A stretch of 64,000 bases of DNA. Source: Nitrosopumilus sp. (GTDB lineage Bacteria > Desulfobacterota > Binatia > UBA1149 > SPBQ01). A program made the position numbers and the translations under genes. Shown here piece after piece: positions 1 through 64,000 of the stretch (the stretch's first letter is position 1; each line of letters starts with the position of its first letter). The DNA is taken from contig CAXQPB010000119.1 in NCBI GenBank assembly GCA_964225545.1, positions 997-64,996 on the forward strand, in the 5' to 3' direction. Below the pieces are notes generated by a model, which worked only from the letters and a program-made list of their open reading frames with translations, searched no databases and was not told the origin of the DNA.

Positions 1-1139
1 TCACGGGTCAGCACACCGCCCTGGATCGCGGCTCCGATCGCCACGACTTCGTCCGGATTGACGCCCTTGTTGGCTTCCTTGCCGAAGATCTTTTTCACGC
101 GCTCCTGAACGGCAGGCATACGCGTCATACCGCCGACGAGGATCACCTCGTCGATCTCCGAGGCGCTGAGCCCCGCGTCGCGCATGGCCGTCACGCACGG
201 TCCCTCGAGACGATCGAGCAGCGAGGCGCACAGGGCCTCGAGCTTGGGCCGGGTCAGCTTCATGTTCAGATGCTTCGGGCCGGTCTGATCCGCGGTGATG
301 TACGGCAGGTTGACGTCGGTCTCCTGCGCGGTGGAGAGCTCGCACTTGGCCTTCTCTGCGCCTTCCTTCAGACGCTGAAGCGCCATCTTGTCTCCGCGCA
401 GGTCGATACCCTGGTCCTTGCGGAACTCTTCGCAGAGATAATCGATGATCGCCTGATCGAAGTCCTCACCACCGAGGAAGGTGTCGCCGTTGGTCGACTT
501 GACCTCGAAAACGCCCGATCCGAGTTCCAGGACCGACACGTCGAAGGTTCCGCCACCGAGGTCGAAGACCGCGATCTTCTCGTCGCCCTTCTTGTCCAGC
601 CCGTAGGCCAGCGATGCGGCGGTCGGCTCATTGATGATTCGCAAGACGTTCAGGCCGGCAATCTCACCGGCATCCTTGGTGGCCTGCCTCTGGCTGTCGT
701 TGAAGTAGGCGGGGACCGTGATGACAGCGTCGGTGACGCTCTCGCCGAGATAATCCTCCGCAGTCTGCTTCATCTTCTGCAGGATCCAAGACGAGATCTC
801 CGCCGGGCTCCGCGACTTGTCACCGAGCTGGACGTAGGCCGCGTTGCTGTCCGCCTTGACGATCTCGTACGGCAGCACTCCGCGGGCCTTCTCGACTTCG
901 GCGTCCGTGAAGCGCCGACCGATCAGCCTCTTGACGGCGAAAATCGTGTTTTCCGGGTTGGTGACGGCCTGCCGACGGGCGATCTGCCCCACCAGCCGCT
1001 CTCCCTTGTCGTTGAGAGCGACGACCGACGGGGTCGTACGACCGCCCTCACTGTTGGCGATGACCTGGGGGCTGCCGCCTTCAAGGACGGCGACGCAGGA
1101 GTTGGTCGTACCCAGATCGATCCCGATTACTTTTCCCAT
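1..1139 (-). CDS. dnaK: Chaperone DnaK (Hsp70), 5' part; runs off the window start
   Basis: Manual translation from ATG at 1139 gives [22 protein letters not shown]...GRTTPSVV...[10 protein letters not shown]; lies downstream of grpE. Confidence 0.98.
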
Positions 1140-1265
1140 TCTGAAATCTCCGATTCGTGAAAGGCCCAAACCCCCGTGGGGACTGACCTTTTCCCAGGAT
1201 TGCCCTGAGCGTGGGCGTACTGAACTAACTAATCACGCGAGGCCGGATCGCAAGGGCGAGCGGCA

Positions 1266-1868
1266 TCATTTGTTTTCCGGCTCTTCGGCGGCCGGCGCCT
1301 TGCTGACGGCAACCATCGCGGGCCGGAGAAGGCGGTCATGAATCCGGTAGCCGGGGCGGTGCTCGTCGACGACCGTGTTCGGCTCGTGCTCGGCCGACTC
1401 GATCATCGCCACCGCATCGTGCTCTCCCGGGTCGAACGGCTGTCCGTGGGCCTCGAGGCGGCTGATCCCATGCCGCTCGAGCGCCGAAAGCAGCCCCTGA
1501 CGCACCAGGCCGACGCCCTCTGTGATACTCGACAGCTCCGCGCTCGCGCTGGCGTCGCCGCCTTGGCCGCCTTCGCTGCCTCGACCGGCGTGCTGGAGGG
1601 CCCGGTCGAGGTTATCGATCACTTCCAGCAGGTCCCTCGCCAGACCTTCAGCGGCGTAGCGGGCCCGGTCCGAGAGCTCCCGGGTGTGCCGCTTGAGGAC
1701 GTTCTGAAGCTCGGCCTGCGAGCGCAGATAGCTCTCGTTCAGCTCTTTCAGCGCGATCTCGAGGCGGGCAATACGGGCCTCCGGAGTTTCCTCCTCGGCC
1801 GCTGCTCCGGCGTCCTCAATCTCAACGGCCTCGCTCTGTTCCTGCTCTTCGTCTGGATTTTTTGTCAT
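1266..1868 (-). CDS. grpE: Nucleotide exchange factor GrpE
   Basis: YLRSQAELQN, LLEVIDNLDRAL, FDPGEHDA and GYRIHDRLLRPAMVAV motifs; adjacent to dnaK. Confidence 0.97.
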   Translation of the reverse strand: MTKNPDEEQEQSEAVEIEDAGAAAEEETPEARIARLEIALKELNESYLRSQAELQNVLKRHTRELSDRARYAAEGLARDLLEVIDNLDRALQHAGRGSEGGQGGDASASAELSSITEGVGLVRQGLLSALERHGISRLEAHGQPFDPGEHDAVAMIESAEHEPNTVVDEHRPGYRIHDRLLRPAMVAVSKAPAAEEPENK

Positions 1869-1922
1869 TGGAAAACCGTTGAAGCCGCCCCTGACCGATG
1901 GCCGGTGCTCCCCGGAAGAGCG

Positions 1923-1950
1923 TAAATAGGCACGACCCGGCGGATGTCAA
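1923..1950 (-). promoter_or_regulatory. Putative promoter of grpE-dnaK
   Basis: Minus strand reads TTGACA-16 nt-TATTTA (CCTATTTA) about 55 nt upstream of the grpE start. Confidence 0.45.
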
Positions 1951-1990
1951 CGCGGTGCAGGTTTTACGCGGAAGCTGCTAGAACCACGCC

Positions 1991-2806
1991 GTGGAGGATA
2001 TCCGCACCCGTGCCTTCGTGCTGCGCACGCGGGCTTACGGCGAATCCGACGTGATCGCCGTCCTGCTGAGCGCCGACCACGGCAAGCTCTCGGGGATCGC
2101 GCGCGGCGCGCGGCGTTCGAAACGGCGTTTCGCAGGACCGGCGCTCGAGCCGTTCCAGGAGCTCGAGGTGCGTCTGGCCCGCCGGCCGCACTCGGATCTC
2201 GCGTTCCTTCATGAATGCCAAGTACTTACGAGCCACCACACGGTGGCAACGGATATCGAGGCTTACGCCTGGGCCTCTTATCTGTGCGAGCTGACCGAAG
2301 TCATGACGCCGGAGCGCCAGGCCTGCGCAGACCTCTATCAGGTGTTTCGCGGGCTGCTCGAGCGGCTGGCCTCGGGGGCGCCCGTCGCCAACACCTCCCA
2401 CCGCTATGTGATGGCGTTGCTCGACTGGGCTGGCTGGGGACCGGACTTTTCGCGGTGCTCGATGTGTGACGAAACCCTCGAGGCCGACAGCCGCCCGATT
2501 GTGGATCCTCGCGGCAGCGGTCTGATGTGCGCGCGACACGAGGCGGAGGCCTCCGGCACCGATCCCGATGATCCCGACTTCGCTCCGAGCCGTCGCGTGG
2601 TCGACGGCGAGCTGCTCGAGTATGTGTGCTGCCTGCGAGCACCCGTCGAGGCGTCGACGTCCGGTGCCGGCACCGAGCCGCCGCTCGCGGCGACCGCGCT
2701 CCTCCACCGACTCGTTGACGTCCACCTGCACAGACCCTTGAAATCACGCGCGTTTCTCGCGTCGATCATGGCAAGCCCGGTTGAACCCAAAACCCCCACG
2801 GGGTAG
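1991..2806 (+). CDS. recO: DNA repair protein RecO
   Basis: [13 protein letters not shown]...[17 protein letters not shown]; Zn-finger CSMC...C..H; recO-gly-ppdK synteny. Confidence 0.95.
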
Positions 2807-2862
2807 GCAGGACCGCTTCCTCCTTCCCCGAACCGCAACAGCAGCGAGCGAGAAGTAAAGGC

Positions 2863-4257
2863 ATGGCCAGCAACGAAAACGCCGTCACCACCGCATCGGG
2901 TGCGACCGTCACGATGGAGAAGATCGTCAACCTCTCCAAGCGAAGAGGTTTCGTCTTCCCGTCTTCAGAGATCTACGGCGGTCTGGGGAGCTGCTGGGAC
3001 TACGGCCCGCTCGGGGTCGAGCTGAAGCGTAACGTAAAGGAAGCCTGGTGGCGTGACGTGGTGACGTCCCGTCCGGACATCGTCGGGCTCGACTGCGCGA
3101 TCATGATGCACCCCGAGGTCTGGGTGGCTTCAGGCCACGTCTCGAACTTCACCGACCCGATGGTCGACTGCAAGAAGTGCAAAGGCCGTTTCCGTGCCGA
3201 TCAGCTCGAGATGGCGAGATGTCCCGAGAAACCGAGCAAGCGTCCTGGCGAATGCGGCGGCGAGCTGACCGATGCCCGGCAGTTCAACCTGATGTTCAAG
3301 ACGCACATGGGACCGGTCGAGGACACCGCAGCCCAGGTCTACCTGCGACCGGAGACGGCCCAGGGGATCTTCGTCAACTTTATCAACGTGGTGAACAGCG
3401 CGCGGATGCGCCCGCCGTTCGGTATCGGTCAGATCGGCAAGTCGTTCCGAAACGAGATCACACCGGGCAACTTCCTTTTCCGGACGCGTGAGTTCGAGCA
3501 GATGGAGCTCGAGTTCTTCGTCAAACCGGGCGAGGACGAGGCGTGGTTCCAGTACTGGCGTGAGACGCGGATGTCCTGGTACACGCGCTATGGCATCCGG
3601 CCCGAGCGGCTTCGAATGCGCGACCACGCGTCCGACGAGCTGGCGCACTACGCCAAAGGCTGCGCCGATGTCGAGTACCAGTTCCCGATCGGCTGGCAGG
3701 AGCTCGAGGGCATCGCCAACCGCACGGATTTCGACCTCAAGTCGCACACCGACGCGTCGGGCAAGAGCCTCACGTTCTTCGACGATCAGAGCAAGGAGCG
3801 TTACACCCCGTATGTGATCGAGCCGTCGGCAGGCGCAGACCGCTCGACGCTCGCCTTCCTTGTCGATGCCTACGATGAAGACGAGATCGACGGTGAGCAG
3901 CGGGCAGTGCTCCGGCTGCATCCGTCACTCGCCCCGGTCAAGGTCGCCGTGTTCCCGCTGATGCGCAAGGCCGGGCTGCCGGAGAAAGCGCAGTCGATCG
4001 TCGAGACGCTGCGTCCGTTCTGCGCCGTGACCTACGACCAGGCCGGCGCGATCGGGCGCCGGTACAGGCGCCAGGACGAGGTCGGCACACCGCTCGGCGT
4101 GACCGTGGACTACCAGAGCATGGACGACGACACGGTGACGGTGCGCGACCGCGATACGACGCAGCAGCAGCGCGTCGCGCGCGCCGATCTGCTCCCGATG
4201 GTGCTCGAGCGAATCGCGCCCCCCCGTTCGGATCGACCGCTCACGCCGGTCGCCTGA
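2863..4257 (+). CDS. glyQS: Glycine--tRNA ligase, homodimeric alpha2 type
   Basis: [50 protein letters not shown]; C-terminal [14 protein letters not shown] anticodon-binding domain. Confidence 0.97.
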
Positions 4258-4353
4258 GGTCGGCGGGCACGGCAAAACAGGTCTCCGGCGCGAGCGGCGG
4301 TCACAGGCCGTATCCGTTCGCCGCAGAAGCGAGACGAAGGAGACCGCCCGCCG

Positions 4354-7134
4354 ATGGCAACCAGGAAGAAGACTTCAGGTCGCGCAGCGTCCACCAACCG
4401 GAAGAAGAAAGCGGGGCGTACGAGCGACCCGATGGTTTATTTCTTCGGCGGAGGCTCCGCCGAGGGCAGCGCCGGAATGCGCGAACTTCTCGGCGGCAAG
4501 GGCGCCAATCTCGCCGAGATGGCCGGGCTGGGCTTGCCGGTACCGCCGGGCTTCACCATCACGACGCGGGTCTGCAATGCATACGACAGCGTCAGGGACT
4601 CGTATCCTGCAGGCCTGGCTGCCGAGGTCGATGGGGCGATGGCGAAGCTCGAGAAGACCATGGACAAGCGGTTCGGCGATGCGACCAATCCGCTGCTGGT
4701 CTCCGTCCGCTCAGGCGCACCGGCATCGATGCCGGGCATGATGGACACCGTCCTCAACCTCGGCCTCAACGACGAGACGGTGCAGGGACTCGCCGAGGCC
4801 AGCGGAAACGCGCGCTTCGCCTGGGACAGCTACCGCCGCTTCATCCAGATGTACGGCGATGTCGTGATGGACCTCAAGCCGGAGTCTTCGCGGGAAGTGG
4901 ATCCTTTCGAGGCGCTGATCGAAGCGAAGAAGAAGAAACTCGGTGTCGAGCTCGACACCGAGCTCACCACCGTCCACCTCCAGGAGCTTGTGAGCGAGTT
5001 CAAGGCGCTGGTTCGGAAACGCTGCCGACGGCCCTTCCCCACCGATCCGAGGGAACAGCTCTGGGGAGCGATCGGCGCGGTCTTCCGATCGTGGATGAAC
5101 GAGCGCGCGATCGTGTATCGCAAGCTCAACAACATCCCCGCGCACTGGGGAACCGCCGTCAACGTTCAGGCGATGGTGTTCGGCAACATGGGCACCACCA
5201 GCGCCACCGGCGTGGCGTTCACGCGCAACCCGTCGAGCGGCGAAAACCGGTTCTTCGGGGAGTTCCTGATCAACGCACAGGGCGAGGATGTCGTCGCCGG
5301 CACGCGAACGCCGCAGCAGATCACGCGAGAGGCCTCGCGCCTGTGGGCGCGTGAGAACGGCGTCGCCGAGGGCACGCGCGTCCGCGATTACCCGTCACTC
5401 GAAGAGGTCATGCCGGACTGTTTCAAACAGCTGCTCGGCGTCGCGAGCCGGCTCGAGAATCACTACCGCGACATGCAGGATCTCGAGTTCACGATCGAGC
5501 GCGACCGTCTGTGGATGCTGCAGACCCGCAGCGGCAAGCGAACCGCCGCGGCGGCCGTGCGCATCGCCGTCGAGATGGTCCGCGAGCGCAAGATCAAACA
5601 GACCGAGGCGGTCCTGCGCGTCGACCCCGATCAGATCGATCAGCTGCTGCACCCGACGATCGATCCGAAAGCGAAAAAGACCTCGTTGGCTCGCGGTCTC
5701 GGGGCATCGCCGGGCGCCGCGGCAGGGGTCGTGGTGTTTTCGGCCGAGGATGCTGTCGCTACCCACGAAGCCGGCCGGGCCGCAATTCTTGTACGCATCG
5801 AGACCTCTCCGGAGGACATCTCCGGCATGGTCGCGGCGAGGGGCATTCTGACCGCTCGCGGCGGCCGCACCTCGCACGCGGCGGTGGTCGCACGCGGCAT
5901 GGGCAAGCCCTGCGTCGTCGGCTGCGAGCAGCTCAAGGTCGACTACGAGACAGAGAGACTGACCGCCGGTGATCGGGTCATTCGTCGCGGCGATTGGATC
6001 ACGCTCGACGGGGCGAGCGGCGAGGTCTACGTCGGCGAAGTTCCGACTGTCGAGACCCGGCTGTCGAAGGACTTCGAGATCCTGATGGGCTGGGCGGACA
6101 AACAGCGCCGACTGCGGATCCGGACCAACGCCGATACCCCGGCGGACGCGAAGATCGCACGCGGCTTCGGGGCCGAGGGAATCGGGCTGTGCCGCACCGA
6201 GCACATGTTCTTCGAGGAGGATCGCATCGACGCCGTACGCGAGATGATCCTCGCCGAGGACGCGAAGGGCAGACAGAAGGCGCTGGCGAAACTGCTGCCG
6301 TACCAGCGCCGCGATTTCGTCGGGATCTTCAAGGCCATGGACGGCCTGCCTGTAACGGTGCGCCTGCTCGACCCGCCGCTGCACGAGTTCCTGCCGCATA
6401 CCGACGCCGAGTACGACGCACTCGCGCGCAAGACCGATCTCGATCCGAAACGATTACGCGCCGCAGGCGCGGCGCTGCACGAGTTCAATCCGATGCTCGG
6501 CCACCGCGGATGCCGGCTCGCGATCACCTATCCCGAGATCTACCGGATGCAGACCCGTGCGATCATCGAGGCAGCGATTCAGGTCGCCGCACGCGGCATC
6601 AAGGTCGAGCCGGAGATCATGATCCCGCTGGTCGCCCACGCGGATGAGCTCAGGCGCCTGCGTGCCGATGTCGAGGACACCGCGCGTGAGGTGTTCGAGC
6701 GCAAGAAGACGAAGATCAAATACAAAGTGGGCACCATGATCGAGGTTCCGCGAGCTGCGCTGACAGCCGATCGCGTCGCAGAGCACGCCGATTTCTTCTC
6801 GTTCGGCACCAACGACCTCACGCAGATGGGCTACGGGCTCTCCCGCGACGATTCGGGACGCTTTCTGCCGGTTTACGTTGAACGTGGCGTGCTTGACGAC
6901 GACCCGTTCGCGACGCTCGACACCGAAGGTGTCGGTCGACTGATGGAGATCGCGGCCGAGGGCGGTCGCCGAACCAGCCCGGGGATCAAGCTGGGAATCT
7001 GCGGCGAACATGGCGGAGATCCGCGCTCGATCGGCTTCTGCGAGACGCTCGAACTCGACTATGTATCGTGCTCGCCATATCGGGTTCCGGTAGCCCGGCT
7101 GGCGGCCGCGCATGCTGCGCTCCGGCGGTCGTAG
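4354..7134 (+). CDS. ppdK: Pyruvate, phosphate dikinase
   Basis: [34 protein letters not shown] (phospho-His), [20 protein letters not shown]; 926 aa. Confidence 0.98.
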
Positions 7135-7231
7135 ACGTCGGTAATTCGGACCCGGCAGCAGACCCGGTCAGGGCACGCAGCGCTCACGCGAGCCACTGGA
7201 ACGGAGGCGCCCCGACGGCGAGCCGCTCGAG

Positions 7232-8092
7232 ATGGGAAAGATCGAAGGAACCACACGGGTCGTCGGAATCTTCGGCGATCCGGTCGACCACAGCCTGAGC
7301 CCGCGGATGCACAACGCCGCGTACGAGGCGCTCGGTCTCGATTACGTGTATGTGCCGCTGCGACCGCGTGCAGCGACGATCGGCGCCGCGGTAGCCGCCA
7401 TCCGTGACCTCGGCCTTGTCGGCGCCAACGTCACCGTACCCTTCAAGCAGGATGTGATTCCGCACCTCGACCACGTCACCGATCAGGCGCGAGCGGTCGG
7501 CGCGGTCAATACGATTGTCGCGGGCGACACCGGCGAGCTTTCAGGATCGAACACCGATGTGGAGGGGTTCATCGGCGCGCTGCGGGCGCATGGCGTGGAG
7601 CTGTCCGGGAAGCGTGCCCTGCTGATCGGCGCCGGCGGCGCGGCGCGAGCGGTCGTGCAGGCGCTGCTCGACGCACGCGCTGAGGACATCACCATCGCCA
7701 ACCGGACAGAGGCACGCGCTGAATCCCTCGCCGAGGATTTCGGCAGCCGCGGGGACGCCGCGGGCAGATTTCATACGCGCGGCCTCGACGCCCTCGCCGA
7801 CGACGCACTGCTCGGCGACCGCGACGTCGTCATCAACTCGACGAGCGTAGGCCTCGACGGCGATTCTTTCGACGCCTATCGCATCGCGGCCACGCGTGCG
7901 GAGTGTGTTCACTTCGATATCGCCTACGCGGCGGGCGCGACGCCGTTCGTGCGCGCTGCCGAGGCGGCCGGGAGAGCCGCCATCGACGGTCGCCATATGC
8001 TGCTCTACCAGGGCACCGCTGCGTTCGAGTTGTTCACCGGAACCGAAGCCCCGGTCGCGGTCATGGCCGCCGCCCTGGGGATTCCAGGCTGA
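7232..8092 (+). CDS. aroE: Shikimate dehydrogenase
   Basis: GDPVDHSLSPRMHN, GANVTVPFK, GAVNT, NTDVEG and IGAGGAA motifs. Confidence 0.96.
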   Translation: MGKIEGTTRVVGIFGDPVDHSLSPRMHNAAYEALGLDYVYVPLRPRAATIGAAVAAIRDLGLVGANVTVPFKQDVIPHLDHVTDQARAVGAVNTIVAGDTGELSGSNTDVEGFIGALRAHGVELSGKRALLIGAGGAARAVVQALLDARAEDITIANRTEARAESLAEDFGSRGDAAGRFHTRGLDALADDALLGDRDVVINSTSVGLDGDSFDAYRIAATRAECVHFDIAYAAGATPFVRAAEAAGRAAIDGRHMLLYQGTAAFELFTGTEAPVAVMAAALGIPG

Positions 8093-8129
8093 AGCGGCGC
8101 CGAAGCCGCGGCAAGGAGCGAATCCAATC

Positions 8130-8579
8130 ATGGCGGGCACCGGTTCGTGCATCTTCTGCGATATCGTCGCCGGCAACTCGGAGGCGAGCGTTGTCTACCG
8201 TGACAACCTCGTCACCGCCTTCATGGACATACGGCCGGTCAACAGCGGGCATACTCTGGTCATACCGAACAGCCACTCCACCGGGCTGGAGAAGATCGAC
8301 GAGCCGACCGGCGGCAGAATGTTCTCGATCGCGTGCCGGATCTCCGAGGCGATGCCATCGGCCGGCATCAAAAGAGAGGGCCTGAACCTTTTCCTCGCCG
8401 ATGGCGTCATCGCGGGGCAGACGGTCTTTCACGCCCACCTCCACGTCCTGCCGCGGCACATCGGCGACCCGTTCGCGATCGATATCGAACGCCTCGAACG
8501 CGGCATCCCGTCGCGCACCGAGCTCGACAATCAGGCCCGTGTCCTTGCCGGGATGCTGGCGCGGACACGCAGACGCTGA
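8130..8579 (+). CDS. HIT-family nucleotide hydrolase
   Basis: CIFCDI N-terminus, GHTLVIP, AGQTVFHAHLHVLPR histidine triad; ATG 8130 follows AAGGAG. Confidence 0.93.
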   Translation: MAGTGSCIFCDIVAGNSEASVVYRDNLVTAFMDIRPVNSGHTLVIPNSHSTGLEKIDEPTGGRMFSIACRISEAMPSAGIKREGLNLFLADGVIAGQTVFHAHLHVLPRHIGDPFAIDIERLERGIPSRTELDNQARVLAGMLARTRRR

Positions 8580-8588
8580 CGGGCACGA

Positions 8589-9572
8589 TCAGACCTCGAG
8601 TACGATTTTCCCGAAGTTCGCGTTCGTCTCCATATACGCATGCGCTTTCGCGACGTCGGCCAGCGCAAAGACGCGATCCACCACCGGCTCGATCCTTCCC
8701 GAAGCGATGTGGGGGATAACCGATCGCTCGAACGCCCGAGTCGCCGCGGCCTTCTGTTCGAGCGGACGCGGACGCAAAAGCGTCCCCATGATGCTCGCAC
8801 GCCTTGCGAGCAGCAGCGCCAGGTTCAGCTCGGCCGCGATGCCACCGAGCATTCCGATCACGATGATTCGCCCGCACTCGGCGACCGACTTGAGGTTACG
8901 GTCGAGATAGGACGCACCGATGAAATCGACGATGACATCCGCGCCGCGGCCGCCTGTCGCCTCCATGACCTCAACAGAGAAATCTTTTTTCGTGTAGTCG
9001 ATCCCCACCTCGAGCCCGAGCCGGGCCGCAGCCGCGAGCTTTGCATCCGAGCCCGCCGTCCCGATCACGGGGGTCGCGCCGAGCGTGCGGGCGACCTGAA
9101 TCGCCGCGATACCGACGCCGGACCCGGCGGCGTGAACGAGCACCGACTCCCCCGCACGAAGATCGCACTGCACGAGGGCGTCGTGGGCGGTGATATAGGC
9201 CTCGGGGATCGAGGCGGCCTCGGTATACGAGAGTCGGTCGGGGATGCGCACCACGCACCGGTGGTGCGTCACGACTTTCTCCGCGTACGACGCCCCGACC
9301 AGAACTCCCATCACGCGATCGCCGGGTGCGTACCCCTCGACCCGAGAGCCGGCCTCGATCACCTCGCCGGCGAACTCGAGGCCGGGCACTTCGTGATCGG
9401 CGGCCGGACCCGGCTGCGGATACAAACCCCGGCGTTGCAGCAGATCGCCGCGATTGAGCGCGGTCGCGCGCACCGCGATCAGCAGATCTTCGGGGCCGGC
9501 GACGGGATCGGGAATCTCGCTCATGCGGAGAACCTCGGGGCCTCCGTACTCCGTAATGACAACAGCTTTCAT
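8589..9572 (-). CDS. NAD(P)H:quinone oxidoreductase (zeta-crystallin/PIG3, MDR family)
   Basis: ALNRGDLLQRRGLYP, PGLEFAG, VLVHAAGSGVG, C-terminal GKIVL. Confidence 0.92.
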   Translation of the reverse strand: MKAVVITEYGGPEVLRMSEIPDPVAGPEDLLIAVRATALNRGDLLQRRGLYPQPGPAADHEVPGLEFAGEVIEAGSRVEGYAPGDRVMGVLVGASYAEKVVTHHRCVVRIPDRLSYTEAASIPEAYITAHDALVQCDLRAGESVLVHAAGSGVGIAAIQVARTLGATPVIGTAGSDAKLAAAARLGLEVGIDYTKKDFSVEVMEATGGRGADVIVDFIGASYLDRNLKSVAECGRIIVIGMLGGIAAELNLALLLARRASIMGTLLRPRPLEQKAAATRAFERSVIPHIASGRIEPVVDRVFALADVAKAHAYMETNANFGKIVLEV

Positions 9573-9576
9573 TCAA

Positions 9577-10458
9577 TCACCCCAGCTTTGCGGCGGCCGC
9601 CACCACGTCGACCGCGAGCCGGTCAATCGACGCGGCGAGGTCTTCGGTCGACATCGCCGGAACGAAAACGATGACCTGGTCGACGCCGGCCTCGTGGTAG
9701 CGCTCGAGCAGCTCGACATCGGTCGGCCGAAGATACGGACAGACGCTCACCTTGATCTCATCGATTGAGCGGCCGCGCTCATCGAGCAGCCCGCGAAGGA
9801 CCTCGAGCCGCTCGGCGGTCTCTTCCGGCCCGATGTTGTAGCCGTACCACCCGGCCCCCAGATCGGCGACGCGTTTCAGAGCGGCGTTACTCTCACCACC
9901 GAAATGGATGGGCGGTCCAGGGCTCTGCACCGGCTTCGGGTAGTGGCGGCAAGGCCGAAGCGAGTAGAACTCGCCATCGTGCTGTGAGACCGGATCTTCC
10001 CAGAGCGTGCGCATGACCTCGATGTATTCCCGGCAGCGCGCCGCGCGACGCTCGAAGGGCACATTACAGACTTCGAATTCCTCTCTCAGCCAGCCGATCC
10101 CGAGCCCGAGATCGAGCCGCCCGTTCGACATCCAGTCAACGGTCGCGGCCTCTTTCGCCATGTAGACCGGGTTGCGCTGGGGCGCGAGCACGATGCCGGT
10201 GCCGAGGCGTACCCGCTCCGTGCATGCGGCCAGAAACGACAGCGCTGTAAACGGCTCGAGGATGCCTCTCTCTCCGCTGAGCGGGAATTTGCCGTCCTCG
10301 GCGTACGGATACTGCGAATCGGGTGAATCGAACAGCACGACGTGTTCGGCGACCCAGATCGAATCCACACCCGCCTCCTCACACGACCGAGCCGCCGTCC
10401 GTATGAACTCCGGGGTCGCGATCGGGTTGGCCAGCGGCAGAAATACTCCGACTTCCAT
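9577..10458 (-). CDS. LLM-class (luciferase-like), probably F420-dependent oxidoreductase
   Basis: SIWVAEHVV, EPFTALSFLAACTERVRLGTGI, GRLDLGLGIGWLREEF, PKPVQSPGPPIHFGG; start trimmed to ATG 10458. Confidence 0.88.
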   Translation of the reverse strand: MEVGVFLPLANPIATPEFIRTAARSCEEAGVDSIWVAEHVVLFDSPDSQYPYAEDGKFPLSGERGILEPFTALSFLAACTERVRLGTGIVLAPQRNPVYMAKEAATVDWMSNGRLDLGLGIGWLREEFEVCNVPFERRAARCREYIEVMRTLWEDPVSQHDGEFYSLRPCRHYPKPVQSPGPPIHFGGESNAALKRVADLGAGWYGYNIGPEETAERLEVLRGLLDERGRSIDEIKVSVCPYLRPTDVELLERYHEAGVDQVIVFVPAMSTEDLAASIDRLAVDVVAAAAKLG

Positions 10459-10668
10459 GGGCTTTCCGGTCCTCCCTGTCCTCGCACCGGTTCCGGTGTT
10501 GCCGAACGCCGAAGGCTGCTGGAGCACGAACCGCAATCGTTGAAGGTGGGGGCTCCGGCACGCAGAGGAGCGTTACTATGCAGCCGTGCTCGATCCACGT
10601 AAAGCCACCCGCGCTTCATGATTGATCGTGGATTGAGCAACGCGACGGAAGCAGGCCAGTCTCGCGCG

Positions 10669-11844
10669 ATGAATTTCACACACAGTGATGCGCGAGCGTT
10701 GCCGACCGCCGCGGATGGCCCGACACGGTCGGCAACATCCGCGGCGGTCCGAATCCTCGATCGCTACCTGCGCAGCGCCATCGAAAGCCGCGCATCGGAT
10801 ATTCATCTCGAACCCTGCGGCCGCAGGCTGCGCGTTCGGATGCGCATTGACGGCTGCCTGTGTGAGATCCCACCCCCTCCACCGGCGCTGACCGCATCTC
10901 TGCTCACGCGCGTACGACTGCTCGCACGGGTCGACCTGGCAGAGCGGCGCGCGCCCCGGGATGGCCGGTTTGAAGCGGTCGTCGCCGGCAGGCGCGTCGA
11001 TATCCGAGCGGCTTTCGTCCCGGTCTACGGCGGTGAGAAGGTCACGCTTCGGCTGCTCGGCGGAGACTCAGGGCCGGTTCACCTCGACGATCTCGGGCTT
11101 GCCCGCGACGATCATGAGTCGCTCGTCGCCGAGCTCGACCGGCCCGGCGCGATGATCATCGTCACCGGGCCTACCGGCAGCGGGAAGACGACCACGCTGT
11201 ACGCCGCGCTCGCCCATCTTGCGCATCCGCAGCTTTCCCTCATCACCGTCGAGGATCCCGTCGAACGTGACCTCGACGGGATCAGCCAGATCGCGGTCGA
11301 CGCCGACGCGGGCCGCGGCTTCGCAGAGTCGCTCCGTGCGCTGCTGCGTCACGATCCGGATGTCGTCATGATCGGGGAGATCCGGGATCCGACGAGCGCC
11401 GCCATCGCCTGTCGCGCAGCGCTGACCGGTCATCGGCTCCTGACCACGCTCCACACTTCGAGCGCCGGTGAGGCACTGGTCCGCCTCGCCGATCTCGGCG
11501 TCGCCCGATATCTCGTCAACGCGACGGTAACGCTCGTCATAGCCCAGCGGCTGGTCAGACGTTTGTGCGAGCAGTGTGCCCGCGGCGACAAGCCGGGCGA
11601 GCCCGAGCGAGCCACATTCCGCAGCTTCGGGCTCGAGGTTCCCGAGCAGATTTCGTTTCCGGTCGGCTGTCCTCACTGCAACGGCTCCGGATATCGGTCG
11701 CGCGTCGCGGTGTTCGAGTTCCTGTCGCCACGCGACTGCGCGAACCCGAGCGCGACGCGAACGTTGACAGCGACGGCTCTCGCGCTCGCGGCGCGCGGGG
11801 TCACATCGGTCGCCGAGGTTCTCGCGACATGTCCGCGCGCATAA
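10669..11844 (+). CDS. GspE/PilB/ComGA-family assembly ATPase, short form without the large N-terminal domain
   Basis: ASDIHLEP, Walker A GPTGSGKTTTLY, TVEDPVE, LRHDPDVVMIGEIRD, TGH..TTLH, tetracysteine CEQC/CPHC. Confidence 0.93.
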   Translation: MNFTHSDARALPTAADGPTRSATSAAVRILDRYLRSAIESRASDIHLEPCGRRLRVRMRIDGCLCEIPPPPPALTASLLTRVRLLARVDLAERRAPRDGRFEAVVAGRRVDIRAAFVPVYGGEKVTLRLLGGDSGPVHLDDLGLARDDHESLVAELDRPGAMIIVTGPTGSGKTTTLYAALAHLAHPQLSLITVEDPVERDLDGISQIAVDADAGRGFAESLRALLRHDPDVVMIGEIRDPTSAAIACRAALTGHRLLTTLHTSSAGEALVRLADLGVARYLVNATVTLVIAQRLVRRLCEQCARGDKPGEPERATFRSFGLEVPEQISFPVGCPHCNGSGYRSRVAVFEFLSPRDCANPSATRTLTATALALAARGVTSVAEVLATCPRA

Positions 11845-12929
11845 TGGCTGGGAGACGCCGGATCGAATCGGCGTCGCGCCGGCGCGAGACGCTGGCTGCG
11901 ATCGAACGACTCTCAGGTCTCCTCGAGGGAGGGATCAGCGCATCCGATGCGCTGTCCGCAGCGGCGTCATGTCAGGGGCCCGGCGCGAGGCTGCTGCACG
12001 GGGTCTCGCTTCGCGTCTCGAAAGGAATGTCGCTGTCCCGCGCGCTCGAACACTCCGGCGGTCATCTCGACGCCACCGACATCGCGCTCGTACGCGCCGG
12101 CGAACACAGCGGCGACCTGCCGCGTTCCCTCGAGCTGCTCACACGGCGCCTCGCTCGCAAGCACGGGTCCCGGCGGGGCCTGCTTCGACTTCTCGCCTAT
12201 CCGTCGATTGTGATCAGCTCCGCTCTGCTTGTTGTCGCAGGCACATCGACGTTCATCCTGCCGACCTTCGCGGCGCTGTACTCGAACGGCTCCACGCAGC
12301 TGCCCACGCTCACCCGCGTCGTGCTCGCCGCAGGCTCGGGTGCTGTCGAGGCCGCAGCCGGAACCTGCGTGACCGTGTTCGCGCTCGCGGCGATCCTTAC
12401 GGTGGCCCGAACCGGCAGCCCCTCGATCGCACGCAGCCTGGATCGACTGCGCCTGCGGCTCCCGATCACGGGGCGGCTCGAGCTGCTGGTCCAGCGCGAG
12501 GCCCTGTACGAGACGCTGGCCCTGCTGACAAGCGCGGGCATCGCCGTCGATCAGGCTCTCGCGCTGGCGCGCGACTCGGTTTCCAACCGCGCGATCGCCG
12601 CCGGCGTCGCGGGCGTACGAGCGCGGGTGCAGGGCGGGATGCGGCTGTCCGAAGCAATCGGCCGGGATCGACCTGCCCGCTGCATCTTCGCCGACCCGCT
12701 CGACGGCGCGATGCTCCGGGCCGCCGAGTTCACCGGCAACTATCCCAGAGCGTTCTCCCGGCTCGCGGCAGACGCTGCCGGCGAACATTCGCACCGCGCG
12801 GCGCTGCTGTCCTCGATTGTTGAACCGCTGACGACACTGTTCGTCGCGTTACTCGTCGGCACGACGGTCCTGGCGTTGTATCAACCGATACTCGGAGCCT
12901 CTTCTCTTCTGCTGGGGCACGACCGGTGA
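11844..12929 (+). CDS. GspF/PilC/ComGB-family inner-membrane platform protein
   Basis: LVRAGEHSGDL, LAYP, ILPTFAALY..QLPTLTR, IVEP..LYQPI; start overlaps the ATPase stop. Confidence 0.88.
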   Translation: MAGRRRIESASRRRETLAAIERLSGLLEGGISASDALSAAASCQGPGARLLHGVSLRVSKGMSLSRALEHSGGHLDATDIALVRAGEHSGDLPRSLELLTRRLARKHGSRRGLLRLLAYPSIVISSALLVVAGTSTFILPTFAALYSNGSTQLPTLTRVVLAAGSGAVEAAAGTCVTVFALAAILTVARTGSPSIARSLDRLRLRLPITGRLELLVQREALYETLALLTSAGIAVDQALALARDSVSNRAIAAGVAGVRARVQGGMRLSEAIGRDRPARCIFADPLDGAMLRAAEFTGNYPRAFSRLAADAAGEHSHRAALLSSIVEPLTTLFVALLVGTTVLALYQPILGASSLLLGHDR

Positions 12930-13303
12930 AGCAGCGATTCCGCGCCGCCTGCGCCTTCACGCTTTTCGAACTGCTGGTGGTCATCGCCATTATCGGAGTT
13001 CTGGCAGCCGTCGCCGTTCCGCGTTTCGCCGACTTTCGCGCGGCCGCCTACGACTCACGCAGTCAGCAGGATCTTCGCAATCTGGCGGCCGCACAGGAGC
13101 TTCATCGCGCCTCGGCTGAAGCGTACGCCACGAATCCCGGAGAGCTCACGGGCTTCGTCCCCTCGGACGGTGTGGAGATCGTCATCGAACACGCCGACAG
13201 GACCGCGTTCCGTGCTCGCGCCGAGCATGAAGCAGGTCGCCGGGTCTATTCATGGGACAGCGCCGCGCGCCCTCCGCTGACCGCATCGCAGCGCCCGCGA
13301 TAG
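12926..13303 (+). CDS. Type IV (pseudo)pilin, probable major subunit
   Basis: Class III signal A|FTLFELLVVIAIIGVLAAVAVP; GTGA overlap with the upstream gene. Confidence 0.9.
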   Translation: MKQRFRAACAFTLFELLVVIAIIGVLAAVAVPRFADFRAAAYDSRSQQDLRNLAAAQELHRASAEAYATNPGELTGFVPSDGVEIVIEHADRTAFRARAEHEAGRRVYSWDSAARPPLTASQRPR

Positions 13304-13362
13304 CGACTTCGGGTTGCCCCCGGCGGTGCCAGCCCGCACAATCTTCAGGCGGGGTTGCCGTC

Positions 13363-14130
13363 GTGGAACAGGGGCTTGTCATTCTCTTCGGACTGCTGAT
13401 CGGCAGTTTTCTCAACGTCTGCATCGCACGGGTGCCGCAGGGCGAATCGATCGTCACCCCCCCCTCTCACTGCCCGCAGTGCCTCGGCGGAATCGCCTGG
13501 TACGACAACATCCCGGTCATCAGCTACATGCTCCTGCTCGGACGCTGCAGGAGCTGTCGAACCCGGATCTCCCCTCGATACCCTCTGGTCGAGATCCTGA
13601 CGGCCGCGGCGCTGCTCGCGGTCTTCACGCTGAACCTGACGCCCCGGGAGTTTGCTGTGTACGGCGCATTCACCTGCGCGCTCATTGTGATCACCTTCAT
13701 CGACATCGATCACAAGATCATCCCGGATGTCATCACTCTGCCTTCCATTCTCGTCGCACCGGCGGCTGCGTTTCTCATCGGGCACGTTTCCATGCTCGAT
13801 TCGCTGGTCGGCATCGCGATCGGCGGCGGCGGGCTGTGGGCGATCGCAGCGGGCTATGAGTATCTGCGCAATCAGGAGGGTATGGGCTTCGGCGATGTGA
13901 AGTTTCTCGCGATGGTCGGTGGCTATCAGGGATGGGAAGGCGCCGTTTTCACCCTCATCGTCGGATCGTTGATCGGCACCGTGGCTGGAGTCGGTTTGAT
14001 GGTCGCTCGTCGTGGGCGTCTCGATATGGAGATTCCGTTCGGCCCCTTCCTCGCCGCCGGCTCGTTTCTTTACCTGCTTGGCGGCCCGAAGCTCATCGCC
14101 TGGTATCTGGCGCTGCCGTCGAGTTTCTGA
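13363..14130 (+). CDS. pilD: Prepilin peptidase/N-methyltransferase
   Basis: GSFLNVCIARVP, SHCPQC...GRCRSC, FIDIDH..IPD, GMGFGDVKF, IPFGPFL. Confidence 0.96.
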   Translation: MEQGLVILFGLLIGSFLNVCIARVPQGESIVTPPSHCPQCLGGIAWYDNIPVISYMLLLGRCRSCRTRISPRYPLVEILTAAALLAVFTLNLTPREFAVYGAFTCALIVITFIDIDHKIIPDVITLPSILVAPAAAFLIGHVSMLDSLVGIAIGGGGLWAIAAGYEYLRNQEGMGFGDVKFLAMVGGYQGWEGAVFTLIVGSLIGTVAGVGLMVARRGRLDMEIPFGPFLAAGSFLYLLGGPKLIAWYLALPSSF

Positions 14131-14190
14131 GCGGCTCCGCCGGGTCAGCGGCCGGAACTTCCCGGTCGGGCCGTGCGTGTTCGACCGCGG

Positions 14191-15252
14191 TCAGAGCCAC
14201 GCGTCGAACTCCGCGGCCTGCGCCCGCAGCGCTGTCGGTGAGCCGAGCATCTGACGATCGTATCCCGCGCGTTTGAACCAGAGCTGCACGTCGCACTCGT
14301 CCGTGAAGCCCATGCCGCCGAACACCTGAACGCAGGTCGTGGTCACCGTCGTGGCGACCTCGGTGGCGTGGGCCTTGAGCAGGGACGCAACCGCCGAGGA
14401 GTCCTCGCGTCGTTCGTCCCACACGAACGCTGCATACCATAACAGCGAGCGTACCGGCTCGAGCTCCGCTACGGCTTCGGCGCACATGTGCTTGACCGCC
14501 TGGAACGAACCGATGACTCGGCCGAACTGTTTGCGATCGAGGGAATATGCAACGGCCTCATCAAGAGCGCGCTGGGCAGAGCCGACGGCGTCCGCGGCGA
14601 GGGCGATCCGGCCGGCATCGATCAGACGCTCCGTGTCCGCGACCGCGAGGCTCGCGAGCGGCTCGGCCTCGACGTCTTCAAAGCTCAGCTCACCGACCCG
14701 GCGGGTCTCGTCGACCGTCACAAGCGGCTCCCGAGAGAGTCCCGCGCGATCCGACTCGACAAGATGCAGCGTCGAACCCGCGTCGCCGGCGGCAAGGACC
14801 ACGAACGCATCGGCCTCCATCGCATCGGGAACGAAGCGAGCGGACCCGGCGAGCCTGCCGTCAACCAGGTCCACTCCCGCGTGGACGCAGGAGAGTATCT
14901 GCTCTCCGGCCGCGATCGCTTTGAGCGCATCCTCGGCCCGGCTGTCTGCCGCGTGGCGCAGCGCGAGCGGTGCCATCACGCACGAACTGTGAAACGACAG
15001 CGGGTTGGCGGCCCGTCCGAGTTCTTCTGCTGCCACCACCGCGTCGAGGAGGCCGAGCTCGCTGCCACCCTGCGCGCCGGGAATCAGAATTCCGGGCACG
15101 CCCTGCTCGCCAAGCTTGCGCAACAGCTCGGTGCTCTGCGATCGCTCGGCGGCGATCAGCTGGCGGACGCTGTCGACCGGGAACTGTTCGTCGAGAAATC
15201 CGCGCAACGCATCCCGGAAGAGCGTCTGTTCCTCTGAGAGTCCGAAATCCAT
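14191..15252 (-). CDS. Acyl-CoA dehydrogenase family protein (shorter partner)
   Basis: MDFGLSEEQ, RKQFGRVIGSFQAVKH, QVFGGMGFT. Confidence 0.92.
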   Translation of the reverse strand: MDFGLSEEQTLFRDALRGFLDEQFPVDSVRQLIAAERSQSTELLRKLGEQGVPGILIPGAQGGSELGLLDAVVAAEELGRAANPLSFHSSCVMAPLALRHAADSRAEDALKAIAAGEQILSCVHAGVDLVDGRLAGSARFVPDAMEADAFVVLAAGDAGSTLHLVESDRAGLSREPLVTVDETRRVGELSFEDVEAEPLASLAVADTERLIDAGRIALAADAVGSAQRALDEAVAYSLDRKQFGRVIGSFQAVKHMCAEAVAELEPVRSLLWYAAFVWDERREDSSAVASLLKAHATEVATTVTTTCVQVFGGMGFTDECDVQLWFKRAGYDRQMLGSPTALRAQAAEFDAWL

Positions 15253-15263
15253 CCCGTTCCTCC

Positions 15264-16451
15264 TCAGTCCCGGCTCGGCGCCGGTTTCGGCTCTCGCGGC
15301 ATCCCGAGACCACGCTCGGAGATGATGTTCTTCTGGATCTGCGCCGTCCCTCCACCGATGATGAGGCCGAGCGTGAACATATACTGGTTCTGCCAGTTGC
15401 CCTCCTCACGAACGTATTTCGAGCCCCTTTTCAGAACGCCGTACTCGCCGAGTGCGTCGATCGCCAGCGCGGCGACCTCGTGGTTGAGCTGACACCCGTT
15501 GAGCTTCGTGATCAGCCCTGCCGCCCCCGAGCTACGACTCTTGAGCCTGTCGGTGAGCATTCTGAGGCCGTGGTATTTCATCGACAGAACCCGACCCCGC
15601 AACCGCATGAGCCTGTCGCGATAGATCGGCTCGGCGAGCGCGCCGGTGTCCCGCAGCACCGCCTCGCAGCGACGCAGCATGTTCTCGGTCTGGCGGCTGC
15701 CGCCGAGCATGTTGCGCTCGTGGAACAGCGTCGTGGTGCCGATCTCCCAGCCCTGGCCGCGCTTCCCGATCAGATTCCCGCGCGGCGTTCTCACGTCTTC
15801 GAAGAACACTTCGTTGAAAGAGCTGGTCCCGAGCATCGTCTTGAGTGGTCGCACCTCGAGACCCGGGCTCTTCATATCCACGCAGAGGTAGCTGATTCCC
15901 GCGTGCCGCGGTGCATCCGCCTCGGTGCGCACCAACGCGAACATCATATCGGCCTCGCCCGCGCTGCTCGTCCAGATCTTCTGTCCGTTGATGACGAACT
16001 GGTCTCCATCCAGCACAGCGCTCGTGCGTAAACTGGCAAGGTCACTGCCCGCATCCGGCTCGCTGTATCCCTGACACCAGATGAGTTCGCCGCGGATCGT
16101 CGGTTCGATCCAGCGCTTCTTCTGCTCTTCGTCGCCGTAGGTGAGCAGGGTGGGCACGAACATGCTGATGCCCTGATTCTCCATGCCCTGCGAGATTCCG
16201 GCGCGAGCGAATTCTTCACCGATGATGATGGTCTCGAGCAGATCCGGGTCCGCGCCGAATCCGCCGTACTCTCGCGGGACGGTTCGCGCCGCATAGCCGT
16301 GGTCGATCAGCGTCTTCTGCCACTGCCGGATCTCGGGACGATCTTCGGCGGCGCTGATCGACGCTGCCGGCGCCCGGTCGGCGTGTGACTCCAGGAACGC
16401 CCGCACGCGGGCGCGAAACTCGTCGTATTCAGGTCCGTAGCTCAGATCCAC
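15264..16451 (-). CDS. Acyl-CoA dehydrogenase family protein
   Basis: WCQGYSEPDAGSDLASL, INGQKIWTS, FNEVFF, IGGGTAQIQKNII. Confidence 0.94.
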   Translation of the reverse strand: MDLSYGPEYDEFRARVRAFLESHADRAPAASISAAEDRPEIRQWQKTLIDHGYAARTVPREYGGFGADPDLLETIIIGEEFARAGISQGMENQGISMFVPTLLTYGDEEQKKRWIEPTIRGELIWCQGYSEPDAGSDLASLRTSAVLDGDQFVINGQKIWTSSAGEADMMFALVRTEADAPRHAGISYLCVDMKSPGLEVRPLKTMLGTSSFNEVFFEDVRTPRGNLIGKRGQGWEIGTTTLFHERNMLGGSRQTENMLRRCEAVLRDTGALAEPIYRDRLMRLRGRVLSMKYHGLRMLTDRLKSRSSGAAGLITKLNGCQLNHEVAALAIDALGEYGVLKRGSKYVREEGNWQNQYMFTLGLIIGGGTAQIQKNIISERGLGMPREPKPAPSRD

Positions 16452-16603
16452 GTTGATCGCTCTTAACCGCCGACACGCTGTGAGTCTAACCGCCTCCCCG
16501 GGGCCTGCAGGGTGAGCTCAGCCGCACGGCGGGAACAGGATGCGCGCCGGTCGATTACATCCCGGGCGTTGAAAGAGACCGCTCGCGCGAGCGAGCCTTT
16601 CGC

Positions 16604-17077
16604 ATGTCGCGGCAGAAGGAGCGTTGCATAACGGCTGGCGCCGACGAGGGACTGGAATCCGGCCATACGCTTTTCGAGTTGATCGTCGCGCTCGCGCTGT
16701 CCGGAATCATCGCCGCCTCGGCAGTCGAGGCGGCGCGCGGATTGAAGCACGAGCTCGACCTGGCAGCCGGGCGCATGGTGGTGTTTCGCGCGGCGGCGCT
16801 GACACGCAGGCTGGCACGGACGCGATCCGAGGCGTTCGTGATGACGACAGAAACCGGCTCTGGAATGTTTTCGGTGCTCCCACAGAACCGTTCCGCGGAT
16901 GGCAACACGCACAGACTCGAGCTGCCCTCCGGTGTGATCGTATCGCGAGCCACCGCGGGCGGGCAGATCCGATTTCGAGCCGACGGCAGCGCGGACAACG
17001 CCACGATCACTCTGACATCGACCAACTCCGCTGCATCACGCACCGTCATCATCAACCAACGAGGGATGATCCATTGA
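16604..17077 (+). CDS. Minor pseudopilin, GspH/FimT/ComGD-like
   Basis: G|HTLFELIVALAL; C-terminal IRFRADGSADNATITL...VIINQRG is typical of GspH/FimT; start uncertain. Confidence 0.8.
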   Translation: MSRQKERCITAGADEGLESGHTLFELIVALALSGIIAASAVEAARGLKHELDLAAGRMVVFRAAALTRRLARTRSEAFVMTTETGSGMFSVLPQNRSADGNTHRLELPSGVIVSRATAGGQIRFRADGSADNATITLTSTNSAASRTVIINQRGMIH

Positions 17078-17451
17078 ACGAGTCGGGTGTGTCGCTGATC
17101 GAAGCCGTTGCAGGCGTCGCGCTCGCCTCCGCGATCGCGGCCACAACGGTCGAGGTCCAGCGCACGTCACTGCAGATCATGCGCCTTGCAGAAGCGCGGC
17201 GAAGCGCGGTGGCCACCGCGAACAATCTGCTCACGGCCGCGATCGACGCGCCCTGCTCGCCACCGCACAGAGTCGCCCTCTGCCCGGCCCACCTCGAGTG
17301 CGACGTCAGCGCGCGTCCGCTCGCCTCCGGCCGCACCGGCGGCAGCACACCGGATCTGATTGTCGTTCGCGTGGAGGTCGGTCCGGTGGACAGCGGCTTC
17401 CCCGCTGTCAGGCTCGCGGGCGTACGGTCTGCGACAGCAGGCTGCGACTGA
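17074..17451 (+). CDS. Minor pseudopilin, GspI/PilV-like
   Basis: TTG start overlapping the upstream stop; MNESG|VSLIEAVAGVAL. Confidence 0.72.
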   Translation: MNESGVSLIEAVAGVALASAIAATTVEVQRTSLQIMRLAEARRSAVATANNLLTAAIDAPCSPPHRVALCPAHLECDVSARPLASGRTGGSTPDLIVVRVEVGPVDSGFPAVRLAGVRSATAGCD

Positions 17452-17463
17452 GCGATTGCCGCG

Positions 17464-17991
17464 ATGACGCTTGTCGAGTCGATCGCAGCAGCATTTGTTC
17501 ACACATGCGCCCTGGCGCTGCTCTCGTCGACGCTTGTCCTGTCGGCTTCCAGCGCCGGCGAACGGCAGCGCGTGATCGGACGCGCTGCAACCGAACTCCA
17601 GGTCGAATCCCTGCTGCGAGCATGGACCGAGCACACCAGCACGATATGGATTTCTCGCGCGTCACCCCGAGTGCTGCAGATGAGATCCGATCTCGATGGC
17701 GACGGGCGGATCGATGAGCGCAGCACGGAGCAGCTCACGCTGACACTCGAACCCGCAGCGCCTGCGGCCGGCGAATCCCTGGCCGCAGGCAGCCGGCAGC
17801 TCCTGGCCCTGCGACATCGCATCGGACGGCAAACCTACACAGTCGCACGCGGACTGCCTGCCGGATCGTCCTTCCGCTACATCGACCTTCACGGTCGCAC
17901 GGCTTCTCGACCGGATTCATCGGTGATTGTCGGTGTTCCGCTGGCAACCGGACCTGTGCTGCTGGGAGTGGGCAAGCGACATGAGCCATAG
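17464..17991 (+). CDS. Minor pseudopilin, GspJ/PilW-like
   Basis: MTLVESIAAA hydrophobic helix with E5; internal DLDGDGRID loop; position in the pilin cluster. Confidence 0.68.
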   Translation: MTLVESIAAAFVHTCALALLSSTLVLSASSAGERQRVIGRAATELQVESLLRAWTEHTSTIWISRASPRVLQMRSDLDGDGRIDERSTEQLTLTLEPAAPAAGESLAAGSRQLLALRHRIGRQTYTVARGLPAGSSFRYIDLHGRTASRPDSSVIVGVPLATGPVLLGVGKRHEP

Positions 17992-18373
17992 AGGGAGCAC
18001 GCTGCTGCCGACACTGCTGGTCACGGCAGGACTGTCGGCTCTGACCACGACCGCCATACTGGCAGTTCACGAGCAGGCCGCCGAGCTTCGCTCTCATCGT
18101 GAGATCTCATGCGCACGCGGCGCCGCGCGATCGATCGCTGCGCTCTGGCCGGGGGCGCTCGACCGCCTGGCGACAGTCGCACCGCAGGCCGAAGACGCGG
18201 CGTGGAGAATCGAGCGGGCTACGGCAATGCGCGAAAACCCCGCAACATCGGCAATCCTCGGGTCGCCTGAAAGCGCCTGCATTCTGGTGACGCGCGCACG
18301 CTGCGGTGAGGCCCGCAGAGAGCACCGCCACCGACTCGTCGACCCGACTGTATGTGACCGAGGATTCCCATAA
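17981..18373 (+). CDS. Minor pseudopilin, GspK/PilX-like
   Basis: MSHRG|STLLPTLLVTAGL, lacking E5 as GspK/PilX do; last gene of the cluster. Confidence 0.6.
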   Translation: MSHRGSTLLPTLLVTAGLSALTTTAILAVHEQAAELRSHREISCARGAARSIAALWPGALDRLATVAPQAEDAAWRIERATAMRENPATSAILGSPESACILVTRARCGEARREHRHRLVDPTVCDRGFP

Positions 18374-18437
18374 TTCCGAGCCGCAGGGGTCCGGCTCGCG
18401 TTTGCCAAATCCCACGCCACTGCACACTATCCCGCCG

Positions 18438-19094
18438 ATGTCGGCGTTCATCACCTTTGAAGGCATTGAGGGCTGCGGAAAAACGACGCAGGCCCGACTG
18501 CTCGCGGATCGTCTGCGCGAGGCGGGCCTCGAGGTGGTTGTCACCCGCGAGCCGGGCGGAACCAAAGTGACCGAGCAGATCCGCGCGCTGCTCGCTGATC
18601 CGGACTCCCAGCTCGACCGCCACGCCGAGCTTCTGCTTTTCCTGGCCGACCGTGCGCAACACGTCGCCAGCGTGATCCGCCCGGGCGTCGCAGCCGGGTC
18701 GGTGGTCATCAGCGATCGATACAGTGACTCGACGATGGCCTACCAGGGCTACGGCCGCGGTCACGATCTCGACCGGCTTCGCGAGCTGAACGCGTGGGCC
18801 TGCCTGGAGACCGTCCCCGATCTGACGCTGTGGATCGACTGCGATGTCGAGACCGGAGTTCGCCGGGCCGCGAAGGAGACCGGCGGGCCGGGAGACCGAT
18901 TCGAGTCGGAGCCGCTCGACTTCCATCGGCGAATCCGTGACGGGTTCGTCACGCTGCACCAGCAGGCAGCGGGCAGGATCGTACGCATCGAGGGCAACGC
19001 CGGCGTCGAGCAGATCGCGTCCGACGTCTGGGAAGTCGTGAGCGCCCGCCTCGCTCTCGCGAGCCGCGAGAGCGCCGCAGCGGCAACGGACTGA
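18438..19094 (+). CDS. tmk: Thymidylate kinase
   Basis: FITFEGIEGCGKTTQ, TREPGGT, LLFLADRAQH, DRYSDSTMAYQG. Confidence 0.97.
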   Translation: MSAFITFEGIEGCGKTTQARLLADRLREAGLEVVVTREPGGTKVTEQIRALLADPDSQLDRHAELLLFLADRAQHVASVIRPGVAAGSVVISDRYSDSTMAYQGYGRGHDLDRLRELNAWACLETVPDLTLWIDCDVETGVRRAAKETGGPGDRFESEPLDFHRRIRDGFVTLHQQAAGRIVRIEGNAGVEQIASDVWEVVSARLALASRESAAAATD

Positions 19095-19100
19095 CAGGCG

Positions 19101-20141
19101 ATGAGCGACGCCGACGCCCGCCAGGAGATTTCGCGCCCACTCGGCCACGTCGCGGTCGTAGACCGACTCGGTCGGCTCGCCGAAGCCGGGACCCGGAGCT
19201 CCAGAACCGATCGCACGCACGGCATTCCTCACGCTCTGCTGTTCGACGGGCCGGAGGGTGTCGGCAAGTTCAGGACCGCCCTGTGGTGGGCGTCGCGGAT
19301 CAAGTGCGAGCTGCAGGGCGACGGCGCGTCGGCATCGCAGGACCGCATCTGTCGCTGCGCCTCCTGCCAGCAGGTCGCCGTCGGCACTCACCCCGACGTG
19401 CTGGTGCTGGCGCCCCAGGCCGGAGAAAAGATCCTCAAGATCGAGTTGATCCGCAGTACGCTCATTCCGACATTGTCCCTGCGACCCGTACGACCCGGAC
19501 CTCGAGTCGCGATTGTCCGAGGGGCCGAGTTGCTCAATGTCGCCGCCCAGAACGCGATGCTCAAGGTTCTCGAAGAACCGCCGGGCAACGCCGTGATCAT
19601 CCTCGTCACCGGCAGCCGGTCGGCTTTGCTGCCGACGATCCGGTCACGGTGTCAGACGGTTCGATTCGGCCCGCTCGATCGCGAATCTCTCGAGGCGATC
19701 CTGACAGCGCGAGGATTCACTCCCGACAACGCGCGCTCCGCAGCCGCGATCGCTCGCGGAAGCGCGGGCAAGGCGCTCGAGTGTGACGAGGAGACTCTGG
19801 CCGATCGCGTCGATCTTATCCTCGCCTTCGAGGGCTTCCGCTCCGGCACGGGACCGACGATGGAGGAGTTGGTCGCCGACCTCGTCGACCGACGCAAGAC
19901 CGAGCGAGCCGAGCTTCCCGTGCTGCTCGAGTGGCAGCTGCGCAAGATCGAGACCGCATACGGCTGTCACGCCGGGGTCGAATCGGATAGGTTGGCGGCG
20001 CTGATGGAACAGGCCGTACGCGAGCAGCCCGAACGACTGATCAACGACGCCGCGCGCACCCGAACCGCCATCCGCCACCTCGAGCGCAACGCGAACCGCA
20101 AGCTCGCACTGCGCGACATGCTGCTGGATATCAGAGCCTGA
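19101..20141 (+). CDS. holB: DNA polymerase III delta' subunit
   Basis: HALLFDGPEGVGK, CASC..HPD, AQNAMLKVLEEPP, LLPTIRSRCQ; follows tmk. Confidence 0.93.
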   Translation: MSDADARQEISRPLGHVAVVDRLGRLAEAGTRSSRTDRTHGIPHALLFDGPEGVGKFRTALWWASRIKCELQGDGASASQDRICRCASCQQVAVGTHPDVLVLAPQAGEKILKIELIRSTLIPTLSLRPVRPGPRVAIVRGAELLNVAAQNAMLKVLEEPPGNAVIILVTGSRSALLPTIRSRCQTVRFGPLDRESLEAILTARGFTPDNARSAAAIARGSAGKALECDEETLADRVDLILAFEGFRSGTGPTMEELVADLVDRRKTERAELPVLLEWQLRKIETAYGCHAGVESDRLAALMEQAVREQPERLINDAARTRTAIRHLERNANRKLALRDMLLDIRA

Positions 20142-21688
20142 TGAGCCAACCGAAAGAGCGAGTCTATCTCACTACACCGCTTTACTACGTGAACGCGGAA
20201 CCGCACCTCGGCCATACGTACACGACCGTGCTCGTGGACACGCTCGCGCGCCACCATCGGTCCGTCGGCAACGAGGTCTTTTTCCTTACCGGTACCGACG
20301 AGCACGGCGACAAAATCGCTGAAGCGGCTGCGGCGGACGGCTGCGAACCGCATGAGTACGCGAGCCGTGTGTCCGCGATCTTCCGAGAGACGTGGGACGC
20401 CTGCGACATCACCTACGATCATTTCATCCGTACGACCGACGAGCATCACGTCGAGTTCGTGCGCTCCGTGCTCCAGCGCGTTTACGACGCCGGTGACATC
20501 TACTTCGGCGAGTACGGCGGGAAATACTGCACCGGCTGCGAACGATTTTACGCGGACCGCGAGCTCGTCGACGGCAAGTGCCCGGACCATGAAACCGAGC
20601 CGGTCTGGATCAGCGAAGAGAATTACTTCTTCCGGATGAGCAAGTACCAGGACAAGTTGCTCGCCCATCTCGACGAACACCCCGAGCTGGTGCGACCGGC
20701 AGGCTATCGAAACGAGCTGCTCGGGCTGCTGCGCGAACCGATCGAGGATCTTTGCATCTCCCGTCCCAAGAGCCGGCTGAAGTGGGGAATCGAGCTGCCG
20801 TTCGACGATCAGTATGTCACGTACGTCTGGTTCGACGCTCTCCTTAATTACCTGAGCGGGCTGGAGCTCGAGAAAGGCGATGACGCTCCCGAGTTCTGGC
20901 AGACCACGCAGCACTTCATCGCGAAAGACATTCTCAAACCGCATGCCGTGTTCTGGCCGACGATGCTGATGGCTGCCAGCTATCCGATGTATGCCCACCT
21001 CAATGTTCACGGCTACTGGAACATGGGCGAGAGCAAGATGTCGAAGTCGCTCGGCAACGTCATCCGACCGCTCGAGATGAAAGAGCGCTTCGGGCTGGAC
21101 AGCTTCCGCTACTTCCTGCTGCGCGAAATGGTTTTCGGCATGGACTCCAGCTTTACCGAGGATGCGTTCGTGACGCGGTACAACGCGGACCTCAGCAACG
21201 GACTCGGCAATCTGGTGAGCCGGGTCCTGTCGATGCAGAATAAGTACTTCGACGGTGCGATTCAGTCGATTCCGGGAGAACTGCCGCCCGCTGAGCGCGC
21301 GCTGCGTGACCGCTTCTTCGAGATCGAGGACGCGGTGCGGACTCACACGGAGAAACTGGGTTTCCACACTGCGCTGGAGGAGCTTTGGTCGGGAATTGCA
21401 GCCTGCGACAAGTACATCGTCGAGCAGGCTCCGTTCAAACTCTGGAAAGACGAGACCCAGCGAGAGCGCGTCGGAGTCATTCTTCACGTTCTGTGCGACG
21501 CTCTTCGACACACGACCCGCCTGCTGGGCGCGTTCATGCCGGAGACTGCCGAGCGGATCCTGGAGTTGCTCGCGGTCGAGCGCAGCACACTGGCCGATGA
21601 GCCCGGCGAGTGGGGGCAGACGTTCCCCGCGGGACACTGCGTCGGTAAGCCGGAGCCGCTGTTTCCCCGGATCGAGATCGACGGCTGA
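20141..21688 (+). CDS. metG: Methionine--tRNA ligase, short form
   Basis: YLTTPLYYVNAEPHLGH, GTDEHG, YVWFDAL, KMSKS, C-terminal PLFPRIE. Confidence 0.97.
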   Translation: MSQPKERVYLTTPLYYVNAEPHLGHTYTTVLVDTLARHHRSVGNEVFFLTGTDEHGDKIAEAAAADGCEPHEYASRVSAIFRETWDACDITYDHFIRTTDEHHVEFVRSVLQRVYDAGDIYFGEYGGKYCTGCERFYADRELVDGKCPDHETEPVWISEENYFFRMSKYQDKLLAHLDEHPELVRPAGYRNELLGLLREPIEDLCISRPKSRLKWGIELPFDDQYVTYVWFDALLNYLSGLELEKGDDAPEFWQTTQHFIAKDILKPHAVFWPTMLMAASYPMYAHLNVHGYWNMGESKMSKSLGNVIRPLEMKERFGLDSFRYFLLREMVFGMDSSFTEDAFVTRYNADLSNGLGNLVSRVLSMQNKYFDGAIQSIPGELPPAERALRDRFFEIEDAVRTHTEKLGFHTALEELWSGIAACDKYIVEQAPFKLWKDETQRERVGVILHVLCDALRHTTRLLGAFMPETAERILELLAVERSTLADEPGEWGQTFPAGHCVGKPEPLFPRIEIDG

Positions 21689-21711
21689 GACCGCCCGGAG
21701 CCGGACCGCGA

Positions 21712-22485
21712 ATGTCGATCGTCGATACCCATTGTCACCTCTCCGACACGGCCTTTGCCGAGGACCTCGACGCCGTCATCGAGCGGGCTCGCAGTGAGGG
21801 GGTAACGAAGATTGTCGCGGTCGGCGGCGGCGGGCCGGTCGAAGACAGCGAGAGGTCGGCTCAGATCGCGGAACGCTACGACTTTATCCGCGCAACCGCC
21901 GGCATACACCCGCACGACGCGGAGACCTGGGACGACGATGTGGAGTCGGCGATCGAGTCGCTGCTGACGCGCGATCGCGTCGTGGCCGTCGGCGAGACGG
22001 GGCTCGACTACTTCTACGACAACTCACCGCGCGAGAAACAGCGCGAGGTGCTCGGGCGCCATCTGGCGCTCGCGCGCAGACACGACATGCCGGTTGTCAT
22101 TCACTGCCGCGACGCCGCGAAAGACCTGCACGAAGTCCTTCGAGCAGAGACGGGCGGAAGCGTGAGGGGAGCGGTTCACTGTTTCACGGGCGAGTACGAG
22201 GACGCCCGTATTCATCTCGACATGGGGCTCCTGATTTCATTCACCGGAATCCTGACGTTCAAGAACGCGGCCGATCTTCGTGAGACCGCCCGGCGACTCC
22301 CTCTCGATCGTCTGATGGTCGAGACGGATGCTCCGCTGCTTGCGCCCGCACCCCATCGCGGCAAGCGCAACGAACCGGCCTGGACCCGGCGTGTCGTCGA
22401 GGTGCTGGCCGAGCTGCACGGGACGGATGTCGAACACGTCGCCGAGGCGACGTCCCGCAACGCGGAAGAGCTGTTTTTCAGCTAG
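21712..22485 (+). CDS. tatD: TatD-family nuclease
   Basis: DTHCHL, GIHPH, GETGLDY, HCR, HCF, ETDAP. Confidence 0.94.
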   Translation: MSIVDTHCHLSDTAFAEDLDAVIERARSEGVTKIVAVGGGGPVEDSERSAQIAERYDFIRATAGIHPHDAETWDDDVESAIESLLTRDRVVAVGETGLDYFYDNSPREKQREVLGRHLALARRHDMPVVIHCRDAAKDLHEVLRAETGGSVRGAVHCFTGEYEDARIHLDMGLLISFTGILTFKNAADLRETARRLPLDRLMVETDAPLLAPAPHRGKRNEPAWTRRVVEVLAELHGTDVEHVAEATSRNAEELFFS

Positions 22486-22978
22486 GCCGGGAGAGGCAGT
22501 TCGCGCACAGCCCGTACAGCTCCATCTTGTGGCTGGTGAGCCGGAAGCCGAACTCGCGCGCGACGGACTCCTGCAACGCCTCGATCTGTGAATTCTCGAA
22601 TTCGATGATTCTGCCGCAGGCAGTGCAGATGCAGTGGTCGTGGTGGGCTGAGACGTTTTCGTAAAGCGCCTGCCCGTCGCCGAAGTGACGCTCCTGCACC
22701 AGCCCCGCTTCGCACAGGAGTTTCATGGTGCGGTAAACCGTCGAGAAACCGATCCCCCGGCTGTCCCGCTGTACCTCGCGGTAGATCTCGTCCGCGCTGT
22801 GGTGGCCTTTGACGCTGAAGAACCACCGAGCGATGTCGTCACGCTGCCGGGTGCTTTTCAGACCGCGGTCCCGAATGAACTCACGAAAGCGCTCGAGCTT
22901 GGTCTCGGGGTCGTTGCCGTGGGGCTGATGAGAATGAGAACCGGCGCCGGACATCGTAAAATTATCGGATCGAGGCAT
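22478..22978 (-). CDS. Fur-family transcriptional regulator
   Basis: GLKSTRQR, HHSADEIY, STVYRT, HHDHCICTACG..IEF, YGLCANC; start may be 22954. Confidence 0.93.
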   Translation of the reverse strand: MPRSDNFTMSGAGSHSHQPHGNDPETKLERFREFIRDRGLKSTRQRDDIARWFFSVKGHHSADEIYREVQRDSRGIGFSTVYRTMKLLCEAGLVQERHFGDGQALYENVSAHHDHCICTACGRIIEFENSQIEALQESVAREFGFRLTSHKMELYGLCANCLSRPS

Positions 22979-23039
22979 TCAACTCGTGGCGAGATCCGAG
23001 CGGCCTTCCGGCCGACCTCGCTTCGGTCTCAAAGCGAAG

Positions 23040-23480
23040 TCAGAGAGCCGGCGAGTCGCCTGCCGCCTCGGCGCGGGCGGAGTCGTCGACAGCATCCGCG
23101 GCATCGGCAGAGTCGTCGTCCTGCGCGATCTGTTCTGCCTCAGTATCGCCGGCGTGACCACCGCTGATCAGCCGTCGCAACTGCGGCTCGATGTAGATCT
23201 GTTCGAGATCACGCTGCGAGAGGAAGTCGAGAAGAACTTCGATACAGTCCGCGGCGCTCGCCGAGCTGTCGATCAGAAGAACTTCGTTACCGTCCAGGAT
23301 ACAGCGGCCGCCGCGGACGGTGTAGCCGATCTCGCGATGGAGGCGCTCCTCGCGAACCTCGATCCCGGTCTGCCCTGCAAGATCCTTCAACTGGGCAAGC
23401 AGCTGGAGTTGCTGATCGCTTCCTCGTGAAGGCTTCGCCTTTCTTCGTTTTCCGACCTTTAGGTGACCACGCCTGGCCAT
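23040..23480 (-). CDS. Hypothetical protein
   Basis: LKDLAGQTGIEVREERL...GGRCIL...IYIEPQLR core with an acidic tail; fills the gap between the phaR-like gene and fur; start uncertain. Confidence 0.65.
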   Translation of the reverse strand: MARRGHLKVGKRRKAKPSRGSDQQLQLLAQLKDLAGQTGIEVREERLHREIGYTVRGGRCILDGNEVLLIDSSASAADCIEVLLDFLSQRDLEQIYIEPQLRRLISGGHAGDTEAEQIAQDDDSADAADAVDDSARAEAAGDSPAL

Positions 23481-23535
23481 GCTTTCGAACTCCCGTGGGG
23501 TAAGGTGGATTATGCCTGAAGTGTCGCCCTGGAAG

Positions 23536-24324
23536 CTAGGCCGGGCCGGACTTGGTGCCGTCGGCGACTCCATTACCCGCGGGTTTTTCGGTTTTTGACT
23601 CGGCTGAATCCGTGGCGGCCTGCGCGTTTTCTCCGCCGCCGGGGAACGACTTTTCGATTCCGACCTCGCTGGATTCGATCACTCCGCCCGGTGTGGCGTC
23701 ACCGTTCAGACCGATATCGCCGTCGAAACTCTCGCCACCAGTTGTGCGCGACTCGTCGGTCTCGTCGGATTCATCCTCGCTGATTCGCTGGATCGCCTCT
23801 TCGATCGTGTGGAGGCTGCTCGCGATTCGTTCGAGTTCACGACGAACGACAGGATTGACGCGCAGCTTGTCGACCTGCTTTCGAGCAGATTCGCGCAACT
23901 CGTCGATGCGCTTCTGCGGGGTGCTGAAAATATCATCCAGGGCCGAGAGCCCATCCCCGAGTCGACGACCGCTGCCCTCGACCACCTCGCGGACACGCTC
24001 ACCGGCCTTCTCAGTCAACCCGCCCAGCGCTTCGAAGCCGCGCGTGGCACGGTCCGAGAAATCCTGCATCCGCGCCTCACCGGAGCGGATCAGATTGCGG
24101 AGGAATGGAACCGAGACGAGGTTCGCTTTGCGCTTCTCCTCTTCGAGGATGATCTGCGCGAACGTTATCGCCGTGAGGTCATCCTCGGTCTCGTTGTCGA
24201 TGACCTTGACGTCCTCGCCCGCGCGAACCAGGCGCGCGATCTCTTCGAGCGTCACGTAGCGGGACTCGAGCTTGTCGTAGAGTTTTCGGTTGGTGTACCG
24301 CTTGATGACGCGCTTCTCGGACAT
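23536..24324 (-). CDS. PhaR-like polyhydroxyalkanoate synthesis regulator (DNA-binding domain protein)
   Basis: VIKRYTNRKLYD..SRYVTLEEI...V.VIDN.T.EDLT...QII matches the PHB/PHA accumulation regulator N-domain. Confidence 0.88.
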   Translation of the reverse strand: MSEKRVIKRYTNRKLYDKLESRYVTLEEIARLVRAGEDVKVIDNETEDDLTAITFAQIILEEEKRKANLVSVPFLRNLIRSGEARMQDFSDRATRGFEALGGLTEKAGERVREVVEGSGRRLGDGLSALDDIFSTPQKRIDELRESARKQVDKLRVNPVVRRELERIASSLHTIEEAIQRISEDESDETDESRTTGGESFDGDIGLNGDATPGGVIESSEVGIEKSFPGGGENAQAATDSAESKTEKPAGNGVADGTKSGPA

Positions 24325-24495
24325 GGTTGGGAAACCTCTCTCAAAAACGGCTAGCAGCGGGCAGTTTAACAGGCAAACTGACGCAGCGCACCCAAGCCGG
24401 GGCGATCGGCGCGACGGTCGCCCCGGCGGGGGCTCGTACGGCTCGAGACACCGGCTTGACGGTCGCAAGGCAGCCCGATAGCGTCCGGTCCGCCG

Positions 24496-25314
24496 ATGCG
24501 GACCCTCGTCGCCAGCGCTGCCCAGCTCTGTGCCGGTCCGGACCCGGACCGTAACGCCCGGACAGCGAGAACCTTGATCGAGCAGGCCGCCTCCCGGGGT
24601 GCTCAGCTGGTCTGTCTGCCCGAGCTTTTCGGCTGGTCCGGCCCGGGCGCGCAGGAGAACTCTGTCGCCGAGACAGTTCCCGGGCGCACGACCGAGCTGG
24701 CCGCGGAGCTCGCCAGGCGGCACCGGATCCATATCGTCGCCGGCTCCGTTCTCGAGAAGAGTGGCGATCCGAGCGAATCGCGATGCTACAACACCGCTCA
24801 GCTCGTGGGTCCGGGCGGTGACCTGCTCGCGTCATACCGCAAGATCCACCTTTTCGATGTGGACATCGACGGCGGACCGAGGGTAATCGAGTCGCGCAAC
24901 CGGGTGCCGGGAGAGGACATCATCTGTCTGGATACCGAGCTTGGCCGGATCGGCCTGGCAATCTGTTACGACCTGCGCTTCCCGGAACTGTTCCGCGAGC
25001 TCTCCAGCGCCGGCGCAGAGATCATCGTGATGCCTTCGGCATTCACGGCGCAGACCGGCGAGTCGCACTGGCTGCCCCTGATACGGGCTCGAGCGATCGA
25101 GAACCAATGTTTTTTCATCGCCCCGAACCAGCACGGTCCGACCGCCTACGGCTTCGCCAGCTACGGCCACTCACTGATCGTCGATCCATGGGGGACCGTC
25201 CTCGCAGAAGCCGGCGATGACGGTCCTGCCACCGTCGATGCCGAGCTGCGCGCCGACCGGATCGAACAGATTCGCGCTCAGCTGCCGAGCCTTTCGCACC
25301 GGAGGCTCTCCTGA
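24496..25314 (+). CDS. Carbon-nitrogen hydrolase (Nit1/deaminated glutathione amidase-like)
   Basis: LPE, YRKIHLFD and ICYDLRFPE supply the E-K-C triad; ARAIENQ, YGHS. Confidence 0.93.
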   Translation: MRTLVASAAQLCAGPDPDRNARTARTLIEQAASRGAQLVCLPELFGWSGPGAQENSVAETVPGRTTELAAELARRHRIHIVAGSVLEKSGDPSESRCYNTAQLVGPGGDLLASYRKIHLFDVDIDGGPRVIESRNRVPGEDIICLDTELGRIGLAICYDLRFPELFRELSSAGAEIIVMPSAFTAQTGESHWLPLIRARAIENQCFFIAPNQHGPTAYGFASYGHSLIVDPWGTVLAEAGDDGPATVDAELRADRIEQIRAQLPSLSHRRLS

Positions 25315-26579
25315 TGAAGCTTCGCCCTTTCCTCAAGCTCGCTGTGCCCGAGCGCGCATACGAGGTGATCGGTTCGTTCCCATCGGTCGATCACGAAAGG
25401 ATCGATTGCCGACATGCGTTCGGCCGCGTAGCGGCCGACGAGATCACCGCAGCGGAGAACGTCCCTGACTTCGAGCGGTCGAACATGGACGGGTACGCCG
25501 TTTGTGCGGCCGATACCGCGGGCGCAACGGAGAGCGCAGCGGTGCTGCTGGATCTTGTCGGCCAGGTCGAGATGGGTCGCGCTGCCGGGGTAACCGTGGC
25601 CCCGGGGCAGGCCGTCCGCGTCTCCACCGGCGGCATGCTTCCTGAGGGAGCCGACGCGGTCGTCATGGTCGAGAAGACCGAGATCGTAGGCGACCGGCGA
25701 GTCGCGATTCGAGACACGCTCGTCGCCGGGCAGAACGTGATTCGTATCGGCGAAGATCTTTGCGAGGGCGATCCGCTTTTCACGACGGGTCGACGCTTCA
25801 AGGGCGGCGATGTCGGCGCTCTGACCGGCAGCGGGCATGCCGAGGTGAATGTCTTCCGACGACCGTGCGTCGGGATCATGGCCACGGGTGACGAGATCGT
25901 CGAGCCGGGAGAACCGCTGCAACCCGGTCAGGTACGCAACGTCAATGAGTACGTTCTCGTCTCGCTGGCGAAGCAGCTTGGGGTCGAGGTCAACGACTAC
26001 GGCGTCGTCGGCGACGATGAAGACCGGCTCGGAGCCGCGCTCGGCCGAGCGGTCGCGGAGAACGACGTCGTATTCATCTCGGGCGGCAGCTCGAAGGGCC
26101 ACCGGGATCTGACCCGATCTTCCATTGAAGCGCTGGCCGGGGCCGAGATCCTGCTCCACGGCATTGCCATCGCGCCGGGCAAACCGACGATCATCGCACG
26201 CGCAGCGGGTGAGCGAGCCTCCGGCCTCTCGCCCGCAGCGATCATGGGACTGCCCGGCAACCCTGCCGCTGCCGCGGTCGTGTTTCATCTGTTCGGCTCG
26301 GTCCTTGTCCGTGTGATCGGCGGTGAGCCCATCGAGCGAATTCTCACCACCCGGCCGCGAATCCGCGCGCGGCTTTCGAGGACCCTCCCCTCCACACCGG
26401 GACGTGAGGATTACGTGCGCGCCAGACTGGTCGAGGCGGAGCCGCTTCCGCAGGCACTTCCTCTGCTGGGCAAGTCGGTGGCGATCTCGACACTCGCGCA
26501 CGCCGACGGGCTGATTCGTGTTCCGCTCTCCACCGAGGGTTTCGATGAGGGCGAAGACGTCGAGGTAATCCTGTTTTGA
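25314..26579 (+). CDS. moeA: Molybdopterin molybdotransferase MoeA (1)
   Basis: FERSNMDGYAV, TGGMLPEGADAVVMVE, TGDEI, SGGSSKG, PGKP, GLPGNP. Confidence 0.94.
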   Translation: MKLRPFLKLAVPERAYEVIGSFPSVDHERIDCRHAFGRVAADEITAAENVPDFERSNMDGYAVCAADTAGATESAAVLLDLVGQVEMGRAAGVTVAPGQAVRVSTGGMLPEGADAVVMVEKTEIVGDRRVAIRDTLVAGQNVIRIGEDLCEGDPLFTTGRRFKGGDVGALTGSGHAEVNVFRRPCVGIMATGDEIVEPGEPLQPGQVRNVNEYVLVSLAKQLGVEVNDYGVVGDDEDRLGAALGRAVAENDVVFISGGSSKGHRDLTRSSIEALAGAEILLHGIAIAPGKPTIIARAAGERASGLSPAAIMGLPGNPAAAAVVFHLFGSVLVRVIGGEPIERILTTRPRIRARLSRTLPSTPGREDYVRARLVEAEPLPQALPLLGKSVAISTLAHADGLIRVPLSTEGFDEGEDVEVILF

Positions 26580-28147
26580 AAAGCGGTAAATTTCTCCAGC
26601 GCGTGCCGCTCGAACGGGCACGCGAGCTCGTGCGGTCCCTCGCGCGGGTGACCGAATCCGAAGACGTCGCGACCGAGGACGCTCTTGGTCGCTTCACTGC
26701 ACAATCGGTGTTCGCACGCTTCGCATCGCCGCATTACCGGGCCTCGGCGATGGACGGTATCGCGGTCCGCGCCGCCGACACGTCGCGAGCTTCGGCTGAA
26801 GCTCCGCTGGAACTGGATGAAGTTGACGAACTTCCAGAGCCGGGCGGCGCGAGCGAGGGATCGGGAGCGAAGGGGTGCATCGCGGTGGACACCGGGAATC
26901 CACTGCCCGCGTGGACCGATGCTGTAATCCGAATCGAAGACACGAAACGCGAGGGAGTGCGCTACCGGATCGTGCAGCCGGTATCCGCCGGCAAAGATAT
27001 CCGCGAGATCGGTGAGGATGTCGCAGCTGGAGCCCTGCTGTTCGGACCCGGTCACCGGATCCGTCCCTACGACATCGGCGCGTTGCTCGCGACCGGAGTC
27101 GATTCCGTCCCGGTTCGGCGGCTGCCCAGGGTCGCCGTGTTCGCCACCGGAACCGAGATTGTCGAACCCGGCGGCGACCCGGGGCCGGGGCAGGTGATCG
27201 AGTTCAACTCGCGAATGCTCACGGCGCTGGTCTCTCAGTGGGGCGGCATCGGAAGTTACGGCGGCCACATCGATGACGAGCCGGAGGCGCTCGAACGGGC
27301 CCTGCTCGAAAGTGTCACGGGCAGCGACGCGGTCTGTGTGATCGCCGGCAGCTCGGCGGGCCGCAAGGACTACACCGTCGAGATCCTGGCGAAAGCCGGC
27401 ACGTTGCATGCGCACGGCGTGGATATGATGCCCGGCAAACCGGCGGCGATCGCCGAGGTCGGCGGTGTCCCCGTCATCGGCATTCCAGGCTATCCGGTTT
27501 CCGCGTACGCGGTCTATCGCGAGCTCGTACAGGCGCTCGTCTACCGATCCCTCGGGTCGACTCCCGACCCCGTGCGAACGCTTCCGGCGACGGTTCGTCG
27601 GCGCATTGTCTCCCGACTCGGAGTCGAGGAGCTGCTGCGCGTCTGCCTCATCAAGGACCACCGCGGATTGTCGGTCGCCGCACTCCCACGCGGCGCGGGC
27701 TCCGTGACGACGCTCGTGCGAGCCGACGCAATACTGCGGATCCCGGCGACGTGTGAAGGCCACGATGCCGGCGAGGAGGTCACGGTCGAGCTCCTCGAGA
27801 CCGGCACGGAGCCGGGCGCGACGTGGGTCATCGCCGGGAAACCGGATCCGTTGAGCGCCAGGCTCGAATCAGAGCTGCGCAGCGCCGGCAGCGGACTGCG
27901 CGTCTCCTACCTCGGACGAACCGGATACGACATGGTCGCGGCGCTGGAGTCGGGCGAGGCCCACACGGCGATCGTCTCGGTAGCGGATGCCGGCGCGGCG
28001 CAGAATTTCGAGGCGCTTGTCGCTGAGCATGCGAGAGGAGCGGAAGTCATCAATCGCCCTGACGGCTTCGTTGCCGCCGTGGGCAGTGCCCTGGCGCTAC
28101 TCCCCGAAGCTTCATCGATTCGGCAGCGACTCAACGCCGAAAACTGA
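26576..28147 (+). CDS. moeA: MoeA (2) with a short C-terminal extension resembling part of a PBP/LysR-substrate domain
   Basis: SAMDGIAV, TGNPLP, AGSSAGRKD, PGKP, GIPGYPVSA; about 110-aa C-terminal extension. Confidence 0.9.
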   Translation: MKSGKFLQRVPLERARELVRSLARVTESEDVATEDALGRFTAQSVFARFASPHYRASAMDGIAVRAADTSRASAEAPLELDEVDELPEPGGASEGSGAKGCIAVDTGNPLPAWTDAVIRIEDTKREGVRYRIVQPVSAGKDIREIGEDVAAGALLFGPGHRIRPYDIGALLATGVDSVPVRRLPRVAVFATGTEIVEPGGDPGPGQVIEFNSRMLTALVSQWGGIGSYGGHIDDEPEALERALLESVTGSDAVCVIAGSSAGRKDYTVEILAKAGTLHAHGVDMMPGKPAAIAEVGGVPVIGIPGYPVSAYAVYRELVQALVYRSLGSTPDPVRTLPATVRRRIVSRLGVEELLRVCLIKDHRGLSVAALPRGAGSVTTLVRADAILRIPATCEGHDAGEEVTVELLETGTEPGATWVIAGKPDPLSARLESELRSAGSGLRVSYLGRTGYDMVAALESGEAHTAIVSVADAGAAQNFEALVAEHARGAEVINRPDGFVAAVGSALALLPEASSIRQRLNAEN

Positions 28148-28162
28148 GAGAACCGGGGTGGG

Positions 28163-28948
28163 TCAGGATCGCTTGACGACGCGGGCCGTCGATCGCTTGC
28201 CGCGACGAAGCCCCTCGGCAATCTCGTCGACGATCGCGTCGGCTTCCGCAGCGGGATCCGCCGCATCGCGGATGGGCCGACCGACCACGACGTAATCGGC
28301 ACCGGCGGCCACCGCCGCAGCCGCGCCGCTGGTACGGTTCTGATCGTCCGCTTCATCCGTCGACCGCCGAATCCCCGGCGTCACGATGAGAAAACGCCGC
28401 GCGCATGCCTTTCGGATAGCCTCGATCTCGAGCGGCGAGGCGACCACGCCGTTCATTCCCGAGGTTTCAGCGAGGGTCGCCAGGCGGACGACCTGATCGG
28501 GCACCGGCGAGTTCACGCCGATATTCTCCAGATCATGTCCCGTGAGACTGGTCAGAACGGTGACCGCCAGCAGCCGCGGTCGACGCAAGCCCTCCGTCCG
28601 GCACGCACGGTGTACTTCAGCGACCGTCCTGCGCATCATCTCTCTGCTTCCCGACGCATGCATGTTGAACATGTACACACCGAGACGGGTCGCTTCGACC
28701 GAGGCGCGAGCGACGGTCTGCGGAATGTCGTGGAACTTGAGATCGAGGAAAACCTCCACACCCAGATCGTGGAGATATTTGATGATTCGCGGGCCGGTTC
28801 TCAGGAAAAGCTGCTTGCCGACCTTGAACATGCCGACGTGGGCGCGAAGAGCGCGAACGTGCTCTCCGGCTTCGCGCAGGCTCCCGACATCGAGAGCGAA
28901 GATCAGCCTCTCGCGGGCCCGTTCCCGGGCAGCAGTCGATACCGTCAC
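28163..28948 (-). CDS. pyrF: Orotidine-5'-phosphate decarboxylase
   Basis: LIFALD, FKVG, FLDLKFHDIPQTV, VTVLTS, VTPGIR, VVGRPI; GTG 28948 overlaps the proS stop. Confidence 0.96.
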   Translation of the reverse strand: MTVSTAARERARERLIFALDVGSLREAGEHVRALRAHVGMFKVGKQLFLRTGPRIIKYLHDLGVEVFLDLKFHDIPQTVARASVEATRLGVYMFNMHASGSREMMRRTVAEVHRACRTEGLRRPRLLAVTVLTSLTGHDLENIGVNSPVPDQVVRLATLAETSGMNGVVASPLEIEAIRKACARRFLIVTPGIRRSTDEADDQNRTSGAAAAVAAGADYVVVGRPIRDAADPAAEADAIVDEIAEGLRRGKRSTARVVKRS

Positions 28949-30657
28949 GCTGTCCTCTCCCGGGCGACGCGCTCCGCGATCATCGCAACAGCCGACTCGC
29001 ACGAGATCTCTTCCGCTTCGCCCTGATCGCGCGCCTTCAGCTCGACGTTCCCTGCTTCAACGCCACGCGGTCCGACGGTAACACGCAGGGGAATCCCGAG
29101 AAGGTCCGCATCGTTGAACTTCACGCCGGCCCGTTCATCACGATCATCGAGCAGAACGTCGACGCCCGCGTCCTGCAAGCCTTTGTAAATACGCTCCGCA
29201 TGCTCGCGGCTCGCATCGTGGCTCCACTTGACGGGGACGATCATGACTTCGTAGGGCGCGATGGACATCGGCCAGATGATTCCATGTTCATCGTGATTCT
29301 GCTCGACCGCAGCGGCGAGTGTCCGCGTGATTCCGATGCCGTAGCACCCCATCTCCATGACCTGTTCGGCGCCCTCGGTATCGAGAAAGACCGCTCCGAG
29401 CGCACGGCTGTACTTGGTGCCGAGATAAAAGACCTGGCCGACCTCGATCCCGCGGTGCTCCTGCATGGTGCCGCCTTCACAGCGTCGGCAGCCATCCCCC
29501 GCTCTCGCGACACGCAGATCGGTAACCTTCGCCTCCGGGAAGTCCCGCTCGTGCGCCACACCCGAAAGGTGCAGGTCGTTCTCATTCCCTCCGGTGATCA
29601 TTCCTGTAGAGCCGGCCAGCCGCTGATCGACATACATCGGCAGATCGAGCCCCACAGGGCCGGCGAATCCGACCGGGGCGCCGGTCAACCTCTCGACCTC
29701 CCCGTCTTCCGCGAGGCGTAGCACGTCACAACCGATCGCCGTTTTCAGCTTGGTCTCGCTGAGCTCGTCATCGCCTCGGACCAGCGCCACGACACCGGCG
29801 TCGTCAGCCATGAACAGCAGGGTCTTGATGAAGCGCTGCGGAGGCTCGCCAAGGAACTGCGAAACTTCCTCGATCTTGCCGACATCCGGCGTCGGTACGC
29901 GCGCGATCTCGCCATCTTCGTAAACGTCCACGGCAGGCGCGTGCGACTCTGCTTTCTCCACGTTCGCTGCGTACTCACACGCGTCGCAGCTGACAATGAG
30001 ATCTTCGCCGGATGAGGCGAGCACCTGAAACTCGTGTGAGAGCGAGCCGCCGATCGCACCGGTATCGGCCTCGACGGCACGGTACGTCAGCCCGCAGCGA
30101 TCGAAGATCCGTGCGTAGGTCTCACGCATATGCTCGTATTCGCGGCGGCAGTCGTCGTAATCCGTGTGGAAGGAATAGCCGTCCTTCATCACGAACTCGC
30201 GCCCGCGCATCAGGCCGAATCGCGGCCGCACCTCATCACGGAACTTGGTCTGGACCTGGTATAGATTGATCGGCAGCGCGCGATACGAGCGGACATCGCG
30301 CCGGACCAGATCGGTGATGACCTCCTCATGGGTCGGCCCCACACAGAAATCCCGGTCGTGACGATCGCGCAGTCTCAGAAGCTCCTTGCCGTACAGCTCC
30401 CAGCGCCCGCTCTCCTGCCAGAGTTCAGCCGGCGAGATAATCGGCAGAAGAACTTCCTGACAACCCGCGCGGTCGAGCTCGTCGCGAACGATTCTTTCGA
30501 TCTTTCGTACCGACCTCAGACCGAGCGGGAGAAAGTCGTAGATCCCGCGGGCGACCTGGCGGATCATTCCGGCACGAACCAGAAGTTTGTGACTGATGAC
30601 CTCGGCGTCGGCGGGGTCTTCCTTGAGCGTCGGGGCGTGCAACCGTGAGAGCAGCAT
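28945..30657 (-). CDS. proS: Proline--tRNA ligase with INS editing domain
   Basis: SHKLLVRAGMIRQ, GPTHEE, KFRDEVRPRFGLMRGREF, GIEVGQVF, MGCYGIG. Confidence 0.98.
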   Translation of the reverse strand: MLLSRLHAPTLKEDPADAEVISHKLLVRAGMIRQVARGIYDFLPLGLRSVRKIERIVRDELDRAGCQEVLLPIISPAELWQESGRWELYGKELLRLRDRHDRDFCVGPTHEEVITDLVRRDVRSYRALPINLYQVQTKFRDEVRPRFGLMRGREFVMKDGYSFHTDYDDCRREYEHMRETYARIFDRCGLTYRAVEADTGAIGGSLSHEFQVLASSGEDLIVSCDACEYAANVEKAESHAPAVDVYEDGEIARVPTPDVGKIEEVSQFLGEPPQRFIKTLLFMADDAGVVALVRGDDELSETKLKTAIGCDVLRLAEDGEVERLTGAPVGFAGPVGLDLPMYVDQRLAGSTGMITGGNENDLHLSGVAHERDFPEAKVTDLRVARAGDGCRRCEGGTMQEHRGIEVGQVFYLGTKYSRALGAVFLDTEGAEQVMEMGCYGIGITRTLAAAVEQNHDEHGIIWPMSIAPYEVMIVPVKWSHDASREHAERIYKGLQDAGVDVLLDDRDERAGVKFNDADLLGIPLRVTVGPRGVEAGNVELKARDQGEAEEISCESAVAMIAERVARERTA

Positions 30658-30674
30658 CGCGCGGATTTATAGGG

Positions 30675-31613
30675 CTACTCGGACGGCATTGCGAGCCGGG
30701 CCGCACCCAGTGCGCCGGCGTCGGAGCCTCGCACCGTGGCGAGGAGCGTGATCTCACCGATCGGTCTCGCGAAAAGCGAAGCCGCGATCGCTTCTTCGAG
30801 CTGCGTGCGTCGGGCCAGAACGCCCGGTGCGATCCCGCCGCCGAGGATCACGGTCGTGACGTCCAGCAGATTCACCGCGGACGCCAGCCCGCACCCTAGG
30901 GCTTCGATCATTTCCGCGATGAGCGTGGGAGCCTCGGCGTCGCCCCGGTCGGCCAGCGCGAAGAGCGCCTCGGTGTGACCGGCCGCATCCTCCTCTACCG
31001 ATCGCGCGACGGCGTTGGCCAGCGCGCCCCCTCTTTCTTTGATGATCGACCGCGTAGCGGACTCGGAGACGTAAGCCTCCAGGCAACCGCGGTTGCCGCA
31101 GCCGCACAGCCGTCCGTTTCGCTCAATGATGGTATGCCCGAGCTCGCAGCCGTAGCCGGTCGCGCCGTGGTAGACACGGCCACCGATGACCAGCCCTGAC
31201 CCGACACCGCTGCCGAGGGTCACGAGTACATAGTCGTCCACACCCGAACCCGCTCCGCCAAGCCCTTCACCGAAGGCGGCGCAGCTCGCATCGTTGTCTA
31301 CGGTGAGGGGTCTGCCGACGCTTCTGACGAGATCCTCGCGGACGCAGGTCCCGACGAGTTTCGGCAGATTCGGACTCCCATGGAGAATCCCGTCGACGCC
31401 CATCACGCCCGCGATACCGACACCGATCCCCTGCGCAACCGGATGGACTGCGGAGAATTCGTCGAGCAGCTCGTTGATCGCTGTCCCCAGTCGGTCCGCG
31501 TCGCAATCGAGCCCGGTCGGTCGTCGCCCGTGGGCGTGAACCTGACCGTTCCGATCGGCCAGCACCGCCTTGACGGCCTGGCCTCCCACGTCGAAGCCGG
31601 CCCATCTCGTCAT
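30675..31613 (-). CDS. ROK-family sugar kinase (glucokinase-like)
   Basis: GFDVGG, DNDASCAAFGE, TLGSGVGSG, ELGH, CGCGNRGCLEAY; ATG at 31613. Confidence 0.92.
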   Translation of the reverse strand: MTRWAGFDVGGQAVKAVLADRNGQVHAHGRRPTGLDCDADRLGTAINELLDEFSAVHPVAQGIGVGIAGVMGVDGILHGSPNLPKLVGTCVREDLVRSVGRPLTVDNDASCAAFGEGLGGAGSGVDDYVLVTLGSGVGSGLVIGGRVYHGATGYGCELGHTIIERNGRLCGCGNRGCLEAYVSESATRSIIKERGGALANAVARSVEEDAAGHTEALFALADRGDAEAPTLIAEMIEALGCGLASAVNLLDVTTVILGGGIAPGVLARRTQLEEAIAASLFARPIGEITLLATVRGSDAGALGAARLAMPSE

Positions 31614-32692
31614 CAGGCCAGATCCTCGGCCTGATCCGGATCGACATCGGCGAACGCCCCGCGGGCGAATACCAGCGCGAGCAGCACCGGAATCACGTAG
31701 AAGCACATTCGGAAGATGAGAATCGCGAGGACGGACTGCTCCTTTGCGACACCTCCGCCGGAGAGCATCCCGTCGAGCGCGACCTCCAGAACACCGACGC
31801 CGCCTGGAACGAATGAGACGACCGCGAAGACGATCCCGACGCTGAAGGCGACAACGACCTGGCCGAACGTGATCGAGGCGCCGACCGAGTAAAGCGCTGC
31901 GTAGAGAACACCGATCGTGCAGAGCCAGTCTACGAAGATCCAGAAAAGCGGCATCGCCATCGCCCGTGGGCGTGTCGCGAAGAACGTCAGCCCTTCGTCG
32001 ATATGAAGGAGAAACCGGTGTGCGCGCGTCCCGTACCGCTCGGTGTAATCGAAACGCTCCAGTATTCGGTCGACCCACTGGTTCGTTCGAACGAGTATGC
32101 GCCTCCGGATGCCCTCGTTGTAGACCATGGCCAGGCACGCGGCGAGAAAGAGCGAGAGCACCACGACTACCGAGCTGATCAGGCTGAAGGTCAGGTCGTC
32201 GAGGTTGCGGCTCATGACCAGATGGATGAGCCCGTAGACGATGAAAACCATCAGCATCAGATTCGTGAGCAACGTCTGCGTGAAGGAGATCAATACGGCC
32301 CGGCCGGCGCTTACGCCGCGACGGTTGAGCATGACCATCCGCAGCGCGAAGCCGCTGAGGCCGCCGGTGGGGATCACGTAGTTGGCGGTGTTAGCGATAA
32401 ACGTGATCCGCAGCATCTCACGCTGCTCGACCACGGACCCGGCGGCGCGCGCGATCCCCTCGTAGGAAAGGGACATTGTGATGTAACTGAGCGCGGTGGC
32501 GAGGAGCGGCAGAATCAGCAGTATCGGGTCGAGCTGGAGGAGCGCCTCATAAAGAGTGTGCCCGCCGGCTGTGACGAGCATATAGGCGTAGACCAGGACG
32601 AGACCCACGCCCGTGAAGACAGCGCCTCGTCGCAGACGCCTGCGCAGCGACGACTGCTGCGGCTTCTCTTCGGTGGCCTCTTCCCCCGCCAC
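31613..32692 (-). CDS. Lysylphosphatidylglycerol synthase TM / flippase-like membrane protein
   Basis: Multiple TM helices; ANYVIPTGG, SFVPGGVGVLE, ILIFR motifs. Confidence 0.8.
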   Translation of the reverse strand: MAGEEATEEKPQQSSLRRRLRRGAVFTGVGLVLVYAYMLVTAGGHTLYEALLQLDPILLILPLLATALSYITMSLSYEGIARAAGSVVEQREMLRITFIANTANYVIPTGGLSGFALRMVMLNRRGVSAGRAVLISFTQTLLTNLMLMVFIVYGLIHLVMSRNLDDLTFSLISSVVVVLSLFLAACLAMVYNEGIRRRILVRTNQWVDRILERFDYTERYGTRAHRFLLHIDEGLTFFATRPRAMAMPLFWIFVDWLCTIGVLYAALYSVGASITFGQVVVAFSVGIVFAVVSFVPGGVGVLEVALDGMLSGGGVAKEQSVLAILIFRMCFYVIPVLLALVFARGAFADVDPDQAEDLA

Positions 32693-32763
32693 TTCCGCCT
32701 TCCTCGCCCCCTGTAGCTTCGCGCATCACCGCGCGGGCGGTGTTGCGTGCCGATGGTCGGAAA

Positions 32764-34626
32764 TCAGCCGAACGTCTCGAGCGCCCGAGCGCGCTGAGGG
32801 TTGCGCAGTTTTCGGAGCGCTTTGGCCTCGATCTGTCGGATACGCTCACGGGTGACCGCGAACTTCTGACCCACTTCCTCGAGCGTGTAATCGGTCTTTT
32901 CGCCGATTCCGAAACGCATACGGAGGATCTGTTCCTCACGAGGAGTGAGCGTCGCCAGGACCTTTCGAGTCTGCTCTTCGAGACTCAACGCCACCGCCGC
33001 GTCTGCCGGCGATACGGACTGACGATCCTCGACGAAATCTCCGAGCGAGCTCTCCTCATCGTCACCGATCGGTGTCTCGAGAGAGACCGGCTCTTTGACG
33101 ATCTTGAGGACCTTGCGGATCTTGTCGGCCGGCATCTCCATCTGCTCGGCGATCTCTTCCGGCGTCGGTTCGCGGCCCAACTGCTGGACAAGGTAACGCG
33201 AAGTTCGCAGCACCTTGTTGATCGTCTCGATCATATGGACCGGGATCCGGATCGTTCTTGCCTGATCTGCGATTGCCCGGCTTACCGACTGACGGATCCA
33301 CCACGTCGCGTATGTGGAGAACTTGTAGCCTCGCTGGTACTCGAACTTGTCGACCACACGCATCAGGCCGATGTTTCCTTCCTGAATCAGATCCAGGAAG
33401 CCGAGTCCGCGGTTGGTGTAACGCTTGGCGATCGAAACGACGAGACGCAGATTGGCTTCGATGAGCGCTTTCTTGCCGCGCGCCGCGCGATCCTCGCCGC
33501 GCCGAATGATTCGCAGGAAGTGATCGAGATCCTCGGCGGACAGACCGATCTCGCGCTCGACCTCCGAGACCACACGACGCGCCTCTCGAATATCGCTCGC
33601 CATCTTCTGGGCGGCCTCGACACTCATGCGCAGATTGCCGGTGGCCTTGCGCTTCGCATTGACACCGCCCGAGGCGAGCTGCCGGACGATCTCGAGAATC
33701 GTCTTGGCGTCCCGCTTCGTTCGCGTCTCGTAGCGCTTGATCACTCGGCGCTTCTGCCGGCTGATCGTCTGCGCTTCCTTGAGCTTGTCAACGACGGAGG
33801 TGACATGTCGATCGCCGAGGTTCATCGAGACGAGGTGCTCGCATACTTTGACGCGCGCGATTCCGAACTTCTGCTCGCGCGCCGTCGGCTTACGCTTCGT
33901 CTTCGCGCCGGGAGTCGGTGCGAAGCGGGCAGGCATGCTCGATTCGTACGTCTTGACGAGCCGCTTCAGCGTGGTGACGTCTTTGAGAAGCTGCTTGATC
34001 TTCTTCTCGTCACGCTCGACCGACGCCTTCTCTTCTTCGCCCTCGTCCGCGAATATTTCGCGCGGTTCGATCTCGCCGTTCTTCAGCCGCTCACCGAGTC
34101 CGATCACGTAACGGAAAGAGAGCGGCAGGCTGTAGACGCAGTCGCGTACTTCGTGGAGCCCGCCCTCGATCTCCTTGGCAATCGTGACCTCTTCTTCGCG
34201 TGAGAGGAGCGGAACGCTCCCCATCTCCTGCAGGTACATGCGTACCGGGTCTGTGCTGTCGGTGCCGTAATCGCGCTCGGGCTGGCGGACCTTGGCGATG
34301 ACCGGAGAAGGAGGTTCATCAACCTGCGGACGCTTGACCCGTGCGACCTCCGAGCCTTCGCTCCAGTCGGACGTCTCGTCTGCGAAGAACGCCTCGGTTC
34401 CTTCTTCGTTACTGTCCGAGCCTTCTTCGCTGAACCCCTCTACGATCTCGATGTCGTTCTCGTTAAGGACGTTGAAAGCGGCCTTGAGGTCCTCGGGACC
34501 CCCGTCTTCCTGAGGCACCATCTTGTTGATGTCCTCATAGGTGACGTACCCGCGCTCTTTGCCGAGATCGATGAGCTTGGCGAGCCCCTTCTTGACGTTT
34601 CCGGCTGTTGCCGTTTCCTTTTCCAT
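32764..34626 (-). CDS. rpoD: Primary sigma factor RpoD
   Basis: Region 1.1 [10 protein letters not shown]; [45 protein letters not shown]. Confidence 0.98.
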
Positions 34627-34966
34627 CCGCTGTCCTACTCAAGCCTGTCCGGGGTTCTGCACGCCTGTGATCAGTGGCTTCACCAAAAAGAAATACAGTC
34701 GCCTGCATACTTCATGGGCCCCCCCGGCAGGCGGCAGCGGGGGCATCGGTGCGCCAGGTCACAGAGGCGGGAGATGCCGACCTGCGCACAGCGCTGCGGT
34801 ACGCTACGTATGGCGAAATCGGGAGTCAAGATATCAGCCGGCGCGCAGTCTTTCCGGCCGCGCCAGAAGCAATGAACAATCAATAAAATCAACTACTTAC
34901 CCCCCTTTTGGCGCCGTGCGCGCAGGGCTTGACTCCGACCCCTGTCGCGTCGCGTCGACAGGGTGC

Positions 34967-36415
34967 GTGTTCTCACCCCGCCAAAGCGCCCCCCCGAGGA
35001 GTGCAGTCGGTCGGCGGAGCAGGCTGATCCTCTCCGCGCTGCTGACGCTCGGGATGGCCTGCGCCTGCCAGAGAACGGAAGGCGCGCGGCCCGATATCAT
35101 CCTGATCGTGCTCGACACTGTCCGCGCGGATCGAATCGGCAGCTTCTCGCCGACGGGCTCCCCGCAAACTCCCAACCTCGACGCGCTGGCGACCCGATCG
35201 AGAAGCTGGCCACAGGCGATCGCGACCGCCCCCCTGACGATGCCTTCGATGGCCGCAATCTTCACCGGCAGACATGGCGACGCAGTGGGCGTGATCGGAC
35301 ACAGCGCGCAGGACCGACTCGATGGCGACGCCGACACCCTGGCCTCGCTCGCTCATGATGCGGGCTATGCCACGGCCGCTGTAGTCACGAACCCGTGGCT
35401 CGCCCGGCGGCCGATGGGATTTCTGAGAGACTTCGATGCGGTCATTACCGGACGCACCGCCGGCGGCAGCGGTGCGAGGATGTCGGCGAGACATGTCACC
35501 AACGCAGCGCTGCGTGCCGTAGACAGTATCTTCGCTGGAGATCGATACACCGACCGTCCGCTTCTTCTGTGGGCACACTACATGGACGCGCACATGCCGT
35601 ACGACACCGGGCAGGCAGAGACAGAGCCGAACCGTTTACTCCGTGAGTTCTCAGCGCCCGGTTCGGATCGTCAGAAGATCTACTTCGCCCCGCCGTATAC
35701 GGAAACAGAAACAGCAGCGACGAGGGCGGCCTATGACGCCGCGGTTCATTCACTGGATCGGGAGATCGGACGACTCCTCGAAGGACTTCGTGACCGCGGT
35801 CGAGCTTCGAACGCCGTTATCGTGGTCATATCGGATCACGGTGAAGCGCTCGGGGAACATGGACTTCATTTCGCTCACGACTTCACGGTCTACGACGAGC
35901 TGATACGCGCGGTCTTCATGATCAGCGCGCCGGGCCTGCCGGTCGGCCTCGATCACAGCCCGGTATCCACTGTCGACCTGCTGCCTACCCTGTGCTCGCT
36001 CGCCGCGCTGCGATGTCCAGCGAACCTCGGCGGGTTGGACCTGGCGCGTGACAGAGCCTCCGAACACCGCGCACTGTTCGCCGCCAGTGCCCCTCGCAGA
36101 GATCGCTACGCACGCGCCCCCTGGCTGACGGTCGACGGCCCCGAAGGCCGAATGACAGCGATCCGGAAAGGCACCATGAAGCTTGTGCGAACACCCGGAC
36201 AGGGCGGCGTACGCACCGAGGTCTTCGATCTGTCGACCGATCCCGGCGAGCAGATGAACATCTATGACGGTGAGCTTCATGCCGGGATGAATCAGGATCT
36301 CGATGCGTGGCTCGAGCGGATGGAGAAACTGCGTGGGGATCGCCCGGTCCGGTCAGCCCGACCTCGCGGGAACCGGCTACGGGAGGAGTTGCGGCTGTTG
36401 GGGTACGTTGACTGA
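34967..36415 (+). CDS. Sulfatase-like (alkaline phosphatase superfamily) exported protein, probable lipoprotein
   Basis: PDIILIVLDTVRAD, TPNLDALA, HYMDAHMPY, SDHGE, C-terminal LRLLGY; LGMACAC lipobox-like; start inferred at GTG 34967. Confidence 0.85.
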   Translation: MFSPRQSAPPRSAVGRRSRLILSALLTLGMACACQRTEGARPDIILIVLDTVRADRIGSFSPTGSPQTPNLDALATRSRSWPQAIATAPLTMPSMAAIFTGRHGDAVGVIGHSAQDRLDGDADTLASLAHDAGYATAAVVTNPWLARRPMGFLRDFDAVITGRTAGGSGARMSARHVTNAALRAVDSIFAGDRYTDRPLLLWAHYMDAHMPYDTGQAETEPNRLLREFSAPGSDRQKIYFAPPYTETETAATRAAYDAAVHSLDREIGRLLEGLRDRGRASNAVIVVISDHGEALGEHGLHFAHDFTVYDELIRAVFMISAPGLPVGLDHSPVSTVDLLPTLCSLAALRCPANLGGLDLARDRASEHRALFAASAPRRDRYARAPWLTVDGPEGRMTAIRKGTMKLVRTPGQGGVRTEVFDLSTDPGEQMNIYDGELHAGMNQDLDAWLERMEKLRGDRPVRSARPRGNRLREELRLLGYVD

Positions 36416-36424
36416 AACCTGTTC

Positions 36425-37669
36425 TCAGGAAGCCGAGCGGCCGGCAGCCAAACGGAAGAGGTTTCCGCGCCACTGCATGATCACGGCGCCGCGCTCGATC
36501 GAGGATACCTTCATCCCCTCGACGATATCGCCTTCCTTGACGATCAGCAGTTTGCCGCCCGGGCCTCGCATCGACGCGACCCGGTAAACGGGATCGGACG
36601 ACCACTTGATGAACAGTAACGCGATCTCCGGCGCACCGGTCGGCGCGACCGGGGAGATCTCCGGCTCAGCCGGCGCTGCAGGAGCGGCTGGCGTCACGGG
36701 AGCCGCGGGCGTCGCCGGCTGTTTCGGCTTCGGGGCTGCCGCTTTGGCGGGCGCAGGTGCATCAGCCGGACTGCTCGGCTTGTCGGGCGCGGCTTCGGGC
36801 CATGTCACCGGCGGCTTGGCCGATGGCGGCTTTTGCGCGGTTGAACCGGTCTTGTAGCCGGGCCAGACCCCGCCGGGCTCGGCGGACTTCCGGTTCTCGG
36901 CCTGCACTGCCCGACCGGCCGCCGACGCGGGCCTCTTCGAATCTGCCACCCCGGGCGCGACCGGATCATTCGGACCCTCAGGGCTTCGCGGGCCTGCGGT
37001 GGCTTTCGGAACAGCGGCAGGCGCGGGAGCAGGCGCAGATTCAGAACCTGTCGCAGGCGGTCGTTTGGGAGCTCCGGCGGATTTTTCGTCTGCAGCGGCC
37101 TGCTTCGCCGACCGGACATCTTCGCGTCCGGGCTGTCGCTCACGTCTCGCGCGCTTTCCCTCTGCGAGCACGGGCGCCGAGGGGCCCTTGGCATCTGAAG
37201 AAGACGGCGGGTGGCTTTCGCGCGCAACGGCTCGCGACGCAGGCGATGCCGACGACGACGCCTGCTCTTCCTGCTCGTCCTGCTCCCTCGGCTCGTTCTG
37301 CAAATCACGGTTGCCGACCTCGGGCTCGGTTTTCTCCGCCCGCTCGGCAAGCTCGATCGTCTCCGGATCTCCGGAGCCGCCGATCAACATGCTCGACACG
37401 AGATACCCAAGGCCGAGGCCGACCAGAGCAACTGCGATTACCGCCAGCGCCCCGGGATTTTTTCGTTCCCGACCTCCGGGTTCATCCGGGCCTCCACCAT
37501 CGGGAGGCCCATCGAAGCTGCCGCCTCCGGGGAGCTCGGACCCTCCGGATGCTCGCCCCTGATCCACCGCGGTCGCTTCGCGCGAAGGTGCAGAGGTCTG
37601 AGCCTGCGCCGCGCCCTCCGGATCGGCGCCGCCTTCTGCCTTGCGGAGCGCGTCGAGCACAGAACTCAC
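36425..37669 (-). CDS. ExeB/GspB-like membrane protein
   Basis: MSSVLDALRKAE N-terminus typical of GspB; one TM; long Pro/Ala linker; C-terminal WSSDP..R...VKEGD domain. Confidence 0.8.
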   Translation of the reverse strand: MSSVLDALRKAEGGADPEGAAQAQTSAPSREATAVDQGRASGGSELPGGGSFDGPPDGGGPDEPGGRERKNPGALAVIAVALVGLGLGYLVSSMLIGGSGDPETIELAERAEKTEPEVGNRDLQNEPREQDEQEEQASSSASPASRAVARESHPPSSSDAKGPSAPVLAEGKRARRERQPGREDVRSAKQAAADEKSAGAPKRPPATGSESAPAPAPAAVPKATAGPRSPEGPNDPVAPGVADSKRPASAAGRAVQAENRKSAEPGGVWPGYKTGSTAQKPPSAKPPVTWPEAAPDKPSSPADAPAPAKAAAPKPKQPATPAAPVTPAAPAAPAEPEISPVAPTGAPEIALLFIKWSSDPVYRVASMRGPGGKLLIVKEGDIVEGMKVSSIERGAVIMQWRGNLFRLAAGRSAS

Positions 37670-39498
37670 TGGACGGACGCTCCTTCGCCGCTCCCCAGAC
37701 TCGGTCGCTCGAAACGCGAGATCGACTTGTAGAGCACGATCTGAGTCACGATGTCCGCGACGCCGTTGCCCATCAGCCCCTTGCTGATCTGAAAACGCCG
37801 GACGGCGTCCTGTGTGCGCTCGTCGTAAACCTGCGAATACGGCTCGTCGTAGAGATCCACCTCACTCAGCAGCTTCTGGAGTTTCTCTACCTGCGGCCCC
37901 TCTGCGCCCGGAATCAACGCCTTGCTCAGACGCTCGCCATCACTCCACAGCAAATGGGTCTTGCCGGTCCACAGCCGCTCGATGTCGGAACGCGAAAGCC
38001 GCGCCTCGCGATCGCCGGCGACCAGCGCCGAACGTTCATCGAGGTTCTTCAGGAGCACATAGCGCACTTCATCGCTGCCCTGCAGCTTGAACTCGAACAG
38101 CGCGGGCAGGTCGATCAGCTCCACAAGCGGCAGAGTCATCTCGGCCCCCATGTAACGCAGACCGCGCCGCGCACCGAGCAATTGCAGGTCAAGTGTGCCG
38201 GAGGCGATCTCGGCGGGCGCAAGCGGAGACCGACCCCACAGCTCAATCAGCCCGCTCATCGAGCCGGTCGCAACCTCGTACCCCGAGCTCCGGGCGAGTC
38301 TTCGCTCGAACTTATCGACGTTGCCGACTTCTTCCGTTGAGGCGGCATCGCTGCGAATGCCTCCGGGCTCGCGCCTGTTCTGAGCGAGTCGTGCGCCGGT
38401 TGAAGATTCAGCCCTCGAGACCGCCGGGATCCGCAGCCCCGGAGATCCGACCGAGGCTTTCTTTACTTCGTTCACCGCTGCTTCGCCGGGAGCGGCCGCA
38501 ACTCCCGCCTGCGATCGGCCTGAGTTCGCGCGAGGCTCGGTGGCGGCGTCCAGACCTGTATCGCCGAGGGGTGCCACCAGAAGAAACGCGACGACTCCGG
38601 AGGCAAGCGCGACCGCTCCAGCCGCAGCCGCTTTGTAAAACCAGCCGCCTGCTGCCGGCCCGGACGCCTCGTTGCGCACCCGCGCCAGCGGTACCTTACC
38701 CTGCTCGAGTTCATGCGCGGCCATCGCCACGTCCGTCGCCGTCACCCGCGGCTGACTCTTCGTATACGCGACCAGCAGCGACCGGTGCGCGAGAATATTC
38801 ATCAGCCGCGGCAGACCCGAGGTGTGCTCGTAGAGAACGTCCAGCGCACGATCATCGAAGACATCGTCTTCGCGGCCAGCCACCGCCAGGCGGTGGCGCA
38901 GATACAGATGGGCCTCGACACGGTCCAGAGGCTCGAGCTGCCAGCGCAGGGCAATGCGTTGGGAGAGCTGTCGCAGCTCCGGGCGCTCGAGGAGGGCATC
39001 GAGCTCGGGCTGTCCGAGCAGGATGATCTGGAGCAGCTTCTCGGTCGCGGTTTCGAGGTTCGAGAGCAGCCGGAGCTGCTCGAGGACAACGGGGTCGAGG
39101 TTCTGCGCCTCGTCGACGATGATGACCGCCCGTCCGCCGGTCGCCCGCTGCGCATCCAGAAAGATGCCGAGCGCGTCGGTCAGCTCTTTCTTGCTGGTGG
39201 TCCGGGCCGGCAGCCCGAACTCGGCGTTCACGGTCTGGAGCAGCTCGACCGAGGAGAGGACCGGGTTGAAGATGTAGGCGACCGCGATGTTGTCGCGTTC
39301 TTCGCTGAGCAACGAGCGGACCAGGGTTGTCTTGCCGGTTCCGACCTCGCCGGAGACACAGACGAAACCGCTCCCTTCGCGCATCGCGTAAAGCAGGTGC
39401 GCGTACCCCTCCCGGTGCTCGTTCCCGAGGAACAGATACCTGGGGTCAGGTGTCAGCCGGAACGGCTGATCGTGGAATCGGAAAAAACGCTCGTACAT
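37666..39498 (-). CDS. ExeA/GspA AAA ATPase with C-terminal peptidoglycan-binding domain
   Basis: PFRLTPDPRYL, GEVGTGKTT, DEAQNL, LLGQPEL, one TM, PG-binding V..LQ..L...T..AVRRFQ...GL. Confidence 0.92.
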   Translation of the reverse strand: MYERFFRFHDQPFRLTPDPRYLFLGNEHREGYAHLLYAMREGSGFVCVSGEVGTGKTTLVRSLLSEERDNIAVAYIFNPVLSSVELLQTVNAEFGLPARTTSKKELTDALGIFLDAQRATGGRAVIIVDEAQNLDPVVLEQLRLLSNLETATEKLLQIILLGQPELDALLERPELRQLSQRIALRWQLEPLDRVEAHLYLRHRLAVAGREDDVFDDRALDVLYEHTSGLPRLMNILAHRSLLVAYTKSQPRVTATDVAMAAHELEQGKVPLARVRNEASGPAAGGWFYKAAAAGAVALASGVVAFLLVAPLGDTGLDAATEPRANSGRSQAGVAAAPGEAAVNEVKKASVGSPGLRIPAVSRAESSTGARLAQNRREPGGIRSDAASTEEVGNVDKFERRLARSSGYEVATGSMSGLIELWGRSPLAPAEIASGTLDLQLLGARRGLRYMGAEMTLPLVELIDLPALFEFKLQGSDEVRYVLLKNLDERSALVAGDREARLSRSDIERLWTGKTHLLWSDGERLSKALIPGAEGPQVEKLQKLLSEVDLYDEPYSQVYDERTQDAVRRFQISKGLMGNGVADIVTQIVLYKSISRFERPSLGSGEGASVQ

Positions 39499-39635
39499 GA
39501 GGAGGCGACGCCACTATTTATATCGAAGTCACAGAACTGAAGCAGGCGAATTCGCTTGTCCGCTCCGAAAATCATGCAGTGGGTCAGTAAAGGGCGAACT
39601 TTGCCTGTCTCGGGTCCCGCCTGTAGGTAGGTTCG

Positions 39636-40889
39636 ATGGGCGACCAACGACGCGATCCGATACCCGCGCCGTTCTTCGTCGTCTCGGTGGCGAACTTCCT
39701 TTTCTTCCTGAACTTCGCCTTCTTCTTCCTGCTGCCCCTGTGGATTCTCGAGCGCGGAGGCAGCGAGACGACTGTCGGCCGGCTGGTGGGGGCCTCGGGG
39801 CTGGCGGGCTTGATCGTTCTGCCGCTTGTCGGCTACCTCCTCGACCGCTTCGGGCGACGACGCTTCATGATCGTGGGCGCCCTGGCAGCGGCGCTTTGTT
39901 CAGCAGCCTATATCGGCGTCGATACGATCGGACCCGAGCTTTATGTGTTGCGCATCATCCACGGTGTCGCCTTCACCTGCGCGTTCACCGGCGCCCAGAC
40001 CCTCGCCGTTCTGTTCGCTCCGCTTTCACGGCGCGCGACCGCGATCGGCTGGTTCGGCATCTCCACGATCCTGACCCACGCCATCAGTCCGTTGCTGGGC
40101 GAGGCGATTGTCCGCCGGTGGAGTTTCGACGCGATGTTCGGACTCGGAGCCGTGCTCGGGATGGTGGCCTTCGTTCTGGCGTGCCTGCTCCCGCGCCCGC
40201 CGGCGCTTGCCGGTCACGCGACCGCCAACGATGCCGACGCATCGGAGGCCCGACGCGCGGTCATGACGGCGTGCATTGCGATGGTCTGTTACGGCTTCGG
40301 CTTCGGCGCCACCCAGACCTTCGTTCCGGTCCTCATGGAGCGTTTCGAATTGATCGGTACGGTCGGGCCGGACTGGTTGCGTGTCGGGACGGTCGGCACC
40401 TTTTTCGCGTGCTGGAGCATCGCCGCAGTGACAATGAGGCTTCTGCTTGGCAGCGCGTCGGATCGCTTCGGTCGCCGTCGCGTCATCCTGCCCGCGATGG
40501 CGGTCATGAGTATCGCGGTACTCATGCTGGTGTTCGCGCGCACTCTGCCCGGAATCTGGGTCGTCGGGTTCACGTTCGGTTGCGCGCAGGGCCTGCTCTA
40601 CCCCTCCATGAATGCGCTGGTCGCCGACTGGAGCAGCCCACACAACATCGGCCGCACCCAATCGCTGTTCAGCGGATCCTACAGCCTCGGAATCTCCGGA
40701 TCGGCTTTCATCTTCGGCATCATCGCTGAACAATTCGGCTTCGATACGATGTATGCGATCGCCTTCGCGATCACGCTGGTGGGCATGGGGGTGTTCCTGG
40801 CCGGGCCGAGACGTGAAGCCGGCGAGGCTTCGCGCTACGCGAAGAACGCGTCGACATCCGCGCTGTCGACGGAGAACGTCAAGAGCTGA
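39636..40889 (+). CDS. MFS transporter
   Basis: About 12 TM segments; GYLLDRFGRRR and SDRFGRRR MFS motif A repeats. Confidence 0.92.
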   Translation: MGDQRRDPIPAPFFVVSVANFLFFLNFAFFFLLPLWILERGGSETTVGRLVGASGLAGLIVLPLVGYLLDRFGRRRFMIVGALAAALCSAAYIGVDTIGPELYVLRIIHGVAFTCAFTGAQTLAVLFAPLSRRATAIGWFGISTILTHAISPLLGEAIVRRWSFDAMFGLGAVLGMVAFVLACLLPRPPALAGHATANDADASEARRAVMTACIAMVCYGFGFGATQTFVPVLMERFELIGTVGPDWLRVGTVGTFFACWSIAAVTMRLLLGSASDRFGRRRVILPAMAVMSIAVLMLVFARTLPGIWVVGFTFGCAQGLLYPSMNALVADWSSPHNIGRTQSLFSGSYSLGISGSAFIFGIIAEQFGFDTMYAIAFAITLVGMGVFLAGPRREAGEASRYAKNASTSALSTENVKS

Positions 40890-41734
40890 CCTTCGCGGTA
40901 GATGTCGAGCTCGACCGTTTCCCCGGCGCCGTGAGTCCAGATCGAGTCGTAAAGTGCTTTGCGGTTGTCCACGGACTCCGAGCCCACGCGAGTAATTACA
41001 TCTCCCGACTCGACACCTGCAACAGCCACGGGGCTGCCCGGCACCACGCCTGCGACGATCGAACGCTCCGCGAGCGGATAACAGAAAAGCCCGAGCCAGG
41101 CGCGAGCGGGGCGGCTGACGCGGCGACCGTGCTCGAGAAGCTCGCCCGCATGCGCCTTGTAACACTCCGCCGGGATCGCCAGGGTCGCCCGGCCGACGTT
41201 GCCGAGGTTGAGCGAAACGACACCGATCAGCCGACCGAAACGGTCGCATGCGGGCGCACCGCCGAGACCCGGATTTGAACAGGTCAGCCACACAGCGCGA
41301 TCGAGTCGGTACTCCCAGGTCGCATCGAAAGGGTCGAGCGAAGTAACGACGCCGGTTGCGCATCGCCGCTCGTTTTCACCGGCGCTGGCCACCACACAGG
41401 CGTCTTCGCCGAGAGAAAGTTCGTCCGAGGTCGCAATGTCGAGCGGACGCAGGTCGGAGATCTCCGTGCGAAGCAGCGCGATGCCGGTCGCGAAATCCTG
41501 GGCGACGACACGGGCCGCGTGTCGCCTGCCCTCGACGTCCACGACAAAGACCTCAGCGGCCCCGAGGACGACGTAGTTCACGGTGAGCACCAGCCCGTGA
41601 CGATCGACCACCGCCCCCGAACCGAATCGTTCGGTCCCGAGAATTGCTGCAGAGGGGTTGTGCGGGGGGATCTTCGAGGCAACGGTCACGGTTGCGCGTG
41701 AAACCCGCTGCAACAGTTCGACGGCTGCGTCCAC
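40835..41734 (-). CDS. HtrA/S1C-like trypsin-fold plus PDZ protein, catalytic triad degenerate
   Basis: GSGAVV...LVLTVNYVV, NPGLGGAP...GRLIGV, PDZ WLGL...GSP..AGV.SGDVI; start inferred at GTG 41734. Confidence 0.85.
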   Translation of the reverse strand: MDAAVELLQRVSRATVTVASKIPPHNPSAAILGTERFGSGAVVDRHGLVLTVNYVVLGAAEVFVVDVEGRRHAARVVAQDFATGIALLRTEISDLRPLDIATSDELSLGEDACVVASAGENERRCATGVVTSLDPFDATWEYRLDRAVWLTCSNPGLGGAPACDRFGRLIGVVSLNLGNVGRATLAIPAECYKAHAGELLEHGRRVSRPARAWLGLFCYPLAERSIVAGVVPGSPVAVAGVESGDVITRVGSESVDNRKALYDSIWTHGAGETVELDIYREGQLLTFSVDSADVDAFFA

Positions 41735-41817
41735 CCCCCGGACGGTAATCGGCGGACTGCCCCGGTTCAACTCGGAAGCGGAAAAGGCTAGATGTCTGTC
41801 ATCCGGAGGGATGACCA

Positions 41818-43182
41818 CTGCTCGCTCCATGGAATCTGTTCGCACCGCACGCCGGTCGGCAACTCGCGTTTTTCCTGGATCGGGCGGGTCCCGACGCCTG
41901 GTCGTTCTCGGGCTCCGACCCCACTGCGCTGCTGATCGTCGAGAGCTCCGGCGCGGTTCGCCGAATCGAGCGCGGGGTTTCGTCTGCGCGCCGCCTCGAC
42001 TGCGATCCCATCGAGGCCATCGAACATTTCGTCGCACAGAGCCAGTCCCGCGTCCGTGCTGAGCCGTTCACGGACAACGTTGTTCTCCCGCGCGTGGTCG
42101 GCCACCTCTCCTACGAGCTCGGACGTTACACCGAGCCGGTACGACTCGAAGGACTCGACCCGACCGGCCTGCCGCTGTCGATTCTCGCCCGCTACGATGA
42201 ATTCGACGCCTGGCATCCCCGATTCGGGATGCGACGGAACATTCGTTTCCGCGACGCTGTGGCGACCGCTTCAGGCCTCAGCCTCGAAAGCCTGCCGTCG
42301 CCGCAGGTGTCCGACCTCGAGGATCCGTACGACCGGCACAGACCGGACGATCCCGCCGGACCGGAATACCGGCGTAGCTTCGAACGGATCGTCGATGCGA
42401 TACGCGCCGGAGAGATTTATCAGGCCAATCTCTCGCGACGCATCAGTGTCCCGTGGCCGGTCGAAGCGGTCACGGCGTACCGCCAGCTCCGTGTCCGACA
42501 GCCTGTACCGCAGGGCGCGTGTCTCGGCCTCCACCACTGGGAGATCCTCAGCAACTCACCGGAAACGTTCCTGGTCGTGAACGGCGACTCCGTCGCCACG
42601 ATTCCGATCAAAGGCACACGACCGAGGGGCACGACGGCGGACGAGGATCGGCGCGCACGCATGGCGCTCCAGAGCGACCCGAAGGAACTTGCCGAACACA
42701 TCATGATCGTCGACCTGGAGCGCAACGATCTCGGCCGGGTCTGCCAGATCGGCAGCGTGGCCGTCGAACGCCCAGCCTTCGTGCAGTCTTTTCGAACCCT
42801 TCACCACCTTGTATCCGAGGTACGTGGGCGCTTGCGCGAAGATTGCGGTCTCGCGGACCTGCTGAGGGCGACATTCCCAGGTGGCTCCATTACAGGTGCA
42901 CCGAAGATCCGAGCAATGCAGATCATCGACGAGGTCGAGACCGGCGGGCGAGGCGTCTATACGGGCGCAGTCGGCTCGTTCAACGGGCCGCGCTCGGTGA
43001 ACCTGAACATTGCCATCCGCACGGCGGTCGCCGCCGCAGGCCGGCTGACATACTGTACCGGCGGCGGCATCGTGGCCGACTCGGGCCTGCAGGACGAGTG
43101 GGACGAGACCGTGACCAAGGCGAGGGCGTTCCTCGAAGTGACCGGACTCCGAACGCCCGCCAATCAGGAGAGGGCTTCATGA
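41818..43182 (+). CDS. pabB: Aminodeoxychorismate synthase component I (chorismate-binding)
   Basis: GHLSYELG, GEIYQANLS, SPETF, PIKGTRPRG, IVDLERNDLG, FPGGSITGAPK; frame stays open upstream to 41815; start uncertain. Confidence 0.88.
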   Translation: MLAPWNLFAPHAGRQLAFFLDRAGPDAWSFSGSDPTALLIVESSGAVRRIERGVSSARRLDCDPIEAIEHFVAQSQSRVRAEPFTDNVVLPRVVGHLSYELGRYTEPVRLEGLDPTGLPLSILARYDEFDAWHPRFGMRRNIRFRDAVATASGLSLESLPSPQVSDLEDPYDRHRPDDPAGPEYRRSFERIVDAIRAGEIYQANLSRRISVPWPVEAVTAYRQLRVRQPVPQGACLGLHHWEILSNSPETFLVVNGDSVATIPIKGTRPRGTTADEDRRARMALQSDPKELAEHIMIVDLERNDLGRVCQIGSVAVERPAFVQSFRTLHHLVSEVRGRLREDCGLADLLRATFPGGSITGAPKIRAMQIIDEVETGGRGVYTGAVGSFNGPRSVNLNIAIRTAVAAAGRLTYCTGGGIVADSGLQDEWDETVTKARAFLEVTGLRTPANQERAS

Positions 43183-44069
43183 AGTCGAAGTTCTGCTACC
43201 TCAGCGGACGTTACGTCGAGACTGACAAGGCGATGATCTCGGCCCTGGACCGCGGCTTTCTTTTCGGCGAGGGGCTGTTCGAGACCTGGCGAACGTATCG
43301 AGGGCTGCCGTTCGCGCTGCGCGAGCACGTTCAGCGCATGGCGCGCTCCGCGAAGAGTCTGAAGATTCCGTTCGACGCCGGCGCAGACTGGAAAGGCCGC
43401 ACCATCGAGCTCGCCAGGCGCAACAGGATGACCGATTACGGTGGAGCAATCCGCCTGACGATCACCGCCGGATCCGGCGAGGTGACGCTGATCCCGACGG
43501 CCCTGAAAAAACCGACACAGCTCATGCTGTTCCGTCCGCTCGAGCCGGGCCTGGCAGAGGCGCGCGAGGGTGGCGTCGGAGTCCACCTGATGGATTTCGG
43601 CTCCGGCGTGAGCGAGAGCTTCCGGAATCTCAAGACTCTGAACTACCTGCCCGCGGTGCGAGGAAAGGTCGAGGCCCGCAAGCGCGGCTGTTTCGAGTCT
43701 CTTTACCGCCTCAAGGATGGAACCGTCCTCGAGGGCACAACCAGCAATTTCTTCGTCGTCAAGGACGGCAAGCTGCATACGACCCCGGTCGACGACGGCA
43801 TTCTTCCCGGTGTCACACGGGCGCTCGTGCTGAAGGTCGCCTCACGCGTGGCTCCGGTGATCGAGCGCAGACTCCACGTCGATGACCTGCTCGAGGCCGA
43901 CGAGCTGTTTCTTACATCATCGACCATCGAGGTCGTGCCGATCATTCGTATCGACAAGCGCAAGGCGGGCGGCGGCACGGCCGGGGAGCTCACCCGCGAA
44001 CTTCAGCAACGTTACCGAAAATACGCAGCGCGACGGCTGGGCGTGAAAGTCGAAGAACTCGGAGAGTGA
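43179..44069 (+). CDS. Class IV PLP enzyme, probably aminodeoxychorismate lyase (PabC-like)
   Basis: DRGFLFGEGLFET, LKTLNY, EGTTSNFF, GILPGVTR; ATGA-coupled to pabB. Confidence 0.88.
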   Translation: MKSKFCYLSGRYVETDKAMISALDRGFLFGEGLFETWRTYRGLPFALREHVQRMARSAKSLKIPFDAGADWKGRTIELARRNRMTDYGGAIRLTITAGSGEVTLIPTALKKPTQLMLFRPLEPGLAEAREGGVGVHLMDFGSGVSESFRNLKTLNYLPAVRGKVEARKRGCFESLYRLKDGTVLEGTTSNFFVVKDGKLHTTPVDDGILPGVTRALVLKVASRVAPVIERRLHVDDLLEADELFLTSSTIEVVPIIRIDKRKAGGGTAGELTRELQQRYRKYAARRLGVKVEELGE

Positions 44070-44079
44070 TCCGCCGACT

Positions 44080-44391
44080 TCAGCGAGCGACGAGCAGGGT
44101 AATCACGTACGCGAGCGACGCCCCGAGTACTCCCCACAGCGCATCCGTCTTCGTCCCCGGGCGGTCCCTGGTGGCAAGTTCGAACGCCCAGACACCGATC
44201 GCCATCGGCGCGAGCAGTGCCAGTATCGCCCAAGGCATGGGACGCAGGTTCGGGTCGGCGGACACGGTCTGGGGATCGAGCATCCGCCACTCGATCGCAT
44301 AGACCACCAGTGCGATGAGAACGATACGGACGATCCGCGTCAACGGATTGTCCGCCTCGGGCGCTCGGTCTGTGGGGTTCGGTCGTTTCAT
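44080..44391 (-). CDS. Small hypothetical membrane protein
   Basis: Three hydrophobic segments; fills the gap between pabC-like and methyltransferase genes. Confidence 0.6.
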   Translation of the reverse strand: MKRPNPTDRAPEADNPLTRIVRIVLIALVVYAIEWRMLDPQTVSADPNLRPMPWAILALLAPMAIGVWAFELATRDRPGTKTDALWGVLGASLAYVITLLVAR

Positions 44392-44453
44392 GCAACAGGA
44401 ATGGGCTAACATGAGAACGCGGAGCGGGCGAGCATCGCCCTCGGCAGAACCCG

Positions 44454-45242
44454 ATGCAGGACCGTGAACTCACCGAGATGCACGACGTCGAGGTCGGCCA
44501 CTGGTGGTACGCCGGAAAGCGCGTGCTTTTCCGGCGTCTTCTGGGCCAGCGGCTCCGACAACCCACGATGCGCATCCTCGACGTCGGCGGCGGAACCGGC
44601 GCCGTCGCGGTCGATCTCGCCTCTGCCGCTCCGCAGGCCTGGATCTGCACGGCGGACCGCAGCGCCACAGCCGCCGCGTTCGCTCGCGACCGCGGGGTCC
44701 GGAACGTGGTGGTTGCGGACGCCGGCGCGATCCCCTTCGACTCGGACTGCCTCGATCTCGTGATCGCCTTCGATATCATCGAGCATCTCGACGACGACGC
44801 GGCCATGCTGCGTGATGTCGCCAGGGTCCTGAGGCCGGGCGGTGCAGTCGCGATCCATGTCCCCGCCTGGCCATCGCTGTGGTCACGCCACGATGAGATT
44901 CTCGAACACAAGCGCCGGTACACGCGCCGCGGGCTCCGCACGCTGCTCGATCGGGCCGGCTTCCGGGTCGAGTACCTCGGCTGGGCGAGCGCGTCGATCT
45001 TTCTGCCGGCGATGGTTCTGCGGAGAGTCCGGCGTCTGCTCGGCGCTGAGAGCGAGCAGCAGGACGAGTTCTCATTGCCGGGTCCTCTCAACCGGTTGAT
45101 GCTCGCCGTTTACCGGCTCGAGTCCGCCATCGCCGCCAGCATCGGCTTGCCCTTCGGAATGTCGTTGGCGGCGATCGCGACGCCGCGCGATCAGGGAAGG
45201 TCGAAGACGAACATCGAACCGACCCGCGCGACCGGTTCGTAA
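44454..45242 (+). CDS. Class I SAM-dependent methyltransferase
   Basis: HWWYAGKR, ILDVGGGTG, FDIIEHL, LRPGG, VPA..SLWS.HD. Confidence 0.9.
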   Translation: MQDRELTEMHDVEVGHWWYAGKRVLFRRLLGQRLRQPTMRILDVGGGTGAVAVDLASAAPQAWICTADRSATAAAFARDRGVRNVVVADAGAIPFDSDCLDLVIAFDIIEHLDDDAAMLRDVARVLRPGGAVAIHVPAWPSLWSRHDEILEHKRRYTRRGLRTLLDRAGFRVEYLGWASASIFLPAMVLRRVRRLLGAESEQQDEFSLPGPLNRLMLAVYRLESAIAASIGLPFGMSLAAIATPRDQGRSKTNIEPTRATGS

Positions 45243-46894
45243 TCCTGCAACCAGGTGTAAGTTCCCGACTTGACCCAGCCCATGCGCCCGCCGCGGTACC
45301 AGAAGTACGGCCGGCCCATGAGGAACGACGCAGAGATCGCCGTCTTGCCGCGCGTGCGGCCGCGTTCAATGGGTACGAAACGAATTCCGTAGACGTTCGG
45401 ATTGACGCGACCGAAATACGCGAGGTTCACCTGCGTGTCGCCCTCGCGCTCCATGTACTCCGACAGCCGGATGAGGTCCTGGCCCCAGTCGATGTTGGAG
45501 TCGACGAGCATCCGGTGTCCGCCTGCCGCACCGCCACCCGCTTCATTGAAAAACTGCAGATAGCGCGGACCGACCGCCAGCGTCCCGACAACCAGCCAGA
45601 GAAGTCCGATGACCGCGGCCGCCGCGACTCCGCCATCTACCGCAGTGCCGCGCGGCGTGCGGAAGCGACCCGCTCTGCGAAGCGCATCAACGATCCACGG
45701 CGATGCACCGATGAACAGAAGCGGGTACGCGGGAAGTACATGCCGTACGCCGATCTGCAGCGAATTGAAGAGCACGTTGGAGACGAACACGAGCAGCACC
45801 GGCACGTAGATGCAGTAGTCTCGATTGCCAGGGCTCTGCCCCGCTGACCATGCCCCGCTGGCGAACGCGAAGATGATCAGCAGCGGAATCGGAGTCTTCA
45901 CGGCGAACGCTGCCAGATGGTAGTACCACCAGCCGTCCGCCGACAGTTCACCGGCGAGGAAGTATGACGGCTCGCTCTGTTTGCCGACGTTGAGGACCAT
46001 GTCGATGCCGTTGATCAATGGCAGCGGAACCGGCAGGCGCAGCCACGGCATCGTGTCGCGGAGGCCGGCCAGCGAGCCGCGCGGGTCGAGGGTGGCCTCG
46101 GACAGCGGCGCGAATGAACCCTCGAAGCCATAGCCGAGATTGAAGACGAGCAGAGCGGCGAGCCCCGCAACCACCAGGTGCCGCATCCATTCGACCGGAT
46201 CCGCGCCGCGACGCTCTGTGGCCAACCGGATCACGATGCCCGCGATGACGACACCGCCGAGAATGAAACCGGACAGTTTGAGAAGCGTCGCCAGTCCGAC
46301 CGTGGCACCCACCGCGGCCGCCCGTCCCGTCGATGGCGAATCAAGAAGACGCCACGTCGCGAACGCTGTGGCCACGAACCCGAGCGCGCCGCAAAGGTCG
46401 AGCGTTACCAGATGGCCGTGCGCGAGCATGCTCGGCGAGAAGCAGAAAAGCCCGAGAGCCATCAGCCCGGAGTGCCAGCCGTACAGCGCGGTCCCCCAGA
46501 AGAAAACGAGCACGCCCAGCAGACAGGCCATGAAGATGATCATCGTGCGCCCGCGAACGAAGATCTCCTGATAGGAGGCGGCGTTTCGGCTCTGAAGCTC
46601 GTACCCCATCGCCCAATGACCGCGGGCAGGGTCGGGGCTGAAGGCCGGCGGAGATACCAGCAGCGGCGCAGCAGCGATCATTCTCGATAAAGGAGGATTG
46701 ATCGGATCGAGTCTGAAGTCCCCGGAGTACAGGTTGTAGAGACCGAGCGGCAGGTGGACGAACTCGTCGATCGTCACCGAGTCCCTGCGCGCGCCCCACG
46801 AGGCCTGGAGAATGAACGCGGCGATCAGCGCGGCTGCGGCCAACCAGCCGAACAGCGGAATATCACGCGCACGCCGACCCGGAGACGGCGACAT
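45191..46894 (-). CDS. GT-C (ArnT/PMT-like) membrane glycosyltransferase
   Basis: DSVTIDEFVHL acidic motif after TM1, NPPL, LAHGHLVTLD, many TMs, DSNIDWGQDL. Confidence 0.82.
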   Translation of the reverse strand: MSPSPGRRARDIPLFGWLAAAALIAAFILQASWGARRDSVTIDEFVHLPLGLYNLYSGDFRLDPINPPLSRMIAAAPLLVSPPAFSPDPARGHWAMGYELQSRNAASYQEIFVRGRTMIIFMACLLGVLVFFWGTALYGWHSGLMALGLFCFSPSMLAHGHLVTLDLCGALGFVATAFATWRLLDSPSTGRAAAVGATVGLATLLKLSGFILGGVVIAGIVIRLATERRGADPVEWMRHLVVAGLAALLVFNLGYGFEGSFAPLSEATLDPRGSLAGLRDTMPWLRLPVPLPLINGIDMVLNVGKQSEPSYFLAGELSADGWWYYHLAAFAVKTPIPLLIIFAFASGAWSAGQSPGNRDYCIYVPVLLVFVSNVLFNSLQIGVRHVLPAYPLLFIGASPWIVDALRRAGRFRTPRGTAVDGGVAAAAVIGLLWLVVGTLAVGPRYLQFFNEAGGGAAGGHRMLVDSNIDWGQDLIRLSEYMEREGDTQVNLAYFGRVNPNVYGIRFVPIERGRTRGKTAISASFLMGRPYFWYRGGRMGWVKSGTYTWLQDYEPVARVGSMFVFDLP

Positions 46895-46895
46895 C

Positions 46896-48839
46896 TCAGC
46901 CCCCGAGCTCCGTGATCGTCTGCGCGATACGCGAATTTTTCGGATCGAGTTCAGCGGCGCGCCTCAGATGCATGAGCGCCTGGTTGCGCGCCCCGCGACG
47001 AGCCAGCAGAATGCCGGTGCGGAAACGCGTACGGGATTCCCTCGACGCGACGAGGTCGTAGGTGAGCATACGCTCGTAGGTCGCGATCGCGTCGTCCGTC
47101 ATACCGACCACCTGGAGCAGCGCCGCGTAGCTCTCGAGGGCGAGCGTCCGTTCGATCGGTTCCTGCCAGAAATTGACCGGCGAGGTGAGGCGTTGTTCGG
47201 TTAGTTCCCGCCATTGCGGAAAGCTTTTCGCCGCGCGATCGATTACCGCCTCGTTCCCGGCCGTCCGGACGAAAACGATGGCGACCTCGTCGAAGTAGAC
47301 AAGCGTCCAGCGCGGGTCGCTCCTCAGGACCTGGATGAGCCGGTGTCGGTTTCCCCAGCGATGGAAGAGTACGACCGTGTTGATGTCGTACTTCTCCGCC
47401 TGTTCCGCCCACACACGCGGATTACTGAGCCCCTGCATGTAGGCGGAGAAAAACTCGGTATCGTAAACCTCGAGCCGTCCATCGATGAATACACCGCCCG
47501 GTGCGGCCGGGCCCCAGGTCAGGTAGCCGCCCGCGGTCAGGTCGTTGTACACGCGACCGGGCAGCTCATGCCGGGACGCGAAATCCGCCGCGTAGATCGG
47601 AAAATTCGTCTCGAAGGTGCCGACTCCGAACTCACGGGAGACCGAGCTCCAGCGATAGTACTTGTTGGTCACGGTCGTGCCGACGAGCAGCACGCAGAAG
47701 GCGACAATCACCGGAGCGGCGAAGTCCCCGAGACGATGCAGGCTTGCCCGGGTCTTTCCAGGCAGCCGATCCACCACGGCGGACAGCGCGAGCGCGGCGA
47801 TGGGGATCGCCCCGACCGCGAAGATTCCGATGTTGCGACGCGCGAGCAGGGAGAGGTACGCAAGGACCGCGAAGACCAGCGCCAGCCCGATATCGAAACC
47901 CGGCACGGAGGGATCACTCTCGGCGCCCCGTCGTCGGCGGCGTCCCGCCGCGGCGACACTGGCGGCGACAATGATGCCGATGGTCGCGAAGAAGAACGAC
48001 TGGTAGGCCGTGATCGAGAAGGTGGTGAAGTAGTTCGAGAACGGGCGCCGGAATTCGCCGATGGCCTGGAACACGGAGTTTGACCCGTCAATCCGCGACA
48101 TCAGGTGCAGCGGAAACAGCGCACCTTCGATGAGAAACGGATTCAGCAGAGTCGCTGCTGCACAAAGCGCGGCCGCGATCAGCAGTCTGCGCTCGGTCTC
48201 AGCCGTCCAGCAGTCGGAATTCCGCCAGCCTTCAGGGACCGGCATGCGCCTCTCGAGAAGAACACCGACCGTTACGCCGCCGATCGCGGCCATGCCGATG
48301 ACGAAAAGGGAGTGCGAGTTCACCCACACGACCATCAGCGGCGCCAGCATCCAGAGCCGGCGGCCGCTGTCGCGGCCGGCTGTTACCAGCAGCCAGATCG
48401 TGAGCGCGAGGAGCGGAAACGAGACCATCTCCGGACGGATGATGAAGCGTTCCTCCAGGACCAGAACTCCCCACAACGTCAGGAGTGCGGCCGGGACCTC
48501 TCCGAGCTTCAGCAGCGCCACGCGCAGGCACAGCCAGATCGCGATCGTGAAACCTGCGGCCGCTGCGACCACCAGAGCGGTCTCGCCACCGACCGAATAC
48601 AGCGCATAGAGACAGACGTCGTACAGCCACTGCAGGTTGGTCCACGCGTGATCGGGTACCGTGAACGACAACGTATCGGTCGATGGAACGCTGCCTTCGT
48701 TCACGATCCAACGGCCGGCAGCGAGGTGCCACCAGGTATCGAAGTCATCGAGTCGTCGCAGCGAGAGTGCCGCAGCAACAGCGACGACCGATCCGGGAAG
48801 AATCCGACGTGCCGCCCGGAAAATCGCTGTTCGATTCAT
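46896..48839 (-). CDS. Polytopic membrane protein, GT-C-like, with C-terminal TPR
   Basis: DFDTWWHLAAGRWI, RPE, WVNSH, LLNP, GGYL, FIDGR; TPR-like tail ending RRAAELDPKN. Confidence 0.75.
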   Translation of the reverse strand: MNRTAIFRAARRILPGSVVAVAAALSLRRLDDFDTWWHLAAGRWIVNEGSVPSTDTLSFTVPDHAWTNLQWLYDVCLYALYSVGGETALVVAAAAGFTIAIWLCLRVALLKLGEVPAALLTLWGVLVLEERFIIRPEMVSFPLLALTIWLLVTAGRDSGRRLWMLAPLMVVWVNSHSLFVIGMAAIGGVTVGVLLERRMPVPEGWRNSDCWTAETERRLLIAAALCAAATLLNPFLIEGALFPLHLMSRIDGSNSVFQAIGEFRRPFSNYFTTFSITAYQSFFFATIGIIVAASVAAAGRRRRRGAESDPSVPGFDIGLALVFAVLAYLSLLARRNIGIFAVGAIPIAALALSAVVDRLPGKTRASLHRLGDFAAPVIVAFCVLLVGTTVTNKYYRWSSVSREFGVGTFETNFPIYAADFASRHELPGRVYNDLTAGGYLTWGPAAPGGVFIDGRLEVYDTEFFSAYMQGLSNPRVWAEQAEKYDINTVVLFHRWGNRHRLIQVLRSDPRWTLVYFDEVAIVFVRTAGNEAVIDRAAKSFPQWRELTEQRLTSPVNFWQEPIERTLALESYAALLQVVGMTDDAIATYERMLTYDLVASRESRTRFRTGILLARRGARNQALMHLRRAAELDPKNSRIAQTITELGG

Positions 48840-48866
48840 GAGAACAGGGCTACCGCGCGAAAACGA

Positions 48867-50054
48867 TCATGCTCCGGCGGCGGCTCGGGAAGCGTTGTAC
48901 GCGGACGCGTGTTCCCGTGCCCACGTGTCGGTTGTCAGCAGCGTTTCGACATCTTCGTAGCCAACGGGTTCGTGTGCCTGCATGGCGGCTTTGATGATTC
49001 GCGGAATGTCCATGAACGCGATCTCGCCCGCCAGAAAACGGGCGACTGCGATCTCGTTCGCTGCGTTGGCGACTGCCGGCATCGTCCCGCCGGCTTCGAG
49101 AGCTTCAAACGCCAGACGCAGGCATGGAAAGCGCTCACGATCCGGTTCGAAGAAGTCCAGGCGCGATGCGGCAGGGAGATCGAGGCGAGGCAGGTAGCCG
49201 AGATCGAGCAGATCCGGATAAGCGAGAACGTGCCCGATCGGTATGGTCATATCCGGGATTGCCATCACCGCGATCACCGAGCCGTCTCGATACTCGACCA
49301 TCGAATGAACGATACTTTGGGGATGAACGACGACGCCGATGTCGGCGGGCTCCTGCTCGAAGAACCACCTCGCCTCGATGACCTCGAGCCCCTTGTTCAT
49401 GAGCGAAGCGGAATCGATGGTGATCTTGTCACCCATGTCCCATGTCGGATGGCGAAGCGCCTCTTCCCGACTCACGCGCTGAAGCTGTTCCGCAGTGTGC
49501 TCCCGGAACGGGCCTCCCGAGGCCGTGAGAATGATGCGACGCACGTGCTCACGGCGACGCCCTTCGAGCGCCTGGAAGATCGCGTTGTGCTCGCTGTCGA
49601 CCGGCAGAACCGTTGACCCGGAGGCGTGGGAGCGCCGGCAGACGAGCTCGCCGCCGATGACCATCACTTCCTTGTTGGCCAGACCGATATCGATGCCCGC
49701 GTCCACGGCGGCCAGGGTCGGCTCCAGGCCTACTGCACCGACAAGGGCCGACAGCAGGATATCGGCGCGCGTGCCCGCCGCCACCTCGATCAGCCCCGTG
49801 GGCCCGTGTTCGACTCGCGGCCCGTCGCCGGGCAGCGCGCGAGCAAGCTCGGCTGCGTCCTGAGGATCCGCCACCGACACGACCTCGGGACGGAATCTCT
49901 CGATCTGCTGCTTGAGCGTCTCTACTCGCCGACCGGCGGCGAGTCCTACGACACGGAAGCGGTCTTCAAAGCGACCGATCAATTCCAGTGCCGTGGTCCC
50001 GATGGAACCGGTGGACCCGAGAATGGAGACGCGTCTGGGATTGCCGGACGCCAC
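48867..50054 (-). CDS. dxr: 1-deoxy-D-xylulose-5-phosphate reductoisomerase
   Basis: ILGSTGSIG, LANKE, PVDSEHNAIFQ, TASGGPF, HPTWDMGDKITIDSA, NAANE. Confidence 0.97.
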   Translation of the reverse strand: MASGNPRRVSILGSTGSIGTTALELIGRFEDRFRVVGLAAGRRVETLKQQIERFRPEVVSVADPQDAAELARALPGDGPRVEHGPTGLIEVAAGTRADILLSALVGAVGLEPTLAAVDAGIDIGLANKEVMVIGGELVCRRSHASGSTVLPVDSEHNAIFQALEGRRREHVRRIILTASGGPFREHTAEQLQRVSREEALRHPTWDMGDKITIDSASLMNKGLEVIEARWFFEQEPADIGVVVHPQSIVHSMVEYRDGSVIAVMAIPDMTIPIGHVLAYPDLLDLGYLPRLDLPAASRLDFFEPDRERFPCLRLAFEALEAGGTMPAVANAANEIAVARFLAGEIAFMDIPRIIKAAMQAHEPVGYEDVETLLTTDTWAREHASAYNASRAAAGA

Positions 50055-50143
50055 GATGAGTCCGCACTTATTCGCTCCCACGCAGCCTGTCAAAAAGCCG
50101 GCCGACGATGGCGACCACGGCGCGTCCACGGCCTCGAATCCCG

Positions 50144-50172
50144 TTGACAAACTCCATGCCCGGCCGTACCGT
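50144..50172 (+). promoter_or_regulatory. Sigma70-type promoter upstream of the cobalamin riboswitch
   Basis: TTGACA (50144-50149), 17-nt spacer, TACCGT (50167-50172). Confidence 0.65.
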
Positions 50173-50179
50173 CTGCGAC

Positions 50180-50347
50180 CGAGCCGTCGCGAGGCCTGCG
50201 GGCCTCGAACAATCGGGAAAGAGGTGAAAATCCTCAACTGCCCCGCAACTGTGACGGGTACGAAAGCCGCTTGAAGCCACTGGGCACGGGCCTGGGAAGG
50301 CGCGGTGAGTAGGACGAACCCTCAGTCAGGATACCGAGGCGGCTCGC
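50180..50347 (+). ncRNA. Cobalamin riboswitch
   Basis: GGGAA.GAGGTGAAAATCCTC, CTGCCCCGCAACTGT, AGCCACTG...GGGAAGG and B12 box AGTCAGGATACC, directly upstream of a TonB-dependent receptor. Confidence 0.93.
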
Positions 50348-50389
50348 ACTTCAGATCCCGGGCACGGCGAGGGCCGTGCGAGGAGGAAC

Positions 50390-52483
50390 GTGACCGAGCC
50401 TCGCCTCGGATTTTCGGCTGCACGCGCGCTGATCGCAGCTGTGCTGATCTCGGCGCCGACGTTCGCCTTCGGCCGTCCCGCCGCAGCCACCGACAACGGT
50501 GAGTCCGTCGACGTACGTCCGGAGATCATTGTCAGCGGCGAGCTGACGACAGAATACGAATCGAGCGTCGATGCCACGGGATTCACCACCGTGATCCGTG
50601 CAGGCGAGGCGTGGCGGGGATACCGGACTGTCGGCGAGCTGCTCGGTCGCAGTGTCGGTCTGCGAGTGACGAACTTCGGAGGACCGGAGGATCTCTCGAC
50701 GGTTTCGGTCCGCGGGAGCGGCCCGGCACAGGTGAGAATCCTGCTCGACGGCGTGGCACTGACCCGCGCAGGCAACGCAGTGGTCAACCTGGCGGATATT
50801 CCTCTCGACGCCGTTGACCGCATCGAGATTCACAGGGGCTACACGCCGGTACGCTTCGCGAGCAGCGGAGCCTCGAGCGTCATCAACATTGTCACAAGAC
50901 AGGTCGAGGGGCCGACGCTGTCGAGCTCCGCCTCGTTCGGCTCTTTCACTACCGTAAAGGGCACGCTGAGCGGAGGAAGCCCGCTTACCGGCGGCACGCT
51001 GTCCGGTGTTCTTACGGTTCGCCACACCGACGGCGACTTCGAGTACATCGACGATCGCGGGACCCCGCTCAATCCCGACGACGACGTCGAGACCAAGCGC
51101 AAGAACAACGACTCCTCCTCGGTTGACGCGCTCGCTCGCTACGTCGTTCCACTCGGCAATTCGCGTCTGACAGTCACCAACGACGTTTTCTACAAAGACC
51201 GGGGAACTCCGGGCAACGGCGTCTCCCAGGCGCTTGACGCGCGGGTCCGCGGCCTGCGAAACATTTTCGCCGCGGACTGGACTTCGGAGGATGACCGCTA
51301 CGGCGCCGCTTTCGATTTCAGCTATCTCGATGAGATCGTCGAGGACCCGAGCAGCGCCGACACCCAGGAGGGCAACACCTCTCTGGGGCTGCCCTACGAC
51401 GAGGCGCACAACACGACCTCTGCTCTCGGTATCCGAGGTCGCGCAGCCCGACCGTTACCATTCGGCCAGTATCTCGAGGCAAGTATTGCGGGCGGCTTCG
51501 AGCGCTTCCTCGGCAGCTACCCGAAAAATCCGTTCTCCGGCAACGACGAGAGTCGCTTCAACCTCGCAGTCGCCGTCGGCGACGATATCTACATCGACCG
51601 GTGGAATTTCACGGCAACACTCCAGGTCCGGCACGAGTCGCTGTGGAATCGATTCAATTCGACTTTCGCCGGGATACCGGTCCCGACGGATGAGCGACCT
51701 GATAACTATGACGGCGCGACCAATCCGCGCCTCGGGCTTCGATGGGATCCCGTCCCGGCGCTGACGCTCAAAGGGAATCTGGGAACCTGGTTCCGCCCGC
51801 CTACCTTTCGCGAGCTTTTCGGAACGGACGGATTTACCGCTCCCAACCCGACGCTCGAACCGGAGTCGGGTTTCAATCGGGATGTCGGCTTCATTGCGCG
51901 GGGTGCCAGACTCGGACCGATTCGCAGCCCCGTGCTCGAGGGCGTTTATTTCGACAACGACCTCGAGGATCTCATCCTTCTGGTGACCACCGGCGGGAAC
52001 ATACCGGTTGCGACCAACTTCTCGCGGGCGAGGATCCGCGGCGTGGAACTTCGCGCGGCATTCGAGATCGGCCCTTTCCTCAGCGTCGAGGGAAACTACA
52101 CGCACCAGGACGGCGAGAACCGAAGCCGCGTCGTCGAGCTGCGCGGCCGTGAACTTCCCAACCTCCCTTCCGATGTCGCCTTCGCCAGACTTCTCTTTTC
52201 GCAGCCGAGTTTCAGCGTCGCCTATGAATTCGATTACCAGAGCGACGTCTTTCTCGACGATACGGAGAATCGGGAGCGCCGGCAGCCCGGCTACGGAACC
52301 CACAACCTCGAGCTCCTGTTCGCGCTCGGAGGAGGAGGGTTCCTTTTCAAGTTTCAGGCGATGAATCTGACCGACGAACAGTATTTCGATCGGTGGCAGT
52401 TCCCGCAGCCGGGGCGCGCCTTCTACGCGACCCTGAGCTACGAGAATCGTGACGTCGCGGCGAGTAACGGCGATGCGACCTGA
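50390..52483 (+). CDS. TonB-dependent receptor, probable cobalamin transporter (BtuB-like)
   Basis: Signal peptide, plug SVRGS...LLDGV...IEIHRG, FRPPTFRELF, NPTLEPE, QPGRAFYATLSY; under a B12 riboswitch. Confidence 0.9.
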   Translation: MTEPRLGFSAARALIAAVLISAPTFAFGRPAAATDNGESVDVRPEIIVSGELTTEYESSVDATGFTTVIRAGEAWRGYRTVGELLGRSVGLRVTNFGGPEDLSTVSVRGSGPAQVRILLDGVALTRAGNAVVNLADIPLDAVDRIEIHRGYTPVRFASSGASSVINIVTRQVEGPTLSSSASFGSFTTVKGTLSGGSPLTGGTLSGVLTVRHTDGDFEYIDDRGTPLNPDDDVETKRKNNDSSSVDALARYVVPLGNSRLTVTNDVFYKDRGTPGNGVSQALDARVRGLRNIFAADWTSEDDRYGAAFDFSYLDEIVEDPSSADTQEGNTSLGLPYDEAHNTTSALGIRGRAARPLPFGQYLEASIAGGFERFLGSYPKNPFSGNDESRFNLAVAVGDDIYIDRWNFTATLQVRHESLWNRFNSTFAGIPVPTDERPDNYDGATNPRLGLRWDPVPALTLKGNLGTWFRPPTFRELFGTDGFTAPNPTLEPESGFNRDVGFIARGARLGPIRSPVLEGVYFDNDLEDLILLVTTGGNIPVATNFSRARIRGVELRAAFEIGPFLSVEGNYTHQDGENRSRVVELRGRELPNLPSDVAFARLLFSQPSFSVAYEFDYQSDVFLDDTENRERRQPGYGTHNLELLFALGGGGFLFKFQAMNLTDEQYFDRWQFPQPGRAFYATLSYENRDVAASNGDAT

Positions 52484-53813
52484 GAGACGGAAACGCGCAG
52501 CGGTCTCGCTGGTCCTGGCCGCGCTCATTTCGCCGCTGGCTGTATCGCCCGGCGCTCATGCGCTTTGCGGCGACCTGAACACGGACGGCCACGTTGCGGC
52601 TACGGACGCGCTGGTCTCTCTTCAGGTCGTAGTGGCCGGCGGCTACCGACTGCGGGGAGACGTGAATCCGGAGTCGACGGGCGATGGAGAACTGACCGTC
52701 ACCGATTCGCTGCGCACCCTGCAGAGCGCGGTGTCGCTCACGATTCCGCGCTGCGCCGCCGCCGCCGGCAGCCTGCTGGTAGCGACGTCGTCGGTCAGCT
52801 TCGGGAACGGCGGACTCACCGAGGTTCGTCTGGACAATTTCGAGATCGAGCGGCAGCAGGAGGGGATAACGGCCGGCGACTCCGTCCTGCGAATGCACAA
52901 CGGACGGGCGTTTGTCCTCAACCGATTTGCTGCCAACAACCTGCAGGAGATCGATCTTGACGATCCCGACTTCGCCGCGCTCTCACAGTGCAGCCTCGGA
53001 AGCGGCGCCAATCCCCACGACGTTGTCCTGATTACCGAGGAAAAGGGTTACGTCACCCGATACGACAAACCCAGTCTTGGTGTCGTCGATCTCTCGGTCG
53101 ACAGCACCTGCGGCGGTTTCGTATCGAAACTCATCGATCTTTCTGCGCTTTCAGACAACGACGGCGTGCCGGAGATGGATCAGATGGCACTGATCGACGG
53201 ATCGCTCTTCGTCGCGCTGCAAAGACTCGACCGGAGAAATTTCTTCCTCCCGACCGGGCCCGGAACGCTGGCAGTCATCGACACAGTCTCGGATACGCTT
53301 ATCGGCGAAGTTCCATTGCAGATCGTCAACCCGTTCGCCGAGACCAAGGGGCTGATCTTCGAACCGTCGCTCGGCCGACTTTTCGTGGGTGGACCCGGGA
53401 CGCTCTTCACCAACCTCGAAGACGGTGGGATAGAGGCGGTCAACCCGCAGAGCGCGAGCTCGGAGGGCATCATTATCACCGGCGCGGAGCTCGGCGGGGA
53501 TCTGCTCGATTTCGTGATCGTCGGCAGCACGCGAGCTTATGCGATCGTTTCGGACCGAAGGTTCGTCGCCTCACTGGTCGAGGTCGATCTGACGACGCGC
53601 AGCGTCGTCGATACCCTTATCCAGAGCGAGTATTCCATTTCCGACATTGAACTCGACGAATCGGGAATACTTTGCGCCGCTGACCGCAATCCCCTCGCAC
53701 CGGGCCTGCGGTGTTTCGATATCGCGAGCAACCTCGAGTTGACCGAGGGGCCCGTGTTCGGCGGCCTGACGCCGTTCAACGTGATCTTCCGTCGATCACC
53801 CGGCTCGCGGTGA
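52473..53813 (+). CDS. Secreted protein: N-terminal dockerin-like module plus YncE/BtuG-like beta-propeller
   Basis: Signal ending AHA; CGDLNTDGHVAATDALVSLQ...GDVNPESTGDGELTVTDSLRTLQ; propeller-like ANPHDV..KGYVTRY and LAVIDTVSD; overlaps the receptor stop. Confidence 0.8.
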   Translation: MRPERRKRAAVSLVLAALISPLAVSPGAHALCGDLNTDGHVAATDALVSLQVVVAGGYRLRGDVNPESTGDGELTVTDSLRTLQSAVSLTIPRCAAAAGSLLVATSSVSFGNGGLTEVRLDNFEIERQQEGITAGDSVLRMHNGRAFVLNRFAANNLQEIDLDDPDFAALSQCSLGSGANPHDVVLITEEKGYVTRYDKPSLGVVDLSVDSTCGGFVSKLIDLSALSDNDGVPEMDQMALIDGSLFVALQRLDRRNFFLPTGPGTLAVIDTVSDTLIGEVPLQIVNPFAETKGLIFEPSLGRLFVGGPGTLFTNLEDGGIEAVNPQSASSEGIIITGAELGGDLLDFVIVGSTRAYAIVSDRRFVASLVEVDLTTRSVVDTLIQSEYSISDIELDESGILCAADRNPLAPGLRCFDIASNLELTEGPVFGGLTPFNVIFRRSPGSR

Positions 53814-53924
53814 CCGAGAAGTCGGCGGCCGTTCATTAGAAACCCTCGAGTTACGCCCTCCGGAATCACGCTCAGGCGCTACCCCCTGAAATCGAGAGAC
53901 TAATCGCGCGCAGCGAGGGGAAAG

Positions 53925-54020
53925 TGGCGGAGAAGGGAGGGAGTCGAACCCTCCGCCGACCATAGAGGCCGGCATCACGGTTTTGAAGACCGGCCGGGCC
54001 ACCGGGCCCGATCCTTCTCC
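53925..54020 (-). tRNA. selC: tRNA-Sec (anticodon UCA)
   Basis: 8-bp acceptor GGAGAAGG/CCTTCTCC plus GCCA, 6-bp D stem, CTTCAAA anticodon loop, long variable arm, 5-bp T stem with TTCGACT; 96 nt. Confidence 0.95.
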
Positions 54021-54221
54021 GTAAGACGGCGCAACTTATCTGATCGCAAACCCTTCGTCACGCGCCCGGATCGACGCCCGAATCATCGCCGGGAAGACAC
54101 CATTCGCAAACACGATGGAACTCTATCGGCCGCCCGCCTTGAACAGAGGGTGGCGAGGTGATAGCCAACGCCTGCTTACACCGCGATTTTCACGCCAGAT
54201 CATGGGAAGGGGCGACCATCA

Positions 54222-56195
54222 ATGATGATGAGGAAGCTGTTCGGACTGCTCATACTGCTATGCAGCATCACCGTTACGCCGGGAACGGCGTCAGCGCTTT
54301 ACCGTGGAACCGAGTACGGAGATATGGACATCTCCGGCCGACTGCGGACCACGAATATCGTACGCCATCGGAACCTCGACAAGCTCGCGTTCATCATGCA
54401 GCGCAACGAGCTTCGTCTGCGTTTCGAATGGAAGTGGCTCCAGCGGGGCAAAGCGTTCAAGCGCTTCAAGAACAGCTGGCTCGACCGCTCGGACATCTTC
54501 CTGCTCTACCGTGGTGTGTACGACAGCGTCTACGACATCACGCCGGGCGGAATTCACAATGATACCGACTTCCAAGGCGATCCGGTCGCGGTCGGAGCGC
54601 GCTCGCTCGAGAGCATGACCGAGCAGCAGCGTCAGCGCGCGAAGTTCGAGAACCGGCTTCGTGAGTGGTACGTCGACCTTTACTTCAAAAAGATTCCGCT
54701 GACGCTTCGTATCGGGCGACAGCAGATCGTCTGGGGTGAGTCGGATGGCTTCCGAATGCTCGATCGCGCCAACACGCTCGATCTGAGCTGGCACTTTTTC
54801 CAGGAGCTTCCGCCGCCCGGTTACGGTTTCGATGACATTCGTAAGCCGTTCTTCAACGTCAAGGCGCTGTACGACTTCAAGCAGCTCGGCCCGCTGTCAC
54901 AGCCGTTCCTCGAGGCCTACTGGAACCCGGGCGACTGGGACCCCGGCTCGATCGCGTTCATGCCGCGACCGTGGGGCGTCCGGTTGCTCGACCCGATCAG
55001 CAATGCGCAGGGAACCGGTGCTCTGCAGTCAGGTTTCTGTGCCTTCGCCGAGGGCGGCCAGTGCGAGAGCCTGATGAACGGGACCGAGCTCTTCCGCAAC
55101 GGCGGATGGGATCGTAACCCGCTCGAAAACAGCCAGTTCGGAGTCCGCTTCCACTTCATCACTCCGAAGGGCTTCGAGATGACGTTCAACTACCTCTACC
55201 AGAGGTTCAGTCCGGACGGCTCGCCGACCGCCATCGTTCGCGGCGTCCCGATCGACAAGACATTCGCGGTTGCCGACACCGTCGGCTTCGGACCGCCGCG
55301 ACCCGGCGTCATCGACGCTCAGACCTATTGTGACGGTCTCCGTCGTCCGCCCGGATCGATCGGAGCGCCATGGGGTCAGAACCAGCTTTGTCTGGAATAC
55401 TTCGCTCCATACATTCACACGGTCGGATGGTCGATGAACTTCTTCGAGTCACGCTTCACGCAGACCGTCTGGCGCGTAGAGACGATTCTCGACTTCAACC
55501 TGCCGTTCTATGATGGCGACAAACAGGTCGCGCTCTTCGGCCGTTCCCCCAACGGCCCCACACTGATCCCGGGCATCTCCAACAAGCACATGTGGAAGGG
55601 CATGATCGCTTTCGATCGTCCGACATGGATCAAGTGGCTGAACAAGCAGACGACCTTCTTCGTCACCGGCCAGATGTTCTGGCACTACATCATCGACCAC
55701 GAGCCGCGCCGTTGTGCGATCGATGATGATCCGGCGAATGGATACACTTCAAGCTACCTCGAGAACTGCGGAAACGATACCGACCTCCTGCTTCCGGGTG
55801 AGTCGATGGGTCTGGTCGGGCCGCTCGACCTGCCGAAACTCGACGCTCCCGGAGGAAAAGGGCGAGACACGATTCACCAGTGGGAGGTCCTGATGACACT
55901 CGCGGTTCTGGGATTCTACAAAGGTGGATCGCTCGTGCCCGCGTTCATCTACATTCTCGACCCGGTGAACGCTTACTCCCAGGAGGTCGCGCTCGGAATG
56001 GACTGGTTCATCCGCCCGGATATTTCGGTCAATCTGACAACCCGTCTGATCTGGGCAGGACTGCCCTGGGATGCGTACAAGGGCCACAACAAGGATTCGG
56101 ATGTAGATCGCGGCGAGATCTTCGACCCGTGGTTCCGCGCCGGCGGCAGCCGTGGCCGCTCGGAGACAGGCATCCAGTTCACCTGGCAGTTCTAG
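54222..56195 (+). CDS. Outer-membrane beta-barrel protein, DUF1302-like
   Basis: Signal peptide, LREWYVD, LRIGRQQIVWGESDGFR, C-terminal IQFTWQF aromatic beta-signal. Confidence 0.75.
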   Translation: MMMRKLFGLLILLCSITVTPGTASALYRGTEYGDMDISGRLRTTNIVRHRNLDKLAFIMQRNELRLRFEWKWLQRGKAFKRFKNSWLDRSDIFLLYRGVYDSVYDITPGGIHNDTDFQGDPVAVGARSLESMTEQQRQRAKFENRLREWYVDLYFKKIPLTLRIGRQQIVWGESDGFRMLDRANTLDLSWHFFQELPPPGYGFDDIRKPFFNVKALYDFKQLGPLSQPFLEAYWNPGDWDPGSIAFMPRPWGVRLLDPISNAQGTGALQSGFCAFAEGGQCESLMNGTELFRNGGWDRNPLENSQFGVRFHFITPKGFEMTFNYLYQRFSPDGSPTAIVRGVPIDKTFAVADTVGFGPPRPGVIDAQTYCDGLRRPPGSIGAPWGQNQLCLEYFAPYIHTVGWSMNFFESRFTQTVWRVETILDFNLPFYDGDKQVALFGRSPNGPTLIPGISNKHMWKGMIAFDRPTWIKWLNKQTTFFVTGQMFWHYIIDHEPRRCAIDDDPANGYTSSYLENCGNDTDLLLPGESMGLVGPLDLPKLDAPGGKGRDTIHQWEVLMTLAVLGFYKGGSLVPAFIYILDPVNAYSQEVALGMDWFIRPDISVNLTTRLIWAGLPWDAYKGHNKDSDVDRGEIFDPWFRAGGSRGRSETGIQFTWQF

Positions 56196-56234
56196 GCAAA
56201 CAGCAGGCAAGGGCCGGCAAGGTTGCCGGCAAAC

Positions 56235-56277
56235 AAAAAAGGGGGCGCGGTGTCATACCGCGCCCCCTTTCTTTTTG
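56235..56277. terminator. Bidirectional rho-independent terminator
   Basis: A-tract, GGGGGCGCGGT/ACCGCGCCCCC stem, T-tract; lies between convergent genes. Confidence 0.9.
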
Positions 56278-56314
56278 CTGGATCAGATGCACCGGATTTT
56301 CAGTGCCTGATCGC

Positions 56315-56722
56315 TCACTCCACAAAGCGACAGCATATCGCCATCGCGAGCGTTCGCTCCTCCACCGGGCATTCGGTGCCACCCGTCTGCAAACAGGTGT
56401 AAAAGGCCCCCTGGGTAGTTCCGGGGTACTCGGCAAGTGTCTGGATGATTCCCATCGCCGAGGTTTGGCAACTGCCATCTTCCTCGGGACGAACCTCAGG
56501 GTAACAGGTACCGCCGGTGAGGAACTCCTCGTTACCGCACTTCACTCGCGACGCTTTTAACGCGTTGCTTCCTTCCCCCGAGGCTTCGGAAGCCACGACC
56601 TTGCGGCATGTCATACCCCCCGAATGGGCGGGCACTGCAGCACCCAACGCGACAAACGCCATGCCGGCAACAAGTCCCGCGCGGAACATGTTCTGGTTGA
56701 GATCTTTTGTCCGAATTTTCAT
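56315..56722 (-). CDS. Small secreted Cys-rich protein
   Basis: GGAG RBS before ATG 56722; signal AAVPAHS; 8 Cys including C...EEFLTGGTC and terminal AICC. Confidence 0.75.
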   Translation of the reverse strand: MKIRTKDLNQNMFRAGLVAGMAFVALGAAVPAHSGGMTCRKVVASEASGEGSNALKASRVKCGNEEFLTGGTCYPEVRPEEDGSCQTSAMGIIQTLAEYPGTTQGAFYTCLQTGGTECPVEERTLAMAICCRFVE

Positions 56723-56908
56723 CTTTTCTCCTCTCCGCGACTCTATACTAGCAGTCGTGAGCAAACCGCGCTTCAAGCCGCTCACGTCATTCGGGCGCCC
56801 GGTTTTCGCCGGCGCTCCAGACCCGGATTTCTGGCATACCCGAGCCCGGCGGCCAAGTGAGATTGGAGCGCATGGCCTGCACCCTTATGGGGTCATCAGT
56901 ATTCGGCC

Positions 56909-56938
56909 TTGACACGTTTCGTGCGGGGACATTAGTGT
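56909..56938 (+). promoter_or_regulatory. Putative sigma70 promoter of the 57022 gene
   Basis: TTGACA, 18-nt spacer, TAGTGT. Confidence 0.45.
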
Positions 56939-57021
56939 CTGAAGGAAGCAAATCCACCTCGCGATCCAGAATGAAGAAGCGCCGATTGGCGCGTCTGGCC
57001 CCTTTGGGGAGGGAAAATACA

Positions 57022-59325
57022 ATGATGAAACGAACGGGACTCGCCTGCGCTCTGATCGGCGCGGCAATGATGGCTTTCGGAATACCCGGAACGTCGTCGG
57101 CACAGACCAGCTGCGATACCTGCAGCGAAAACGGCAAGGTTCCCTGTGCCGTCAAAAGTTTTGACGCCGCCGCCGCCAAGTGTCGCAAAGCTCTTTCGAA
57201 GAACGTTGGAAAGATTCAGAAGACAGCAGCCAAGAACAGCGCTTCCTGTCACAAGGGACGCCTGGGCGGCAAAGTCGACGCCAGCGTCGACTGTAATGAT
57301 CCGGCTCAGGCCGACCCGAAGGGTAAGCTCTCGGGTGCGATCGCGAAGTTTTCGGCGGGGATCGGCAAGAGCTGCCCGAGCACGATCGGCAACACGGTCT
57401 TGAGCGAATACCTCTCCTGCCCGGAGCCCTGTGCTACGAGCACCGGCGCCAGCAACCCGCTGGCATCCTACACTGAGCTGGCGGATTGCCTCGGCTGCGT
57501 CGCGGCTGAGCAGGTTGCGGCTCGTGACCAGGCGATGCTGGGCAATCCGACCGCTCCGAACCCCGACAAAGCTGCGGCCGGTTGCCACGCGACATTCTCG
57601 AAGAGCTTCGACAAATACCTTGCGACGCTCGTCAAGAACCGCTCGAAGTGCCAGGACACGGCAGAGGCGAAGGCGGGTGCCTGCGGCTTCGGCAGCAGCA
57701 ACTGCTACGAAGACGACTCGAAGGGCAAGATCGCGGGCGCTTTGGCCACAGCGGAAGCCGGAGTGAGCGGCAAGTGCGCGGGCGTTGACTTCAGCCAGTT
57801 CAACCTCAGCGGCAGCTGCTCAGCGGTTACCAACTCAACCGAGTACAACAGCTGCGCGTCGTCCGAGACCACGACCGCCGGCCAGGGCACACTGAGCGAT
57901 ATCTACTCGCTGCCGGCGGCTGGCCTGTGCCCGACGGTCGTCCAGACCACGATCAGCGGCGCTTACGGCATCGAGTGCACGACCAATGCCGACTGCCTTG
58001 CTGCCCAGCAGTGCCTGCCAGCGGGCAGCGGCGTCAGCCGCTGCCAGACCGAAACAAGGCTGGACGTAGGGTGGACAGGCCAGGCCCATAATGTTGACAC
58101 GGTCGACGGGTACACGGTGGCGTCAGGCGTCACATGTCCGGAGAGTTCTGTCTGCAGCGACAACCCGGCCCAGTCCTGTACGACAAACGGCGATTGCGCC
58201 GATGAATGTGTCGACGCAGCGCCTTGCGGGCTGTGCACGCTCGACGGCATTTCTTCAAACTCGCCGCAGTATGCCTCGTTCCTGCGCTGCGAGGCAGATA
58301 CGGCCATTCCGTGCAGCACCCCATTCGCGTCCGATCCGGCCGCTTGCGGGGCGCTGACCAGCGATCTGTGCGGCTACTACCTCGGCCCACCGCTGCCGCT
58401 GAGCTCCGCAAACAGCCCGGTCTGTTCACTGCTCAGAATCGACCAGGACATCACTGGCGCGGCAAATCCGGATACCGGCGACACCGACTTCACGGTCAAC
58501 ATGCTGTCAAAGGTTCACCTTGGAATCGGACAGACCCAGCCCTGCCCCCTGTGTATCGGCGACACGACCCCGCTCGATGGCGTGAAATCGGGCACGTGTG
58601 ATTACGGCACCGAATCGGATTCTCATGCCGGCCAACCATGCGATGTGATGGGCTTCCAGGGAACGTTCGCGAACGAGGACGAGGGTCTGGGGCTCAGCCT
58701 CGATTGCCCGCCGAGCCCCGGGAAAAACATTTCCGGCGCGGGCCTGATCATCAACCTCGACTTCACTACCGGTGCCACCTCATTGCCCTTCGGGGTCGCG
58801 TGTGATGGCGCGCTCAGTGCTCTGGACTGCGCTTGCGGGCAGTGCGACAACGACACGACCCGGCCGTGCAATGCTGACTCGGACTGTGAGGCTCCCGGCA
58901 CCTGCTCGACGAACGGCGGCGGAGCGGCGGCAGCCCGGCAGCCGAACGGTTGCAACGATCTGGTATGCAACGATCAGGGAGACGGCAACGGGCTGTGCAC
59001 AGCAGGCCCGGCCAACTCGCTCCTCTACTGCGACGGCGATGTCCGAGCGAGTGGTGCCGGCTACCTTTCGTGCGCGACCAATGCCGACTGTGTCAGCAGC
59101 AACTCCATCTGTAACGGTGGTGATTGCGGGAACTGCACACTCAGCAGGACCCGACCGTGCTTCAACGACCCGGTCACGTTCGAGGGAAGCCCGGATCCGG
59201 AATTCCCGGTACTGGCAGCAACGTTCTGCCTCCCGCCGACCACCAACGGGGCGATCAACGCCGTCTCGGGTAGTCCGGGTCCTGCAAGAGTCAGAGTCCA
59301 GCAGACTGCCGTCCGCAAGTACTGA
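57022..59325 (+). CDS. Large secreted Cys-rich protein: two helical Cys repeats plus a 'GPPLPLS' core domain
   Basis: GGAGGG RBS, Sec signal, very high Cys content; homologous to the ORF at 62591. Confidence 0.85.
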   Translation: MMKRTGLACALIGAAMMAFGIPGTSSAQTSCDTCSENGKVPCAVKSFDAAAAKCRKALSKNVGKIQKTAAKNSASCHKGRLGGKVDASVDCNDPAQADPKGKLSGAIAKFSAGIGKSCPSTIGNTVLSEYLSCPEPCATSTGASNPLASYTELADCLGCVAAEQVAARDQAMLGNPTAPNPDKAAAGCHATFSKSFDKYLATLVKNRSKCQDTAEAKAGACGFGSSNCYEDDSKGKIAGALATAEAGVSGKCAGVDFSQFNLSGSCSAVTNSTEYNSCASSETTTAGQGTLSDIYSLPAAGLCPTVVQTTISGAYGIECTTNADCLAAQQCLPAGSGVSRCQTETRLDVGWTGQAHNVDTVDGYTVASGVTCPESSVCSDNPAQSCTTNGDCADECVDAAPCGLCTLDGISSNSPQYASFLRCEADTAIPCSTPFASDPAACGALTSDLCGYYLGPPLPLSSANSPVCSLLRIDQDITGAANPDTGDTDFTVNMLSKVHLGIGQTQPCPLCIGDTTPLDGVKSGTCDYGTESDSHAGQPCDVMGFQGTFANEDEGLGLSLDCPPSPGKNISGAGLIINLDFTTGATSLPFGVACDGALSALDCACGQCDNDTTRPCNADSDCEAPGTCSTNGGGAAAARQPNGCNDLVCNDQGDGNGLCTAGPANSLLYCDGDVRASGAGYLSCATNADCVSSNSICNGGDCGNCTLSRTRPCFNDPVTFEGSPDPEFPVLAATFCLPPTTNGAINAVSGSPGPARVRVQQTAVRKY

Positions 59326-59354
59326 GCCTTTCGGACAGAAAGCGGAGCGAAGAG

Positions 59355-59385
59355 GCCCCCTGCAGGAAACTGCAGGGGGCTTTTT
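59355..59385 (+). terminator. Rho-independent terminator
   Basis: GCCCCCTGCAG-GAAA-CTGCAGGGGGC followed by TTTTT. Confidence 0.9.
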
Positions 59386-59417
59386 CATGAGTGTTTTTCA
59401 CGGCCGGACGAGGCCGA

Positions 59418-60488
59418 TCAGGGGCGGGCAGGTACGTCAGGTTCCAGCTGAATGGAATCCCAATTCTGCTTGTCCTCGACACCCGCCTGCTTGTCCTCCT
59501 CGGACTTCCTGAATTCAGCGTCCTTCATCGAGAACTCGGCGAGTTTGATGAGTTTGAAAGCGCCGATGAAATCAATCGATATCGGGAAGGGCGCGCTGGC
59601 CATACTCGACTGGACATAGCTTCCGGACATCTTGTCGGAGCCGACCTCTCGAAACCCGTAAATCGCGATCGTCGTTCCGCCCCCAAGAGCCGGGTTTCCC
59701 TTCATCGTGGAGATCATCGCGAACTCGGTAGATTCAAGGTTGGGATCCTTTCGCAGCTCGAGCTCGTAGTCGTCAGCGCCGACCACGCGGTGTTCTCCCC
59801 CGACAAACAGGGAATACTCGGGCGACTCCAGCCGGTACCAGTTCTTGCCGGCTGCATCGATCTGAGCACTGGAAGGCATGAACAGGGACTTTCCCTGCCG
59901 CGCAGCCTCTACCTCGTCGGCGAAAGGGAGAACTCCATCGAGCCACTGAACGAATATCGTCTCGCCCGTAATCACGCTCGCTCCGTCAATCTCCTCAACC
60001 TTGGATCCATACCGGATCTTGACGATATTCGCGGCCGTCTGCTTCAGGGAGGGGCGCACGATCGTGATGATCGCCCAATCCTTGTCGTCGATCGCTGCGA
60101 GTCGTTCACTGAGGCCTTCGACTCCCGCGACCGGCAGGCCGTCCACCGCTGTAATAATGTCCCCTTTGAAGAGGGTCGCTCCCTTGGTGTGCTCGCCGCT
60201 GACCTCCTCGGTCAGAACTGCGCCCGTATCGCCCGGCATCAGAGGCCTGAGTTCCGCAGGGACCGGCGCGACGGGGAACGTCTGCTGTTTGTCCGACTTG
60301 AACTCGACCCGCATCCGGAATGTGGGGGCCGTATAGTAAAGGCCGAGCCAGACGGCGCCGACGTCGGCGCCGATCCGGCCATCGACCTTCGTGGTCTGCA
60401 GAAAGCCGACCGCGCGACCCGGAACCAGACCCAGGACCGCACAAATCAGGATTGCGCCCAGCATTTTCGTGTTCACCAGCTGCTTCAT
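59418..60488 (-). CDS. Exported PDZ-domain hypothetical protein
   Basis: Signal peptide; GAVLTEEV...LFKGDIITAVDGLPV PDZ-like segment. Confidence 0.7.
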   Translation of the reverse strand: MKQLVNTKMLGAILICAVLGLVPGRAVGFLQTTKVDGRIGADVGAVWLGLYYTAPTFRMRVEFKSDKQQTFPVAPVPAELRPLMPGDTGAVLTEEVSGEHTKGATLFKGDIITAVDGLPVAGVEGLSERLAAIDDKDWAIITIVRPSLKQTAANIVKIRYGSKVEEIDGASVITGETIFVQWLDGVLPFADEVEAARQGKSLFMPSSAQIDAAGKNWYRLESPEYSLFVGGEHRVVGADDYELELRKDPNLESTEFAMISTMKGNPALGGGTTIAIYGFREVGSDKMSGSYVQSSMASAPFPISIDFIGAFKLIKLAEFSMKDAEFRKSEEDKQAGVEDKQNWDSIQLEPDVPARP

Positions 60489-60893
60489 CAAGAACCTCCG
60501 AACGGAATATAAATCAGAATTTACGGGGATTTCGGCCACCGCCGGCGACACTCACCCGCGGAACAGGTGACGCCACGACCGGGGATGACAGGCACTTTCC
60601 GGGGAATTCCGACGTTCCAATCTGCTATACACGTGCGTGGATGAGGAAGGCAAATCTGACCGTTCCCCTTGTGCCATGCGGATTTCCGGCGGCGGACTGT
60701 GGCCCGTTCAGCTTGACAACCGAGGCTGGCAGCGGATAAATCCAATGAGGTTTCTGTAGGCCAGACGGCGACGAGACCCGAGCCGACACAACCGGGAAAC
60801 CCCGGTCGAGCTTTCGCGACGTGCTTCACGGTTTACCTGGACGACATGACGAACACGATCATTCACTCGACGAACAATTCAAGGAGCAGTGGG

Positions 60894-62378
60894 ATGCAGA
60901 GATGGACGAGCAGGTTGGCAGCGGCCGCCACAGCAATGGTGCTGGCAATCGGATCAGTCGGTTGCAGCGATGATGACGCCTCACGGCTGGTCACCCAGAT
61001 TTTCGGTAATCTACTCGGGTCGGGCGAGTACAGCTCGCTGAGCGTCACCGTCGATCAGGACGTTGTCGGAACACTCATCGATACCACCACCTGCGACATC
61101 GCCGATGCTCTCGAGAGCTGCGACGTCACGATCACCCCGGGTTCGGGGAACATGCAGGTCGCCAACGGCGAAATCCTCAGCAGCACGACATCGAGCACGC
61201 TGTACAGCGGGCCCATCCAGGTCACGATCGACAACTGCACCGATCCGATTCGGGCCTTCTCCAATCTCTTCCGCTGCGTCACCGTTGAGAACGCCGGTGA
61301 GATTGAGGTCCTCTTCGACGCAGACGCGACCTGCCAGCCCGGGTCCGACTGCGAGGAAGCGCCGCAAATCTGCGTGACCTCTGCCGGCGCGGACGATTTC
61401 TGCGGCGAGACGCCGCCGACGACGACAGTGTCGACGAGCTCGAGCACGACTACTTCGAACACCGATCCGCCGACGACGTCGACCTCGACCACGTCAACCA
61501 CGACCACATCCACAACCTTGCCGCAGCAGGCAACGCGATGTGACATCACCTTCAGCGTGACGAGCACCGCGCCCGGCGGCATACTCGGAGCGCTGTCCTT
61601 TAACACGGTTTACCCGCCAACCGGGAATTTCGACGGTTCCGCAGCGGCCGTCGATTGCACGGCCCTGGTCTCAGGCGTGCTCCCCTCGTTCAACAACCAG
61701 GAGCCGAACAACACTCTGTTGACGGGAATGATCGGTGTCCCTGGCTTCGGCGTCCCCGCCGATGTCAGCCAGTGTACGTACCTGTCCAACGACGGGATTC
61801 CCGAAGCCGTGGATTTCGCGATTACAGTGACAGACGCTGCGACGCCGGATCTGTCCGACGTAACAGCCACCACCACCGTGGAGATCACGGAAATCGCGTG
61901 TGACGATACGCCGGTGACGACCACGACTTCGCCGTCCACCTCGTCTTCGTCGAGTTCGACGTCGACCAGCAGCACGCTGACGACGACCACCACGGACGGA
62001 GGCGCTCTGGCCGAGTACGACGTGTTCTTCGCGATCGCAGAGGCAGCGACCTACGGTGCTCTCCAGTTCACGGCGAACTACGCCGCGGCCCCCGGAGGCT
62101 TCATCGGAAGCGGCGCTGGCGTCGACTGTGCCCTGGTGCCGGCAGCGAACACACTCAATGCCTTCAATGACATTGAGGCCGAGTCGAATCTGAACATCGG
62201 CATCATCGCCCTGTTCGGGTTCACCACGTCGGCTGGTGAGCAGATCGTGCGCTGCGGCTTCGAGGGGACCTCGATGCCTACGGCCGCCGACTTCGTCGTG
62301 GCCGTGCAGGATTCCTCGGATACAGGCGGACAGCCGCTCCCCGCGACGATTACGATCGGAAGCATCGTGCCCCGGTAG
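60894..62378 (+). CDS. Lipoprotein with Thr/Ser-rich linkers and two tandem cohesin-like repeats (putative scaffoldin)
   Basis: AAGGAG RBS; lipobox LAIGSVG|C; two homologous ~120-aa beta-rich repeats (GALSFNTVY/GALQFTANY), each preceded by a poly-Thr/Ser linker. Confidence 0.8.
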   Translation: MQRWTSRLAAAATAMVLAIGSVGCSDDDASRLVTQIFGNLLGSGEYSSLSVTVDQDVVGTLIDTTTCDIADALESCDVTITPGSGNMQVANGEILSSTTSSTLYSGPIQVTIDNCTDPIRAFSNLFRCVTVENAGEIEVLFDADATCQPGSDCEEAPQICVTSAGADDFCGETPPTTTVSTSSSTTTSNTDPPTTSTSTTSTTTTSTTLPQQATRCDITFSVTSTAPGGILGALSFNTVYPPTGNFDGSAAAVDCTALVSGVLPSFNNQEPNNTLLTGMIGVPGFGVPADVSQCTYLSNDGIPEAVDFAITVTDAATPDLSDVTATTTVEITEIACDDTPVTTTTSPSTSSSSSSTSTSSTLTTTTTDGGALAEYDVFFAIAEAATYGALQFTANYAAAPGGFIGSGAGVDCALVPAANTLNAFNDIEAESNLNIGIIALFGFTTSAGEQIVRCGFEGTSMPTAADFVVAVQDSSDTGGQPLPATITIGSIVPR

Positions 62379-62428
62379 TAATCGAGAGAAAAAAGACTCT
62401 CGGAGATTCTCCGAGGGTCGATCGAACG

Positions 62429-62460
62429 AAGGGGGTCGGCTCAGCCGGCCCCCTTTTTTC
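62429..62460 (+). terminator. Rho-independent terminator
   Basis: AAGGGGGTCGGC-TCA-GCCGGCCCCCTT followed by a T-tract. Confidence 0.85.
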
Positions 62461-62590
62461 TTGCTCTGCGGATGCGGAATACCTTTTTCCGGCAGCGCAC
62501 TTGAGTGGGGCCTGACAGTTTCCTATTGTGCTGAGCCGTTTATCAGCCCAGCCTGAGCGAAGGGCCCGGCCCGAACTGGAGGACACCCCT

Positions 62591-64000
62591 ATGATTTCTT
62601 TCATGAGACACGCGCTTTCTGCGATTGCGCTCTTTGCGTGCGTCGCCGCCGCGCCCGGAACATCCGACGCGGCAAACGGAGACTGCGGTCAGCCGCTCAG
62701 CAACGGCGACATACCGACGGCATCAGATGCACTGAACACGCTTCAGACGGCCGTCCAGATCGCTGACTGCAACAACTTCGACGAGTGTGTCTGCGATGTG
62801 GACGGTAACGGTTCGGTGACCGCAACCGACGCGCTGACGCTGCTTCAGATTGCTACACAGATTCAAAGCGTCGACGCGCTGAATTGCGACTGTGGTTCAC
62901 CTGTCGAACGAGCCCAGTGCAGCTCCGGCCAGCTGGTCACTCTACCCGGGTCCGACATCGACGCCGGCTGGAACGGCCTGGGTCATAACCAGGGGCTGAT
63001 CGACGGCGCCGGAATCACGGCCGCGGTTGTGAAGCGCTGCGCTCTGGACAACGACATTGTCTGTAAGACCTCTGCAGACTGTCCGGGCGGGACATGCGAC
63101 CTGACTTGTCTTTGCGACAGCGACTCGCCGAGCGAGCAGCTTTGTGAAGTCACCGGCCCCACCGGCCCGGGTCGCTGCCTGAGAGACCTCAGTCTGTGCG
63201 AAGTCGACGCAGACTGCGCGAGTCCGCAGACGTGCGAGTCTTTCTTCGGTCCGCCGCTGCCACTCTCTTCCTCGGGGACACCGGCTTGCATCACGACATA
63301 CTTCGCCGAGCCCATTGTCGGCACGGCGGACTCAGGCACCGGCGAGGGTTCGGTTCGCGCATTCCTGCGCTCTCGCGTCCACCTCGGCGTGGGCGCGGCC
63401 ACCCCGTGCCCGACTTGCGGAGCGGCGAACCAGTCGCCTCAGGTGGGCGATACGTTCAGCTGTGGTAACGGGTCGCCGAATACCGGCGCCACCTGCACAG
63501 TGGACGCGGTCAGCCCGCTGTTCGGCGGTGTCTCGTTCGATTGCCCTCCCGATTCTGCGTCGAACGTGTCCGGGCAAGGACTCGCGATCATCTTCACCCA
63601 GGCGACAACTGGAATTGTTGAGCGGCAGGCGGTCCTGCCCTGTGCCGGCAACCTGGCATTCCTGCATCCTTCGTCCGGTGCCGCATTCTGCATGGATAAC
63701 CAGACAGAATCCTGTTCAACCAACTCCGACTGCACCCGCTGCACGGACGACCTGACACCGTGCGCCAGCGACGCGGAATGCAACCCGGGAGCAAGCTGCG
63801 CAGAATCTCCTGACCAGCCCATCTCCTGTGGAATCTACTGCCATTGTGGATTCTGCGGTGGCGGCACCGATGTTGACCAACCTTGCTTCAGTGACGCAGA
63901 CTGCGATGAGGGCGATACCTGTGCTCAGGGTGGCCAACCGGGCGGGCCGATCGGCCAGGCCAGTCCCAATGGCTGCGCTAACTTTATCTGCGGGCAGGAG
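62591..64000 (+). CDS. Secreted Cys-rich protein with N-terminal dockerin-like module; runs off the window end and is absent from the ORF track
   Basis: GGAGG RBS; MISFMRHALSAIALFACVAAAPGTSDAANGDCGQPLSNGDIPTASDALNTLQTAV...CDVDGNGSVTATDALTLLQIA...GWNGLGHN...FFGPPLPLSS; no stop noticed before 64000. Confidence 0.88.
   Translation, partial: MISFMRHALSAIALFACVAAAPGTSDAANGDCGQPLSNGDIPTASDALNTLQTAVQIADCNNFDECVCDVDGNGSVTATDALTLLQIATQIQSVDALNCDCGSPVERAQCSSGQLVTLPGSDIDAGWNGLGHNQGLIDGAGITAAVVKRCALDNDIVCKTSADCPGGTCDLTCLCDSDSPSEQLCEVTGPTGPGRCLRDLSLCEVDADCASPQTCESFFGPPLPLSSSGTPACITTYFAEPIVGTADSGTGEGSVRAFLRSRVHLGVGAATPCPTCGAANQSPQVGDTFSCGNGSPNTGATCTVDAVSPLFGGVSFDCPPDSASNVSGQGLAIIFTQATTGIVERQAVLPCAGNLAFLHPSSGAAFCMDNQTESCSTNSDCTRCTDDLTPCASDAECNPGASCAESPDQPISCGIYCHCGFCGGGTDVDQPCFSDADCDEGDTCAQGGQPGGPIGQASPNGCANFICGQE

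What the first reader, a model, noticed from the sequence alone, without database searches (positions are those of the whole stretch)
52473..53813. B12-riboswitch-controlled beta-propeller carries a dockerin instead of a lipid anchor
Seen: the gene overlaps the end of the riboswitch-led TonB receptor gene. It has an SPI-type signal (AHA|L, no lipobox), a Cys-bracketed dockerin duplication at 52566-52754 and then a propeller. Known: Bacteroides BtuG is a surface beta-propeller lipoprotein that captures cobalamin for BtuB. Inference: a BtuG analogue tethered through a cohesin scaffold (candidate 60894-62378), which would tie vitamin scavenging to a cohesin-dockerin platform. No btuFCD or tonB genes occur in the window.
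Basis: partly seen in the sequence, partly recalled or inferred. Interest (0 to 1): 0.78.

Follow-up and report, generated by a model that had tools for sequence, protein, structure and literature searches.

The report
BtuG-like B12 propeller with dockerin-fold tag
A vitamin-B12-riboswitch operon encodes an outer-membrane transporter and a secreted seven-bladed propeller that most resembles the Bacteroides B12-capture protein BtuG but has a dockerin-fold module where relatives have a lipid anchor, which extends this capture system well beyond Bacteroidota.

Summary
A cobalamin riboswitch (Rfam, 103.6 bits) leads a BtuB-like TonB-dependent transporter gene. The target gene overlaps that gene's end by 11 nt.

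The 446-aa product has three parts:
- an AXA-type signal peptide with no lipobox;
- a Cys32–Cys94 module whose predicted fold matches dockerins only (Pfam Dockerin_1 is sub-threshold);
- a seven-bladed propeller whose best solved matches are BtuG1, BtuG2 and BtuG3 (Z about 31).

Among 78 related loci, a transporter gene lies directly upstream in 66 of 68 evaluable cases. A cobalamin riboswitch is present in 43 of 61. In three loci a second riboswitch sits directly before the propeller gene.

Relatives carry a lipobox, a T9SS sorting tail, a Cys-rich domain or a dockerin-like module, each largely confined to its own clade. This points to a cell-surface location.

The BtuG-analogue reading is well supported, although B12 binding is untested and only 4 of 17 evaluable close relatives keep the riboswitch.

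The cohesin tether remains open. The proposed scaffold (60894–62378) is a lipoprotein with two domains that are remotely cohesin-like (hhalign 78%). These domains co-occur with this dockerin type in 20 of 20 genomes. No binding evidence was obtained.

Verdict: a new variant of a known kind.

The parts
50167..50358 (+). Cobalamin riboswitch aptamer (RF00174), leader of the operon
   Evidence: Rfam cmscan: 103.6 bits, E 7.8e-25, full-length model match. Found again in the whole-genome search.
50390..52483 (+). BtuB-like TonB-dependent outer-membrane transporter (697 aa)
   Evidence: Pfam Plug and TonB_dep_Rec_b-barrel. The best NCBIfam model is TIGR01779 TonB-B12, at 115.8 bits and far below its 599.7 cut-off. 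PDB sequence hits include E. coli BtuB at about 2e-15 and B. theta BtuB1-3 at about 1e-9.
52473..53813 (+). Target gene: secreted dockerin-fold module plus seven-bladed BtuG-like propeller (446 aa plus stop)
   Evidence: Translation. Overlaps the transporter stop by 11 nt. AlphaFold2 pLDDT 93.4.
52473..52562 (+). Signal peptide, residues 1-30, with predicted SPase I site AHA|L
   Evidence: Sequence. Small residues at -3 and -1, and Leu immediately before the invariant Cys, in all 19 sequences of alignment A4; no lipobox.
52566..52754 (+). Cys32-Cys94-bracketed dockerin-fold module (two loop-helix repeats)
   Evidence: Pfam Dockerin_1 16.5 bits, below the cut-off. The A1 family profile matches the CelS dockerin 1daq at E 0.0084 over nearly its full length. 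The isolated model has pLDDT 91.3. The top 12 Foldseek rows are all dockerin chains, TM 0.5-0.8.
52770..53810 (+). Seven-bladed beta-propeller, residues 100-446
   Evidence: Foldseek top hits are BtuG2, BtuG1 and BtuG3 (E 9e-16 to 1e-13). VIA-align gives Z 30.6-31.4, rmsd about 3.0 over about 305-311 residues. Family profiles match BtuG chains at E 0.005-0.02.
60894..62378 (+). Candidate scaffold: lipoprotein (…GSVGC|S) with Thr/Ser-rich linkers and two divergent cohesin-like domains (61518-61895 and 61998-62375)
   Evidence: Translation. No Pfam cohesin hit even at E<=10. hhalign of the domain family against cohesins gives prob 78%, score 36.6, versus at most 17.5 in 60 column shuffles. The nearest named ESM-Atlas clusters carry Cohesin, at score 0.88, which counts as a lead only. 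Belonging to the same system is inferred, not shown.
62684..62866 (+). Second dockerin-like module of the same type, at the N-terminus of the Cys-rich ORF 62528->64000
   Evidence: Pfam Dockerin_1 29.6 bits, above the cut-off. The A4 profile scores 33.7 bits.

Best explanation
The riboswitch-controlled operon encodes a two-part outer-membrane corrinoid uptake unit. One part is a BtuB-like TonB-dependent transporter. The other is an exported seven-bladed propeller that works like Bacteroides BtuG.

On this model the propeller sits outside the outer membrane, captures cobalamin or other corrinoids on one face, and hands them to the transporter it caps. When intracellular B12 is high, the riboswitch shuts both genes off.

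The protein has no lipid anchor. It is exported with an SPase-I signal, and its mature N-terminus is a rigid, disulfide-bracketed, Ca2+-loop module of dockerin fold joined directly to blade 1. That module is the lineage's replacement for the lipobox or T9SS tail found in relatives. It most likely holds the propeller at the cell surface by binding a surface protein. The best candidate is the lineage-specific cohesin-like lipoprotein family represented by ORF 60894-62378.

Shown here: the riboswitch, the operon structure, both folds, the conserved synteny and the anchor diversity. Inferred: B12 binding, capping of the transporter, surface location in this organism and the tether partner.
For: Riboswitch and operon:
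- RF00174 scores 103.6 bits.
- The target gene overlaps the transporter gene by 11 nt.

Fold of the propeller:
- The model has pLDDT 93.4 and pTM 0.90.
- The nine best Foldseek entries include BtuG2 8ptf (E 9.4e-16), BtuG1 8ptd, BtuB1G1 8blw_B and BtuG3 8okv.
- VIA-align gives Z 30.6-31.4 for nine BtuG-family entries. The first non-BtuG row, 1l0q, scores 29.5 and generic propellers score about 27-28.7.

Sequence link to BtuG:
- Family profiles hit nine BtuG sequences at E 0.005-0.02.
- The printed alignment puts the family's nearly invariant N180, H182 and Y197 opposite BtuG2 S131, R133 and I148. S131 and I148 are listed as B12 contacts in preprint 10.1101/2024.02.16.580637 (passages seen).

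Conserved context in 78 related loci:
- A transporter homologue lies directly upstream on the same strand in 66 of 68 evaluable loci.
- A cobalamin riboswitch is present in 43 of 61 evaluable loci.
- L030, L038 and L062 have a second riboswitch immediately before the propeller gene.

Surface location in relatives:
- 8 of 10 tested relatives that have only an SPase-I signal carry a T9SS type A sorting domain above the cut-off.
- About 23 loci have a lipobox.

Dockerin fold.

Physiological context:
- The genome lacks a CbiC match at 94% completeness.
- A BtuF/BtuC-like pair lies on another contig.
Against: - No ligand binding has been measured.
- BtuG's lead over generic seven-bladed propellers is only about 1.5-3 Z units.
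- The sequence link to BtuG is marginal, and the B12-contact residue identities are not conserved.
- Within the dockerin-type clade only 4 of 17 evaluable loci, plus the window, have the riboswitch. All 18 riboswitch-negative loci across classes were confirmed negative by Rfam. Most orthologues are therefore not B12-regulated in this way.
- XusB, a siderophore-binding lid, is also a good structural match.
- The export route across the outer membrane is unknown.
- The module joins the propeller without a flexible linker. It could therefore be a structural cap rather than a tether.
- Pfam cohesins were found in 0 of 19 sister genomes that carry this module type.
Confidence: 0.68

Rival explanations
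1. The propeller is a BtuG-like B12 capture protein, but the dockerin-fold module has no cohesin-type partner. On this view it is a Ca2+- and disulfide-stabilised cap. The protein is either held only by its own contact with the transporter or released as a soluble hemophore-like 'cobalaminophore'.
For: - There is no flexible linker between Cys94 and blade 1. The whole-protein pTM of 0.90 implies a fixed orientation.
- Pfam cohesin was found in 0 of 19 sister genomes with this module.
- The second Ca loop is non-canonical.
- In Bacteroides, BtuG binds BtuB through the propeller itself (PMC10404256, title and abstract seen, passages).
Against: - The same module type occurs about 22-30 times in this genome on unrelated proteins. 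That fits a shared sorting or docking tag better than a propeller-specific cap.
- It co-expands with a cohesin-like domain family.
- The two modules share polypeptides, as in adaptor scaffoldins.
Confidence: 0.35
2. The propeller is a generic transporter lid or binder for a ligand other than corrinoids. On this view the riboswitch linkage in this window reflects regulation of the transporter only.
For: - 13 of 17 evaluable loci in the same clade lack any cobalamin riboswitch.
- XusB, a siderophore lid, is also a strong structural match.
- BtuG's B12-contact residues are not conserved in identity.
Against: - Outside the dockerin-type clades the riboswitch is nearly universal: 36 of 38 evaluable loci.
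- Three loci put a riboswitch directly in front of the propeller gene.
- BtuG entries outrank XusB in both structure searches.
- The transporter's best named solved relatives are BtuB proteins.
Confidence: 0.12
3. The protein is periplasmic. It would serve as a B12-binding shuttle or chaperone between the transporter and the inner-membrane ABC importer, not as a surface protein.
For: - It has only a Sec/SPase-I signal and no recognised outer-membrane export signal.
- There is no btuF in the operon.
- JGI names some relatives 'YncE'. E. coli YncE is periplasmic (recalled, not from any call).
Against: - Relatives carry T9SS type A sorting domains in 8 of 10 tested. That implies export beyond the outer membrane.
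- The dockerin fold is typical of extracellular proteins.
- A BtuF/BtuC-like pair exists elsewhere in the genome.
- The closest structures are surface lids.
Confidence: 0.08

Closest known systems
BtuG (Bacteroides thetaiotaomicron BtuG1/2/3; PDB 3DSM, 8BAI, 8PTF, 8PTD, 8OKV, 8BLW)
   Same: Seven-bladed propeller of the same size, and the best structural match. Encoded directly next to a BtuB-like transporter under a cobalamin riboswitch. Relatives are lipoproteins or T9SS cargo, which implies surface proteins.
   Different: Only 12-16% identity, with no BLAST-level homology. No lipobox and no Bacteroidota lipoprotein export signal; a dockerin-fold N-terminal module takes that place. Found in Binatia-like, Myxococcota-labelled and FCB-group MAGs, whereas BtuG was reported as exclusive to Bacteroidetes (PMC6143338, passages seen). 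Contact residue identities differ. B12 binding is untested.
Type I dockerin (Pfam PF00404; e.g. C. thermocellum CelS dockerin 1DAQ, C. cellulolyticum 2VN5/2VN6)
   Same: About 65 residues, two loop-helix repeats, and a canonical first Ca2+ loop. The fold matches dockerins only (TM 0.6-0.8, rmsd 2.0-3.2 for the best rows). Weak profile hit to 1DAQ over positions 3-59.
   Different: Below Pfam's cut-off. N-terminal rather than C-terminal. Bracketed by an invariant Cys pair. The second loop has a variable insert. Fused to its passenger without a linker. Not in a cellulolytic setting. No partner has been shown.
Cohesin / scaffoldin (Pfam PF00963)
   Same: ORF 60894-62378 has tandem domains of about 130 aa joined by Thr/Ser-rich linkers on a membrane-anchored (lipobox) protein. 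Its profile aligns to cohesins at prob 78%, well above the controls. Some family members also carry a dockerin-like module, as adaptor scaffoldins do.
   Different: No Pfam cohesin hit at any threshold. The fold was not predicted here. The family is confined to one order in the sampled phylum. Binding is untested.
XusB (Bacteroides xenosiderophore lipoprotein, PDB 9HQK/9HQE)
   Same: A propeller lid of a TonB-dependent transporter, and a strong structural match (E 5e-12).
   Different: It ranks below all BtuG entries. It is linked to siderophore uptake, whereas this family is linked to cobalamin riboswitches.

Membership tests
BtuG | Seven-bladed beta-propeller fold closest to solved BtuG structures | tested here: met
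   Foldseek ranks 1-4 and 6-10 are BtuG entries. VIA-align gives Z 30.6-31.4, against 29.5 for the best non-BtuG row.
BtuG | Encoded next to btuB in a cobalamin-riboswitch-controlled locus | tested here: met
   Window. Relatives: transporter upstream in 66 of 68 evaluable loci and riboswitch in 43 of 61.
BtuG | Lipobox Cys and Bacteroidota lipoprotein export signal (surface lipoprotein) | tested here: not met
   AHA|LCGD, with Leu immediately before Cys in all 19 sequences of alignment A4; no lipobox.
BtuG | Sequence homology to BT1490/BT1954/BT2095 (BlastP e<1e-10 in Wexler et al. 2018) | tested here: not met
   phmmer of the protein against PDB finds no BtuG. Only profile hits at E 0.005-0.02.
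BtuG | High-affinity binding of cobalamin or cobinamide | not testable with these tools
   Needs purified protein. The aligned contact positions are conserved within the family, but with different residues.
Dockerin (PF00404) | Pfam model above gathering score | tested here: not met
   16.5 bits against 22.9, first repeat only. 13.9 bits in the genome scan.
Dockerin (PF00404) | Dockerin fold (paired loop-helix repeats) | tested here: met
   The isolated model has pLDDT 91.3. The top 12 Foldseek rows are all dockerins, while calmodulin-type EF hands reach only TM 0.2-0.3. No row has E<=0.001, as expected for a domain this small.
Dockerin (PF00404) | Two canonical Ca2+-binding loops | tested here: inconclusive
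   The first loop, D34-x-N-x-D38-G-x5-D45, is canonical. The second has invariant D63, D71-G and D78 but a variable-length insert.
Dockerin (PF00404) | Binds a cohesin | not testable with these tools
   Needs a binding assay.
Cohesin (PF00963), for ORF 60894-62378 | Pfam model match | tested here: not met
   No hit at E<=10 for any of the three pieces.
Cohesin (PF00963), for ORF 60894-62378 | Remote homology to cohesin profiles | tested here: inconclusive
   hhalign gives prob 78%, E 1.8e-5, 80 columns. Score 36.6 against at most 17.5 in 60 shuffles and 9.8-16 for unrelated alignments. Atlas score 0.88 to cohesin clusters, which counts as a lead only. The fold was not predicted.
Cobalamin riboswitch (RF00174) | Covariance model above gathering score, upstream of and on the same strand as the regulated gene | tested here: met
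   103.6 bits against 31.5. It ends 31 nt before the transporter start codon.
BtuB (TIGR01779 equivalog) | NCBIfam equivalog cut-off | tested here: not met
   115.8 bits against 599.7. It is the best-scoring model but far below the cut-off. The protein is BtuB-like by context and by PDB hits.

The most novel reading that the evidence does not exclude
One order of Binatia-like bacteria runs a cell-surface display system that Pfam cannot see, analogous to cohesin-dockerin. Roughly 20-50 secreted proteins per genome would carry the Cys-bracketed dockerin-fold tag. Lipoprotein 'scaffoldins' built from a divergent cohesin-like domain (15-27 copies per genome) would hold them on the outer membrane. 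The BtuG-like B12-capture propeller would be one of the cargoes, so that vitamin scavenging is plugged into a modular docking platform in place of a lipid anchor.
Probability: 0.3. Interest if true: 0.85.

Novelty: new variant of a known kind. Interest (0 to 1): 0.7.

Why it matters
BtuG was described as exclusive to Bacteroidetes (PMC6143338). A preprint on transporter lids found nearly all lid-transporter pairs in Bacteroidota (10.1101/2023.03.17.533168).

This family has 914 clusters at E<=1e-10. It links a BtuG-like propeller to BtuB-like transporters and B12 riboswitches in uncultured soil, groundwater and marine lineages. These include Binatia-like, Myxococcota-labelled, Latescibacterota, Krumholzibacteriota, Nitrospirota and Gemmatimonadota MAGs.

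If B12 binding is confirmed, lid-assisted corrinoid piracy becomes a widespread strategy rather than a gut-Bacteroides speciality.

The interchangeable anchors form a natural experiment on how diderm bacteria place a protein on their surface. The anchors seen are a lipobox, a T9SS tail, a Cys-rich domain and the dockerin fold. The dockerin-type clade also points to a possibly new cohesin-like partner family that can be tested directly.

Tried and rejected
- Complex prediction of ORF 60894-62378 residues 222-510 with the dockerin-fold module gave no verdict (score 0.08, mark 0.32, controls not run). It counts neither for nor against binding.
- The search for related loci with the broad alignment A1 failed because no stretch was conserved enough. 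It was repeated with the closer alignment A2.
- Pfam and NCBIfam on the whole protein gave nothing useful. The only hit was a chance-level PhnJ match at 15.9 bits.
- Pfam found no family for ORFs 56857-59325 and 59391-60512.
- The genome's two bona fide Pfam cohesins on contig C92 were considered as partners. They were set aside as the general answer because 0 of 19 sister genomes with this module type have a Pfam cohesin.
- The second riboswitch-controlled secreted propeller in this genome (P0270) was tested as a paralogue. It is an unrelated NHL-type propeller (hhalign prob 0.9%; PDB hits to PknD-derived 'Pizza' designs).
- Earlier scan notes were searched by place and by sequence, with no result.
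- Literature searches for 'Binatota'+'dockerin' returned 0 papers. 'BtuG'+'Myxococcota' returned 3 papers holding both terms, one listed, and it concerns DUF4465. 'cobalamin riboswitch'/'TonB-dependent'/'beta-propeller'/'dockerin' returned one Bacteroides review. None described this family.
- Supplementary files of the BtuG papers could not be opened. They may list homologues outside Bacteroidota.
Full report
**1. What is in the sequence**

Rfam places a full-length cobalamin riboswitch (RF00174, 103.6 bits) at 50167-50358 on the + strand. It is one of only two in the 3.94-Mb, 94%-complete genome.

Thirty-one bases downstream, ORF 50390-52483 encodes a 697-aa TonB-dependent transporter.
- It has Pfam Plug and beta-barrel domains.
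- Its best NCBIfam model is the B12 receptor TIGR01779, far below that model's cut-off.
- Its solved relatives by sequence include E. coli BtuB (about 2e-15) and B. thetaiotaomicron BtuB1-3 (about 1e-9).

The transporter's TGA stop is at 52481-52483. The target gene's ATG is at 52473, so the two genes overlap by 11 nt.

The target gene ends at 53813. A tRNA-Sec gene on the opposite strand follows at 53929-54020. The riboswitch unit is therefore these two genes.

**2. The protein**

The 446-aa product begins with a basic and hydrophobic signal that ends AHA|LCGD.

In the 19 sequences of alignment A4 (the window plus 18 related loci), the residues at -3 and -1 of this site are small. The residue before the invariant Cys is always Leu. 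This is an SPase-I site, not a lipobox.

AlphaFold2 with an 85-sequence alignment gave pLDDT 93.4 and pTM 0.90. The model has two helices (43-54 and 76-88) followed by beta-blades from residue 100 to 440.

**3. The N-terminal module**

They are invariant in 53 relatives, as are D34, G39, D45, D63 and D78.

Evidence on dockerin membership:
- The first loop (D34-L-N-T-D38-G-H-V-A-A-T-D45) is a canonical dockerin/EF-hand loop. The second has a variable-length insert between D63 and D71-G.
- Pfam Dockerin_1 reaches only 16.5 bits (cut-off 22.9) on the isolated module.
- The best PDB sequence hit of the protein is the CelS dockerin (E 0.19). With the family profile this improves to E 0.0084, covering positions 3-59 of the 71-residue chain.
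- Folded alone, the module has pLDDT 91.3.
- Its 12 best Foldseek matches are all dockerin chains from cohesin-dockerin complexes. Examples are 4uyp_B (TMq 0.70), 2vn6_B (TMt 0.73, rmsd 2.3) and 2vn5_B (TMt 0.81, rmsd 2.0). Calmodulin-type EF hands score TM 0.2-0.3.
- No row reaches E<=0.001, as expected for 69 residues.

The module therefore has the dockerin fold but is not a member by the Pfam threshold. It is joined to blade 1 by a short, conserved CAAA stretch with no flexible linker.

**4. The propeller**

| Search | BtuG family result | Comparators |
|---|---|---|
| Foldseek vs PDB | BtuG2 8ptf E 9.4e-16; BtuG1 8ptd; BtuB1-BtuG1 8blw_B; BtuG3 8okv; 3dsm | XusB and generic propellers rank lower |
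| VIA-align | nine entries at Z 30.6-31.4, rmsd 2.7-3.1 over 303-311 residues | 1l0q 29.5; 1ri6 28.7; N2O reductases about 27.7 |

The lead of 1.5-3 Z units is real but modest.

At the sequence level the protein alone finds no BtuG. Family profiles find nine distinct BtuG sequences at E 0.005-0.02.

In the printed alignment the chain index plus 46 reproduces Ile148-Trp149 of BtuG2, which checks the numbering. That alignment sets:
- BtuG2 S131 opposite the family's N180;
- BtuG2 R133 opposite H182;
- BtuG2 I148 and W149 opposite Y197 and D198.

S131, I148 and W149 are listed as cobalamin contacts in preprint 10.1101/2024.02.16.580637 (passages seen). The aligned positions are conserved within the family, but the residues differ from BtuG's.

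**5. Relatives and their context**

The family is large.
- The word-indexed search found 127 hits.
- The exhaustive search found 1752 representative clusters at E<=1e-3, 914 at <=1e-10 and 155 at <=1e-30.

Seventy-eight loci were fetched from species-representative genomes. By record title they are Candidatus Binatia, 'Myxococcales' or 'Deltaproteobacteria' MAGs, Latescibacterota, Krumholzibacteriota, Eisenbacteria, Nitrospirota, Gemmatimonadaceae and one Gammaproteobacteria MAG.

Transporter linkage:
- A homologue of the window's transporter lies immediately upstream on the same strand in 66 of the 68 loci that hold at least 1.5 kb upstream.
- The exceptions are L058 (none found) and L077 (transporter downstream).
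- Ten loci were not evaluable.

Riboswitch linkage:
- Rfam found RF00174 in 8 of the first 13 loci scanned.
- A 7-seed nhmmer profile found it upstream on the gene's strand in 45 of 78 loci, and in 43 of the 61 with the transporter's start and at least 250 nt upstream.
- All 18 negatives among those 61 were re-scanned with Rfam and stayed negative.
- In L030, L038 and L062 a second riboswitch lies directly in front of the propeller gene. This is the most direct link between the propeller itself and B12.

**6. Anchors**

N-termini fall into classes. The table gives the number of loci and the riboswitch count among evaluable loci.

| Class | Loci | Riboswitch (evaluable) |
|---|---|---|
| A: ALCGD dockerin-like, as in the window | 19 | 4 of 17 |
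| B: CxGDC(N/D)GD dockerin/EF-like | 6 | 3 of 6 |
| C: lipobox | 23 | 18 of 20 |
| D: Cys-rich domain of about 170 aa | 8 | 6 of 6 |
| E: plain signal peptide | 17 | 12 of 12 |
| Truncated or unclear | 5 | none evaluable |

Of 10 class-E proteins tested, 8 carry the T9SS type A sorting domain TIGR04183 above its cut-off. L073 was below the cut-off and L077 had none.

A quick IQ-TREE of 72 propeller cores was built from the window plus 71 loci. It leaves out the 5 unclear loci and the truncated L069 and L087. In this tree:
- class A is a single clade (SH-aLRT 100);
- class D is a single clade (SH-aLRT 100);
- only 6 label changes are needed overall, against 40.7 for shuffled labels;
- class A is nested among lipobox clades.

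The root is unknown and the careful tree search did not finish.

The dockerin-type clades are mostly not riboswitch-controlled. The window is in the minority that is.

Lipobox and T9SS forms argue that the family works outside the outer membrane. For the window's own protein, surface location is an inference.

**7. The tether question**

The genome has two Pfam-grade cohesins. Both are on contig C92, in giant Cys-repeat proteins that flank two dockerin proteins.

Pfam cohesin presence in the related genomes:

| Class of the genome's propeller | Genomes with a Pfam cohesin |
|---|---|
| A | 0 of 19 |
| B | 6 of 6 |
| Lipobox | 2 of 10 |
| Cys-rich | 1 of 5 |
| T9SS | 3 of 6 |

A canonical cohesin therefore cannot be the general partner of the class-A module.

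It has no Pfam hit even at E<=10.

Distribution of its repeat:
- Present in 19 of 19 class-A genomes, with 2-21 matches each, and in 0 of 6 class-B genomes.
- In a 121-genome sample of the phylum it occurs only in this genome (15 copies) and in the one other genome of the same order (27 copies).
- The class-A module profile hits the same two genomes (22 and 48 copies) plus two weak hits in one other genome.
- In both genomes some open frames hold both modules. Examples are C44 and C78 here, and C31, C42, C11 and C7 in G084.

Similarity of the repeat to cohesins:
- A 22-sequence profile of the repeat aligns to a 16-sequence cohesin profile with hhalign probability 78%, E 1.8e-5 and score 36.6 over 80 columns.
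- Controls scored at most 17.5 in 60 column-shuffled runs, 11.4 reversed, and 16.0 and 9.8 for unrelated alignments.
- The nearest named ESM-Atlas clusters carry Cohesin, at score 0.88. This is below the tool's 0.9 line and counts as a lead only.

This is the pattern expected of a lineage-specific cohesin analogue. However, all the co-occurrence is within one lineage and so is not independent evidence. Nothing here shows binding.

**8. Verdict**

The BtuG-analogue interpretation is the best-supported explanation (confidence about 0.68). It rests on fold, on conserved transporter and riboswitch linkage, and on the surface-anchoring signals of relatives. It lacks any binding data.

By fold, and by comparison with relatives, the module is a dockerin-type tag where relatives have a lipid anchor.

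The cohesin-scaffold tether is a live hypothesis (about 0.3) with a concrete candidate partner family. The rival view is that the module is a partner-less structural cap.

I found no paper describing BtuG-like proteins outside Bacteroidota or this module combination. Wexler et al. 2018 state that BtuG is exclusive to Bacteroidetes. A 2026 review discusses BtuH and BtuJ, but not BtuG, beyond Bacteroidota in the passage seen.

I rate the finding a new variant of a known kind, with interest 0.7.

Noticed in passing
G000:C120:55789-55999 (-) and L095:10269-11834 (-): The genome's only other cobalamin riboswitch precedes a 521-aa secreted protein with no Pfam family. The protein has an NHL-type (PknD-sensor-like) propeller plus a C-terminal Cys-rich domain. 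That domain resembles the Cys-rich N-domain of class-D relatives of the target. It is unrelated in sequence to the target propeller (hhalign prob 0.9%).
   Followed up: partly
L030:4345-4473, L038:4296-4422, L062:4338-4471: In three class-D loci a second cobalamin riboswitch sits between the transporter gene and the propeller gene. Each gene therefore has its own aptamer.
   Followed up: partly
L012-L014, L017-L021, L023-L025, L028, L069: Thirteen of 17 evaluable loci in the target's own clade keep the dxr / transporter / propeller / tRNA-Sec synteny but have no cobalamin riboswitch by nhmmer or Rfam. Regulation of the pair has evidently been turned over within the clade.
   Followed up: yes
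window 53929-54020 (-): A tRNA-Sec gene lies just downstream of the operon. The same gene lies downstream of the propeller in 13 related loci: L011, L012, L014, L020, L023 and L027, and L017, L018, L019, L021, L024, L025 and L028.
   Followed up: no
L089 (G000:C92:52000-66000): Two giant proteins (1573 and 1450 aa) combine one Pfam cohesin each with 10-13 Dictyostelium-type Cys-rich repeats. They flank two smaller proteins with C-terminal dockerins. This is a compact, non-cellulosomal cohesin-dockerin cluster.
   Followed up: partly
window 62528-64000 and G000:C119:65681-66865: Directly after the candidate scaffold gene comes a Cys-rich protein with an N-terminal Pfam-grade dockerin. Just beyond the window lies a 468-aa frame with two more P0122-type domains. 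Together they form a small cluster of the putative docking system.
   Followed up: partly
window 48867-50237 (-): A divergently oriented dxr gene (DXP reductoisomerase). Its longest ORF overlaps the riboswitch, so its true start must lie further inside the ORF.
   Followed up: no
window 54222-56195 (+): A DUF1302 outer-membrane-type protein, followed by two ORFs with no family (56857-59325 and 59391-60512). ORFs of similar size (about 650-700 aa) follow the propeller in many class-A loci; their homology to the DUF1302 gene was not tested.
   Followed up: no
L023, L024, L025: A sub-clade of class A has a canonical second Ca2+ loop (D-I-N-R-S-G-N-I-E-A-S-D) and an extra Cys pair in the inter-repeat linker. 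The rest of the clade has the atypical second loop.
   Followed up: no
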